A DNA stretch of 64,000 bases. Origin: Mobula hypostoma (taxonomy: Eukaryota). The position numbers and the translations under genes are program-made. This document shows positions 1 to 64,000 of this stretch, in pieces. The notes beneath the pieces are model-generated. The model did not search any database, was not told the origin of the DNA, and was given only the letters and a program-made list of their open reading frames with translations. Position 1 is the stretch's first letter. Each line of letters opens with the position of its first letter. The stretch spans positions 26,476,001 through 26,540,000 of the forward strand of contig NC_086097.1 of NCBI RefSeq assembly GCF_963921235.1. The letters are read 5' to 3'.

Positions 1-665
1 GGAACGTACCTATGCAGAACTCCACGCAAATATTCCCTGAACATTTGCCACATTTCTTCTGTACGTTTCCCTGAGAACATCTGTTTCCAATTTATGCTTC
101 CAAGTTCCTGCCTGATAGCCTCATAGTTACCCTTACTCCAATTAAACGCTTTCCTAACTTGTCTGTTCCTATCCCTCTCCAAACCTGTGGTAAAGGAGAT
201 AGAATTGTGATCACTATCTCCAAAATGCTCTCCCACTGAGAGACCTGACACCTGTCCAGGTTCATTTCCCAATACCAGATCAAGTACATCTCTCCTCTTG
301 TGAACTTATGTATATATTTCATCTTTTCACTCCTTACGGCTTTTTTAGTCGCCATCTGATGGTTTTTAAAAGCTTCCCAATCCTCTAACTTCTCACTAAT
401 ATTTGCTCTATTGTATGCCCTCTCTTTCCCTTTTATGTTGGCACTGACTTCCCTTTCCAGCCATGGTTGTGTCATCCTACCTTTGGAAGACTTCTTCTTC
501 GGCATGCATCTATCTTGCACCTTCTGAATTAACTCCAGCCATTTGCAGTTCTACTCATGTCACCTTTCAGCTCCTCGCTCATGCCCCTGTAATTCCCCAT
601 ACTCAACTATAATACTTCTACATCTGACTTTAGCTTCTCCCTCTCATATTGCAGGGTGAATTCTA
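1..665 (-). mobile_element. CR1 LINE ORF2 fragments (two subfamilies)
   Basis: Minus-strand ORF 92-520 and flanking sequence are homologous to the CR1 ORF2 region seen at 51605-52000. Confidence 0.75.
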
Positions 666-1645
666 TCAAGATGATGACACATCACAACAGCAGTGAAAAT
701 GGAGGAAGGCTGCAGCAGCGAACGACTCCCAGTGGAGACCTGCACTCCATGCCACTGGACCCTAGCTCCGATCAGTCAAGGACTGTATAGTGGCTGCCTG
801 CGCATCAGCCTCCCCACTTTAAACAAAGTCACACGCAGGCATTCTTCATTAAGGAAATCCACCCTACCATCTCACTAAGTGGACCTGTCTTTACAACCAC
901 CTGAGGGTCCACCAATAGACAACTCCTTAGGAGAACATTATACAAACTCGAGTGATCGCACTACTATAATCATACAGTAAGATAATACAAAATCTGGTTC
1001 ATGTTTAATATAAGCATCTAGCCAGTTCAAAGTCCTTTGTCATTGTTTTGTTTAACAAAATGAAAACGCAAAGTCAGAATGCAATAGCACAAAATGTGTG
1101 TCTGTCAATTCAGAAATAATGTTCAAGGCTTCCTCAAAAATGTAATGTATGGTTCACCTTTCACAAAATGTACAATTTCAAGGAGCTGCCTGATGGAAGT
1201 GAGCAACCACTGTTCTCCACACAGTGACAGCCAAATACAGATAATCCTTGATAAATCACTGCTTAAGCTTCATCTGGAGTTGAGAGTCTAATTCTGGTCA
1301 CCACTATTTATGAAGGTTGACAGCGCTTTGAAGAGAGTACACAGAGAGAAGAATTACTAGCAGGATTGAGTTGAAGTTATAAAGAGCTGGAAGGTAGGAC
1401 TGCTGTACTTAGAGCAGAAAAGGCAAAGAAGAGACTTAATGGTGTTTCATACTGCATAAAGCAGATTTAGTTATCACATATACATTGATACATACAGTGA
1501 AGTGCCATTTGCAGTAACAACCGACATACTTGAGTATGCGCTGGGGCGGGCCGTGAGTGTCACCACACATTTCATAGCGTGCCCATCGTGTTCAGCAGAA
1601 CAACACAGGCAACAACAGTAGAACAGGCTCCTTTCCCATCCACAT

Positions 1646-1679
<34 letters not shown>

Positions 1680-1874
1680 ACCTCCAATCCCAGAACAGGC
1701 TGCCTCCATTCCCCGAACAGGCTGCCTCCATTCCCCAACCACCAGCCCTTGGCCCTGGACTTTCAGAATCACAGACATCCCAACCCTTCAGCCACCACTC
1801 CCAGCACAGTAACTCTCGCAAAGTCTTGACAAGATCTCCTCCGATTTTACCCTCTTTTGCAAACCGAGTTAATT

Positions 1875-2245
1875 CCCCCAACACTGACAAAAAAGCCTCC
1901 AGCAAATTTCTACAGATGTACTGTAGGGAGCATTCTAACTGGTTGCAAAACCGTCTGGTATGGAGATACCAATGCACAGGATTGGAAATTCTTGAAAGGG
2001 TTATAAACTCAGCAAGCTCCATCATGGGCACTAGTCTTCCAGCAACAAGGACATCTTCAAAAGGTGATGTCTTGAAAGGGCGGCACCCATCATTAAGGGC
2101 CCTCACCAACCAGAACATGTCTTTCCATTACTACCATCAGAGAGGTGGTACAGGAGCCTGAGAACACACAGTCAACATTTTAGGAACAGCTACTTCCCCT
2201 CTACCATTAGTTTTTCTCAAGGTCCATGAACCCAAGAACATCGTG
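1875..2245 (+). mobile_element. Rex1/Babar-type LINE 3' fragment
   Basis: Decayed homologue of the 'YRCTVESILTGCITVWYG...SIIKD' C-terminal region of the element at 2928-5375. Confidence 0.65.
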
Positions 2246-2927
2246 ATTTTTGTCACTGATAGTTGGTGAGTAATAACGAGCAAGACAATTCAGAACTGTT
2301 TTGCTTACTGCAGTTTCAAGCACCCAGGCTTGGAGATGTTGGGAACGGCCAGGAGTGAAAGTGAAACAACACACATAAAATACTGGAGGAACTCAGCAGG
2401 CTAGACAGTGTCTATGGAAAGAGTACAGTTGACATTTCAGGCCGAGACCCTTCAGCAGGACTGGAGAAAAAGAAGATGAGCAGTCAGAGTAGGAAGGTGG
2501 AGGGGAGCAGCACTTTGTATGTGTTGCTTGGATTTCCAGCATCTGCAGATTTTTTTCTTGCTTATGATAGGAGTGAAAATGAAACGAGTTCACTACTTCA
2601 GCAGGTTAGAAACTCGGAAGAATTCAAAAGTATCGACAATCATCTTGAATGCTATTTAAAAACTAATCGCTCTAAGCACGGTGTAGATGTCTAACAGCCA
2701 CGCAAGTGCACGTGACTGATAGTAGTTAGAAACTGTTCAGCAACAGCTTCCTGCCCTGATTAAGCTACATTGTTTCCCAAATAAACGAAGGGAATCATGG
2801 CTATTTTCTCAATTTAGTTTTTGTTTTTTTTAAAAAGAATTTTCCCAAAGAAATGGCCATCCAGATGAACCGATAACCCTATCAACTGGAATCCACTATA
2901 TTTATTTATTTTTGCGATTATGGTATA

Positions 2928-5375
2928 TCAGAATCAGATTTATTATCACCGCCATGTGATGTGCAAATTTGTTAGCAGCAGTAGTACAATGCAATACATA
3001 ATCTAGCAGAGAAAAAATTAATAATAAATAGGTAAATTAATTATGGTATATGTATATTGAATAGATTTTTTTAAATGTGCAAAAACAGAAATACTCTATA
3101 TTAAAAAGAAGTGAGGTAGTGTCTAAAGATTCAATGTTCCTTTAGGAATCGGACGGCAGAGGGGAAGAAGCTGTTCCTGAATCACTGAGTGTGTGCCTTC
3201 AGGCTTCTGTACCTCCTACCTGATGGTAACAGTGAAAAAAAGGCATGCCCTGGGTGCTGGAGGTCCTTAATAATGGACGCTGCCTTTCTGAGACACCGCT
3301 CCCTGAAGATGTCCTGGGTACTTTGTAGGCTAGTACCCAAAATGGAGCTGACTAGATTTACAACCTTCTGCAGCTTCTTTCGGTCCTGTGCAGTAGCCCC
3401 TCCATACCAGACAGTGATGCAGCCTGTCAGAATGCTCTCCATGGTACAACTATAAATGTTTTTCAGTGTATTTGTTGACATGCTAAATCTCTTAACTCCT
3501 AATAAAGTATAGCTGCTGCTTTGCCTTCTTTATAACTAGATTGATATGTTGGGACCAGGTTAGATCCTCAGAGATCTTGACACCCAGGAACTTGAAACTG
3601 CTCACTCTCTCCACTTCTGATCCCTCTATGAGGATTGGTATGTGTTCCTTCGTCTTACCCTTCCTGAAGTCCACAATCAGCTCTTTCGTCTTACTGACAT
3701 TGAGTGCCAGGTTGTTGCTGCGGCACCACTCCACTAGTTGGCATATCTCACTCCTGTACCCACTCTCGTCACCAGCTGAGATCCTACCAACATTGGTTGT
3801 ATCGTCAGCAAATTTATAGATGGCATTCGAGCTATGCCTAGCCACACAGTCATGTGTATATAGAGAGTAGATCAGTGGGCTAAGCACACAGTGAGGAGGA
3901 AATGTTAACACAGTTAGGAAGTTGAGGATTCAATTGCAGAGAGAGGTACAGAGGCCCAGGTTCTGTAACTTCTCAATCAGGATTGTGGGAATGATGGTAT
4001 TAAATGCTGAGTTATAGTCGATGAACAGCATTCTGAAGTAGGTGTTTGTGCTGTCTAGGTGGTCTAAAGCCGTGTGAAGAGCCATTGAGATTGCATCTGC
4101 CGCTAACCTATTGTGACGATAGGCAAATTGCAATGGGTCCAGATCCTTGCTGAGGCAGGAGTTCAGTCCAGTCATGACCAATCTCTCAAAGCATTTCATC
4201 ACTATTGATGTGAGTACTACTGGGAGATAGTCATTAAGGCAGTGAAAATGGAGACCACAGGGTCATCAGGTGCAGCAAGGATCTTCACAGCTGTAGTTCT
4301 GTTCTCACTTTCAAAGCGGGCATAGAAGGCGTTGAGTTCATCTGGTAGTGAAGCATTGCTGCCATTCATACTGTTGGGCTTCACTTTGTAGGAAGTAATG
4401 TCTTGCAGACCCTGCCAGAGTTGCCGTGCATCCCATGTCGCCTCCAACCTCGTTCAAAATTGTCTCTTCGCCCTTGAAATAGCCTCCGCAAATCATACCT
4501 GGTTTACTGGTTTAGGCCTGGGTCACTAGACTTGAATACCACAGATCTAGCCTTCAGCAGACGATGCACCTCCTGGTTCTGACACGGCTTTTGGTTTGGG
4601 AATGTACAGTAAGTCTTTGTGGGCAGACACTCATCCAGGTTCGAAGATGAATCCCTGAATACAGTCCGAATCACCGATTCAAAGCAGTCCTGTAGGCACT
4701 CCTGTGCTTCCCTTGTCCAAACCTTCTTGGTCCTCACTACTGGTGCTATAGTCTTCAGTCTCTGCCTATACTCAGGGAGTAGAAGTACAGCCAGGTGATC
4801 AGACTTCCCGAAGTGAGGATGTGGAATAGCACGGTAGGCATTCTTGATGGTGGTGTAAGAATGGTCCAGTGTGTTGTTCCCTCTGGTATTGCAAGTGATC
4901 TGTTGATGGTAATTGCTTAGTGATTTTTTCAGACTGGCCTGGTTAAAATCTCCCAAAATGATGGTGAAGATGTTAGGGTGTGCTGTTTCGTGCATGTTGA
5001 TCCCATTGCTCAGATCATCTAAAGCCTGCTTGACATTGACCTGAGGTGGAATGTAAATTGCTACCAAAATGACCCCAGAGAACTCCCAGGGTAGGTAAAA
5101 AAGGACAGCACTTAACTGCTAGATATTCCAGGTCAGGTGAGCAGAATTGGGACAGCACTGATATGTTTGTGCACCAAGAAGAGTTGATCATGAGGCATAC
5201 TTCTGCACCTCTGCTTTTGACTCTAAAGAACTATCCCGACGGTGTAATCTGCCAATCTGAATCGCTGCATCTGATATGGAAGGGGTTAACCAGGATTCCG
5301 TGAAACAAAGGACACACGCGATCCTAATGTCCCTCTGATTCAGCCCCCGGTTCTGAAATCATCAATTTTATATCT
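2928..5375 (-). mobile_element. Rex1/Babar-type LINE (endonuclease + RT, internally deleted, frameshifted)
   Basis: AP-endonuclease motifs (AIYIPP, ILGDFN, GKSDH), RT motifs ([23 protein letters not shown]) and a (CTGATT)n-type 3' tail near 2928. Confidence 0.88.
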
Positions 5376-5499
5376 CATATATTGCACTGTGCTGATGCCA
5401 CAAAGCAACAAATTTCATGACGTACCTCAGTGATAGTAAACCTAATTCTGATTCTGACCTTTACCATTGGCTGCCCTGACCTTATGCATTGGAATTTTC

Positions 5500-6066
5500 T
5501 TACTAAACCTAAATGGAAGAGAATACAAAAAGTGGTGGATACAACCCAGTCCATCACAGGCAAAGTTCTCCCATCACTGAACAAGTTGACAAGAGGAGCT
5601 GCCATAAAATGCAGCATCGACCATCAAGGGCCCACATTATCCAGGCCATGCCCTCTTATTGCTGGTGCTATCAGGCAGCAGATACAGGAGCCTCAGGTCA
5701 CACACCACCAGTTTCAGGAAGAGTTATCACCCTACAAACATCAGGCTCCTGATCAGTGTGGATAACATCACTCACCTCAGCAGTGAACTGATTTCACAAC
5801 CTATGGATTTGCTTTCAAGGACTCAACAATTCATGCTCTCGGTATAATTATTTCATTATCTATCGGCTATTTATTTATGTTAGTTGTAGTGTTTGCAAAT
5901 TTTGTCTTCTTTTGCACATTGCTTGTTTGTCAGTCTTTGTGTGTAGTTCTTCATTGATTCTATTGTACTTATTTGTTCTACTGTGAGTGCCTGTAAGAAA
6001 ATGAATCTCAGGGTAGTATATGGTGACAAATACGTACTTTAATCATGGATTTACCTTGAAATTTTG
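5500..6066 (+). mobile_element. Non-autonomous Rex1-derived repeat (abundant family; other copies at about 7335-7915, 21305-21860, 21985-22277, 30236-30738, 38115-38380, 39545-39965)
   Basis: Shared 'gaatctcagggtagtatatggtgaca...aataaatttactttgaac' 3' end and decayed 'QKVVDTAQSITG' coding remnant in many copies. Confidence 0.7.
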
Positions 6067-7511
6067 CAACCTGGAATTTGCTGTGCAAATAAGATCACAC
6101 ATTAATGCATGCAAACTGCACGGCAAATCTCAGATGACAAATATGTAAAACTGTGGGTGCTAATGGATGCCCCATCAAACAAAGCCTCAATATATTGCAA
6201 GAACATCAATAATAAAGATTCAAACCCACTAAAAAATTCTGGTGGACCAAGCAGAGAATTCATATATTCAAGTATTGTCCAGCATCATACAAAAGGATTA
6301 ATTTGGATCGCCGTTCCATCCACCCACTTGATTTCAATTCCATTTCTACCTTGTAATAATCTAACCATCTTACCTTAATGATTATTCAGTGAGATCACCT
6401 GCTTTCTGTGGGATAGCTTCACAATTTTACCACCCACTCAAGTGAAGGAGGGAAAATACCTACATTAATAATTTATTTGAATGAATTCAAGACAGGAAGG
6501 AACACTATTTGTTTTCAATACAGCACAATAATTCAAAGAAAGCAAAATCAGAATGATATTCATCCTAGTCTTTACAAAGAACACTTAAGTCAGCCCATTC
6601 TGATTATCATCCCATTTGTTTATGTAGCAATAAAGTGTCAAACATCCCAATCATCTCTGAAGTTCCGTAGGTAACACAGCTATTTGGTTATCTAGTCACG
6701 ACAGAATTGGAACTATTGTTCATGAGCCACTTGCCAAACTTGTTCTGCATGACCTAGTACCTTCAACCATACTTATAAAACAAATATGTATTCAACTCGT
6801 CGGAAGGACACTATTGTTGATAGTTGGTCCAACATCTTCCACAAGTCAGAGATAATATTTTCTTCTTACGTTTCGTTATATTTGAATATAGAGCATCTTG
6901 ACACCACAAATTTGTCACTTAAAAATAAAAATGAGTCAATTCACTGTTCTTATTCTGAACCTCAGGAATTAGCCTTACTGCTTTCCAATCCTCATTAGCA
7001 GGATGCATTACACCATTCAAAGTAGCTCCTAGCAAATAGTTACACCTTATACTATAAATATCTACACAATAACAATTTACCTTAGCAACAACCAGTGATA
7101 ACAATTTACTGAGTACAGACAAATTCCACTGAACCACTCACTGTATGACCTATTCATTTAATACTTCGTATTTTCCTGAGAAACAACTGTGCTCGAGGCC
7201 GCTCAGTTGCTCCAAGTGTGAAAAGGGATATACTAAGCCTTCCAATTTTCTACAACACCAGCAAATTCACACTGAGCAGAAAGTTTAAATGCAAGTCCTC
7301 CCCGTATGTGGGTGGCTGGTGGGAAAAAGGCTTGTTCAAGTTAAATTTATTATCAAAGTACACATATGTCACCATATACAACCCTGAGATTCATTTTCTT
7401 GGGGGCATAATCAATAAATCTAAAGAATAATAACCATAACAGAATCATTGAAAGACCTCACCACCTTGGGTGCTCAGTCAGTGTGCAAGAGACAACAAAC
7501 TGTGCAAATCC

Positions 7512-7640
7512 AAAAAGAAAGAAAGAAAGAAAGAAAGGAAGGAAGGAAGGAAGGGAGGGAGGGAGGGAGAAAGAGAGAAAGAGAGAGAGAGAAAAAAGAG
7601 AAAGAAAGAAAGAGAGAAAGAGAGAAAGAAAGAAAGAAAG
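7512..7640. repeat. Compound purine microsatellite (GAAA/GGAA/GGGA/GA)n
   Basis: About 130 bp made only of A and G on the + strand. Confidence 0.95.
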
Positions 7641-8407
7641 ATATTGAGAATATGAGATGAAGAGTCCTTGAAAGTGAGTCCATTGGTTGTGGGAACATTT
7701 CAAGGGTATGGAAGTGAAGTTACCCCTTTGGTTCAACAGCCTGATGGTTGAAGGATAATAACTTCTTGAACCTGGTGCTGAGAGTCCTGAAGCTCATGTA
7801 CCTGCTTCCTGATGGCAGCAGCAAGAAGTGGGCACGTGCTGGGTGGTGGGGGTCCCCGATGACGGATGCTGCTTTCCTGTGACAGTGTTTCACGTAGATG
7901 TGCTCAGTGGTAGGGAGGACCGTTTTGCTGTCTTTGGTTTGTTACATGTTGAGTTTGGTTCTGTTGTGTTCTGTGTTGTTCTGCCAAGCATTGTGAATAT
8001 GCACTGTTGGTGCCAGAATATGTGGCAACACTTGAGGGCTGTCCTTAAGTACATCCTTATTGGCTGTTAATGCCAACGCACATTTCTCTCTACGATTCCA
8101 CATACATCAAATAAATAATTCTAATCTGATAAATCTGAGATTAAAAGATGATCTGAGCATAGAAGCTAACTGCAAAGAGCGTGTGATGTGATTTCTCAAG
8201 GACTCAATGCCAAATCCCCACTACTACCTGCAACATGCCAGGAAGTCCTTCAGTGGGAACGTACACAGTGGAAACAATTTCCCTTAACTAAAATTAATCA
8301 ACCACAACCACGGTTGAGCATTGTCTACTGAAATGCAACACAGCAGCTGTGTCAAGCATATGGGAGGACTCCAAATCAGTTAACAATATGTTGAGCAGGA
8401 ATAAGTA

Positions 8408-8670
8408 CAGGTTCAGTACTGCTTATCCAAAATGCCTGAGGCCAGAAACGTTTTGGATTTTGATTTTTTTCGGATTTTGGAATATATAATGAGATAGCTT
8501 GGGATTGCCATCATTCCCAACTCTGAATTTATGTGCTACTGGTAAGATATCTTTGTCTTACACTTGTTCATCACACATATGTACTTATGGTAAAAATCAT
8601 ACAATACCATTAATATAATGTGTGCAGGATAACAAAAGCAGCACAACAGCATCAGGAGAATACCTGAATT
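8408..8670 (+). mobile_element. Tigger4/Zombi-like pogo DNA transposon left end
   Basis: TA|CAGGTTCAGTACTGCTTATCCAAAATGCCTGAGGCCAGAAACGTTTTGGATTT resembles the Tigger4/MER46 terminus as recalled. No right TIR found. Confidence 0.6.
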
Positions 8671-11600
8671 GGAAATAGGTCAAAAGGATGCTAAACCAAA
8701 ATGTAAACAACTATCTCCATCCTTATTTAAAATTATCAGAGGAAGAGATAGGGCAAATGCAAGCAAGCTGTTTCCACTGAGGTTGGTTGAGACAAGAACT
8801 AGAGGGCATAGGTTAAGGGTAAAAGGTGAAATATTTAAGGAGACCCTAAGGGGTCTTCACTCAGAATGTGGTGCAATTATGGAATGAGATGCCAGTGGAA
8901 GTGGTGGATGAGGGTTCGATTTCAGCATTTAAGACCAGTTCGCATAAGTACATAGAATGGTCCAGGGGCAGGTCGATGGGACTGGGCAGAGTAAGAATGT
9001 GCATAGACAAGATGGGCCAATGGGTTTGTTCCTCTGTTGTAGTGCTATATGACTCTACAACCATGACTCTTTTATTCACCATTATTAGGTCAATAAACTG
9101 GGCTTCACAAAGCAGGATGTTACTGGGGAACAATAACCACAAGAATTCAAAGTGTTTCAGGCCAACATATCCTTCCATGCACGTTGGGAATCTTAAACAT
9201 TCAATACCCATGTCAAAACTCAAATGAACAAGAAAACTGCCTCTGGATGGCATGTTGAGCACTTAGGTTCTGAAGCAGATTGTGACAAAATTACAATCTA
9301 GCCCAATATTTACATTAAAGCTCCAAATGCCAACAGAACTTGCCTCTACTGCATGTTATTGCATGAAGCTGCATGTTATGATCCATTCTGCAATTGAGCC
9401 CCACCCACCAAGAAAGCAATCCAACTGTACAAGAACAATGGGCACAGTTTAGCATTTTATAGAAATTTCTGTAACAAGTGCACAAATGGCAAGGCCAATA
9501 TCCCCACATCCAAACTACTTTGAAAGTGTTGACAGTGGCCCACCTCAGAATCAGGTTTATCATCACTGACATATATTGTGAAATGTGTTGTTTTGCAGAT
9601 ACAGTACAGTGGAATACATAATACACTATAAATTACAATAATAATTAGTGCAAAAAAAGAGCAAAAATAACGAGGCCATGTTCATGGTTTTACAAGCAAT
9701 TCAGAAATCTGATGGCAGAGGGGGAGAAGCTGTTCCTAAAATGTTGTGTGTGTGCCATCTTCTCTGATGGTAGTAATGACAAGAGAGAATTCCTGGGAGG
9801 TGAGGTGGCCCTTAGTAATGGATGTCGAGGCATCAGCTTTTGAAACTGTCCTTGATGGTGGAGAGGCTAATTCCCAAGTTGAAGCTGGTTGATTCTACAA
9901 CCCTCTAAGTGAATTTCCACCTTTTTGAAACACCATACTCACATTGATGATGATGCTACTGAAATGCTTTTCCGTTGGGTTTTCAGGATTTTATTCAAAT
10001 AACAAAGAAGGAACCCTGATCATTCTCCAAGTGTAGCTTGGCTCATAACTTGGAAGGGATGTGGAGAGGCTGCAAGTTTTCTGCTCTTGTCCATCTCATA
10101 ACCGGATGTCACAAATAAAATCATAGTAAAAAAAAAAAGAACCCCCTAGCAAGTACATTTTACTCTCCAAATTACAGTATGTTCTCCAGCTTCTTCCCCA
10201 GAACCCTTAAGCTTTCCTTCTTTCAAGTACCAGTGCAATTCCCTACTGAAAGTGGAAAAGGAAGCTGCATGCAAAACCTTTTTTCAGCAATGAACTGCAG
10301 ATCAACAATACTTATGGATTTTCTCTCCACAGAGGCTGCCTGGCCTGCTGAGTGTTTCCAACATATTGTGTGTCAGATTTCCAGCATCAATAATTCCTTG
10401 CTTTTCCATTTCAGGACTATTCACTGAATAGGATCATTTTTTGCTCTCACGTTACCTTATACGAAGTTCTTTCTTACCCCCTAGATTCTTCTATTGATGG
10501 AAATCTCTTTTTCCTTCACAGACTCTCCACATCCTTAATGACTTTATATATTTGTATAATGGTTCATTATAGGAAGAATGTGGAAGCTTTAAAGAGGGCG
10601 CAGGGGAGATTTACCAAGATGCTGTCTGGATTAGAGAGCTTGTCTTATGGTATGGCATTCTCTCTCTGAAGTGAAGGAGGGTGAGAGGTAACTTGGTAGA
10701 GGTGACAAAATGATAAGAGGAAGATATCGAGTGGAGAGCCAGGGACTTTTTCCCTCAGGGCCGAAATGGCTGATACTAAGGAACATAATCTTAAGGTAAC
10801 GGTGGATGGGATGCCAGAAGTAAGCTTTTTTTTAAATTACAGAGAGTGGTGAATGTGTGGAGGATAGGGCTAGATTGATCCTCGTCTAGTTTAAAAGACT
10901 GCACGACCTCGTGGGCTGAAGGGCCTGTACTGTGCAGTATTGTCTACGTACACCTCTACAAGTCACTCTCTCCTTTAAATATGACATTTCAGTTTCATCA
11001 TACAGCATGGAAACAGGCTCTTTGGATCAATGGTCCACTCTGACCAAGGTTGCCCACACAACCTAGCCCAATCTCCAAGCATTTCGCCCATATCCTTCTA
11101 AAGCTTTCCTATTCCCGAACCGAACCTGGCCGACTGCCTTCTAAAAGTTGTTAGGGCACGTGACTCAATCACTTCCTCTGGCAGCTCATTCCACATACAT
11201 ACCATTCTTCATGCCCCTCAATTTTCTATTTAATCTTTTCTTTCCCATCTTAAACCCAAGCAATTCTGCAGATGCTGGAAATCTTGAGTAACACACACAA
11301 ACTGCTGGAGTAACTCAACGAGTCAGGGAACATCTATGGATGGGAAAAAAAGCCATTGATGTTTCATGCTGAGACCCTCTTTAGTTATTGTTTCCCCAAC
11401 CGTGGGGAAAAAGACTAAGTGCAGATGACAGACCCTACCTACATCCTGGTCTATTTTTTTAAATGCAGTTTCTCATTTTCACTAAATCTCTTCTGCAAAG
11501 AATGCAGATCCTTTCAATCTGAACTGCACAAAATACTCCAGCTGAGGCCAAACCTATGTGTGAAAGTGCAGACGACAGAGTCTTGATAATCCTGTATTTT

Positions 11601-11762
11601 GAAGTACAGATATTATGTTAGGAATCTTCAATCTTACACTCAGTCCTTTTCACACTTTGAACAATACAGAACAGATACAGGACTTTCGGCTCAATAGGTC
11701 CATGATGACCACAGTACCCACCCATCTCATCCCAATTTCCTGCAGTTTGCTTTGGATGTCAT

Positions 11763-12075
11763 GCTGGCGCAGTGGTTAGTGCAACACTTTACAGTAGCCA
11801 GCTACAAGATCAGGGTTCAACTCCCACTGCAGTCTACAAGGAGTTTATACGTTTGCCCTGTGACAAGAGTTCCTCTGAGTACTCCAGTTTCCTCTCATAT
11901 GCCAAGATGTATGGGTTCGGGTCAATGAGTTGTGAGCATGCTACGTTGGTGCCAGAAGCATGGCATCACTTGCGAGTAGTCCAGAACAATCTTTGCTGAT
12001 TGGATTTGACAACAAATAAAACACATTTTACTTTGTGTTTCAATGTACATGTGACAAATAAAGCTGATCTTTTTC
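11763..12075 (+). mobile_element. tRNA-derived SINE (V-SINE-like); related minus-strand copies at about 26130-26445, 40412-40716, 43610-43848, 48075-48345
   Basis: A-box-like TGGCGCAGTGG, B-box GGTTCAACTCCC, central 'ggagttt..cgtt..ccc..tactccagtttcctc' domain, and an 'atgtgacaaataaagct' tail. Confidence 0.75.
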
Positions 12076-12182
12076 ATATCCTTCTGAGCCCCACCCCTCA
12101 ATTCACCTACCCAAGTTCTAAAGACTTGTTTACCAAAACTATTCATCATCTTGTTACATTGGAGAATCATAAAGGATTGGTA

Positions 12183-12342
12183 CAGGTCAACCTTCACTAA
12201 TCCGGCACCATTGGGACCTGAGGAGTGAGGAGTGCCGGATTAGTGAAAACGCCGAATTACAGAAGGATCAAACTAAGCATAATCAGTGCTGGATTATCGA
12301 AGGAACCAGATTACAGGTAGTCGGATTAGTGAAGGTCGAATG
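12183..12342. mobile_element. pogo/Tigger-type MITE (160 bp)
   Basis: TA at both ends. Imperfect TIRs CAGGTCAACCTTCACTAATCCGG and (reverse complement) CATTCGACCTTCACTAATCCGA. Confidence 0.8.
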
Positions 12343-12880
12343 TATGTTATTGAGTGGGTGCTCTAAGAATAACTGTGCACACAGACCGTTGTGATCATTA
12401 TTTCTGCTTGAATTATAATTATTGCATATTCCATTTGAACTGGCTGCATTTTTTGCTAAGAAAATTATTGGTGAAAGCGCACCTACTAATTAAGTTTTCC
12501 TCATAGATTTCTCCAATTCTTCACATTTACAATCAAAGCAAAAGAGTTCAATTTTATGTTTGACACTCATCTCCTACCACAGAAACATATGTATCAATTT
12601 TGTGGTGGTTTAGAAGGAAGAGCAATCAATTATCCATCAAAGCTTTCTATGCTTGCAAACTTTATTAATATTTCAAGGAAAGTTGCAGTTCTAAAAGAAC
12701 ACAGAGCCAAGATACGCTAGAACTGAAGTTTTAGCACTTGTTCTCAACTATATCAAGTAAGTATTATGTGGCATGATTTATTTCTTGTCCCTTTCTGTTT
12801 CACTGCACAGGACAATTTGGGTCAGATAAATAGTATGTGATAGGAGAGAATTCTAGGGTCACTTAGCCAAGAAAAGCTGA

Positions 12881-13828
12881 GCTGAGGCATTATAAGGAAT
12901 TGGCCAGACGGCACTTAGAATATGGTAAGCAGTTTTGGGTGCCTTATCTAAGAAAGGATGTGCTGGCATTGGAGAGGATCCAGAGGAGGTTCACAAGAAT
13001 GATCTCAGGATGAAATGGTTAATGTATGAGGAGCATTTATTGGCTCTGGGCCCATACTCACTGGAATTGAGAGGAGTGGGGGGGGGGGACATAATTGAAA
13101 CCTATTGAATACTGTACTGCAAAGCCTAGAGAGAGTAGACATGAAGGGATGTTCCCTGTAGTGAAGGAGTGTAAGATCAGAGGGTACAGCCTCAGAATTC
13201 AAGGACATGCCTTTAGAACAGAGATAAGGAGGAATTTTTTAAGCCACAGTGTGGTGAATCTATGGAATTCAGTGCCACAGATGACTGTGAAGGCCAAGTC
13301 ATTGAATATATTAAAGAAGAAGCTGACAGCTTCTTGATTAAAGTTGCTGGTGAACGCAGCATCTCTAGGAAGAGGTACAGTCAACGTTTCGGGCCAAGAT
13401 CCTTCGACGCAGACTGGGAGATCGGTTCGCTGAACATCTACACTCTGTCCGCTGGAGAAAGCAGGATCTCCTAGTGGCCACACATTTTAATTCCACGTCC
13501 CATTCCCATTCTGATATGTCTATCCATGGCCTCCTCTACTGTAAAGATGAAGCCACACTCAGGTTGGAGGAACAATACCTTATATTCCGTCTGGGTAGCC
13601 TCCAACCTGATGGCACCAGCAACTTTGATGTGTGTTGCTTGAATTTCCAGCATCTGCAGATTTCATCGTGTTTGAGCTTCTTGATTAGTCAGACTGTCAA
13701 AGGTTGCGGGAAGAAAGCAGAATAACAGGGTTGAGAGGGTTAATAAATCAGCCATGATGGAATGGCAGAGCAGACTCAATGGGCCTAATAGGCTAACTCT
13801 TCGCCTATCTCTTAAGGTCTTATGGTCT
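12881..13828 (+). mobile_element. CR1 LINE 3' fragment interrupted by a Penelope insert
   Basis: Decayed 'LVRPHLEY..QFW..LERIQRRFT' and 'RRNFLSHSVVNLWNS' motifs, plus the CR1 3'UTR and tail. Confidence 0.8.
13341..13674 (+). mobile_element. Truncated Penelope insert with inverted 5' terminal-repeat segment and 13-bp TSD
   Basis: AGCTTCTTGATTA is duplicated at 13328-13340 and 13675-13687. Contains the GIY-YIG C-terminus (ATHFNSTSH...EEQYLIFRLGSLQP). The first ~70 bp are inverted pLTR sequence. Confidence 0.88.
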
Positions 13829-16800
13829 AATTATTTAAATTCAAACATAGATATACAGCACAATTAGATCTATTTTTTAAACCTTTTTTTTGGAAAGATA
13901 TTAACAAAGAATCAGTAAAGGACAGATTATTAGTTGGCTACAAATAAGAGAGAATCTGCAGATGCTGGAAATCCAAGCAATACACTCAGCAGGCCAGGCA
14001 GCACCTATGGAAAAAAGTACAGTCGACGCTTCGGGCTGAGACCCTTTGGCAGGCTAGTCATTTAGAATAGAAGTGCCTGGCTGAGGTATGACATTGTCAG
14101 TTGGAGATTCATATTACTTTATTTACCATAAGTACATCAAAACACACAGAGAAATAGGCGTTTGCGTTAACAACCACCACAATGCAAGATTGTGCTGGGG
14201 GCAGCCCGCAACTGGTGCCACGCATTGTGGCGCCAACAAAACCTACCCACAATGTTCAACAGAACAAACAAGCTCCACATTCCAGCACCAACATAGCACG
14301 CTCGCAATGTCTGGCAGAGTACACAAGCAACCAATATCAACTGAATAGCAACAAAACAACATCAAAACAAGCGCCTTACCTCCCACCCACCAATTCAATT
14401 CCCGTTCATTAAAATTATTAGTAAACCAGAATTGGCTTGATCAAAATGTTAATAACTGGAAGCACTCTTCACAAGTCCTAAACTATCAGAGACAACAGTT
14501 CTGTAACATACAATTCAAGTTGTATAAAACTTAGCAAATTAAAAGCCATGAAATTAAAATGTTCTTTACAATATAGAAATAAAACTTGCTAAGGTAGCAA
14601 AGGTGAGAAATTGTTTCTCAAATAGAAATGATCAGTATTAGTATGTTTATTTTTCTTGACACATATTAATGGCCTGGACCTGAGATCCAGAATACATATG
14701 AAAATATTTGAATGGGACCAAGGAAAAGTAAGTTCAGTTGCATTGATATAAAAGAAACATTACTGTTCAGGAGCGGTGAAGGGTCTTGGCTCAAAATGTT
14801 GACAATAGTCTTTTCCATAGACGCTGCCTGGCCTGCTAAGTTCCTCCAGCATTTTGTGTATGTTGCTTGTTATTCAGGAGCAGCAGGTATGCGTAAATAG
14901 GGTTTTGATAGATGTATTAAAAATAATTGAGGACTTTAAAAGGGTAAAACCACAGAGAAAAATTCCAATAGCAATTTTGAGGGTAATTGGCAAAAAAAAA
15001 ACAGGAACAACATGATGACTTTTTTTTAAATAGAGACTCAAATCCACCTAAAACACCTCGGCTGAATGTTGGGAAACAAAACCAGAAGTCATGTTCAGAA
15101 CAGAATTCAAGATTGTTTAAAGTAATTTTCAGTACACAAGGGTAAAGGAGAACAAATAGTTGTTACTCTGGATCTGATGCAACACAAAAAAAAACACAGT
15201 AAGATAAAAAACATAACAAAAATTAAAAACACAGTAAATATAAATACACCATGCTGTAATTGTTATGTGGTTATATTGCAGGTCGGTGGGACTAGCTGAG
15301 AGAAAGCATTCGGCACGGACTAGAAGGGTCGAGATGACCTGTTTCCGTGCTGTAATTGTCATATGGTTATAAGATAGTGAATATATATAGATTGATTGTA
15401 TGTCCATAAAGTGACACTCGGCACATGTGTGTCTGTACATAAGGTGACTCTGATAGGAAATGATAAAATAGTGGTGGAGGGGTGGGTTAGTAGTTGGAGG
15501 TGTTGATCAGCCTTACTGCTTGGGGAAAGTACAGTTTTTGAGTCTGGTGGTCCTAGCTTGGATGCTACATAGCCTCCTCCCTGATGGGAGTGGGACAAAC
15601 AATCCATGAACAGAGCGAGTGGGATCCTGCTTGGTGTACTGCCCCTTTTCCAGAACATTTCTGTACACACGTCATTGATGTTGGTGATGTGTTGGACAGT
15701 TTTGACTACCTATTGTAGAGCTTTCAGGTCCTCCACAGTGCAGTTTCCATACCATGCAGTGATGTAACACGTTAAGGTGCTCTCTGCTGTGCATCTTAGA
15801 AGGACGTGAGTATAGATGTGGATAGTCCAAGCTCTCTCCAACCTCTTCGGAAAGTAGAGATGTTGGTGAGTTTTCCTGGTTGTGTAAGATATTTTCTGGG
15901 ACCATGAGAGGTTGTGCGAGATGTGCACTCCCAGCAGTTTGAAAATGAGCTACCAGCGGAGGTGATGGATGTGTGTTTGATTTCAACGTTTCAGAGAAAT
16001 TTAGATAGGTGCATGGATGGGAGAGGTATGGAGGGCTATGGTCTGGGTGCAGCTCAGTCGGACCACAGGCAGATTAATAGTTCAGCATAGACTAGATAGG
16101 CTGAAAGGCTTCTTTCTGTGACATAGTGTTCCATGACCCTATAAAGTCATATCTAACTTTAGCTTCTCTCTCTACACAACAAACGCTGAATTGCCAGCAG
16201 TTTAAACCTGTTCACAAATTCACACATAATGTAGAGGACTGAAAAAGGATGAATGAAAAGGCAGCGTTTTTGACTGGGGACCATTCACAGAGTGGCACAA
16301 TTCAAACTCCAATAATTGGTAACTGCACAGCAAGAGGTGGGAAAACTCATGCAAGTGTTGATCTTCTCAGCGATGACAAGTGATAATACAAAACTAATAG
16401 CATTTTTCACACACAGCCACCTCATCAGTTACATTTGTACTGAGCCAAGAAGACTCAAATATAGATCAGTGTTATTACATTGGTACTTTTCTCAAGAAAA
16501 CAAAATGACATTTACAAGCTCAAAGCAGACAGAGGGAGCCGGAATGAAGCCAAGCCCATTTGTTTCTATGAGTGCAAAACCACCACTGGATTTTAAAAAC
16601 ATTCAAATATTTGAGTACTTGGCCATTCTGATGAGTTCATTCAACAAATTATTATAATTGCTGTTACATTCACAAATTGCCACAAATTCTGCAGATGCAC
16701 ACACAAAATGCTGGAGGAACACAGTAAGTCAAGCAGTATCTATGGAAGGGAACGACCAGTTGACGTTTCAGGCCAAGACTATTCATCAGGACAATGAAGG

Positions 16801-17279
16801 ATCTTGGTCCAAAACATTTCTGAAAACTGAAATGTTTCCGAAACTAGCAATTTTAATAATGCCTCAATATGCAAGAAACATCAACTGATTTACAACTGAC
16901 ATTCCCAAAGATCTATCCCACAATTAAATGAATTATTTCTGCTATCCACTGTCAATGCACTAGAGCATTGATATATATACAAAAAATCTTTTTTCAAAAT
17001 CTGATACTCTTGACTGCACCCGACACATTTTTGTAACACAAGTGCACCAAAGTACACACCAAGTTCAAATCACCAAGAGATAAAAGCAAAAAATTTGATT
17101 TATATAACACCTTTCACCACTTTTAGAATACAGAGCATTCGGGGACAATCAATGAAATGGCAAGTGCAGTTACAAATCTAACGTTAGAACACAGAACAGA
17201 CCAACCTGTCTACACTGACCATGATGCCAAATTCAACTAATCCTATTTGCATACATGTGCCCCATATACCTCTCTGGAA

Positions 17280-20200
17280 CACAGAACAGTACAGCACAGT
17301 ATAGGCCTTTAGTCAGAATGCTGTGCTGACCTATTAACCGATTCCAAGATCCATCCAACCTTTTCCTCCACAGGTCTCCATTTTTCTTTCATCCATGTGC
17401 CCATCCAAGAGTCTCTTAAATGTCCCGATGTACCTGCCTCCACCACCGCAGGAAGTGTGTTCCATTCATCTCTCACTCCCTGTATAAAAAGACCTAGCTC
17501 TGACATCCCCCCTATACTGTGCTCCGATCACCTTAAAATTAAGCATCCTCATGTCAGCCATTTCCACCTGGGACAAATTCTCTGGCTGTCCACTCAATCT
17601 ATGCCTATTATCATCTTGTATACCATCAAATCACCAATGAGACCATTTAGACATAGGCCACTTGTACCATCGAGTCTGCTCCGCCATTCCATCATGGCTA
17701 ATTTATTATCTCTCTCAACTCCATTCCCCAGCCATCTTGACATAACTTCTGACACCCTGACTAATTAAGAAGCTATCAACCTCTGCTTTAAATAGACCCA
17801 CTGACTTGGCCTCCACACCCATCAGTGGCAATGAATTCCACAGATTCACCACCCTCTGGAAAAAGAAAATCCTCCTCACCTCTGTTCTAAATGGACATCC
17901 CCCTAGACCATGGGTTCCCAACCTTTTTATGCCATAGACCCCTACCATTAACTGAGGGGGTCCGTGGAACCTCTTCACTAGACTGCCATCTGTTCCAAGA
18001 CTCACCCAGTAGAGGAAAAACTGTCCCTACATCCATTCTATCCAGACCTTTCAATATTTGATAGGTTTCAATGGGATAGCATCCCCCCCCCCCCCAAATT
18101 CTGCCAAACTCCGGAAATTACAGACTCAAAGCCAGCAAACGGGGCTCATACATTAATCTTTTCATTCTCAGAATTATTTTCGTGAACCTCCTCTGAACTC
18201 TCTCCAATGCCAGCACAACCTGCACGTTAACCTTTAGGGAATCCTGCATAAAGACTCCCAAGTCCTTTTGCACCTCTGATTTCTGAATTTTCTCCCCATT
18301 TACAAAATAGTCTACATCTTTAATCCTACCAAAGTGCACGACCATACACTTCTCCACACTACATTCCATCTGCCACTTCTTTCCCCATTCTCCCAACCCA
18401 AGTCCTTCTGCAGACTCCCTGCTTCCTCAACATTACTTGTTCCTCCACCTACCTTCATATCGTCTGCAAACTTGGCCACAAAGCCATCAATTCCACCATC
18501 CAAATCGTCCACATATAACGTTAAAAGCAACGGGCCCTACACCAACCCCTGCGGAACACCACTACTCACCAGCAGTGAACCAGAAAAGGCCCCATTTATT
18601 CACACTCTTTGCCCCCTGCCAGTCAGCCAGTCTTCTATCCATGCTAGTATTTTTCCTGTCATCCCAAGGGCTGGTCATACCATAGGAGATAGGAGAATTA
18701 GAATGTTCGGCCCTTCATTATGCCTGATCCATTTCCCTCTGAGCCCCATTCTCCTGCCTTCTTCCCACAACCCATCACACCCTGACTAACCAAGAACCTA
18801 TCAACATCTGCCCTAAATATACCCAAAGACATGGCCTCCACAGCCACTTGTAGCAACTAATCTCACAGATTCACCACTCTCTGGCTAAAAAAATTCCTCA
18901 TCTCTGTTCTAAATGGAAGTCCCTCCATTCTGAGGCAGTGCCCTCTGGTCCTAGACTTCCCCAATATAGGAAACATCCTTTCCACATCCACTCCATCTAG
19001 GCTTTTCAACATTTAAGAGGTTTCAATGAGATCTTCCCTCAGTTTTCTCAATTCCTGCAAGTACAGGCCCAGAGTCATTAAGCGCTCTTTATACAATAAT
19101 CTTTCATTCATGGAATCATCTTTGTGAACCTCCTCTGAAAGCTCTCCAATATCACCACATCCTTTCTTAGATAAATGGCCCAAAACTGCTCACAATACTC
19201 CAAGTGAGGCCTCACCAGTGCTTTATAAAGCCTCAACTTTATATCCTTGCTCTTACATTCTAGTCCTCTCAAAACCAATGCTAACATTACATTTGCCTTC
19301 CTTACCACTGACTCAGCCTGCAAATTAACCTTTAGGGAATCCTGCATGAAGACTCCCAAATCTATTTGTACCTCAGATTTTTGAATTTCTGCCCATTTCT
19401 AATATAGTTTTCGCTTTTGCCCTTCTGCATGTTAGCATGACGATACACTTCCCGACACTATATTTCACCTGACACTTCTTTGCCCATTCTCCTAATCTGT
19501 CTATGTCCTTCTGCAGCCTCCCTGCTTCCTCAACACTACCTGCCCCTTCACCTATCTTCGTATCATCCATTATCTCCACCTATCTTCGTATCATCCACTC
19601 TCTCTACCTATCTTCGTATCATCCACTCTCTCCACCTACCTTTGTATCATCCACTCTCTCCACTTATCTTTGTATCATCCACTCTCTCCACCTATCTTTG
19701 TATCATCCACTCTCTCCATCTATCTTTGTATCATCCACTCTCTCCACCTATCTCTGTATCATCCACTCTCTCCACCTATCTCTGTATCATCCACTCTCTC
19801 CACTTATCTTCGTATCATCCACTCTCTCCACCTATCTCTGTATCATCCACTCTCTCCACTTATCTTCGTATCATCCACTCTCTCCACCTATCTCTGTATC
19901 ATCCACTCTCTCCACTCATCTTCGTATCATCCACTCTCTCCACCTATCTTTGTATCGTCCACAAACTTGGTCACAAAGCCATCAACCCCGTCATCCAAAT
20001 CACTGACACCACTAGTCACTGGCAGCCAACCAGAAAAGGCTCCATTTATTCCCACTCTTTGCCTCCTGCTAATCAGCCAATTCTGTATCCATGCTAGTAA
20101 CTCTCCTGTAATATCACGAGCTCTTATCTTGTTAAGCAGCCTTATGTGCAGCAGCTTGTCAAAGGCCTTCTGAAAATCCAAGTGTACAACATACGTCAAT

Positions 20201-21060
20201 TCTCCTTTGTCTCTTCTTTGTCCATCCTGCTTGTTATTTCCTCAAAAAATTCCAACAGATTATCAAGTAAGATTTTTCCTTAAGGAAACCATGCTGACTT
20301 TCTCTATTTTATCATGTACCTCCAAGTACTCCAAAACCCCATCCTTAAAAATCGATTCCAACATCTTCCCAACCACTGAAGTCAGGCTAACTGGCCCATA
20401 ATTTCCTTTTGTCTGCCTCCTTCCCTTTTTGAAGAGTGGAGTGACATTTGTAATTTTCCAGTCCTCCAGGACCTTTGCAGAAGCTAGTGATTGTTGAAAG
20501 ATCATTACTCATACACCTCTCAACCTCCTTCGCTCCAAAGAGAAAATCCCTTGCTTGCTCAACCTATCCTCATTAGACATGCACTCTAATCCAAGCAACA
20601 TCCTGGTAAAATTTCTCTGCACCCTCTCTAAAGCTTCCACAATCTTCCTCTAATAAGGTGACTAGAATGAACCACAATACGCCAAGTATGGTCTAACCAG
20701 AGTTTTAAACAGCTGTAATATTACTCTGCAGCAATTTAAATTCAATCCCCCAACTAATGGAGAACACATCAAATGCCTTCTTAATTACCCTATCAATTTG
20801 TGCAGCAACTTTGAGTAATCTATGGAAGTGGACCCCTCTGTTCCTCCACACTGCTAAGAATCCTGCTATTAACCCTATATTCTGCATTCAAGTTCAACCT
20901 TCCAAAGTGAATTACTTCACACTTTTGCAGACTGTATTCTATCTACCACTTCTCAGCACAGCTCTGTATTCAGCCAATGTCCTGCTGTAACCAATAACAA
21001 CCTTCTACACTATCCACAACATTGCCAATCTTAGTGTTAACTGCAAACTTAATAACATAA
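17280..21060 (-). mobile_element. Cluster of stacked or nested CR1 LINE fragments (at least 4)
   Basis: RT motifs LDFQKAFDK, KFADDMKVG, LVRPHLEYCEQFW and QRVVNLWNSLP recur on the minus strand, with several separate 3' tails. Confidence 0.85.
19549..19962. repeat. 28-bp minisatellite, about 14.7 copies
   Basis: Unit CACCTATCTTYGTATCATCCACTCTCTC starts every 28 bp from 19549 to 19941, with no spacers. Confidence 0.95.
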
Positions 21061-22407
21061 CCTTGATCTGCTCCATTGCTTTGGGTGTTCACACATTCTA
21101 TCTAAATGCCTCTTAATTATCGAAACATGGCTGCCAATATAAATACAGTAGGAAAAAAAGTAATAAAAATCTAACAATCTCTTTTCATAGTGTTGAGAGA
21201 TGGATATCTACTAACTAGGGTACATAAGATAACAAAACTGTGTTATGGAGTCGTTACGGACCCTCCAAGGCTCCTGCTTGCTTGCATTTCATCCACGGCT
21301 AGTAATGTTCAAGATTGAATGTGAATTTATTATCAAAGTCATATGTGTCACCATAGACTACCCTGAGATTCATTTTCTTGCAGGTATTTACAGTAGATAC
21401 AAAAGAAACAATAGAATAAATTAAAAACTACACACAAAGACTAACAAAGAATCAATGCGCAAAAGAAGACAAACTGTGCTAATGCAAAAAAAAAGACAAG
21501 ACAGATTAGATAGATAGATAGTGAGATCATGAGTTGTCGAGTCTTTGAAAGTATAAGTTATGGAATCAGTTCACAGTTGAGGTGAGTGTGAAGTTATCTA
21601 TGCTGGTTTAGAAGCCTGATGGTTGAAGGGTAGTAACTGTTCCTGAACCGGATGCTGCAGTAACTGCTTCCCCATGGCAGCAGCAAGAAGAGAGTGTGGC
21701 CTGGATGATGGGAGTGCTTGATGGTGGGTGTTGCTTTCTTGTGGTAATGCTCCTTGTAGATGTGCACAATGGTGGAGAGAGCTTTTCCTGTGACCAACTG
21801 GCCTCTATCCACTACTTTTACTAAGTTTTTCCATTATGGACACTGGTGTTTCCATACGCTAAATAACCAAACAATGGTGCTTGTTTACAACATCAATACG
21901 GGAAGATTTATGTTTCTAAATTTAACATTTCACTGATGAAATGAATTGGGGTACTGATTTTTTCCCACCACAATAACCACAGACACCCTGCCATCATTAT
22001 TTAAGGACTTACACCTACATGGATAACTTCACTCACCTCAACTCTGAACTGACTCCACTACCTACAGATTTACTTTTAAGAACACTGCAACTCATGTTCT
22101 ATGCATCAGTCTTTTTTATTTGCACGTTGCTTGTTGCCAGTCTTTACGTGTAGCTTTTCATAAATTCTATTGTATTTCATCATTTTCCTGTAAATGCCTG
22201 CAGATAAATGAATCACAAGGCCATATATAGTGACATGCAGGTACTCTGATAATAAATTTACTGTGACTTTCACTTTCCACAATGGCGAGAAATTGCTAAT
22301 CCTGTAAGATCCAACAGTATTTAGTAATTTTTTGTGGGCCACTATGTCAGAGGCAGCCACAAAAATCCAAATACATCACAGCCCTTTTCAAAAACACACA
22401 TACAGTG

Positions 22408-23048
22408 CAGACATCCCACCCTGCAAAAACTCATTTCAGGGAGGTAGCACCACCGTTTCAGGGAGGTAGCACCCCCACCCCCCGCAACCCTATATTCCAC
22501 CCCCCCCCCCCGGTCAACCTCGAAGGGTGTATGTAATACTTTGTTTAGTGATTTTGTCTAATCTGTAAACCAAGTTGGGTCTATGCAGAAAATGTGACAT
22601 TAAAATATGTACTTATATTATTATGTTTATTCTATTACAACTTTAAGCAAGTTTGGCCTCATCACATAGGACATCAATAGCGTAGCTCCTTAGCAGCCAG
22701 CCAGCTAGTTTAAATAACGTTAGCTACGCTAATGAACGAATGACACCTGTTAAAGTCACCTCAACATGTCTTTTACATTTTAACCCACCATGGGCAACAG
22801 AAAAGTCATTGTTGCAAACAGCACAGCGAGCAACACTGTCATTATTTTTCAGGTCGACTGTAAAGCCTGTCCACAGAGAAAACTGATAGGTCTACTTAGC
22901 ACGAAGAGAGACCAATCAGGACTCTCACTCTCGCTCTCCCTCTCAAAAAAATTGACTTGAGGGATATTGTATATAAATTCCGGGCATCAGGGAGCCGCTA
23001 TCAATATGCGGGAGAGTCTCTGAACTTCCAGGAGAGGTGGGATGTCTG
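22408..23048. mobile_element. Non-autonomous DNA transposon, 641 bp, 13-bp TIR, 6-bp TSD
   Basis: CAGACATCCCACC at 22408-22420 and GGTGGGATGTCTG at 23036-23048. ACAGTG is duplicated at 22402-22407 and 23049-23054. Confidence 0.85.
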
Positions 23049-23049
23049 A

Positions 23050-24663
23050 CAGTGGCATGCAGAAGTTTGGGCACCCCTGGTCAAAATTTCTGTTACTGTG
23101 AATAGTTCAGTGAGTAGAAGATCAAATGATCTACAAAAGTCATAAAGTTAAAGATGAAACATTCTTTCCAACAGTTTTAAGCAAGATTAGTGTATTATTT
23201 TTTGTTTTGTACAATTTTAGAGTGAAGAAAAGGAAGGGAGCACCATGCAAAAGTCTGGGCACCCCAGGAGATTTGAGCTCTCAGATAAGCTCTCAGACCT
23301 TAATTAGTTTGTTAGGGCTATGGCTTGTTCACAATCATCATTAGGAAAGGCCAGGTAATGCTAATTTCAAAGCTTTATAAATACCCTGACTCCTCGAACC
23401 TTGTCCCAACAATCAGCAGCCATGGGCTCCTCTAAGCAGCTGCCTAGCACTCTCAAAATGAAAATAAATGATGCTCACAAAGCAGGAGAAGGCTATAAGA
23501 AGATAGCAAAGCGTTTTCAGGTAGCCGTTTCCTCAGTTCGTAATGTAATTAAGAAATGGCAGTTAACAGGAACAGTGGAAGTCAAGTTGAGGTCTGGAAG
23601 ACCAAGAAAACTTCCCGAGAGAACTGCTCATAGGATTGCTAGAAAGGCAAATCAAAATCCCCGTTTGACTGCAAAAGACCTTCAGGAAGGTTTAGCAGAC
23701 TCTGGAGTGGTGGTACACTGTTCTACTGTGCAGCAACACCTGCACAACTATGACCTTCATAGAAGAGTCATCAGAAGAAGACATTTCCTGCATCCTCACC
23801 ACAAAATTCAGCATCAGAAGTTTGCAAAGAAACATCTAAACAAGCCTGATGCATTTTGGAAACAAGTCCTGTGGACGGATGAAGTTAAAATAGAACTTTT
23901 TGGCCGCAATGAGCAAAGGTATGTTTGAAGAAAAAACGGTGCAGAATTTCATGAAAAGAACACCTCTCCAACTGTTAAGCATGGGGGTGGATCGATCATG
24001 CTTTGGGCTTGTGTTGCAGCCAGTGGCACGGGGAACATTTCACTGGTAAAGGGAAGAATGAATTCGATTAAATACCAGAAAATTCTGGAAGCAAACATCA
24101 CACGGCCTGTAAAAAAGCTGAAGATGAAAAGAGGATGGCTTCTACAACAGGATAATTATCCTAAGCACACCTCAAAATCCACAATGGACTACCTCAAGAA
24201 GCGCAAGCTGAAGGTTTTGCCATGGCCCTCACAGTCCCCCGACCTAAACATCATCGAAAACCTGTGTAGAGACCTCAAAAGAGCAGTGCATGCAAGATGG
24301 CCCAAAAATCTCACAGAACTAGGAGCTTTTTGCAAGGAAGAATGGGTGAAAATCCCCCAAACAAGAATTGAAAGACTCTTAGCTGGTTACAGAAAGCGTT
24401 TACAAGCTGTGATACTTGCCATAGGGGGTGTTACTAAGTACTAACCATGCAGGGTGCCCAAACTTTTGCTTCGGGCCCTTTTCCTTTTCTGTTACTTTGA
24501 GACTGTAAAAGATGGAAATAAAAAAGTAATCTTGCTTAAAATATTAAAGAAATGTGTCATCTTTAGCTTTATGCCTTTTGGAAATCAGTTCATCTTTTAC
24601 TCGCTTAGCTATTCACAGTAACAAAAATTTTGACCAGGGTGCCCAAACTTCTGCATCCCACTG
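23050..24663 (+). mobile_element. Full-length Tc1 transposon (IR/DR type)
   Basis: TIRs CAGTGGCATGCAGAAGTTTGGGCACCC...GGGTGCCCAAACTTCTGCATCCCACTG|TA, with inner direct repeats near 23250 and 24451. Confidence 0.95.
23422..24444 (+). pseudogene. Tc1 DD34E transposase, 340 codons, single in-frame stop at 23926-23928
   Basis: ORFs 23401-23928 and 23998-24444 share a frame. Paired-like HTH, GRPR AT-hook, WTDE, QQDN-x-IIE (34 residues between D and E) and WPSQSPDLN are present. Confidence 0.92.
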
Positions 24664-27208
24664 TATAATGCTGGAGGAACTCAGCAGGTCAGGCAGCATC
24701 TATAGAGAAGAAGCAGTCGATATTTTGGACTGGCACTTTTCATCAGGACTGGAAAGGAAGGGGGCAGTAGTCAGAATGGGGGGGGGAGTAGAGGAGGGAG
24801 GAGTATAAGCTGGCAGGTGATAGGTGAGATCACATTGAGGATGGGAGGGGGGAGGAGATACTACAACCTACACTGATTCTAACTAATTACTTTTTCATCG
24901 TGTTCTATTTAGCTCACAGAAATACCCATGAAAAAAAGAATAATTAAGCCAAGACTGCTCGGTCAACAATAGGAGTTTTATTTAAAGTAGCAACTGCTGA
25001 AATGTATTTCCTTTCTCAAGATTAGGAAGAATAGAAAGGGAAATGATTTTTCTCTAGAGAGCAAAACTGCTGTTGACCACTAGTGTGGATAATTTCACGC
25101 ACTCAATACTGAACTGATTCCACAACCTAAGGACTCACTGTCAGGGACAGTACCACTCATGTTCTCTGGTTCATTTTTTACTATTTTTTTTTGTATTTAT
25201 AGCATGTCTTCTTTTGTACACAGGTTGCTTGTCCGTGGTTTTTCATTGATTCCATTATGTTTCTTTCTATCTATTGTGAATGCCTGCTAGAAAATGAATC
25301 TTAGGTGACATAGACATAATTTGATAGTCCAACTGCCCAATGCAGAAAAGCGATCTCTTCTATCTCCAGGCCCAAACAATGTTTTTTTAATGCTCTTTAA
25401 TCTCCCTTCCTGGTAAGGCAGAATATTACCAAAGACAAAGTGACATACCACATCCCCTGAAGGTTTATAGAGCCATAGAACACCACAAATACTAAGAGGA
25501 AGAAATCGGCATACCACCAATTTGAAATCCAGCACTGCATGGACACTTGATTTATGGAATGTGAATCAACTAGGTCTAATGCCACTCCTATTCTGAGAGG
25601 AGACAGGTTGACAGATCACTGCTTTGTCACTATGGCAACTGTTTGCTTTTTGTATCAACTGAACAGCATTGCTATGGTAATACATATACAAGAAAGAAAT
25701 TCCTCTCCAAAGCTGAATAGCAGATGGCAATGAATTCAAATTCACATGCATAGGTTCAATGAACGTTGGACTCTCAGAAAAACTTGCTCTTCCACATGCA
25801 CTGTCCATGTCAAGAGCAGCCTTGACCCCAGAGGCTTAAAATCTGACTCCCTTCAGAAGCGACAAGAGAAATGACTTCAATGTTTCTGGTACATATTAAT
25901 AAAAAATATTTCAGTGAAATTCATCTTGATAATTTCAGCATTTGATTGGTGCCAAAATGGTTAGCCCACTCATTGGTGAGCCCCTCCAACCAGTTGCCTT
26001 CAAACCTGATGCTGATGATGTACAATTACTCCGCCACAATTAGTTCAAAAACAGTCTACCTAATTACCGGCACAAAGTAAGTATCCAATGCCCACAAATC
26101 CTCAGCAGCAGTCAAATATTATTAAAGAATAGATCAGCTTTACTATGTCGCAGGTACATCGAAACATACAATGAAATGTTTTATTTGCGTTAATGACCAA
26201 CACAATCCGAATATGCACTGGAAGGCAGCCTGCAAGTGTCGCCATGATTCCGGTGCCAGTAGAGCACGCCCAAAACTTACTAACCCTTACTAATCTGTAG
26301 TTCTTTGACATGTGGGAGGAAACCGGAGCACCCAGAGGAAACCCACACAGTCACGGGGAGAACATACAAATGCTTTACAGACAGTGGTGGGAATTGAACA
26401 CTGATTGCTGTCGTTGTAAAGCGTTGGCTCACTGTGCTGCCCGCAATGCATTATCATAAGCATGATATCTGTACTATACATTAACACTGCTTTTCTCTCA
26501 ATATGCCAAAACTGGATTGTCGGAGTTAAGGATAATCTATAGAGTATTTGCTAAGACTGTCACTAATTTAATTTTTTTGTGAACAAGGTGAACTACAGGG
26601 CAAGAGGCAATGTGATTAAAACTGAGGATAAAAGGGATGGAGGTCAGCAGTAAAAGATTGAAAAGAATAGTCCAGCATTATCTTTTAATAGTACTGATGA
26701 AATAAAAGTTTTCAAGGAAGGTAAAAATAAAGATTTAGATTATTTATCTTACCAGTTTTACTTCTATTTTTTTCCCCAAAGGATTGTTGTTGCCTGTATT
26801 GTTCTGCCGAGCAATGTGAGCATGCTGTGTTGGCACAGGAATGTGCCGTGACATTTGAAGGCTGCCCCCCCCCATATCTTTAGGCTATGTTCATTGTTAA
26901 TGCAAATTACATAATTCACTGTATGTTCTGATCTACATGTGATAAATAAATGAATGGATTTTACTAATATTTAATGGATTTATTTCAGCAACTGTAGTAT
27001 TTTGCTTTTAGTTCACTTTTATGCAGTGGACTTGAAATTTTGGAGAAAGTTTAGTCTGCAGTTGCAAGTAAAACCAGTAAATCTATAGGAAGACTGGATC
27101 AGTACTGATCATGTACTTAATTTGGAAGCACATACTATATAAATTTTCCTTTGGTATTAGCAACCCATTCTTTCAATTTGACTCCATCACAAGCAGTATA
27201 GTGTCATA

Positions 27209-28400
27209 CAGTAGCATGCAAAAGTTTGAGCACCCCTGGTCAAAATTTCTGTTACTGTGAATAGCTAAGCGAGTAAAAGACGAACTGATTTCCAAAAGGC
27301 ATAAAGTTAAAGATGACACATTTCTTTAATATTTTAAGCAAGATTACTTTTTTATTTCCATCTTTTACAGTTTCAAATTAACAAAAAAGGAAAAGGGCCC
27401 GAAGCAAAAGTTTGGGCACCCTGCAAGGTCAGTACTTTGTAACACCCCCTATGATAAGTATCACAGCTTGTAAATGCTTTCTGTAGCCAGCAAAGAGTCT
27501 TTCAATTCTTGTTTGGGGGATTTTCGCCCATTCTTCCTTGCAAAAGGCTTCTAGTTCTGTAAAAATTCTTGGGCCGTCTTGCATGCACTGCTCTTTTGAG
27601 GTCTATCCACAGATTTTCGATGATGTTTAAGTCAGGTGAGGGCCATGGCAAAACCTTCAGCTTGTGCCTCTTGAGGTAGTCCATTGTGGATTTTGAGATG
27701 TATTTAGGATCATTATCCTGTTGTAGAAGCATTCCCCTTTTCATCTTCAGCTCTTTTACAGATGGTGTGATGTTTGCTTCCAGAATCTTCTGGTATTTAA
27801 TTGAATTCATTCTTCCCTCTACCAGTGATATGTTCCCCGTGCCACTGTTGGAGCTCAACTTGACCTCCACCGTTCCTGTTAACTGCCATTTCTTAATTAC
27901 ATTATGAACTGAGGAAACAGCTACCTGAAAACACTTTGCTATCTTCTTAAAGCCTTCTCCTGCTTTGTGGGCATCATTTATTTTAATTTTCAGAGTGCTT
28001 GGCAGCTGCTTAGAGGAGCCCATGCCTGCTGATTGTTGGGACAAGGTTTGAGGAATCAGGGTATTTATAAAGCTTTGAAATTTACATCACCTGGCCTTTC
28101 CTAATGATGACTGTGAACAAGCCATAGCCCTAACAAGCTGATTAAGGTCTGAGACCTTGGTAAAAGTTATCTGAGAGCTCAAATCTCTTGGGGGTGCCCA
28201 AACTTTTGCATGCTGCTCTTTCCCATTTTTTCCACTCTAAAATTGTACAAAACAAAAATAATACACTAATCTTGCTTAAACTGTTGACAAGGATGTTTCA
28301 TCTTTAACTTTATGACTTTTGGAGATCATTTCATCTTCTACTCAACTATTCACAGTAACAGAAATTTTGACCGGGCTGCCCAAACTTTTGCATGCCACTC
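27209..28400 (-). mobile_element. Internally deleted copy of the same Tc1 family, inverted orientation
   Basis: TA on both sides (27207-27208, 28401-28402) and the same TIRs. The ORF jumps from VEVKLS to SGTGNISLV, a loss of about 430 bp. Confidence 0.93.
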
Positions 28401-28509
28401 TACCACTCAAGGGCTTTCTGCAGGTGCAAGTGGGGAGAAGACGTAATGTTATCTGTTAGTTCCTCCTCTTCAAAACATCTAACTAAAGGATGAACTTTTG
28501 TTTCATAGA

Positions 28510-29082
28510 TCATTATAGAACAGTACAGACCCTTTGGCCCATGATGTTGTATTGACCTTTTAACAAACTCTAAGATAAATCTAACCCTTCTTCCTTCATT
28601 TTTTTCATTCATGTGCCTATCTAAGAGTTTCTTAAATGCCACTAACGTTATCTGCCCCTATCACTACTCCGGCAGGGCATTCCACACACTCACACCCGTC
28701 TCTGCTTAAAAAACTTAACTCTGACATTCTCCTTATACTTTTCTCCAACCACCTTAAAATTATTCCCCCTGGTATTAGCCATTTCAGCTCTGGGAAAAAG
28801 TCTCAGGCTATCGACTTGATCTATGCCTCTTATCATCTTGAACACCTCTATCAAGTCACCTCTCATCCAGTGGGTGGTGAAATTGTGGAATTCACAATTC
28901 ACTGCCAAAAAGGGCAATGGAGACCAAGTCATTGAGTATAACTAAAGTGAAGGTTGATGGGTTCTTGATTAATAAGGGCACCAAAGATTACAGGCGGAAG
29001 GAAAATAATTCAGCCATGATCAAATAATGGAGTAGACACAATGGGCCAAATGGTCTAATTCTACTCCTACATCTTATGGTTT
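28510..29082. mobile_element. Two divergent CR1 3' fragments (minus to about 28868, plus thereafter)
   Basis: 'RGDLIEVFKMIRGID' on the minus strand; CR1 3'UTR and tail on the plus strand. Confidence 0.7.
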
Positions 29083-30840
29083 TATAGGATGCTAGCTCAT
29101 TTTCCAAACACTGATCAGCAGATGGAGAATTGTATCTAGTCAGAGTTCCACTCATGGCCACCCAAACATCAGCAGCCTGTTTCAAACAGCCAACTCTTTA
29201 CAGTGCCATTTAGAACATCTACATCTGAGCCAAAGTTGACTTTACACTATATTACAGCCAGAATAAAACCAGTAAAGAACTATTTACTGATATTCTGAGA
29301 TTATGCTACACAATTTGTGGAAATGTGAAACTAAAACTCCCTTCACAGAAACAAAAACTGTGGTCGATTTATGACCTAGAGAATCTCAACTTTGCCTTCA
29401 TGTACTTGGATATAATTTGTCTAGCGATAGAGCACAGAGTAGGCCCTCCTTATCCTTCAAGCCACGTCACCTCAGCAACCCCACAACCCTGATTAGCCCT
29501 AACCTAACCATGGGATGACCAATTAACCCACCCAGTATATCCTTGGACTGGTAAGAAACTGGAGCCCTCAGGGGAAACCCATGCATTCCATGGGGAGGAC
29601 GTACAGAGATGCCAGAGTTGATCTCAAACTCTGGAACCTCCCAAGGTGTAATAGATTTGCACTAACTTGGTGCCCACACCCCTCTCTATCTATTACTCCA
29701 TCACTTTAAAGCACTTTTTGTTATGCTATTTACATTGGAAATACATGCTGGTGTGTGTGTGTTAATGCACATTTTATTCCATTCTTTAACCACTAACTTT
29801 ATTATTATATAATTATTTATTCTTTATAATTGTTGAATGTTGTTTTTTGTTGCATGTCATGCTAACACACTTCAGCAAACTCCTAATAAATATAAATGTA
29901 TTTGGCAAATAAAGTTGATCCTTGATCCTATGCCTCCACATTAAATAACACCAAACAGATCTATATTTAAACTTCTATTTCTTAAACAAATTAAGGCAAT
30001 TAACTTTTAATTTATTCAATTTCACAAGTACTGAAACTGATCTTCCTAGTGGATGCTCTCCAATCTGCAAAGGTGCATTATTAGTTAAATTTAGCATATT
30101 TTTAGATGCGTTATCTCAACTACGCAGATTGTAGTTTGTTTGTTTTCTATGCAGTTGAGGGGAGGAACAGCCAAAAGCCATGGATAACAGGAAACTAAAG
30201 CGATCCAAACTGGTTTAAACTGGACATTGAACCAGGTTCAAAGTTCAAATTTATTATCAAAGTACATATATGTCAACAAATACTACCCTGAGATTCAGTT
30301 CTTGCAGTGGATGCAAAGAAATACAACAGAATGAATGGAAAACTACAGACAAACAATCAAAGTGCAAAAGACAAACTGTGCAAATACAAATATTAATAAT
30401 AATAAATAAATAATAGATAATATTGAGAGAATGAGTTGTGTAGTCCTTGAAACCAAATCCATAAGTTGTATTATCAGTTCAGATTTGAGGTGAGGAAGTT
30501 ATCCACACTGGTTCAAGACCCTGATGGCCAAAGGGTAATAACTGTTCTTGAACCTGGTGGTGTGAGACCCAAGGCTCCTCTACCTCCTTCCCAATATCGG
30601 CAGTGAGAAGAGAGCATGACCTGGACAGTGGCATCCTTGATGAAGAATGTTGATTCCTTGTGGCAATGCTCCTTGTAGATGATGGAAAAGGCTTTTCCTG
30701 CAATGAATGGGGCTGCATCCATTACTTTCTGTATGTTCATTGCTAATAACTGGGAAGTGGTCGAAACTTAAAACTGATAAACTGGAGAGTGCATAAAATA
30801 AATGCCTGGTTAAGTCAGAAATCCTACATTTAACCATCTT

Positions 30841-32258
30841 AACTTTGCCTCCAACTTTCACCCTGCCCTCAAGTTTACCTGGTCCATTTCCGACACCTCC
30901 CTCCCCTTTCTAGATCTTTCTGTCTGTTTCTGGAGACAGCTTATCCACTGATGTCTATTGTAAGCCTACTGACTCTCACAGCTATCTGGACTATTCCTCT
31001 TCTCACCGTCTCTCTTGCAAAAACGCCATCCCCTTCTCACAATTCCTCCGTCTCCACCGCATCTGCTCTCAGGATGAGGCTTTTCATTCCAGGACGAGGG
31101 AGATGTCCTCCTTTTTTAAAGAAAGGGGCTTCCTTTCCTCCACCATCAACTCTGCTCTCAAACGCATCTCCCCCATTTCACGCACATCTGCTCTCACTCC
31201 ATCCTCCCGCCACCCCACTAGGAACAAGGTTCCCCTGGTACTCACCTACCACCCCACCAGCCTCTGGGTCCAACATATTATTCTCCATAACTTCCGCCAT
31301 CTCCAACGGGATCCCGCCAGTAAACACATCTTTCCCTTCCCCCCGCTCTCTGCTTTCCGCAGGGATCGCTCCCTACGCGACTCCTTTGTCCACTCGTTCC
31401 CCCCCATCCCTCCCCACTGACCTCCCTCCTGGCACTTATCCTTGTAAGTGGAACAAGTGCTACACATGCCCTTACACTTCCTCCCTCACCACCATTCAGG
31501 GCCCCAGACAGTCCTTCCAGGTGAGGCGACACTTCATCTGTGAGTTGGCTGGGGTGATATACTGCGTCCGGTGCTCCCGATGTCGCCTTCTATATATATT
31601 GGCGAGACCCAATGCAGACTGGGAGACCGCTTTGCTGAACACCTACGCTCTGTCCGCCAGAGAAAGCAGGATCTCCCAGTGGCCACGCATTTTAATTCCA
31701 CATCCCATTCCCATTCTGACATGTCTATCCACGGCCTCCTCTACTGTAAAGATGAAGCCGCACTCAGATTGGAGGAACAACACCTTATATTCCGTCTGGG
31801 TAGCCTCCAACCTGATGGCATGAACATTGACTTCTCTAACTTCCGCTAATGCCCCACCTCCCCCTTGTACCCCATCCGTTATTTATTTTTATACACACAT
31901 TCTTTCTCTCACTCTCCTTTTTCTCCCTCTGTCCCTCTGACTCTAGCCCTTGCCTATCCTCTGGGTTCCCCCCGCCTTGTCTTTCCCCCTGGGCCTCCGG
32001 TCCCATGATCCTCTCATATCCCTTTTGCCAATCAACTGTCCAGCTCTTGGCTCCATCCCTCCCCCTCCTGTCTTCTCCTGTCATTTTGGATCTCCCCCTC
32101 CCCCTCTCAAATCTCTTACTAACTCTTCCTTCAGTTAGTCTCGGCCTGAAACGTCGACTGTACCTCTTCCTAGAGATGCTGCCTGGCCTGCTGCGTTCAC
32201 CAGCAACTTTGATGTGTGTTGCTTGAATTTCCAGCATCTGCAGAATTCCTGTTGTTTG
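30841..32258 (+). mobile_element. Penelope-like retroelement, 5'-truncated (RT C-terminus + GIY-YIG endonuclease + 3' terminal repeat)
   Basis: Frameshifted remnants: VYCKPTDSHSYL-type RT motif, VPLVLTYHP, C-x4-C-x2-C, YIGET..RL..RF.EH and LEEQHLIFRLGSLQPDGMNIDF*. Confidence 0.92.
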
Positions 32259-32592
32259 ATTATTCTGCTAGGTCTTGATGATTCACCACCCCAACAAACC
32301 ATATCATGCAATGTTTTGAAAACATTTATTGCCTGCCATTTAGCAAAACACTTCAAATTAACTGGAAGGATAAACAAACCAATGGTAGCATCACTGCCAG
32401 ACCAACATACAATGTCAAAAAAATCAAAGAGCTGGAGGTCCATGAGCCAGTCCTCATTAGATGATCAGAGGTGGAGAAGGTCAGTAGCTTTAAATTTCCT
32501 GGTATTATCATATTAGATGATCAATCCTGGGACCAGCACACAAGTGTCATCACAAACAAAGCATGAGAGTGTCTCTACTTTCTTAGAAGCTT

Positions 32593-33003
32593 GAGCAACA
32601 CACACAAAATGCTGGTGGAACGCAGCAGGCCAGGCAGCATCTATAGGAAGAGGTGCAGTCGACGTTTTGGGCCGAGACCCTTCGTCAGGACTAACTGAAA
32701 GAAGAGATAGTAAGAGATTTGAAAGTGGGAGGGGGAGGGGGAGATCCGAAATGACAGGAGAAGACAGGAGGGGGAGGGATAGAGCCAAGAGCTGGACAGG
32801 TGATTGTCAAAAAGGATACAAGGCTGGAGAAGGGAGATGATCATGGTACGGGAGGCCGAGGGAGAAAGAAAGGGGGAGGGGAGCACCAGAGGAAGATGGA
32901 GAGCAGGCAAGGAATAATTGTGAGAGGGACAGAGAGAGAAAAAGAGAGAGAAAAAGAGAAAAGGAAAAAAATAAAAAATAATAAATAAATAAGGGATGGG
33001 GTG
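32593..33003 (-). mobile_element. Penelope 3' terminal repeat, inverted relative to 30841-32258
   Basis: Reverse complement of about 31866-32225. Confidence 0.88.
32656..32692 (-). ncRNA. Hammerhead ribozyme motif in Penelope terminal repeat, with G12>A lesion
   Basis: AGTC-CTGACGA-A-GGGTCTCGGCCC-AAAA-CG-TC^GACTG. All core positions are present except GAAA>AAAA at a CpG site. Confidence 0.65.
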
Positions 33004-34183
33004 AGAACAGGCTTCATATATTTAGTGTGACAAGTTCTATACCTGCCCCTACACCTCTTCACTCAGCACCATTCAGGGCAAGTTCCGACTTAATTGTTCT
33101 TATTAGAAACCTTTAGCAGTAACCAGGATCCTTTCCCAAGAAACAATTAATTTCTTTTAAAACAATAACAGCAGCAAGGAATACAATACTGCAACACAGT
33201 AGTAACCAATTGACTGGTATCCAGAGGCAGGGATTACTGATATTCTGGCATGAATTTCAATCCTATCATGGCAGCTACAGATTTAAATTCAAATAATGAA
33301 ATAAATCTAGAATTTATATTTAAAAAAAATAGGGTAAGTGATCACAACACTACCAGACTGTCACAAAAGCCAATCATGTTCACTGGTGCCCTTCAGAAAA
33401 GAAAATTAGTCTAGCCTGGACTCGATGCAATTCCAAATTATGCTCTTAGTATTATTTACTTACTTTTGCTTAACTGTTTTATTATTTGTACAATCTGTCT
33501 TCTTTTGCACATTATTTGTCAGCTTTTTATTTATAATGTTTCATAATAATTTATAATTCTATTGTGTTTATTTTCCTGTAAATGCCTGCAAGAAAAAGAA
33601 TCTCAAGTGACATATATGTACATTGATAATAAATTTAATTTTAACTCTGAACAGATGTCCAATTGAAGTCAACTCTTAATCGTCCTCTCCAATAATCTGT
33701 GGAATTTAGAGTGCTCTGTGTGTATCCTTTAGTTTCAAAGTTCCATTCAAAAGACATGCAGGTCAGGATAGTTTTTTTAAACAGCAGTTGAGTCGGAAGC
33801 AGAGGAGAATCTCCAGTATTGCAGGCATGCTATGTTGCTGCCAGGAGGTAGGGTAACACTTGCAGGCTGCCCCACCACATTCTTTGGTTCTGTTGCTTTA
33901 AAAAGCAAATGACCCATTTCATTGTATGTTTCGATATACAGTGCTGACAAAAAGTTTTCATGTTTTATTGTTTTACAACATTGTATCACAGAGGATTTAA
34001 TTTCGCTTTTTTGACACTGATCAACAGAAAAAGGACTCTTTCATGTCAAAGTGAAGACAGATCTCCACAAAGTGATCTAAATTAATTACAAATATGAAGC
34101 ACAAATAATTGATAGCATAAGTATTCACCCCCTTTAGTATGACATACCAAATTATCACTGGTGCAGCCAATTGGTTTCAGAAG

Positions 34184-35619
34184 TGTCACGGTCCAGTCCG
34201 CTGACTCCTCATTTTCTTTTACTTCCCTTTTCCCCATGTTCTACCGGGCTCCTTGATTAAAGCACCTGATTCTCATCCGAACCGGCAGCATAAAAACCCT
34301 GGCTAACATCTACTCAGTGTGGGACCATCACCTCAGCCAGTGCGGTAATGCATGTTCCGGGCCGCCGAGAGTGGTGGATTCCAAGTTGCTTCGGTGCCTG
34401 GGGTTGCTTCAGGGATTCTGTCTCTTCGCTTCCAGCTAAGTTATTGCCGGCCGTTTGCCGCTTTATGTGCTACCTCCGAGCCAAGATACGAATTGTCTGT
34501 CGTTGTTTGGTTTTGTCATTTCGTGTCCAGCTAAGTAGACAATAGACAATAGGTGCAGGAGTAGGCCATTCAGCCCTTCGAGTCAGCACCACCATTCACT
34601 GTGATCATGGCTGATCATCCACAATCAGTACCCTTTTCCTGCCTTCTCCCCATATCCCTTGACTCCGCTATCTTTAAGAGCTCTAACTCGTTCTTGAAAG
34701 AATCCAGAGAACTGTCTTCCACTGCCTTCTGAGGCAGAGCATTCCACAGAACCACAACCCTCTGTGTGAAAAAGTTTTTTCTCAACTCCATTCTAAATGG
34801 TCTACCCCATATTCTTAAACTGTGGCCTCTGGTTCTGGACTCCCCCAACATCAGCAACATGTTTCCTGCCTCTGGAGTGTCCAATCCTTTAATAATCTTA
34901 TACGTTTCAATCAGATCCCCTCTTATCCTTCTAAATTCCAGAGTATACAAGCCCAGTCGCTTTAATATTTCAACATATGGCAGTCCCGCCATCCCGGGAA
35001 TTAACCTCGTGAAGTACTGCTAGCCGTTTGCCTCTTCAGGTGCTACTTCGTGTTAAGATAAGAATTGCCTGCTGTTTATCTGCACTATTCTGTGTCGAGA
35101 TAAGGATTGCCAGCCATTTACCTTTCCAGTTAATGACCCACGGCAAGAGGAGTGTTGCATGCCGCCTGTCTCCAGTTAGAAGTCCAGCTCCACCAATGCC
35201 CTGGGTCAAGAAAAGCTTGGCCTGCCTACTGCTCCTCTGTCCACCCGCGCTGTTTGCCTGTGTTTACACTTTCTCTCGACCACTGAGTGTTCTGTATTCT
35301 AAGTTCTGTGCCTGCACCAGTTGCCTGTGTTAATTCCCTCTCCCCCCCCCCCCGTGTTAATAGGAGTAGGGCATTCCACCCTCTGTTCCTTCCTGGCCTC
35401 GCTCATCCCTGCTCTGCCTAAGTCTCGCCACTAAACGCCAGAGTCTTGCTGTAGTAACCCGGGTTCGATCCCCGGTCCAGCTTCGCTCACTCCTTGGCTC
35501 CCCTCAGCCTAATCCTCGCTCCCCGGCCTTCCTTGCAACTATTAATAAACACACTTCTGTTAATGCTACCTACGTGTCAGTGTCCTGCACTTGGGTCCGC
35601 TCCCAACGCCCTTGTAACA
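34184..35619 (+). mobile_element. Solo LTR (TGT...ACA) with 5-bp TSD
   Basis: AGAAG|TGTCAC...GTAACA|AGAAG (34179-34183, 35620-35624). AATAAA about 75 bp from the 3' end. Internal degenerate tandem repeats. No gag/pol. Confidence 0.82.
34538..35011 (-). mobile_element. CR1 LINE 3' fragment inserted in the LTR
   Basis: ORF 34615-34992 (RGDLIETYKI...RTRGHSL...WNALP), a (CTATTGT)n tail and a possible AAGTA duplication. Confidence 0.9.
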
Positions 35620-37173
35620 AGAAGTCACATAATTAATTAGATGGAGATGTTTTTGGAGACCTGTGTACAGTCTAGGTGTTTCAATTGATTATACTAAAAA
35701 ATACACCTGAGTCTGGAATGTTCAACTGCTGGTGAGTCAGTATCCTGACAAAAACTACACCAAGACGACAAAAAAACAACATTCCAAGCAACTCCACAAA
35801 AAGGTTATTGAAAGCACAAGTCAGGAGACAGATAAAGAAAATTTCCAGTCACTGAATATCCCTTGGAGTACAGTTAAGTCAATCATCAGGAAATGGAAAG
35901 AATATGGCACAGCTGTAAATCTGCCTAGAGCAGGCTGTCCTCAGAAAATGAGTGACTGTGCAAGAAGGGGACTTTTGAGAAAGACCACCAAGAGACCTAT
36001 GACAACTCTGGAGCAGTTACAAGCTTCAGTGGCTGAGATGGGAGAGACTGTGCAAACAACAACTGTTGCCTGTGTGCTTCACCAGTTACAGCTTAATGGG
36101 AAAATGGCAAAGAGAAAGCCACTGTTGAAAAAAAACTCATAAGAAATCTCGGCTAGAGTTTGCCAGAAGGCATGTGAGACTCTGAAGTCAGCTGGAAGAA
36201 GGTTCTACTGTCTGATGAAACCAAAATGCACTTTTTGGTCATCAGACTAAACACTATGCTTGGCATAAGCCAAGCACCGCACCTCATCAAAAACTCACCA
36301 TCCCTACCATGAAGCATGGTGGTGGCTGCGTCATGCTGTGGGGATGCTTCAATGCAGCAGGCCCTGGAAGGCTTGTGAAGGTAGAGGGTAAAATGAATGC
36401 AGCAAAATACAGGGAAATCCTGGAGGAAAACCTGATGCAGTCTGCAAGAGAACTGTGACTTCGGAGAAGATCTGTTTTTCAACAAGGCAATGACCCCAAG
36501 CATAAAGCCAAAGCTACACAGGCATGGCTTAAAAACAAAAAAGTTAATGTCCTTGAGTGGCTAAGTCAAGACCTCAATTCAATTGAGAATTTGTGGCTGA
36601 ACTTGAAAAGGGCTGTTCACTCACAATCCCCATGGAATCGGATAGAGCTTGAGCAGTTTTGTAAAGAAGGATGGGGAAAAATTGCAATGTCCAGATGTGC
36701 AAAGCTATCAAGAACTATTCACACAGACTCAAGGCTGCAACTGCTGCCAAAGGTGCATCTACTAAATAGTGACTTAAAGGGGAGAATACTTATGCAATTT
36801 TGTGCTTTATATTTGTAATTAATTTAGATCACTTTATAGAGATCTTTTTTCACTTTGACACAAAAGTGTTTTTTTCTGTTGATCAGTGTGAAAAGAGCCA
36901 AATTAAATCCTCTGTGATTCAACGTTGTAAAACAATAAAACATGAAAACTTCCAGAGGTGGGCGGGTGAATACTTCTTATAGGCACTGTACGTATGATAA
37001 ATAAATGGATCTGAATCTAGTAGCTAAATCAGATTCTTCATTTGGCAATAAAGGAAAATCCTTTCTGATCATTAAGAGCTATAAGTGGGGTTTAAAGGTA
37101 CAATCTCAACATCTGAAGCTTCATCTAGTTTGGTTCTTTTTGTTACTCTAAACATCTCCACAAGTTGAACACC

Positions 37174-37372
37174 AGAGATTCTGCAGATGCTGGAAATCCA
37201 GATAAAAATGTACATTATGCTGGAGGAACTCAGCAGGTCGGGCAGTATCAATGGAGGGGAATAAACAATCGACACTTTGGCCCAAGACCCTTCATCAGCA
37301 CCCAGTGAAGGGTCTTGGTCAGGAACGTTGACTGGTTACTTCACTGCCTGACCTGGTGAGTTCCCCCAGTGT
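37174..37372. mobile_element. Foldback (palindromic) Penelope-terminal-repeat element
   Basis: The left arm ends ...caagacccttcatcag and the right arm starts gaagggtcttgg.... The arms are imperfect reverse complements. Confidence 0.75.
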
Positions 37373-38894
37373 TCCACGAGATGGAAGTATTTAATGTTCT
37401 GCAATTTTGTTTTTGAATTTAATTTTATGTTTCTGAAAAATAACTATATTTTCTAGTATAAAAACTTAAGAAAACACTAATATTTAAAGGCGGAAAGTGG
37501 ATACTATACAAAAAGTTTTAAAATCATAGTTGCAGACTACTCAATTTGCTTCAGTGACTGGAATTCACTGGGAGGTAAGCGGATTTGTGCACTGATACTT
37601 TGTTCATTTAACTAAGCTATTTGCTTATCAGGTATTTGCTTAAGGGGTCCATTGTAATTGCAAAGGGCAACATTAAAGCCATGTGGCGTTGCATGCACAG
37701 TTGCTTTAAAGTTAATTAGGCTGCTGCAGAATAGCCCTGCCATGTCAGTGGGAGAGATTTTTTTTAAAACAGCAACTGGGCCAAAAGCCAATAGAGGAGA
37801 ATCTCTTCAACAAAATAGCTCTCTGATCATTAAGAGCTATAAATGGGGTTTAAAAGGTATAATCCCAACCTCTCAACATTTTACACACACACTCAACGTT
37901 TTACGAAGTTTCTTCCCCCTCCACCAGCAGATTTCTGAAACAGACAATGAATCCATCAACACTACCTCACTACTTTTGCTCTTTCTTTGCACTACCTATT
38001 TAATTAATGTTTGATATATTTATAATTTATAATATATTTTATGTTTTACACTGCTGCTGCAAAACAACAATTTTCTTGACATGTGTCAACGATATTAAAT
38101 CTGCTCCTGATTCTGAGGTGACTTCACTCACCTCAACCTATGGACTAATTTTCAAAGACACTATAACTCATACTCTCAGTATTTATTATGAACTTATGTT
38201 TTTATTCTTTTTATTTATGTAGTTTGTCCTTTGCGTGTTGGTTGCTTGTTAGTCTTGTGTATAGTTGTCATTGATTCTATTGTATTTCTTTGTTCTACTG
38301 TGAATGCCTGCAAAGAAATTAATCTCAGGGTAGTATATGGTGACAAACACGTATTTTGATAACAAATTTACTTTGAACTCTTAAGTTTCGTTTAACTTGG
38401 TTCTTTTTGTCCTCGAAACATCTTGATTAGAAATATGTAACGAACACAAAATGGTGGAGGAACTTGGAAGGTCAGGCAGTTGCTATGGAGAGGAATGAAG
38501 TCAATGTTTCGAGTCGAGTCTCTTTATCTGGACTGGAAAGGGAGGGGGAAGAGCCAGAATAAGGTGGTGTGGGACGGGAAAGGAGGACAAGCTGGTGGGT
38601 GATAGGTGAGAGGGAAGGCAAGTGGGTGGGGGAAATGGGGGCAAGTCTGGGCGAGCATGTGGTTGAAGAGTCGGAAAGAAGCAGAGATCACAGAGGGGGA
38701 GCAGTGAGAGCAGGTTTTTATGAATTCCCATCAAAGAGATGATTTAAACTTCAGGGTAGGCATACCTCAGAGACTTCGCTGTGGAGCAGCAAATCATAAA
38801 CACAAGAGATTCTGCAGATGCTGGAAATCCAGAGCAACACACACAAAATGCTGGAGGGACAGCAGATCAGGCAACATCTATGGAGAGGAATAAG

Positions 38895-38930
38895 AGTTGA
38901 TATTTCAGGCTGAGAGCCTTCATCAGAACT
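38895..38930 (-). ncRNA. Minimal type-I hammerhead ribozyme motif within a Penelope-derived short element (about 38798-38990)
   Basis: Minus strand: AGTT-CTGATGA-AGGCT(CTC)AGCCT-GAAA-TA-TC^AACT. 4-bp stem I, intact core, 5-bp stem II, palindromic ATAT stem III, AUC cleavage triplet. Confidence 0.72.
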
Positions 38931-40850
38931 GGAGAGGAAGGGGGGAAGAAGCCAGAATAAGAAGGTGGAGATAGAGGGAGGAGTACAAGCCGAAGGGAGC
39001 TAGGTTGTTGCGGGCAATGCCCATACAGTTCTGGAAATATCAACACACCATTAACAGCAGATGTTTTTCTGATGAGGAATGAGCTTAAACACTACCCTCA
39101 CCTCTCCATGTTCCTTCCCTCCCTTCTGACTTTCCAAACAAAAATCAAACTATTAAAACTGGGATGTTCTTCACAAAAGCTGCACTGACATGAAACGCTG
39201 ACTGTCCATGTCTCTCCTCTGATGTCGTCTGACCCACTGTGTTCCTAAGAGCTTTGTTTACAATTTCCTGTTAGAGCATCAATCCAATATATCAGAATGA
39301 ATCTGGTACAAGGATCACCAGGTTTTTAGCTGATGTACATCCCTTTGTTACTATTGTAGCATTCTTGTTGCATTTTGTGCTGCACAATAATGTGCAGTAT
39401 TCTCGTTTAATTGGGAATATAATTTTAAAAGATTTCATTAGCAGCAGGTCACAAGGACAGAACAGATGGCTGAAATATTTCATTAACCTCCAGTGTCCTG
39501 AGGAGTAAAAGAGCTTCTTCCTTCTGCCTGCCTTTGATCATAGTCAAAGTCAAAGTAAAGTTAGTATACCATCTTGAGATTCACTTTCTTGCAGGTCTTT
39601 ACAGAAAAATAAAATACAATAGAATTTACAAAACTATACATAAACAATGACTGACAAACAATTGTGCAGATTTTTTAAAAATACTGAGAACAAGAGTTGT
39701 AAAGAGTCTTTGAAAGTGAGTACTGGGGTAATAACTGTTCCTGAGCCTGGTGGTGTGGTACCTCCTATCTGATGGCAGTAGCAGGAAGAGAACATGGTGG
39801 GGGCCCTTGATGACGGAAGGTGATTTCTTGTGGCAGCGCTCCTTGTAAATGTGCTCACTGGTGGGGAGTGCTTTGCCTGTGACAGACCGGGCTGTATCCA
39901 CCACTTCCTGCAGATTTTTCCATTCCTGGCTATCGGCGTTTCCAAACCAGGCTATGATGCAACCACTCAACTCAACTCCCATTATTGCTGATTTCATTAT
40001 GTTCTGAAGAAGTGCCAATATACTGTAACAGTTTATGTTGGAAAGTGAAGTTGGGAGGCTCCTTTACACAGAGACACAATGGGTTCAATGAACTCCTGTG
40101 CCTTAATTCTATTCTGTTGTTCTATCCCATCGGTGCTCCAGAGGCATTTATTAAAATTGGATCCAAAGGGACTAAACTGTATAGTGCTAATTCAAGCAGT
40201 TGAATAAATGTGAGAAGAGTGTTTCAACACTGCCAAACAGTCAAGTGACTGGGTAGTAAACAGGAATAATCATGATGCCATAAAGGCAGTATTTTCCTTA
40301 TACTGTCTTCACGGAAAGATTATACCAAAATCCTATTCTTTCATTCATAAAAAATTTACAAAAATTATCTTCCATATAGAAGTTACAGTATGGTTATTCT
40401 TTTAAATATAAAGATTAGCTTTCTTTGCCGCATGTACACTGAAACACAGTAAAATGTGTATTTTGCATCAATGGCCAACACAGTGTGCCGGGGCAGCCTG
40501 CAAGTGTCACCATGCTTCTGGGGCCAACATAGCATGCCCAAAAAGTACTTAGTAATGCTAACCAGTACGTCTTTGGAATGTGAGAGGAAACCAGAGCACG
40601 CCGTCACGGGAAGAATGTATAAACTACCTACAAACAGAACTGAACTGAACCCCGATCTTCAGATCAATCGCTGGTAGTGTAAAGTGTTACACTAACCACT
40701 ACACAACTGTGCCACACCTTAGCTTCTGATTAATATTTATTGATCATACATGCATTTTGGACTGCATTAAAGTTTACTGCAATGTTTCAATACTATGCTT
40801 AATCCACACTGAAGTCAAAGCAAACCAAATCTTTCCTCTAATTCTTAAAT

Positions 40851-42635
40851 CAGTGGTCCCCAACCATCGGGCCACAAGGAAACAATATGATTTGGCGATA
40901 TGAAACGATATGAGTCAACTGCACCTTTCCTCATTCCCCATCACGCCCACTGTTGAACTTGAACGCATGCGAGGTCATTACCTACGCGAGGTCATCAGTC
41001 GGTCATTAACCTACAATGAGTAAAAAGCAAACGTCGGTTGAGAGTTTCTTTGGAAGAGGTGGTAGGGGACATAAAAGGCCTAACGACGATGATAATACAG
41101 AGACAACTGAGACCGAGACTGCAAAAAAAAAGAAAGCTTCCTTCAACAGAAAATACGAGTCACACATAAAATATGGCTTTATTGTGACCGGTGACTCGCA
41201 TGCTCCAAGCCCCCTGTGTGTGATATGTGGAGACAAGCTGTCTAATGAGGCAATGAAGCCATTAAAACTGCTTTGGCACCTTCAGTCCAAGCACCCTGAA
41301 CTTGGAAATGGATGCAGAGCACAAATGCCTTCTCTTACACACTGAAGTCAGGTGGCTATCAAGGGGGAGAGCCCTGGCCAGGGTTTCTGAGTTAAGAGAG
41401 CAGCTACAGAGATTTCTTTCAGGAAAAAAGTCACCACTGGCAGCACACTTCAGTGACGAGGAGTGGATAGCAAAACTCGCTTATCTGTGTGACATCTTCA
41501 ACCTGCTCAATGAACTCAATTTGTCACTTCAGGGGAGAATGACAACTGTCTTCAAGTTGGCAGATAAAGTGTCTGCTTTCACAGCCAAACTGGAACTGTG
41601 GGGATAACGAGTGGACAGGGGCAAATTTGACATGTTCCCAACATTAGCTGGATTTTGGGAGAGACTGAAGCTGCATCATCCTTCTCACAGCTGGTCCACG
41701 ATCACCTATCTTCGCTGTCGACAGAATTCGAGCGTTACTTCCCAACCGCAAATGACCCAAGACGTGCAAAGGAATGGGTCCATGACCCATTTATGAATGT
41801 CCCCGGTGAATCATCCATGTCAGCATAGGAAGAAGATCAACTCCTCGAGCTTGCAAATGACAGTGGGCTGAAAAGTATGTTTGACATAACATCTCTGCCG
41901 GCATTCTGGATCAAAGTCAAGGCTGAATATCCTGAGATAGCCACGAAAACACTAAAAACACTGCTTCCATTTTCAACATCATATCTCTGCGAAGCGGGGT
42001 TTTCTGCAATGAATGCAATGAAAACTAAATTGCAGAATAGACTGGACATAAGGAACCCCCTTCGAGTATCGCTGTCTCCCATCACCCCTCAATGGGACCG
42101 TCTTGTTGCAGGGAAACAAGCCCAGGGCGCCCACTGATTCAGTGATATTGGTATGTTGCAATGATTTTATATGTTCATACGAGGAAAATATGCGCTGTGT
42201 GTTTAATATCTAAACATTACTTAAAATGTTATGATGCTATTGACTTATAAGTGACTTATAATTGACTTATCACTATATTCATGCGAGGAAAATACGTGCT
42301 GTGTGTTTAATATTAAATTCAGTGGATAAGCTCTTTTAGAAATGAATTTGAGTGTATTAGCCACTTATAAGTGACTTATAGTTGACTTATCACCTATATT
42401 CTGGTCATGATCAACAGCCACCACCGCCCCCCCATTGGCAGGTCCGCAAGAATATTGTCAGTATTTACTGGCATAATTTACATATTACTATTTAACTATT
42501 TATGGTTCTATTACTATTTATTATTTATGGTGCAACTGTAACGAAAACCAATTTCCCCCAGGATCAATAAAGTATGACTATGACTATGACTAATATTAAA
42601 CCGGTCCGCAGTGCAAAAAAGGTTGGGGACCCCTG
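40851..42635 (+). mobile_element. hAT (Buster/Charlie; MER1/Charlie3-like termini) transposon with internally deleted transposase
   Basis: TIRs CAGTGGTCCCCAACC and GGTTGGGGACCCCTG (14/15 match); 8-bp TSD TCTTAAAT/CCTTAAAT. BED finger (PLCVICG..SNEAMKP.KL..HL..KH), HTEVRWLSRG and LLPFSTSYLCEAGFS dimerisation motif. Confidence 0.93.
42468..42590 (+). mobile_element. LINE 3' tail ending AATAAAG(TATGAC)n inserted in the hAT element
   Basis: Same tail as the 50-bp insert at 55114-55163. Confidence 0.7.
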
Positions 42636-43040
42636 CCTTAAATAATATTTTATTCATGCATCAACAATGCAATGCCCAAATGAGAAATAAATCCAGTCTA
42701 TTTAGTAGAATGTCTTCAGTCAAAACAAGAAATGTCTACGATAATAGTTTTTTTTATATAAAGTCAATTATATTTAAATGCTCACCAGTGGAATTTTGTA
42801 CATGCCAATGAGACAGCTACACATACAGCTCGACGTGTGAAATAATCTGGCTTTAAAATTCTTCAATTCTTTTTAAATTTAGGTGATACCAAGCCAATAA
42901 TCCATTTTGCTCCTCTCTCCAGTTTTAGTGCGCTTGAATCGAATAAAAGAAAAATTTGAATGAAAATGAAAACACAGGACCTGGATATCTGCAACAGAAA
43001 ATGCTGGAATGTATGGGGAGGAACATCGGAGGTAGTTTAT

Positions 43041-43046
<6 letters not shown>

Positions 43047-43081
<35 letters not shown>
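43047..43081. repeat. (CA)n microsatellite
   Basis: About 17 uninterrupted CA units. Confidence 0.95.
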
Positions 43082-43085
<4 letters not shown>

Positions 43086-44827
43086 GTTAAATGTGTGGAA
43101 TGCGCTGTCAGGGGTCATGCTAGAAGAGGATAGGTTAGGGACATTTAAGAGACTCTTAGGTAGACACCTGGATGAAAGTAAAATGCAGGGCTAGGTATCT
43201 TGGAGTAGGTTAAAGGTCGACATAACATCACGGGCAGAACTGTGCTATTATGTTCTATGTTCTCTTTTCATGTACACTGTTTGGCCTACTGTGTGCATCC
43301 AGCATCTTCAGTTTTAGTAACAGTCTTCAAATAGGCTAGCCTACATTTTCATAAGAACAAAAGGTTGTTCTGAAAATGTAATCTAGCAAAACACCCAACA
43401 GGTTCCATGCTCACAAATCAGTCGGTTATGGGTTCATATTTCTCTTATTAACTCAAAGCGTTAACTCCAGACATGACACACCAATGGAGCATTGTAGGAG
43501 GGATGTAAAATCCCAACTACCATGTTCTGGATAAGATCCTGTATCCCTTCAACTGAATGTAAATAATCCTAAATCCTATGGCTCAGTTCCAAGTTCCTTT
43601 TTTTTTAAATTTAGAGACACAGCACAGTAACAGGCCCCTCTGGCCCAATGAGCCTGCACCACCCAATTATACCCATCTGGCTAATTAAACTATGAACACG
43701 TATGCCTTTGGACTGTGGGAGGAAACCAAAGCACCCAGAGGAAACCCACACAGTCATGGGGAGAGTGCACAAAGTCCTTAAGAGAGCAGCGGAATTGAAC
43801 CCGGATCGTTGTCGTCATAATAGCATTACGGGAACTGCTATGCTACTTAGAGGTCGTTCTGGTGAATCTCTATCCCTCACTCAACATTATAAAGTGCAAC
43901 ATATTATCCGGTCATTATCATGCTACTATTTGGGTCAACTTGCCATTCACAAAGCAGCTACTACTTTTCGCCATCCTTTATTATATCAATTTCACTCAAC
44001 AGCAGTTTTGGACACTGTAAAAAATGCTGAAACCGTGCAAATTCATACATTATGCATAGTCTAAGGCTGAAATGTACAACGTAGATCTGAATTTCAAATA
44101 GACTTGAATTGTAAACTATACTGTGAGGCAGCAAAGCTGCTCACAACACGTACTGTGCGCTTAGTCGAACGGGATTTGCTCAATATACCCAGCCGCTTAG
44201 CTTTGACAACATCAGACTACAGGAGCGCCGGCAGAACAAAGTAACATGTGCAACTCAACTGTTCTTTTGGTAGATCTGTGTAGGAGGGCAGTGTTAAAAA
44301 TGCACAGCAGTTGGCTGCAAGCCAAAACTGTCTGCAGCCGGAGAGAAAAAAGCAGCAAACACAGCAGCGACCATTTGACTTCGCCACTGTCAGCCTTCAA
44401 CTTTGGAGATGGCAGATCAATAAACACAACTTGAATTCAGAAAACAATCCTGTGGTAAAATGTTTTACAGGTGCAATGAAATCAAAACCTTTCCCCGTGA
44501 TGGCGTTTCTTTTCTCTTACAGACGTTTTGTTTTTGGATAAGGTTCACCTGCTTCTCACAATCTGCAGTTGGCAGCAAACATAACTATTAACTGCCAGGT
44601 GGTAGGACTGTATCATCCATTACTGGGAGTCTGGCCACAGTACAATTTGGCTTCCAAGTGATCCTATAGCTAAGAAAATTGCAGGATATAATGGACAAAA
44701 AGTGCAAAAGGAGATAAAGTTGAGACAGAAGACAAAAGGGAGGGCAAACATGCAAACATGAAGAACAGGATATGAAAAGCAGAATTTAACGGAAAACATA
44801 AAACACTTCAGCTCAGTACATGCCCTT

Positions 44828-45801
44828 AAGCCCACGATGAAACAAAGACAGGTGGAGGGACAGGACAGGTAGTGCTGAAGAAGCAAGGAGTTTGCAGAAA
44901 GATTTAAATGTTATGAGAGTGGGCAAAGAAGTGGCATATGGAACATAGTGTGGTCATGCACTTGCATAGAAGGAATAAAGGCGCAGACTACTATCTAAAT
45001 GGGGAGACAATTTAGAAATCAGATGTGCAAAGGGACTTGGGAGTCCTTGTGCGGGATTCCCTAAAGGTTAACTTGCAGGTTGAGTTGGTGGTAAGGAAGT
45101 CAAATGCAATGTTAACATTCATTTTGAGAGGGCCAGAGTATAAAAGTTAAGGATGTAATTTTGAGGCTTTATGAAGTATTAGTCAGACTGTACTCAAGAG
45201 AGTATTGTGAGCAGTTTTGGGCTCCTTATCTAAGAAAAGATGTGCTGGCATTGCTGAGAGTCCAGAGAAGATTCAAGAGAATGATCCTGGGAATGAAAGG
45301 GTTAATGTATGAGGAGCATTTGATGGCTCTGGGCCTGTACTCACTGAAGTTCAGAAGAATGAGAGGGGATTTCAATGAAACCTATCGACTATTGAAAGGC
45401 CTAGACAGAGTGGATGTGGAAAGTACGTTTCATATAGTTGGGGAGTATAGGACCAGAGCGAAGAACCTCAGAATAGATTGACATCCCTTCAGACTAGAGA
45501 TGAGGAGGAACTTCTTTAGCCAGAGAGTGGTGAATCTATGGAATTCATTGTCACAGATGGCTGTAGAGGCCGAGTTATTGGGTGTATTTAAAGCAGAGGT
45601 TGATAGGTTGTTGATTAGTAAGGATGTCAAAGGTTACAGGAAGAAGGCTGGGGAATGGGGTTGAAAGTGAAAATAACAAATATTTTGTTCTCCTTTACAC
45701 TTGTGTACTGCAAATGACATTAAAACAATCTTGAAACTTGAAATTAGCCAAGATTGAATGGCAGAACACTCACAATGGGCCAACTGGCCAAACTCTGCTC
45801 C
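44828..45801 (+). mobile_element. CR1 LINE 3' fragment
   Basis: EYCEQFWAPYLRKDVLAL.RVQRRF, RRMRGD and the CR1 3'UTR. Confidence 0.85.
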
Positions 45802-45803
45802 TA

Positions 45804-46336
45804 CACTCAGCGGTCACTTTATTAAGTACACCTGCACACCTGCTCATTAATGCAAATATCTAATCAGCCAATCATGTGGCAGCAACTCAATACATAAAAG
45901 CATGCAGACATGGTCAAGAGGTTCAGTTGTTATTGAGACCAAACATCAGAATTGGGAAAAAATGTGATCTAATTGGCTTTGACCATGGAAAGGTTGTTGA
46001 TGATTTGACTATCAATAACTGATCTCCTGGGATTTTCATGCACAACAACTCTAGAGCTTGCGGAGAATGGTGCGAACAACAAAAAGCATCCAGTGAATGG
46101 CAGTTCTGTGGGCAACAAACGGTCAGAGGAAAATGGCCAGACTGGTTTAAGTTGACAGGAAGGAGACAATAACTCAAATAACCACACGTTACAACAGCAG
46201 TGTTCAGAAGAGCATCTCTGAATGCACAACTTGTTGACCTTGAAGTGGATGGGCTACAGCAGCAGAAGACACGAACTTACACTCAGTGATCACTTTATTA
46301 AATACAGAAGATATCTAATAAAGTGTCAACTGAGTA
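45804..46336 (+). mobile_element. Non-autonomous Tc1 element with three TIR copies
   Basis: TA|CACTCAGCGGTCACTTTATTAAGTAC at the left end; decayed 'MGKKCDLSDFD.G' transposase start; ends CACTCAGTGATCACTTTATTA...TAATAAAGTGTCAACTGAGTA|TA. Confidence 0.85.
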
Positions 46337-46513
46337 TATGTCTTCTGATCTTACGGTCTTTTTAGATATTTACAATGTCTTTACCTCAAACAATTTCTGA
46401 AAACCAGATGGACAAATGCAGAAATCTTGCACGTTTATTTGCTTTTGTGATGAGAAAAGTTAGCACTGTATGTAAATAGATAAAAGGAGCAAATATTAAA
46501 AGCAGAAGCTTAC

Positions 46514-47065
46514 CTGACTCCTGTCCTTGTCTACTTTCTTGAAGCATTTATTCAAAGACAAATTGTGTCTAACAGAGTTTTTCCACCCAGTTGGAGCATT
46601 TACAAAATATGGGAAATGTTCTAGGATCCAGTTGTATATATCCTTAACAGGCAGGCGTTTGCTGGGCGAGTCCTCAATAGCCATAAATATCAGGCAGCTG
46701 AAGGAATAAGGTGGTTTGCAATTAGGGTTCTGCTTGGCGTCGTAGGGCTGGTCAGAATGAGCAGGGGATGGAGGGGTATCCTCATCAATGTCCTGAACAG
46801 GACTGACACTACGCAGTCCTGTGTCACCAAAACTTTTGAGGAGGTTCTTGCTCTCATGTAGCCAGTTCAGGTTTGTTAGCTCTTCATCCTCCATGGCCAC
46901 CTTCTCCAAACAGATGGTGGGCAAGCAACTGCTTGCTAAGTCCAACTCTTCAACCTCCTGCAGCGCCTTGGTCAGTGAACTCCCTGGGTAACACTGGCTC
47001 AGTCCACTCGAAACACTAATTCCTGAGCCTTCTGGCTTCTTGCTGGGAGGCATGACTGGACCCAT
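46514..47065 (-). CDS. FOXN3: Forkhead box N3 (CHES1), first coding exon (184 codons, N-terminus and most of the forkhead domain)
   Basis: Translation [26 protein letters not shown]...[19 protein letters not shown]...[68 protein letters not shown] matches vertebrate FOXN3 as I recall it (FOXN2 begins MGPVIGMTP). Phase-0 donor CAG|GTAAGC at 46514/46513. Confidence 0.97.
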
Positions 47066-47107
47066 TTAGACCGAGGTTCCTAATGGAAGCAAAACAAAAA
47101 AGTTAGG
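47066..47107 (-). other. FOXN3: FOXN3 3' splice site (branch point, polypyrimidine tract, AG) plus 14-nt 5'UTR part of the exon
   Basis: Minus strand reads cCTAACttttttgttttgcttccattAG|gaacctcggtctaaATG. Exon starts at 47079. An in-frame TAA immediately precedes the ATG. Confidence 0.9.
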
Positions 47108-47262
47108 CCAGATGCGTACATCATCAGTTAAGTGATTTCTCCTCCACCTCCCTTCTATGCCAATGAGCTGAAATAACTTTAGCTACAAATGGAACTTCAA
47201 ATCCCTTGAGCCTCTAAGCAGGAAAATTATATCATGGCTGACAGTAAAGTAATTTAGCTGCA

Positions 47263-47280
47263 GAGTTGCTATAGCAACTC
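47263..47280. promoter_or_regulatory. Perfect 18-bp palindrome containing an RFX X-box
   Basis: GAGTTGCTATAGCAACTC. The core GTTGCTATAGCAAC fits the RFX consensus GTNRCY-N2-RGYAAC and lies in non-repeat DNA about 185 bp from the exon acceptor. Confidence 0.5.
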
Positions 47281-49049
47281 GCTACTCTGTTTGTACTTAA
47301 TTTGCTTATTGCTAGTCTAGTCCCGCTGGGGTTTGACTAGCACTGTACCACTGAAACAAACTTGTAGCAGAACGTTTGAACACACAGCCGAGGTTAAAGG
47401 AAATATTAGAATATGGAGCAGCAAAAGGAAAATAAAAACAATGCAATGAAATAATACTGAATGGAGAGAATTTCCTTCAGCAATTTTACATGGCTAAATT
47501 TTACTTGCTATTTGGAAGGAGCTAGATAACAGGCTTGTTTGGGTTGATGTTCCAAACATACTCCAATGAATTTTAGTATTTGGCCAAGTAGCAAAAAGAA
47601 AATAAAAATTAGCTTTATATGTCACAGGTACATTGAGGTATACAGTGAAATGCACCATTTGTGTCAGATCAAATTAGCGAGGGTTGTGCTGGGAGCAGTC
47701 CGCAAGTGTTGCCGCATTCCTGGTGCCAACATTGCATGTCATCAGATAGCATCCATGGAAGAAAACAGACAGTGTTAGCTTCTGGTCAAGACTACTCTCT
47801 TGATCCAAAATGTCAACTATCCATTTCCCTCTATAGATGCCCCCTGATCCACTGAGTTCCCCGAGCATCTTGTGTGTTGCCCCAGAATGCAGCATCTAGT
47901 CTCTTTTGTTTCTAATTGTCCAAAAGACGCTTTCACATCCCTTTATGTCACAGCCAATGATGATGCACTTCTGAAGAGTCTGAAGTACTGCTGGCCATGC
48001 AGAACAGACAATCTGTGCAACAAATCAGTCTGATCACCCAGGTCGTGCATACCTGAACAGCAATTAATTGGATTAAGATTAGCTTAATTTGTCATACGTA
48101 CATCAAAACATACAGTGAAATGCATAATTTCAACAACCAACTCAGTCCGACAATGTGCTGGGGGCAGCCCACAAGTGTCACCGTGCTTCCGACACCAACA
48201 TAGCATGTCCATAATTTACTAATCCTAACCTGTACATCTTTGAATTGTGGGAGGAAATCCCAGGGTCACAGGAAAAACGTACAAACTGCTGACAGACAGT
48301 GGCAGGAATCACTGGCACTGCAAAGGGTTACCATATCCACCACCCGTTAAAGAATTCATGAGGAAGAGTACACGGAAAAAAATAAATACATATATTTATT
48401 TTTATAATAAATATGTCTCTGGAGACTTTGCTCCTGTACAAAAGAGGAACTAACCAATCCTTAACTACTGAAAAGTTTTCAATTTTCCTCAAAATCATCA
48501 CAAAAATAAGGAATGTAAAAGAGAAACGGTTCCTGGACAGCAAAGCAAATTTTTGCCATAGGAATCCATCATTCTTTTATTTCAAAATCTCTTCTGCGAT
48601 GAAGTTTTCAGTTACTGGTATGTGTTATCGGCCAAGTTGTTATCTGCCAAGAAAGATTATCTGTTAAATGTGAAACAGAAAACAAACGGTAACACTGTAT
48701 ATGCAATCTCAAAACCAACCAGCTTTCTTCCAGAAAGTCAACAACGCATTGTCTGGTCCCATGAACAAAAACAGATAGCACGATTCTGCTCTTGGCAAAA
48801 TAGAAGACTTTTCCAGACACCAGGAAACAGAACAGTTGAGTATTTAGCCATGTGGACATAGAGCCGAACACTGCAACTTAAGTTAAATGTGTTTATTTCT
48901 CTGCATTCACTTCAATGTACCCTGACAGATGGACCGTGTCCATAGTCCAAAACATTCCTATTTCTACCACTGAGGTATTCTGCTGGCAGTGCACATCATC
49001 TACAAAATTAACTGCAGTTAATCACCAAGACTATTTTAGAAGCATCTCC

Positions 49050-49680
49050 TAAACACAAACAAAATGCTAGAGGAACTCAGCAGGCCAGGCAGTATCCATG
49101 GAAAAAAGTACAGTTGACTTTTCAGGCCGAAATCCTTCGGCAGGATTGGAGAGAAAAGGCTGAGGAGTAGATTTAAAGGTGGGGGGAGGGAAGAGAGAAA
49201 CTCAAGGTGATGGGTGAAACCTGGAGGGAGAGGGATGAAGTTAAGAGCTGGGAAGTCGATTGGTGAAAGAGACAAAAGACCAGGAAAGAATGAAAAGTGG
49301 GGAGGAGTACCAGAAGGACGAGGTGGGCGGGCAAGGAGATAAGGTGAGAGAGGGAAAAGGGGATGGGAAATAGTGAAGGAGAGGGGGATGAGGGGCATTA
49401 CCGGAAGTCTGAGAAATCGATGTTCATGCCATCAGGCTGGAGGCTACCTAAACGGAATATAAGGTGTCGTTCCTCTGACCTACGTGTGGCCTCATCGCAA
49501 CAGTGGAGGAGGCCATGGATAGACATATTGGAATGGGAATAGGAAGTGGAATTAAAATGGGTGGCCACTGGGAGATCCTGTATTTTCTGGTGGCCGGAGC
49601 ATAGGTGCTCGGTGAAGCGGTCTCCCAATCTGCATCAGGTCTCACCGATATACAGGAGGCCACACCAGGAGCACCGAACA
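49050..49680 (-). mobile_element. Penelope-like element 3' fragment (GIY-YIG C-terminus + terminal repeat)
   Basis: ORF 49398-49628 GDRFTEHL...PVATHFNS...LIFRLGSLQPDGMNIDF, plus a decayed hammerhead motif at about 49111-49148. Confidence 0.88.
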
Positions 49681-50609
49681 CAAAACACAAATCTTTCACC
49701 ACTGGGGAGGACAGGGCGATGTCATTGGCTGTACATCCACTTCCAAATGCGCATCATTCTCACAGAGTTATATCACCATTTGACTTTAAACCCTTAAAAC
49801 TCTTCACCAAGCAGCATAGTGAACTTCTTCATCAGGTCCACAGTATTCCAAAAGATTTCAACAATGCCTAGTTTCCAAAGCTATAAGTAAAAAAAAAGTG
49901 CAGACTATAACATGGCTTGGCAACAGCTCTGCCCATGACTGCAAGAAATCAGAGAGTTGTGGACACAGATCAGCATATTTCAGACCAGCCTTCCCTCTGC
50001 AGACTCTCTTTATACTTCTCACTGCCTCAGTAAAGCAGCCAGCAGAATCAAAGACCCCACCCACCCCGGACATTCTCTCAGGCAGAAGATACAAAACCCT
50101 GAAAGAATGTATCACTAAGCACAAACACAGCTTATACCTCACTGTTATTGGACTACTGAATGGTTTTTTTGTATGATTAGACTCTGACTTCAAAGTCCAT
50201 CATGTCAGGGCCCTTCCACCTTGTCTGCCTACACTGCACTTTCTCTGTAACTGTAACACTATATTCTGTGTTCTGTGCAACACACCCAAAATTCTGGAGG
50301 AACTTAGCATGTCTGGCAGCATCCATGGAGAGGAATAGGCAATCAACATTTTGTGTCGAGACGCTTCATCAGGACTGGAAAGGAAGGGGGCAGAAGTCAG
50401 AATAAGAAGGTGGGGGCGGGGAAGGAGTATAAACCGGCAGGTGATGGTGAGACCCCTTCCTTTCCAGTCCTATGAAGGGTTTCAGCCCAAAGTGTCGACT
50501 GTTTAATCCCCTCCAAAGAAAGCACCAAAGCTGTTTCCACAAGATGACTGTAAGGACAAGGTCAGTAACCCCTCCCAAGCCAACTTGAGGAACAAAATGA
50601 ATGCTGTAG

Positions 50610-50998
50610 GCTAAGCTGAGTAAGCCACGTTGTTCACATGCTCAAGATCTATTCCAAATTCTGTTATGGGAATACCAGATGGACAGAGTAAAAAGGTTCA
50701 AAGATAGACTCAAAACCTCTTTAAAACTCCTGCATCTCGCTGTATCCTGGGAATCTCGGGGAATTGCTGAAAGTGAAGTAGGAGCACTTAGGAATGAATT
50801 GAGAACCTCAGGGCACTGTACTGGAAGCACACAGAGACCCTATGTAAGTGAATACAACCTCACAAGCTATCCAAACATTGCCCCGTTGGCTACCACTTGC
50901 CCCATCCATGCCTGCCCCACTTGACTTCAGTAGCCATCTCAGAACACACCAAATCAGAACGGAAATAGGAGATTGTTGAGCCCAGAGGACTGCCTAGC
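50610..50998 (+). mobile_element. Old RTE LINE 3' fragment
   Basis: KRFKDRLKTSLK...SWE remnant and a 'gaggactgcc' end resembling RTE 3' termini. Confidence 0.5.
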
Positions 50999-51325
50999 AG
51001 CGAAGTCGTAGTGGTTCTAAACTACTTCATGCCCAATACATCAGCTAGTGCATCACCATCAATTATCAGGATGTTCAGTTCTGGTCATCTCATTATAGGA
51101 TGGATCTGGAGACTTCAGAGCGGGTGCAGAGGAGATTTACCACGATGACGCCTGGATTACAGAGCATGACTCATGAGGATAGGTTGAGTGAGCTAGGGAT
51201 TTTCCCTTTGATGAAAAATGAAGATTGACAGAGTTGTACAAGATGATAAGAGGCATAGATCAGGTGTACAGCCAGACCCTTTTCCCCCAGGACAGAATGG
51301 ATAATACCAGGGGGTCTAATTTTAA

Positions 51326-51435
51326 TTTAACATCGACTGTACTTCCTCCTATAGCAGCCTGGCCTGCTGCGTTCCACCAGCATTTTGTGTGTGTTCCTTG
51401 GATTTCCAGCTTCTGCAGATTTTCTCGTGTTTGCA
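51326..51435 (+). mobile_element. Short Penelope terminal-repeat insert with 12-bp TSD inside an older CR1
   Basis: GTCTAATTTTAA is duplicated at 51314-51325 and 51436-51447. Confidence 0.8.
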
Positions 51436-51603
51436 GTCTAATTTTAAGGTGATTGGAGGAAAGTATCAGGGGGATGTTAAATACGAGCTTTTTTATGCAG
51501 AGAGTGGAGGGTGTGTGGCATGCCCTGCCATGGGTGGTGGCAGAGACAAATCCATTGGGGCGTTTAAGAAACAGTTAGATAGGCACATGGTGAAGGAAGG
51601 CTG

Positions 51604-53802
51604 ATTGGAGAGAGAGAGGAACAGACAAGTTAGAAAAGCGTTAAATTGGAGTCAGGGGAATTATGAGGCTATCAGGCAGGAAATTGAAAGCTTAAATTGG
51701 AAACAGATGTTCTCAGGGAAAAGTTTGGAAGAAATGTGGCAAATGTTCAGGGGATATTTATGTGGAGTTCTGCATAGGTACGTTCCAATGAGACAGGGAA
51801 GTTATGGTAGGGTACAGGAACCATGATGTACAAAGGCTGTGATAAATCTAGTCAAGAAGAAAAGAAAAGCTTACAAAAGGTTCAGAGAGCAAGGTAATGT
51901 TAGAGATCTAGAAGATTATAAGGCTAATAGGAAGGAACTTAAGAAGGAAATTAGGGGAGCCAGAAGGGGCCATGAGAAGGCCTTGGCGGGCAGGATTAAG
52001 GAAAACCCCAAGGCATTCTACAAGTATGTGAAGACCAGGAGGATAAGACATGAAAGAATAGGACCTATCAAGTGTTACAGTGGGAAAGTATGTATGGAAC
52101 CGGAGGAAATAGCAGAGGTACTTAATGAATACTTTACTTCAGTATTCACTATGGAAAAGGATCTTGGTGATGGTAGTGCTGACTTGCAGCAGACTGAAGA
52201 GCTTGAGCATGTAGATATTAAGAAAGAGGGTGTGCTGGAGCTTTTGGAAAGTATCAAGTTGGATAAATCGCCAGGACCAGATAAGATGTACCCCAGGCTA
52301 CTGTGGGAGGCAAGGGAGGAAATTACTGAGCCTCTGGCAATGATCTTTGCATCATCAATGGGGACAGGAGAGGTTCTGGAGGATTGGAGGGTTGCAGATG
52401 TCGTTCCTTTATTCAAGAAAGGGAGTAGAGATAGCCCAGTGAGTCTTACCTCAGTGGTTGGTAAGTTGATGGAGAAGATCCTGAGAGGCAGGATTTATGA
52501 ACATTTGGAGAGGTATAATATGATTAGGAATAGTCAGCATGGCTTTGTCCAGAGCAGGTCGTGCCATATGAGCCTGATTGAATTTTTTGAGGATGTGACT
52601 AAACACATGGATAAAGGAAGAGCAGTAGATGTATATGGATTTCAGCAAGGCATTTGATAAGGTACCCCATGCAAGGCTAATTGAGAAAGTAAGGAGGCAT
52701 GGGATCCAAGGGGACATTGCTTTGTGGATCCAAAACTGGCTTGCCCACAGAAGGCAGTGGTTGTAGATGGGTCATATTCTGCATGGAGGTCGGTCACCAG
52801 TGGAGTGCCTCAGGGATCTGTTCTGGGACCCTTAATCTTCGTGATTTTTTATAAATGACCTGGATGAGGAAGTGGAGGGAGGGGTTAGTAAGTTTGCTGA
52901 TGACACAAAGGTTGGAGGTGTTGTGGATAGTGTGGAGGGCTGTCAGAGGTTACAGCGGGACACTGATAGGATGCAAAACTGGGCAGAGAAGTGGCAGATG
53001 GAGATCAACCCAGATAAGTGTGAGCTGGTTCATTTTGGTAGGTCAAATATGACGGCAGAATATAGTATTAATGGTAAGACTCTTGGCAGTGAGGAGGATC
53101 AGAGGGATCTTGGGGTCTGATACCATAGGACACTCAAAGCAGCTGCGCAGGTTGACTCTGTGGTTAAGAAGGCATACAGTGTATTTGGCCTTCATCAATC
53201 ATGGAATTGAATTTAGGAGCCGAGAGGTAATGTTGCAGCTATACAGGACTTTAGTCAGACCCCATTTGGAGTACTGTGCTCAGTTCTGGTCGCCTCACTA
53301 CAGGAAGGATGTGGAAACCATCGAAAGAGTGCAGAGGAGATTTACAAGGATGTTACCTGGATTAGGGAGCATGCTTTATGAGAACAGGTTAAGTAAACTC
53401 GGCCTTTTCTCCTTGGAGCGATGGAGGATGAGAGGTGACCTGATAGAGATGTATAAGATGATGAGAGGCATTGATCGTGTGGATAGTCAGAGGCTTTTTC
53501 CCAGGGCTGAAATGGTTGCCATAAGAGAACACAGGTTTAAGGTGCTGGGGAGTAGGTACAGAGGAGATGTTAGGGGTAAGTTTTTTTACTCAGAGAGTGG
53601 TGAGTGCATGGAATGGGCTGCTGGCAACAGTGGAGGAGGCGGATACGATAGGATCTTTTAACAGACTTTTGGACAGGTATATGGAGCTTAGAAAAATAGA
53701 CGGCTATAGGTAAGCCTAGTAATTTCTAAGATAGGGATATGTTCAGCACAACTTTGAGGGCCGAAGGGCCTGTATTGTGCTGTAGGTTTTCTATGTTTCT
53801 AT
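51604..53802 (+). mobile_element. CR1 LINE, about 2.2 kb of ORF2 (RT) with 3' tail, nested in an older CR1
   Basis: [52 protein letters not shown] and LVRPHLEYC motifs; (TTCTATGT)n tail. Confidence 0.95.
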
Positions 53803-54799
53803 GTAAGAGGGGTTAGATTGATCTTATTAGAGTAGGTTAAAAGATCGTCATGACTGAAGGGCCTTTACTGTGCTGTTATGTTCGATATTCTTAATTAAAC
53901 TGGGCAGAAGTGCTCAGCAGGCACAATATCTTATTTATAAGCAATCTACCTCATAGTAATGTACATGAAAAGTTGCATTGCTGTCACCTTACTTCAGAAG
54001 GGTGCCAAATCAAATACAGATCAAGCCCTGGGCATGATCTATAGTAAATACTCCATTAGAAAATTACTTTTAATTTGTATATTAAACTGACCTACTTAGC
54101 TGCCACCTCAGGAGGATGTTAAAATACCCAGGACACTATGCAAACAAGAGCACACGACTTTTCTAAGCTATAATGCATTCCTCAAGCCGCATGACAAACA
54201 TTTACTCATTCTCTTATCAGAACCTGTGAAATGATTTGGAATCCATTTTCAACACATCAAAAGGTTTTAACAGTTATATATAAAAAACACTACAAGATAA
54301 CACAAGGGATTGTGAAAGGCACTACATATAAACCATCCTCATTTCCTTAAATTGCCTTTATCAGTTAAGTTGGAAAATACACAAGAATATGGTAACCTTT
54401 ACAATACAGCAATGATTGGCATCAAACATACTTAAGACCGACAAGAATGAGTAAGTGGAGACAGGAAGGAGAATGTGTGAGTGAGTGCAAGTGAGCGAGA
54501 GTTAGCGATATAGGTGGTAGGGGAGGGAGGGACACAGACAGAGGGTGGGCTTAGAAAAAGAATTGAATTGAATTGACTTTATTACTTACATGCTTCAAAT
54601 ATACGGAGAGTAAAATTCTTTACGTTACGTCTCTGTTCAAATATGCAATGTGCAATTATAGTAATTTATAATAAATATTATGTACAACAGGACAGTCAAT
54701 ATAACATAGAAATACAGTTGCATCAGCATGAATTAATCAGTCTGATGGCCTGGTGGAAGAAGCTGTCCCGGAGCCTGTTGGTCCTGGCTTTTATGCTGC

Positions 54800-55325
54800 A
54801 GTCGTCGTCATGGCTGTCCCTCGAGGTCGAGGATGATGGTCTTTGTTCTGTTGATCTATTTTATGGGCTCTCAAGTGGCTTATGAGTCCAATCTTGGCTT
54901 TGAAAGTTCTTCTGCATTCAGGACAGGTAGTTCCAGATGGCAGATCAGGCTTTGGTTTTGCTGCCTCTCTTTCCATTTTCTTCTCTTTTCTTCTAATTCT
55001 GCACATCTGTTGGCTTCAAAAGTTGCTGTTCCTTCTCAGATGATGGCTTGCCAGAGTTTCCTGTCCTTGGCATTGGTTTCCCAATTGTTGATGTCGATGT
55101 TACATTTCTTCATCCCCAATTTCCCCCGGGATCAATAAAGTATGACTATGACTATGACTATGAATCTCTTCTGTTGTCTGCCTCTTTTACGTTTGCCTTC
55201 TTTAAGCTGGGAGTAGAAGATTTGTTTCAGCAGACGTTCGTCTTTCATCCGAACGACATGACCGCTCCATCTTACTTGGTTCTTGATGACGTCGGCTTCA
55301 ATGCTTGTTGTTTTTGCCTCATTTA
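54800..55325 (-). mobile_element. RTE-clade LINE 3' fragment inserted in a Rex1-type element (about 54563-55577, minus)
   Basis: QVRWSGHVVRM.D.RL.KQIFYSQL..GKR.RG.Q.KRF, a C-terminal C2H2 finger CPECRRTFKAKIGLISHLRAH, and a (GAC)n tail. Confidence 0.88.
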
Positions 55326-55326
55326 G

Positions 55327-55429
55327 CAAACTGTTCCAGCTGCTACCATCCGGAAAACGGTACCACAGCATCGCAGGCAATGTGGTGCTGTGGTACCGTT
55401 TCCAGGATGGTAGCAGCTGGAACAGTTTG
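55327..55429. repeat. Near-perfect 46-bp inverted repeat (hairpin)
   Basis: 55327-55372 versus 55384-55429: 3 mismatches, 11-nt spacer. Confidence 0.93.
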
Positions 55430-56029
55430 TGGTTGGCGTGACTCGGTCTCCAATGACCCTTCGGGCCTTTTTTACATCCTTGTCTTTGTAAATGTCTTGA
55501 ATAGTGGGAAGTTCACAACTACAGATGCTCTGGGCTGTCCGCACCACTCTCTGCAGAGTCCTGTAATTGAGGGACTTGAAAATCTAGGTCTGACATTTGT
55601 TAAAACGAATTTGTTAAATACATTCGTACACTGGACTTTTAAATTTAACTATACTGTTGGAGCTCAATCACTTGTAGGAGGTGTCCATAAGATGCCTATC
55701 TGTAACATGGGTGCCGCCTGTAAATACAAGTCCATTTTTAATATATTTCTGAAAAGTGAAAATTGTTTTCTAAGCAAATATTTACTTTTCACCTATCATT
55801 GCCAATGATAACTGAGAACTTCATTTTCAGGGAGTAGTTAGGAGCCAAACGCAGATCTGGAAGTATAATAAAGGTTAGGCTGGTAAAAAGTAACGTATTT
55901 CCTTCTCCAAAGGACAGTAAAAACTAGTTAGTTCTTAAAGAACAGTCCAGTAGCTTCAATGTCACTGTTACCAATGCTAGCTTTTATTCTAATTTATTTA
56001 ACTGAATTTAAATTCACTAGTTACCATAG

Positions 56030-57438
56030 TTACCAGTGACCCTGTGATCTCTGTCTCAGAGGCCAATGTTAGGCTGTCTTTCAGGAGGGTGAACTCTTGC
56101 AAGGCAGAAGGCCCAGATGGAGTACCTGGTAAGGCTCTGAAAACTTGTGCCAGCCAACTGGTGGGAGTATTCAAGGACAGTTTCAACCTCTCACTGCTAC
56201 GGTCAGAAGTTCCTACCTGCTTCAAAAGGGCAATAATTATACCAGTGCCCATGAAGAGTAGTGAGAGCTGCCTTAATGGCTATTGTCCAGCATTACTCAC
56301 GTCCACAGTGATGAAATGCTTTGAGAGGTTGGTCATGGCTAGAATCAACTCCTCCCTCAGCAAGGACCCAATGCAATTTGCCTATCATCACAAAAGGTTG
56401 ACGTCGGATGCAATCTCATTGCCTCTTCACATGACCTTAGATCACCTGGACAATACAACACTTATGTCAGGGTGCTGTTTATTGATTATAGCTCAGCGCT
56501 CAACACCATCACTCCTACAGTCCTGACTGATAAACTACAAAACCTGGGCCTCTGTACTTCCCTCTGCAATTGGATCCTCAACTTCCTAACTGGAAGACCA
56601 CAATCTCTGCGGATTGGAAATATCTCCTCCTTGCTGATGACCAACACTAATGCACCTCAGGGATGTGTGCTTAGCCCACTGCTCTACTCTCTCCATACCA
56701 ATTACTGTGTGGCTAGGCATAGCTCAAATCCCATCAATAAATTTGCTGGCGATACAACCATTGTTGGCAGAATCTCAGATGGAGACAAAAAAGGCATATA
56801 GGAGTGAAACATACCAGCTAGTTGACTGGTGTTACAGCAATAACCTTGTACACAGTGTCAATAAGACCAAGGAGCTGATTGTGGACTTCAGGAAGGGTAA
56901 GACAAGGGAACACGAACCAATCCTGATAGAGAAGTGGAGACAGGTAGCCATTTCAAGTTCCTGGGTGTCAATATCTCTGAGGATCTAACCTGGTCCCAAT
57001 ATATCAATGCAGCTATAAAGAAGGCAAGACAGCGGCTATATTTCTTTGGGAGTCTGAGGAGATTTGATGTGATTGTCTCCTAAAACATCTGAAAACTTCC
57101 ACAGATGTACCGTGGAGAGCATTCTGACAGGCTGAATCCCTGTCTGGTATGGGGGTGTGGGAGAAGGGGGGAGCTACTGAACAGGATCAAAAGAAAACTA
57201 CAAAAGTTGTAAAATTAGTCAGCTCCATCATGGGTACTAGCTTGCTTAGTATGCAAAACATCTTCAAGGAGCAGTGCCTCAGAAAGGCGACGTCCATTAT
57301 TAACACACAGACTTACTGTCATGGATTTACTTACTTTTTGCTATATTTCACCATGTATTACATTGTACTGTTGTCTCTAAGTTAACAAATTTCACGACAT
57401 ATGCTGGTGATATTAAACCCGATTCTGATTCTGATTCT
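56030..57438 (+). mobile_element. Rex1/Babar-type LINE RT fragment
   Basis: [37 protein letters not shown] and KFAGDTT motifs; (GATTCT)n tail. Confidence 0.9.
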
Positions 57439-57571
57439 GTAGGGTTTAAATTTCTGATGAAGGGTTTCAATGACTATCCAATTCTCTCCAGAGATGCTGC
57501 CTGGCCTGCTGAGTTCCTTGTTGCTTCAGATTCCAGCATCTGTTGTCACTTGTAACTCCTCTTTAAATTTA

Positions 57572-58082
57572 GAAACATAGAAAACCTACAGCACAATACA
57601 GGCCCTTTGGCCCACAAAGTTGTGCCGAACATGTCCCTACCTTAGAAATTACTCAACTTCCCCATAGCCCTCCATTTTTCTAAGTTCCATGTACCTATCC
57701 AAAAGTCTCTTAAAAGACCCTATCATATTTGCCTCCACCACCATTGCCAGCAGCCCATTCCACGCACTCACCACTCTCCGAGTAAAAAACTTACCCCTGA
57801 CATCTCCTCTGTACCTACTCCCCAGTACCTTAAACCTGTGTCCTTTTGTGGCAACCATTTCAGCCCTGGGATAAAGCCTCTGCCTATCCACATGATCAAT
57901 GCCTCTCATCATCTTATACACCTCTATCAGGTCACCTCTCATCCTCCATCACTCCAAGGAGAAAAGGCTGAGCTCACTCAACCTGTTTTCATAAGGCACG
58001 CCCCCTAATCCAGGCAACATCCTTGTAAATCTCCTCTGCACCCTTTCTATGGCTTCCACATCCTTCCTGTAGTAAAGCGACT
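57572..58082 (-). mobile_element. CR1 3' fragment, same subfamily as 51604-53802, inverted
   Basis: ORF 57649-57942 is very similar to the end of ORF 53071-53661; matching tail. Confidence 0.9.
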
Positions 58083-58391
58083 GGAACTGATTTCTGAACA
58101 TTTTGCCCTGATCACTGAATTATTTAAAAAAAACTCTCTGGCAAGTTAAGAGGAGAATTTCAAATGGAACTGCAAATCTAATGTGAGCCCACATACTCAG
58201 TAGAGGAGAAATGAAAACAGAAGGAAAATCAAACAACTCTGGTTACACAAGGGATTCTGCCCATGCTAGAAATCCAGAGCAACACACACAAAATGCCGGA
58301 GGAACTCAGCAGTTCAGGCAGCATCTATGGAGAGGGGTGAACAGTCGACATTTTGGCCCAAGGCTCTTCATCATAACTGGAAAGGAAGGAT

Positions 58392-59045
58392 TCTCTAAAG
58401 GGTAACTGGCAATTTGGCAAGTGGAGCTGGTTGTAAGGAAGGCAAATGTAATGTTAGCATTCAATCTGAGAGGATTAGAATATAAAAGCAAGGATGTAGT
58501 ACCGAGAATTTATAAGGCATGGGTCAGACAACACTTGGAATATGATGCGCTGTTTTGGGCCTCTTATCTAAGAAAGTACATGCTGGCATTGGAGACGGTC
58601 CAGAGAAGGTTCACATGAACAATCCTGGGAAATGTACGAGGAGCATTTGATGACTCTGGAGTTTAAGAAGAATGAGGGGGAATTGACACCTATCAAATAT
58701 TGAAAGGCCTAGATAAAGTGGATGTGGACAGGATGTTTCCATAGTGGGGGAATCTAGGACCAAAGGGCACAGCCTCAGAAATCAAGGATGTCCCTTTAGA
58801 ACAGAGATGAGGAGGAATTTCTTTAGCAAGGGGGTGGTGAATCAGTGGAAATCATTATCACGGTCTGCAGTGGAGGCCAAGTCACCAGGTATCCTTAAAG
58901 CGAAGGTTGATAGGTTCTTGACTGGTAAGGGTGTCAAAGGTTACAACGTGAAGGCAGGGGAATGGGATTGAGGGGCATAATAAATCAAACGTGATAGAAT
59001 GACAGAACAGATTCACTGGGCCAAATGGCCTAATTCTGCTCCTCT
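58392..59045 (+). mobile_element. CR1 3' fragment
   Basis: KANVMLAF..RGLEYKSKDV, RTKGHSL and RRNFFS motifs. Confidence 0.85.
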
Positions 59046-59471
59046 GTCAACACTTAAAGAGAGTTTGGATAAGTACATGGATGGCAGGGGTATGGCGGGC
59101 TATGGTCCAGGTGAGGGTCAATAGGACTAGGTAGACTATCAGTTTGGCATGGTCTAGATGGGCCAAAGGGCCATTTTTAAGACTGAAGCACTCTATGACT
59201 GTATGACTTTATATGTGACAATAGGAAACAATTAACATGTGACCAATATATCAAGTGGATGTCTACTGAAACATAGGTATGATATAGAGATTTAAGATTG
59301 TTTATTGCCAATTTTCAGTACACAGGGGTAAAGGAAAATGAAATGATTGTTGCTCCAGATCTGATACAGCATGAAGAAATACAATAAACAAAAAATGCAA
59401 TAAATATAAATATAAAAGCAATTGTATAAACACAATGTAGATGTACTCATTATATAGACAAACTGATTGTG

Positions 59472-61066
59472 TAGTTGCAAAAAAAGGTTTGTGAACTCTT
59501 TGCAATTACCTGGTTTTCTGCATTAATTACTCACAAAATGTGGTCTGATCTTCACCCAAGTCCAAATAATAGGCAAACACAATCTTGCCTAAACTAATAA
59601 AACACAAACAATTGTACTACTTCTCGTCAGTACTGAGTACATCATTTAAACAATCACAGTCTAGATTCAAAAAAGTGTGTGAACCTATGGGGCAATGCCT
59701 TCTACAAAAGCTATTTGTAGTCAGGTGTTCCAATCAATAAGATGAAATTGGAGGTATGGGTTGTAGAGGTGCCCTGCCCTATAAAACAGACACATCAATT
59801 CAGGTTATTGACAGAGCTCACTCTTCTCAAGAAAGATCTGTTTATGTGCACCATCCCTCAATCAAAATAACTTTCAGAGGACCTTAGAAGAAAACTGTAG
59901 AGATGCGTGAAGCTGGAACAGGCTGCAAAAGCATTTCTAACGACCTGATTGTTTATCAGTCCACAGTAAGAGAAACTGTCTACAAATGGAGGAAACTCAG
60001 TACTGTTGTTATTCTCTCCCGGAGTGGGTGTCCTGCAAAGATCACACCAAGAGCACAACGTGCAGTGCTGACTGAGGTGGGAAAAAAAACTGAGTAACAG
60101 CAAAAGACCCGCAGAAATCTCTAGAACTTGTTAAAGTCTTTGTTCATGTGTCCACTATAAGAAAAACGGTGAACAAGAATGGTGTTTGTGGAAGGACACC
60201 ACAGAAGGAACCACTGCTCTCCAAAAAATAATATTGCTGCTCGTCTCAAGTATGCAAAAGACCACATGGATGTTCCCTAATGCTTCTGGGACAACGTTCT
60301 GTGGACAGATGAGACAAAAGTTGAACTTTTGGGTGGAAACGTACATTATGATTGGAGGAAAAAGGGCACAGCACAGCAACACCAAAACCTCATCTGAACT
60401 GTGAAACATGGTGGAAGGAGCTTCATGGTTTGGGGCTGCTTTGCTGCCTCAGGGCCTGCACAGCTTGCAATTGTTGAGGGAACAATAAATTCAAAATTGT
60501 ATCAAGATATTTTACAGGAGAATGTTAGGGTAGCAGTCCATCATTTGAAACTTAATAGAAGTTGGATAATGCAACAGGACAATGATCTGAAAGACAAGAG
60601 TAAATCAACAACAGAATGGTTTAAAAGGAAGAAAATTCATGTTATGGAATGGCCAAGTCAGAGTCTAGAGCTTAACCCAACTGAGATGACCTGAAGAAGG
60701 CTGTTCATGCAAGATATCCCAGAAATATTGATGAACTGAAGCAGTTTTGTATGGAGGAATGGTCTAAAATCCCTCCTTGCTGTTGTGCAAGTCTGATCAG
60801 TAGCTACAGGAAATGTTTGATGGATGTTGTTGCTGCGAAAGGAGGTTCTATCAGTTATTAAATACAAGGGTCCACAAACTTCTTTGAATCTAGACTACAA
60901 TTGTTTAAATGGTGTGCTCAGTATTGGCAAGAAGTAGTACAATTGTTTGTGTCTTATTAGTTTAGGCAGATTGTGTTTGCCTATTATTTTGACTTAGATG
61001 AAGATCAGACCACATTTTATGAGTAATAAATGCAGAAAAGAGTTCACAAACTTTTCCTTACAACTG
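59472..61066 (+). mobile_element. Tc1 transposon (Frog Prince-like), decayed
   Basis: TIRs (T)AGTTGCAAAAAAAGGTTTGTGAAC and GTTCACAAACTTTTCCTTACAACTG. Peptides RSGCPAKITPRAQR, WTDETK, KHGGRSFMVWGCF, QQDND and WPSQS. Confidence 0.9.
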
Positions 61067-62496
61067 TGTGTACATAAAGTGACACTGAGTGAAGTGTATG
61101 TAGTGGGGGTGGGGGTGTTAATGAGTGAAATATTCATCAGCCTTGATGGCTTGAGGGAAGTAACTGATTTTGAGTTCAGTGGTCCTGATCTGGATGCTGC
61201 ACAGCCTCTTCCCTGATGGGAGTGGGATCAACATGAAAAGGGTGGGTGAGATTTTTCACCATTTTCTGGCACCATTCTGAATATACTTCTAAGATGGTGA
61301 GTAGGCTGGTGCTGGTGATGCATTAGGAAAACAGTTTGAACTCAGAAGCACGAAGCTTGGACTAGTTCTGCATTTTTGCCAGTGTGCATCCCCAAAAGGG
61401 TTAACAGACGGTATCTCACCAAAGTGACCATACTAGCAGAAAATCAACAAGCAGATCAATGTGCAAGCAGAACACCAATGAGGATCCTGAGAGAACATCA
61501 AAATCATAAAATCGCAAGACATAGGAGTAAAATTAGGCCATTCAACCTATAGTCTGCTCCACCATTCGATCATGGCTGATTCATAACCTCTCTCAACCCT
61601 ATTCTCTCACCTTCTCCCTGTAACCTTTAACACCCTTACTAATCACGGATCTATCAACCTCTGCTCTGTCTAAGCTTCAGACCTGCAAAGCAGACACATG
61701 GCCGTTCCCAGAAATCTGCAGACAGAAATTGGTTCAGTGAGTGAACACATTCAGTGCCACGCCAAGTTGGTGGTTTATGCACAGTTTAAAATTCTTTTTG
61801 ATGAAAGGTCTTGGCCCAAAACATCGACTGTTTACTCTTTCCCATCGAAGCTGCCTGGCCTGCTGAGTTCCTCCAGCATTTATAATGTGTTGCTTGGATT
61901 TACAGCATCTGTATATTTTCTCGTGTTTGTATTAAATTCTTTTACTTGCTTTGAACTGAACTATGAAAGAACATCTAAGGAGCTGAAGATAAAACTGATC
62001 CTATTTACTATTTAGATCTCTGTGGTATCGCCACTATGCTTTGGCCAGTAACATACACTAGTAATTTTCGGAACAGATATGATCTTGTTTCTGCCTTCTG
62101 GGATCATACTGCCGGCTGCATTTGATTCAGTACAACAGTGACAACGCTTCATTTACCGAACACACTTCAGATTATCTTGAAATTGGTAAGGCAATAAACA
62201 AATACAAACTTGTTTTTCCTCTGTGCCTAGTAAAATCACACTGAATGGAGACATTCTTAAAAAAATAACTATCTTGTCAGAGAATCTCTTCACACTCTCC
62301 CTGCTCAATTTTATGACAGCAAAAGCCTTCCATTACCTTTACAAATGAAAAATTAAGAGTCAAATTTCAGGTGGTTTTTAAGTTATCTTTAGTGTCAAAA
62401 GTATAAGGTTTATTATAATATATATCAGCTTATAACTCCACAGCCTATTATCCTCACTACTGGAAAATACCAAAAATAGGCTCAATACATTTCTGA

Positions 62497-63085
62497 AAGT
62501 TGTACAAGGCCTTGGTGAGACCACATCTGGAATATTGTGTGCAGTTTTGGTCCCCTAATCTGAGGAAAGACATCCTGGCCATAGAGGGAGTACAAAGATG
62601 GTTCACCAGATGGATTCCTGGGATGGCAGGACTTTCATATGATGAAAGACTGGATCGACTAGGCTTATACTCGTTGGAATTTAGAAGATTGATTGGGGAT
62701 CTTATTGAAACATATAAAATCCTAAAGGGATTGGGCAGGCTAGATGCAGGAAGATGGTTCCCGATGTTGGGGAAGTCCAGAACGAGGGGTCACAGTTTGA
62801 GGATAAAGGGGAAGCCTTTCAGGACCGAGATTAGGAAAAACTTCTTCACACAGAGAGTGGTGAATCTGTGGAATTCTCTGCCACAGGAAACAGTTGAGGC
62901 CAGTTCATTGGCTATACTTAAGAGGAAGTTAGATATGGCCCTTGTGGCTAAAGGGATCGGGGGTATGGGGGTAAGGCTGGTACAGGGTTCTGAGTTGGAT
63001 TATCAGCCATGATCATACTGAATGGCGGTACAGGCTCGAAGGGCCGAATGGCCTACTCCTGCACCTATTTTCTATGTTTCTATGT
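62497..63085 (+). mobile_element. Young CR1 3' fragment
   Basis: Uninterrupted 170-aa ORF (YKALVRPHLEYCVQFW...) and (TTCTATGT)n tail. Confidence 0.92.
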
Positions 63086-64000
63086 TAACAAAATTTTCCT
63101 CTACTCTCCACAGCAGGTCTGTTAGAAAAATAAGTTACCAAGCAAGAACTGATTTGCTATATATTCTGAACAATCTTAGCAAAACTCGAGGCTGACTATC
63201 CCCGTTACAAGCAAGAACACTGCCAAATTGTCATTTTACCCTTCCACTGAACAGAAAACCTGTGTAATGATACCACAAAAGTAATTTAAACTTTGAAAAG
63301 CCAACTAATGAGGCCATTCATGTAAGTGATAAATTATTCACCACTAATGATTGAGTTCACATTAGTAAACCTTAAGGAAGGGAAGTCAAGCCCTCAATCG
63401 GAACAACAAAGTAAAAACACACTATGAACTTGATTCACCAGACATTCCTACCTAATAAGTTCTGGTGGTATTTTTAAAATCACGACCCTTTCTCTTCAGA
63501 CGTTCTGTTGACTTTCTTATTTTGAACAGCTGACAACAAAAGGCAATAAATGTTAATAGAAAGCAGACAGAATGAAAAATCTAAGAGTTGCCACTTGGAT
63601 TTCACAACCAGTCTGCTTAAAGCAGGGTTGTTCACAACAGACCTGCTTCAATCACACCTCACATCATCAGCCTGTCGAACAAGCAGACCCATCCTGCAAG
63701 CCTTTCACTCCCTATAATATCAATACGTTCCTCACAGCTATATTTTGCCAACACTCAGCGTGTAATCAGGCTCACCTTATGACACCACTACTACAGCACG
63801 AAATGAAGACAGACAAAATATCTGAAGACAAATGCTGCATTTAACGGCGCTTTGCAAAAAGTATGCTTCAAGATTGCTTTTGATTAATCTACGAGAGAAA
63901 CTCTACTAAAGTTTCCCATTTTAAGTTTATAGTATAGATAGCCAAAGTTTTAATTGGGCAACAAACATACCGTATGTATACAAATCACAGACACAGCCGT

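Follow-up and report, generated by a model that had tools for sequence, protein, structure and literature searches.

The hammerhead motif at 38895-38930 of the 64,000-nt window (the whole stretch of DNA analysed here) is, in all likelihood, a neutrally decaying piece from the end of a Penelope-like retroelement, one that would be inert and have no role in the expression of FOXN3, the gene whose intron holds it. Judged by its letters, the motif is genuine and of an already known hammerhead kind, a degenerate descendant of the family motif. Cleavage at a relevant rate would be most unlikely, because the monomer has no stem III, no tandem partner is present, and the pair at positions 10.1-11.1 is A-U. 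The first-pass annotation had proposed that this copy was kept working and might cut the FOXN3 intron. This proposal finds no support: the decay is of the CpG type, conservation is like that of the flanks, the same changes are as common or commoner in dead copies, and tens of thousands of better-preserved copies exist.

Architecture of the motif

The letters read earlier from the minus strand (38930-38895) agree with the sequence, and the elements of the motif, its host fragment and its immediate surroundings are as follows.

38927..38930, minus strand: stem I 5' arm (2.4-2.1); 38927 is a C-to-T transition relative to the family motif
38920..38926, minus strand: core C3-A9, intact in the sequence
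38907..38919, minus strand: stem II of 5 bp, register shifted and closed by A-U at 10.1-11.1, loop CUC; 38916 is a transversion, and 38911 and 38907 are changed CpG sites
38903..38906, minus strand: core G12 A13 A14 A15.1, intact in the sequence
38900..38903, minus strand: palindromic stem III half AUAU (ACGU in the family, both CpG bases changed), which would pair only in a dimer
38898..38899, minus strand: predicted cut after C17, from hammerhead numbering on the sequence
38895..38898, minus strand: stem I 3' arm (1.1-1.4), with a G-to-A change of a CpG at 38898
38788..39005, minus strand: solo 5'-truncated 3' end (pseudo-LTR region, about 220 nt) of an older Penelope-like subfamily, with no ORF (self-comparison, nhmmer and alignments)
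38436..38611, minus strand: nearest family copy, core broken at U4 and G8 (target fold with the flagged copy, +1.4 kcal/mol)
46514..47065, minus strand: first coding exon of FOXN3, donor GT at 46513-46512

All conserved hammerhead nucleotides had been reported as present, which holds for the core (C3 U4 G5 A6 N7 G8 A9, G12 A13 A14 A15.1, U16.1 and C17) but not for the G10.1-C11.1 pair, replaced here by A-U. Stems I (4 bp) and II (5 bp with a CUC loop) do pair, stem III is indeed only the self-complementary palindrome AUAU at 15.1-16.1, and the predicted cut at 38899/38898, after C17, agrees with the hammerhead numbering. The AUAU is unable to close a helix on itself, which leaves the monomer without stem III. 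The description of stem II as missing the extra A of the family is incorrect, since the segment from A9 to G12 is 13 nt long in the family and in the flagged copy alike, with no deletion. What differs is the register, shifted by the changes at 38907 and 38916, such that the bulged A now pairs with a U and G10.1-C11.1 is lost.

The G10.1-C11.1 pair matters for hammerhead activity. It is highly conserved in minimal hammerheads (PMC4209133), and ribozymes whose helix II consists of this pair alone are still active (PMC544870). Compensatory changes at 10.1-11.1 have been described in cricket hammerheads (PMC2837043), and by analogy with these natural variants an A-U pair need not be fatal; a literature search for an activity measurement of A-U at this position found none. 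Regarding folding, the four pairs of stem I are all Watson-Crick, with a pairing probability of at most 0.03 when 50-200 nt of native flank are included, and in the predicted monomer fold the core is base-paired to the region of the cut. A similar fold is predicted for a young motif of the family (L020) with C at position 7, where positions 5-8 can pair with 15.2-17 as an inactive monomer fold.

An old member of an abundant family

The identification of the motif as a Penelope-type minimal type-I hammerhead that requires a dimer is borne out by the architecture, which matches that described in PMC4209133, and by young relatives elsewhere in the genome that carry a GIY-YIG ORF ending about 300 nt upstream of the motif. 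The GIY-YIG domain scored above the Pfam cut-off in one of the five ORF pieces scanned (L020, 23.6 versus 22.6 bits) and weakly in two more, and the RVT_1 match in these pieces is weak (E 0.076).

About 15 copies had been counted in the window, the flagged one being the only one with core and stems intact. The count rises to 22 family matches (E<1e-3, flagged copy included), and the uniqueness stands. Among the 18 window copies in which the motif could be aligned, the core is intact in two, the flagged copy and 16766-16789, the latter with broken stems, and the catalytic G12 is lost in seven. At the level of the genome (3.48 Gb), the strict intact family motif has 7,988 exact matches, and a pattern requiring the core together with pairing in every stem has 57,247, approximately one per 61 kb. 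None of these 57,247 lies in the window, and it is because the window happens to contain no intact match that the decayed flagged copy stood out.

Intact family copies carry G10.1-C11.1 and leave one nucleotide unpaired between 9 and 10.1, two features absent from the flagged copy. A T at 11.1 is found in 83/100 intact copies among the matches listed (57,247 in all). By this tally of sequences, the conserved G10.1-C11.1 appears as G-U in the most abundant young subfamily, and such a pair in the most amplified lineage may reflect a relaxed demand on cleavage. The possibility that the flagged variant represents a distinct subfamily was rejected: it has one exact match and 34 matches within two mismatches, and the 14 examined are 66-86% alike to the flagged copy, as predicted for independent decay.

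Other arrangements of the family were also observed in the window. The segments 2357-2568 and 50276-50535 hold family ends as back-to-back inverted pairs, and opposite-strand pairs of such elements have been described (PMC4209133). A longer, frameshifted Penelope-like fragment at 30843-32270 shows a weak GIY-YIG match and a hammerhead with an internal deletion.

Comparison with known hammerhead systems

Minimal type-I hammerheads located in the pseudo-LTRs of metazoan Penelope-like elements were described by Cervera and De la Pena 2014 (PMC4209133), in whose account a single minimal motif gave no cleavage, and dimers and trimers gave little. The flagged copy resembles these motifs in its core, its 4-bp stem I, the lack of a real helix III and the palindromic 15.2-16.2, while the family to which it belongs shares with them the extra nucleotide after A9, the site after the GIY-YIG ORF and the predominance of solo truncated copies. 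Unlike the Schistosoma motifs of the same source, with 7-8 bp in stem II, the present family has a stem II of 4 bp, and the flagged copy departs from the published minimal motifs in having lost G10.1-C11.1 and the bulged A by the register shift. One supplement file of that article yielded no shark, skate or Callorhinchus entries, and a search of the literature for Penelope or hammerhead together with shark, skate or ray gave no 'Penelope' paper among the matches listed.

The Poseidon element PAc from the anole is also a vertebrate Penelope-like element with a pseudo-LTR hammerhead, which cleaves only with the protein of the element (PMC11167929). Cleavage was dispensable for its insertion in vitro, and RNA-seq ends at the site were not seen. 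In contrast to the assayed PAc, the flagged copy is an ORF-less fragment known from sequence alone.

The domesticated intronic ribozymes of amniotes provide a second comparison. The hammerheads of RECK and CTCL/C10orf118 (PMC6155905, PMC10761166), which are thought to derive from retroelements, and the HDV-like ribozyme of CPEB3 (PMC10919898) are conserved across lineages and cleave. The flagged motif resembles them in lying on the sense strand of an intron in a vertebrate gene, and differs from what these sources describe in that it belongs to a set of tens of thousands of copies, shows no hint of constraint and lacks a fold as a monomer.

Lastly, non-LTR retrozymes are arranged as short tandem repeats that supply the dimer partner (PMC7229834; bioRxiv 10.64898/2026.07.22.740005), and they have been reported in one chondrichthyan (bioRxiv 10.64898/2026.07.22.740005). 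They have in common with the flagged copy a type-I hammerhead, the lack of an ORF and a kinship with Penelope pseudo-LTRs (PMC7229834). Unlike them, the flagged locus has no tandem array; none was found there, and the neighbouring copy has a broken core.

Neutral decay or selection

Compared with the intact copy L032, the flagged copy has seven changes, at 38927, 38916, 38911, 38907, 38902, 38901 and 38898, and five of them fall at CpG sites. The T at 38907 was possibly inherited, as the dominant young subfamily has T fixed at this position (the 83/100 among the matches listed). The ancestral state at 38907 is read as CpG because both directions of decay occur in older copies (545 and 441 matches). 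Divergence outside CpG sites amounts to 2/28 in the motif (versus L032) and to 6/109 in the flanks (versus the majority of 22 sister copies, which were selected by likeness to the flagged copy, and this may lower the flank figure). Conservation of the flagged motif does not exceed that of its flanks. The flank divergence is the lowest among 23 aligned copies, and this is simply a little-diverged copy.

The first-pass annotation had also stressed that the copy differs from the family in ways that keep pairing. G12 lies inside a CpG, whose decay either keeps or kills it, and dead-core copies thus served as controls, in tallies that are hand counts of the matches listed per pattern, from the first contigs only. 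The register-shifting G-to-C change was found in 7/100 copies with G12 alive (flagged copy included) versus 13/100 with G12 dead, among the matches listed (545 and 441 in all; Fisher p 0.24). An A at 1.1 is present in 11/76 copies with T at 2.1 versus 23/100 core-dead copies with C at 2.1, in which it makes a mismatch, again among the matches listed (1,314 and 998 in all; p 0.18). The same changes in stems I and III occur together in 18 copies genome-wide, six of which keep G12, while 12 of the 17 others lack it. The combination of a shifted stem II and an intact core is common to 19 copies. Pairing-keeping changes are no commoner in core-intact than in core-dead copies, and selection for compensatory changes was rejected, given that these three genome-wide dead-core controls show no enrichment.

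Neutral decay was also simulated, in a simple scheme without indels. The probability that at least one copy in 20 would pass was 0.19-0.81 over the rates tried when G-U pairs were allowed, and 0.04-0.50 with only Watson-Crick pairs in stems I and III (0.04-0.09, an uncommon outcome, in the strictest setting).

Regarding the age of the insertion, contigs from four of the 24 listed runs were examined. The contig 38941-39192 of organism E (23/252 letters different) and the contig 38646-38823 of organism D (12/179) both bridge unique flank and element, indicating that the insertion is older than those splits. Over the motif itself, contigs of paralogous copies predominate in organisms B, D and E, and none of the listed contigs of certain orthology extends across it. 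In run X5, whose material is guessed to be RNA, the contig 38942-39417 ends where a contig of X18 ends too (38941), with 43 nt still separating it from the predicted cut, although contigs cannot show RNA ends.

According to these data, the history of the motif would begin with a family carrying a minimal hammerhead about 300 nt after a GIY-YIG ORF, amplified to tens of thousands of copies, from which one old solo copy now sits in the FOXN3 intron. After insertion, its CpG sites would have decayed by methylation and deamination. In the CpG holding G12, the C would have changed and the G stayed, which would have allowed the core to survive, and the double decay of ACGT would have produced another palindrome. 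Two further point changes would by chance have left stems I and II pairable, and the copy would be transcribed only as an intron passenger.

Location within FOXN3

The placement of the motif on the FOXN3 sense strand, about 7.6 kb past the donor, is correct: the exon spans 46514-47065 on the minus strand with its donor GT at 46513, and in PDB it is the FOXN3 forkhead domain that it matches best (154 bits; runner-up, 93). The following coding exon lies at G000:C1:26434974-26435114, which gives an intron of about 87.4 kb with the hammerhead inside it in sense orientation. The literature retrieved for FOXN3 together with ribozymes consisted of unrelated papers only.

Sense-strand copies are not depleted near FOXN3. 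In 88.8 kb (the window plus L046-L049), all five core-intact motifs lie on the FOXN3 sense strand, and the family matches divide into 18 sense and 17 antisense; the motif-bearing copies of the window are 13 sense and five antisense. A further sense copy with an intact core, L003 (G000:C1:26451815-26451850, minus strand), is in the same intron, 63 kb downstream; its stem I is changed as well and its stem III half is non-palindromic.

Dimer requirement and alternative readings

As the monomer lacks stem III, a cut at 38899/38898 requires the core of a partner. The double-hammerhead fold was modelled after the legend of Fig. 1 and the text of PMC4209133, with stems I and III formed between two copies. 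In this model, the flagged core would cut the partner, and the flagged site would be cut by the core of the partner. A partner must offer U at 2.1 and U at 15.2, facing A1.1 and A16.2 of the flagged copy. Folding energies rank the copies poorly, because every active dimer is predicted to lie above the monomers. The young homodimer is no exception: intact young copies likewise seldom form stem I in context, and their active dimer, too, lies about 9 kcal/mol higher than the separate molecules. The published cleavage tests are more informative.

It is unlikely, though it fares best among the alternatives to inert decay, that the copy undergoes low-level passenger cleavage without a selected role, in which an occasional double hammerhead with family RNA, formed in trans or helped by protein, would cut a small share of the transcripts. 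The flagged core is intact, partner RNAs are potentially abundant, protein-assisted cleavage has been reported in a related element (PMC11167929), and the flagged homodimer is predicted to be capable of complete pairing (target, -7.4 kcal/mol, 6.4 higher than the monomers). Nevertheless, the common family motif is unfit as a partner, with a mismatch in stem III and the loss of a pair in the second stem I (predicted target, -2.5 kcal/mol), and the partner pattern fits just 188 copies in 3.48 Gb (187 others). Moreover, the fragment has no ORF, the region in which the protein-binding part of the anole element was placed (PMC11167929).

Partners within the same intron were rejected: the neighbour about 400 nt away (+1.4 kcal/mol) and L003 (0.0) both have a mismatch in stem III. 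When the sense strand was scanned for targets that the flagged core might cut, four sites of at least 10 bp emerged. At the best of them, 14334, three of the stem I pairs would be G-U, and by a rough estimate this site is near chance.

The idea that the copy might act by pairing with another one stood in part. A complementary partner, L046 (G000:C1:26564040-26564075, minus strand), does exist 49 kb upstream on the FOXN3 sense strand, and the predicted fold is 9 kcal/mol unfavourable. L046 belongs to a younger subfamily and has an intact core. No CpG-island promoter was found between the FOXN3 exon and L046, and for this reason L046 may lie within the FOXN3 transcript.

It is very improbable that the two copies form a selected cis-regulator cutting the FOXN3 pre-mRNA on both sides of the first coding exon; equally slim are the prospects that two Penelope relics, unrelated and of different age, became complementary through decay and now act across 49 kb as a split double hammerhead. 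Besides the possible shared transcript, such a reading would draw on L046 supplying U at both 2.1 and 15.2, by which all 12 intermolecular pairs can form, two of them as G-U, and on a chance of only about 0.3% of finding such a partner within 50 kb on the same strand. However, the pair was found post hoc, after many features had been viewed, and about 0.13 such close same-strand pairs are expected among the matches listed (first 100). In the model, the target fold reaches -4.7 kcal/mol and the monomers -13.7, without counting the penalty for a 49-kb loop, and the gap widens to 25.6 with native flanks. L046 is of a younger subfamily, its two changes are common transitions, and such changes are not enriched genome-wide. 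Were the split double hammerhead real, each core would cut the site of the other and free a 49-kb piece with the start-codon exon, whose ends could be circularised by tRNA ligase. A transcription-factor gene would then be subject to a long-range ribozyme switch that repeat decay had built.

That the motif is a chance hammerhead-like match with no relation to any ribozyme family can practically be dismissed. The Rfam search that had been suggested as a check does return no hammerhead family up to E 10, for the whole window or for 38820-39000, and the folding energy of the 36-mer is ordinary (z -0.68), but a descriptor requiring at least 4 bp in each of stems I and II matches the flagged copy as the sole site in the window, against 0.01 matches per shuffle in 300 dinucleotide shuffles. 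The idea is refuted by the thousands of intact copies to which the motif is clearly homologous and which have the published minimal architecture.

Other features of the window

A near-perfect inverted repeat at 55327-55429 gives an Rfam mir-2131 score of 54 bits, under the gathering score of 92, and is probably a repeat-derived palindrome. A Tc1/Sleeping Beauty-like transposase of almost full length, interrupted by one stop, occupies 23365-24444, and a tandem array with a 28-bp unit (14.8 copies, 91% matches) lies at 19549-19962.

Significance

Under the favoured reading of a neutrally decaying fragment, the flagged copy itself matters little, being one relic among tens of thousands. It does carry a caution: in a ribozyme motif rich in palindromes, the decay of CpG sites produces changes resembling compensation, and a dead-core control is needed before such changes are read as selection. 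The more general question is whether introns are cleaved in a genome with approximately one intact minimal hammerhead per 61 kb. If the pair 49 kb apart were found to cut, it would represent a novel mode of gene regulation by repeats.
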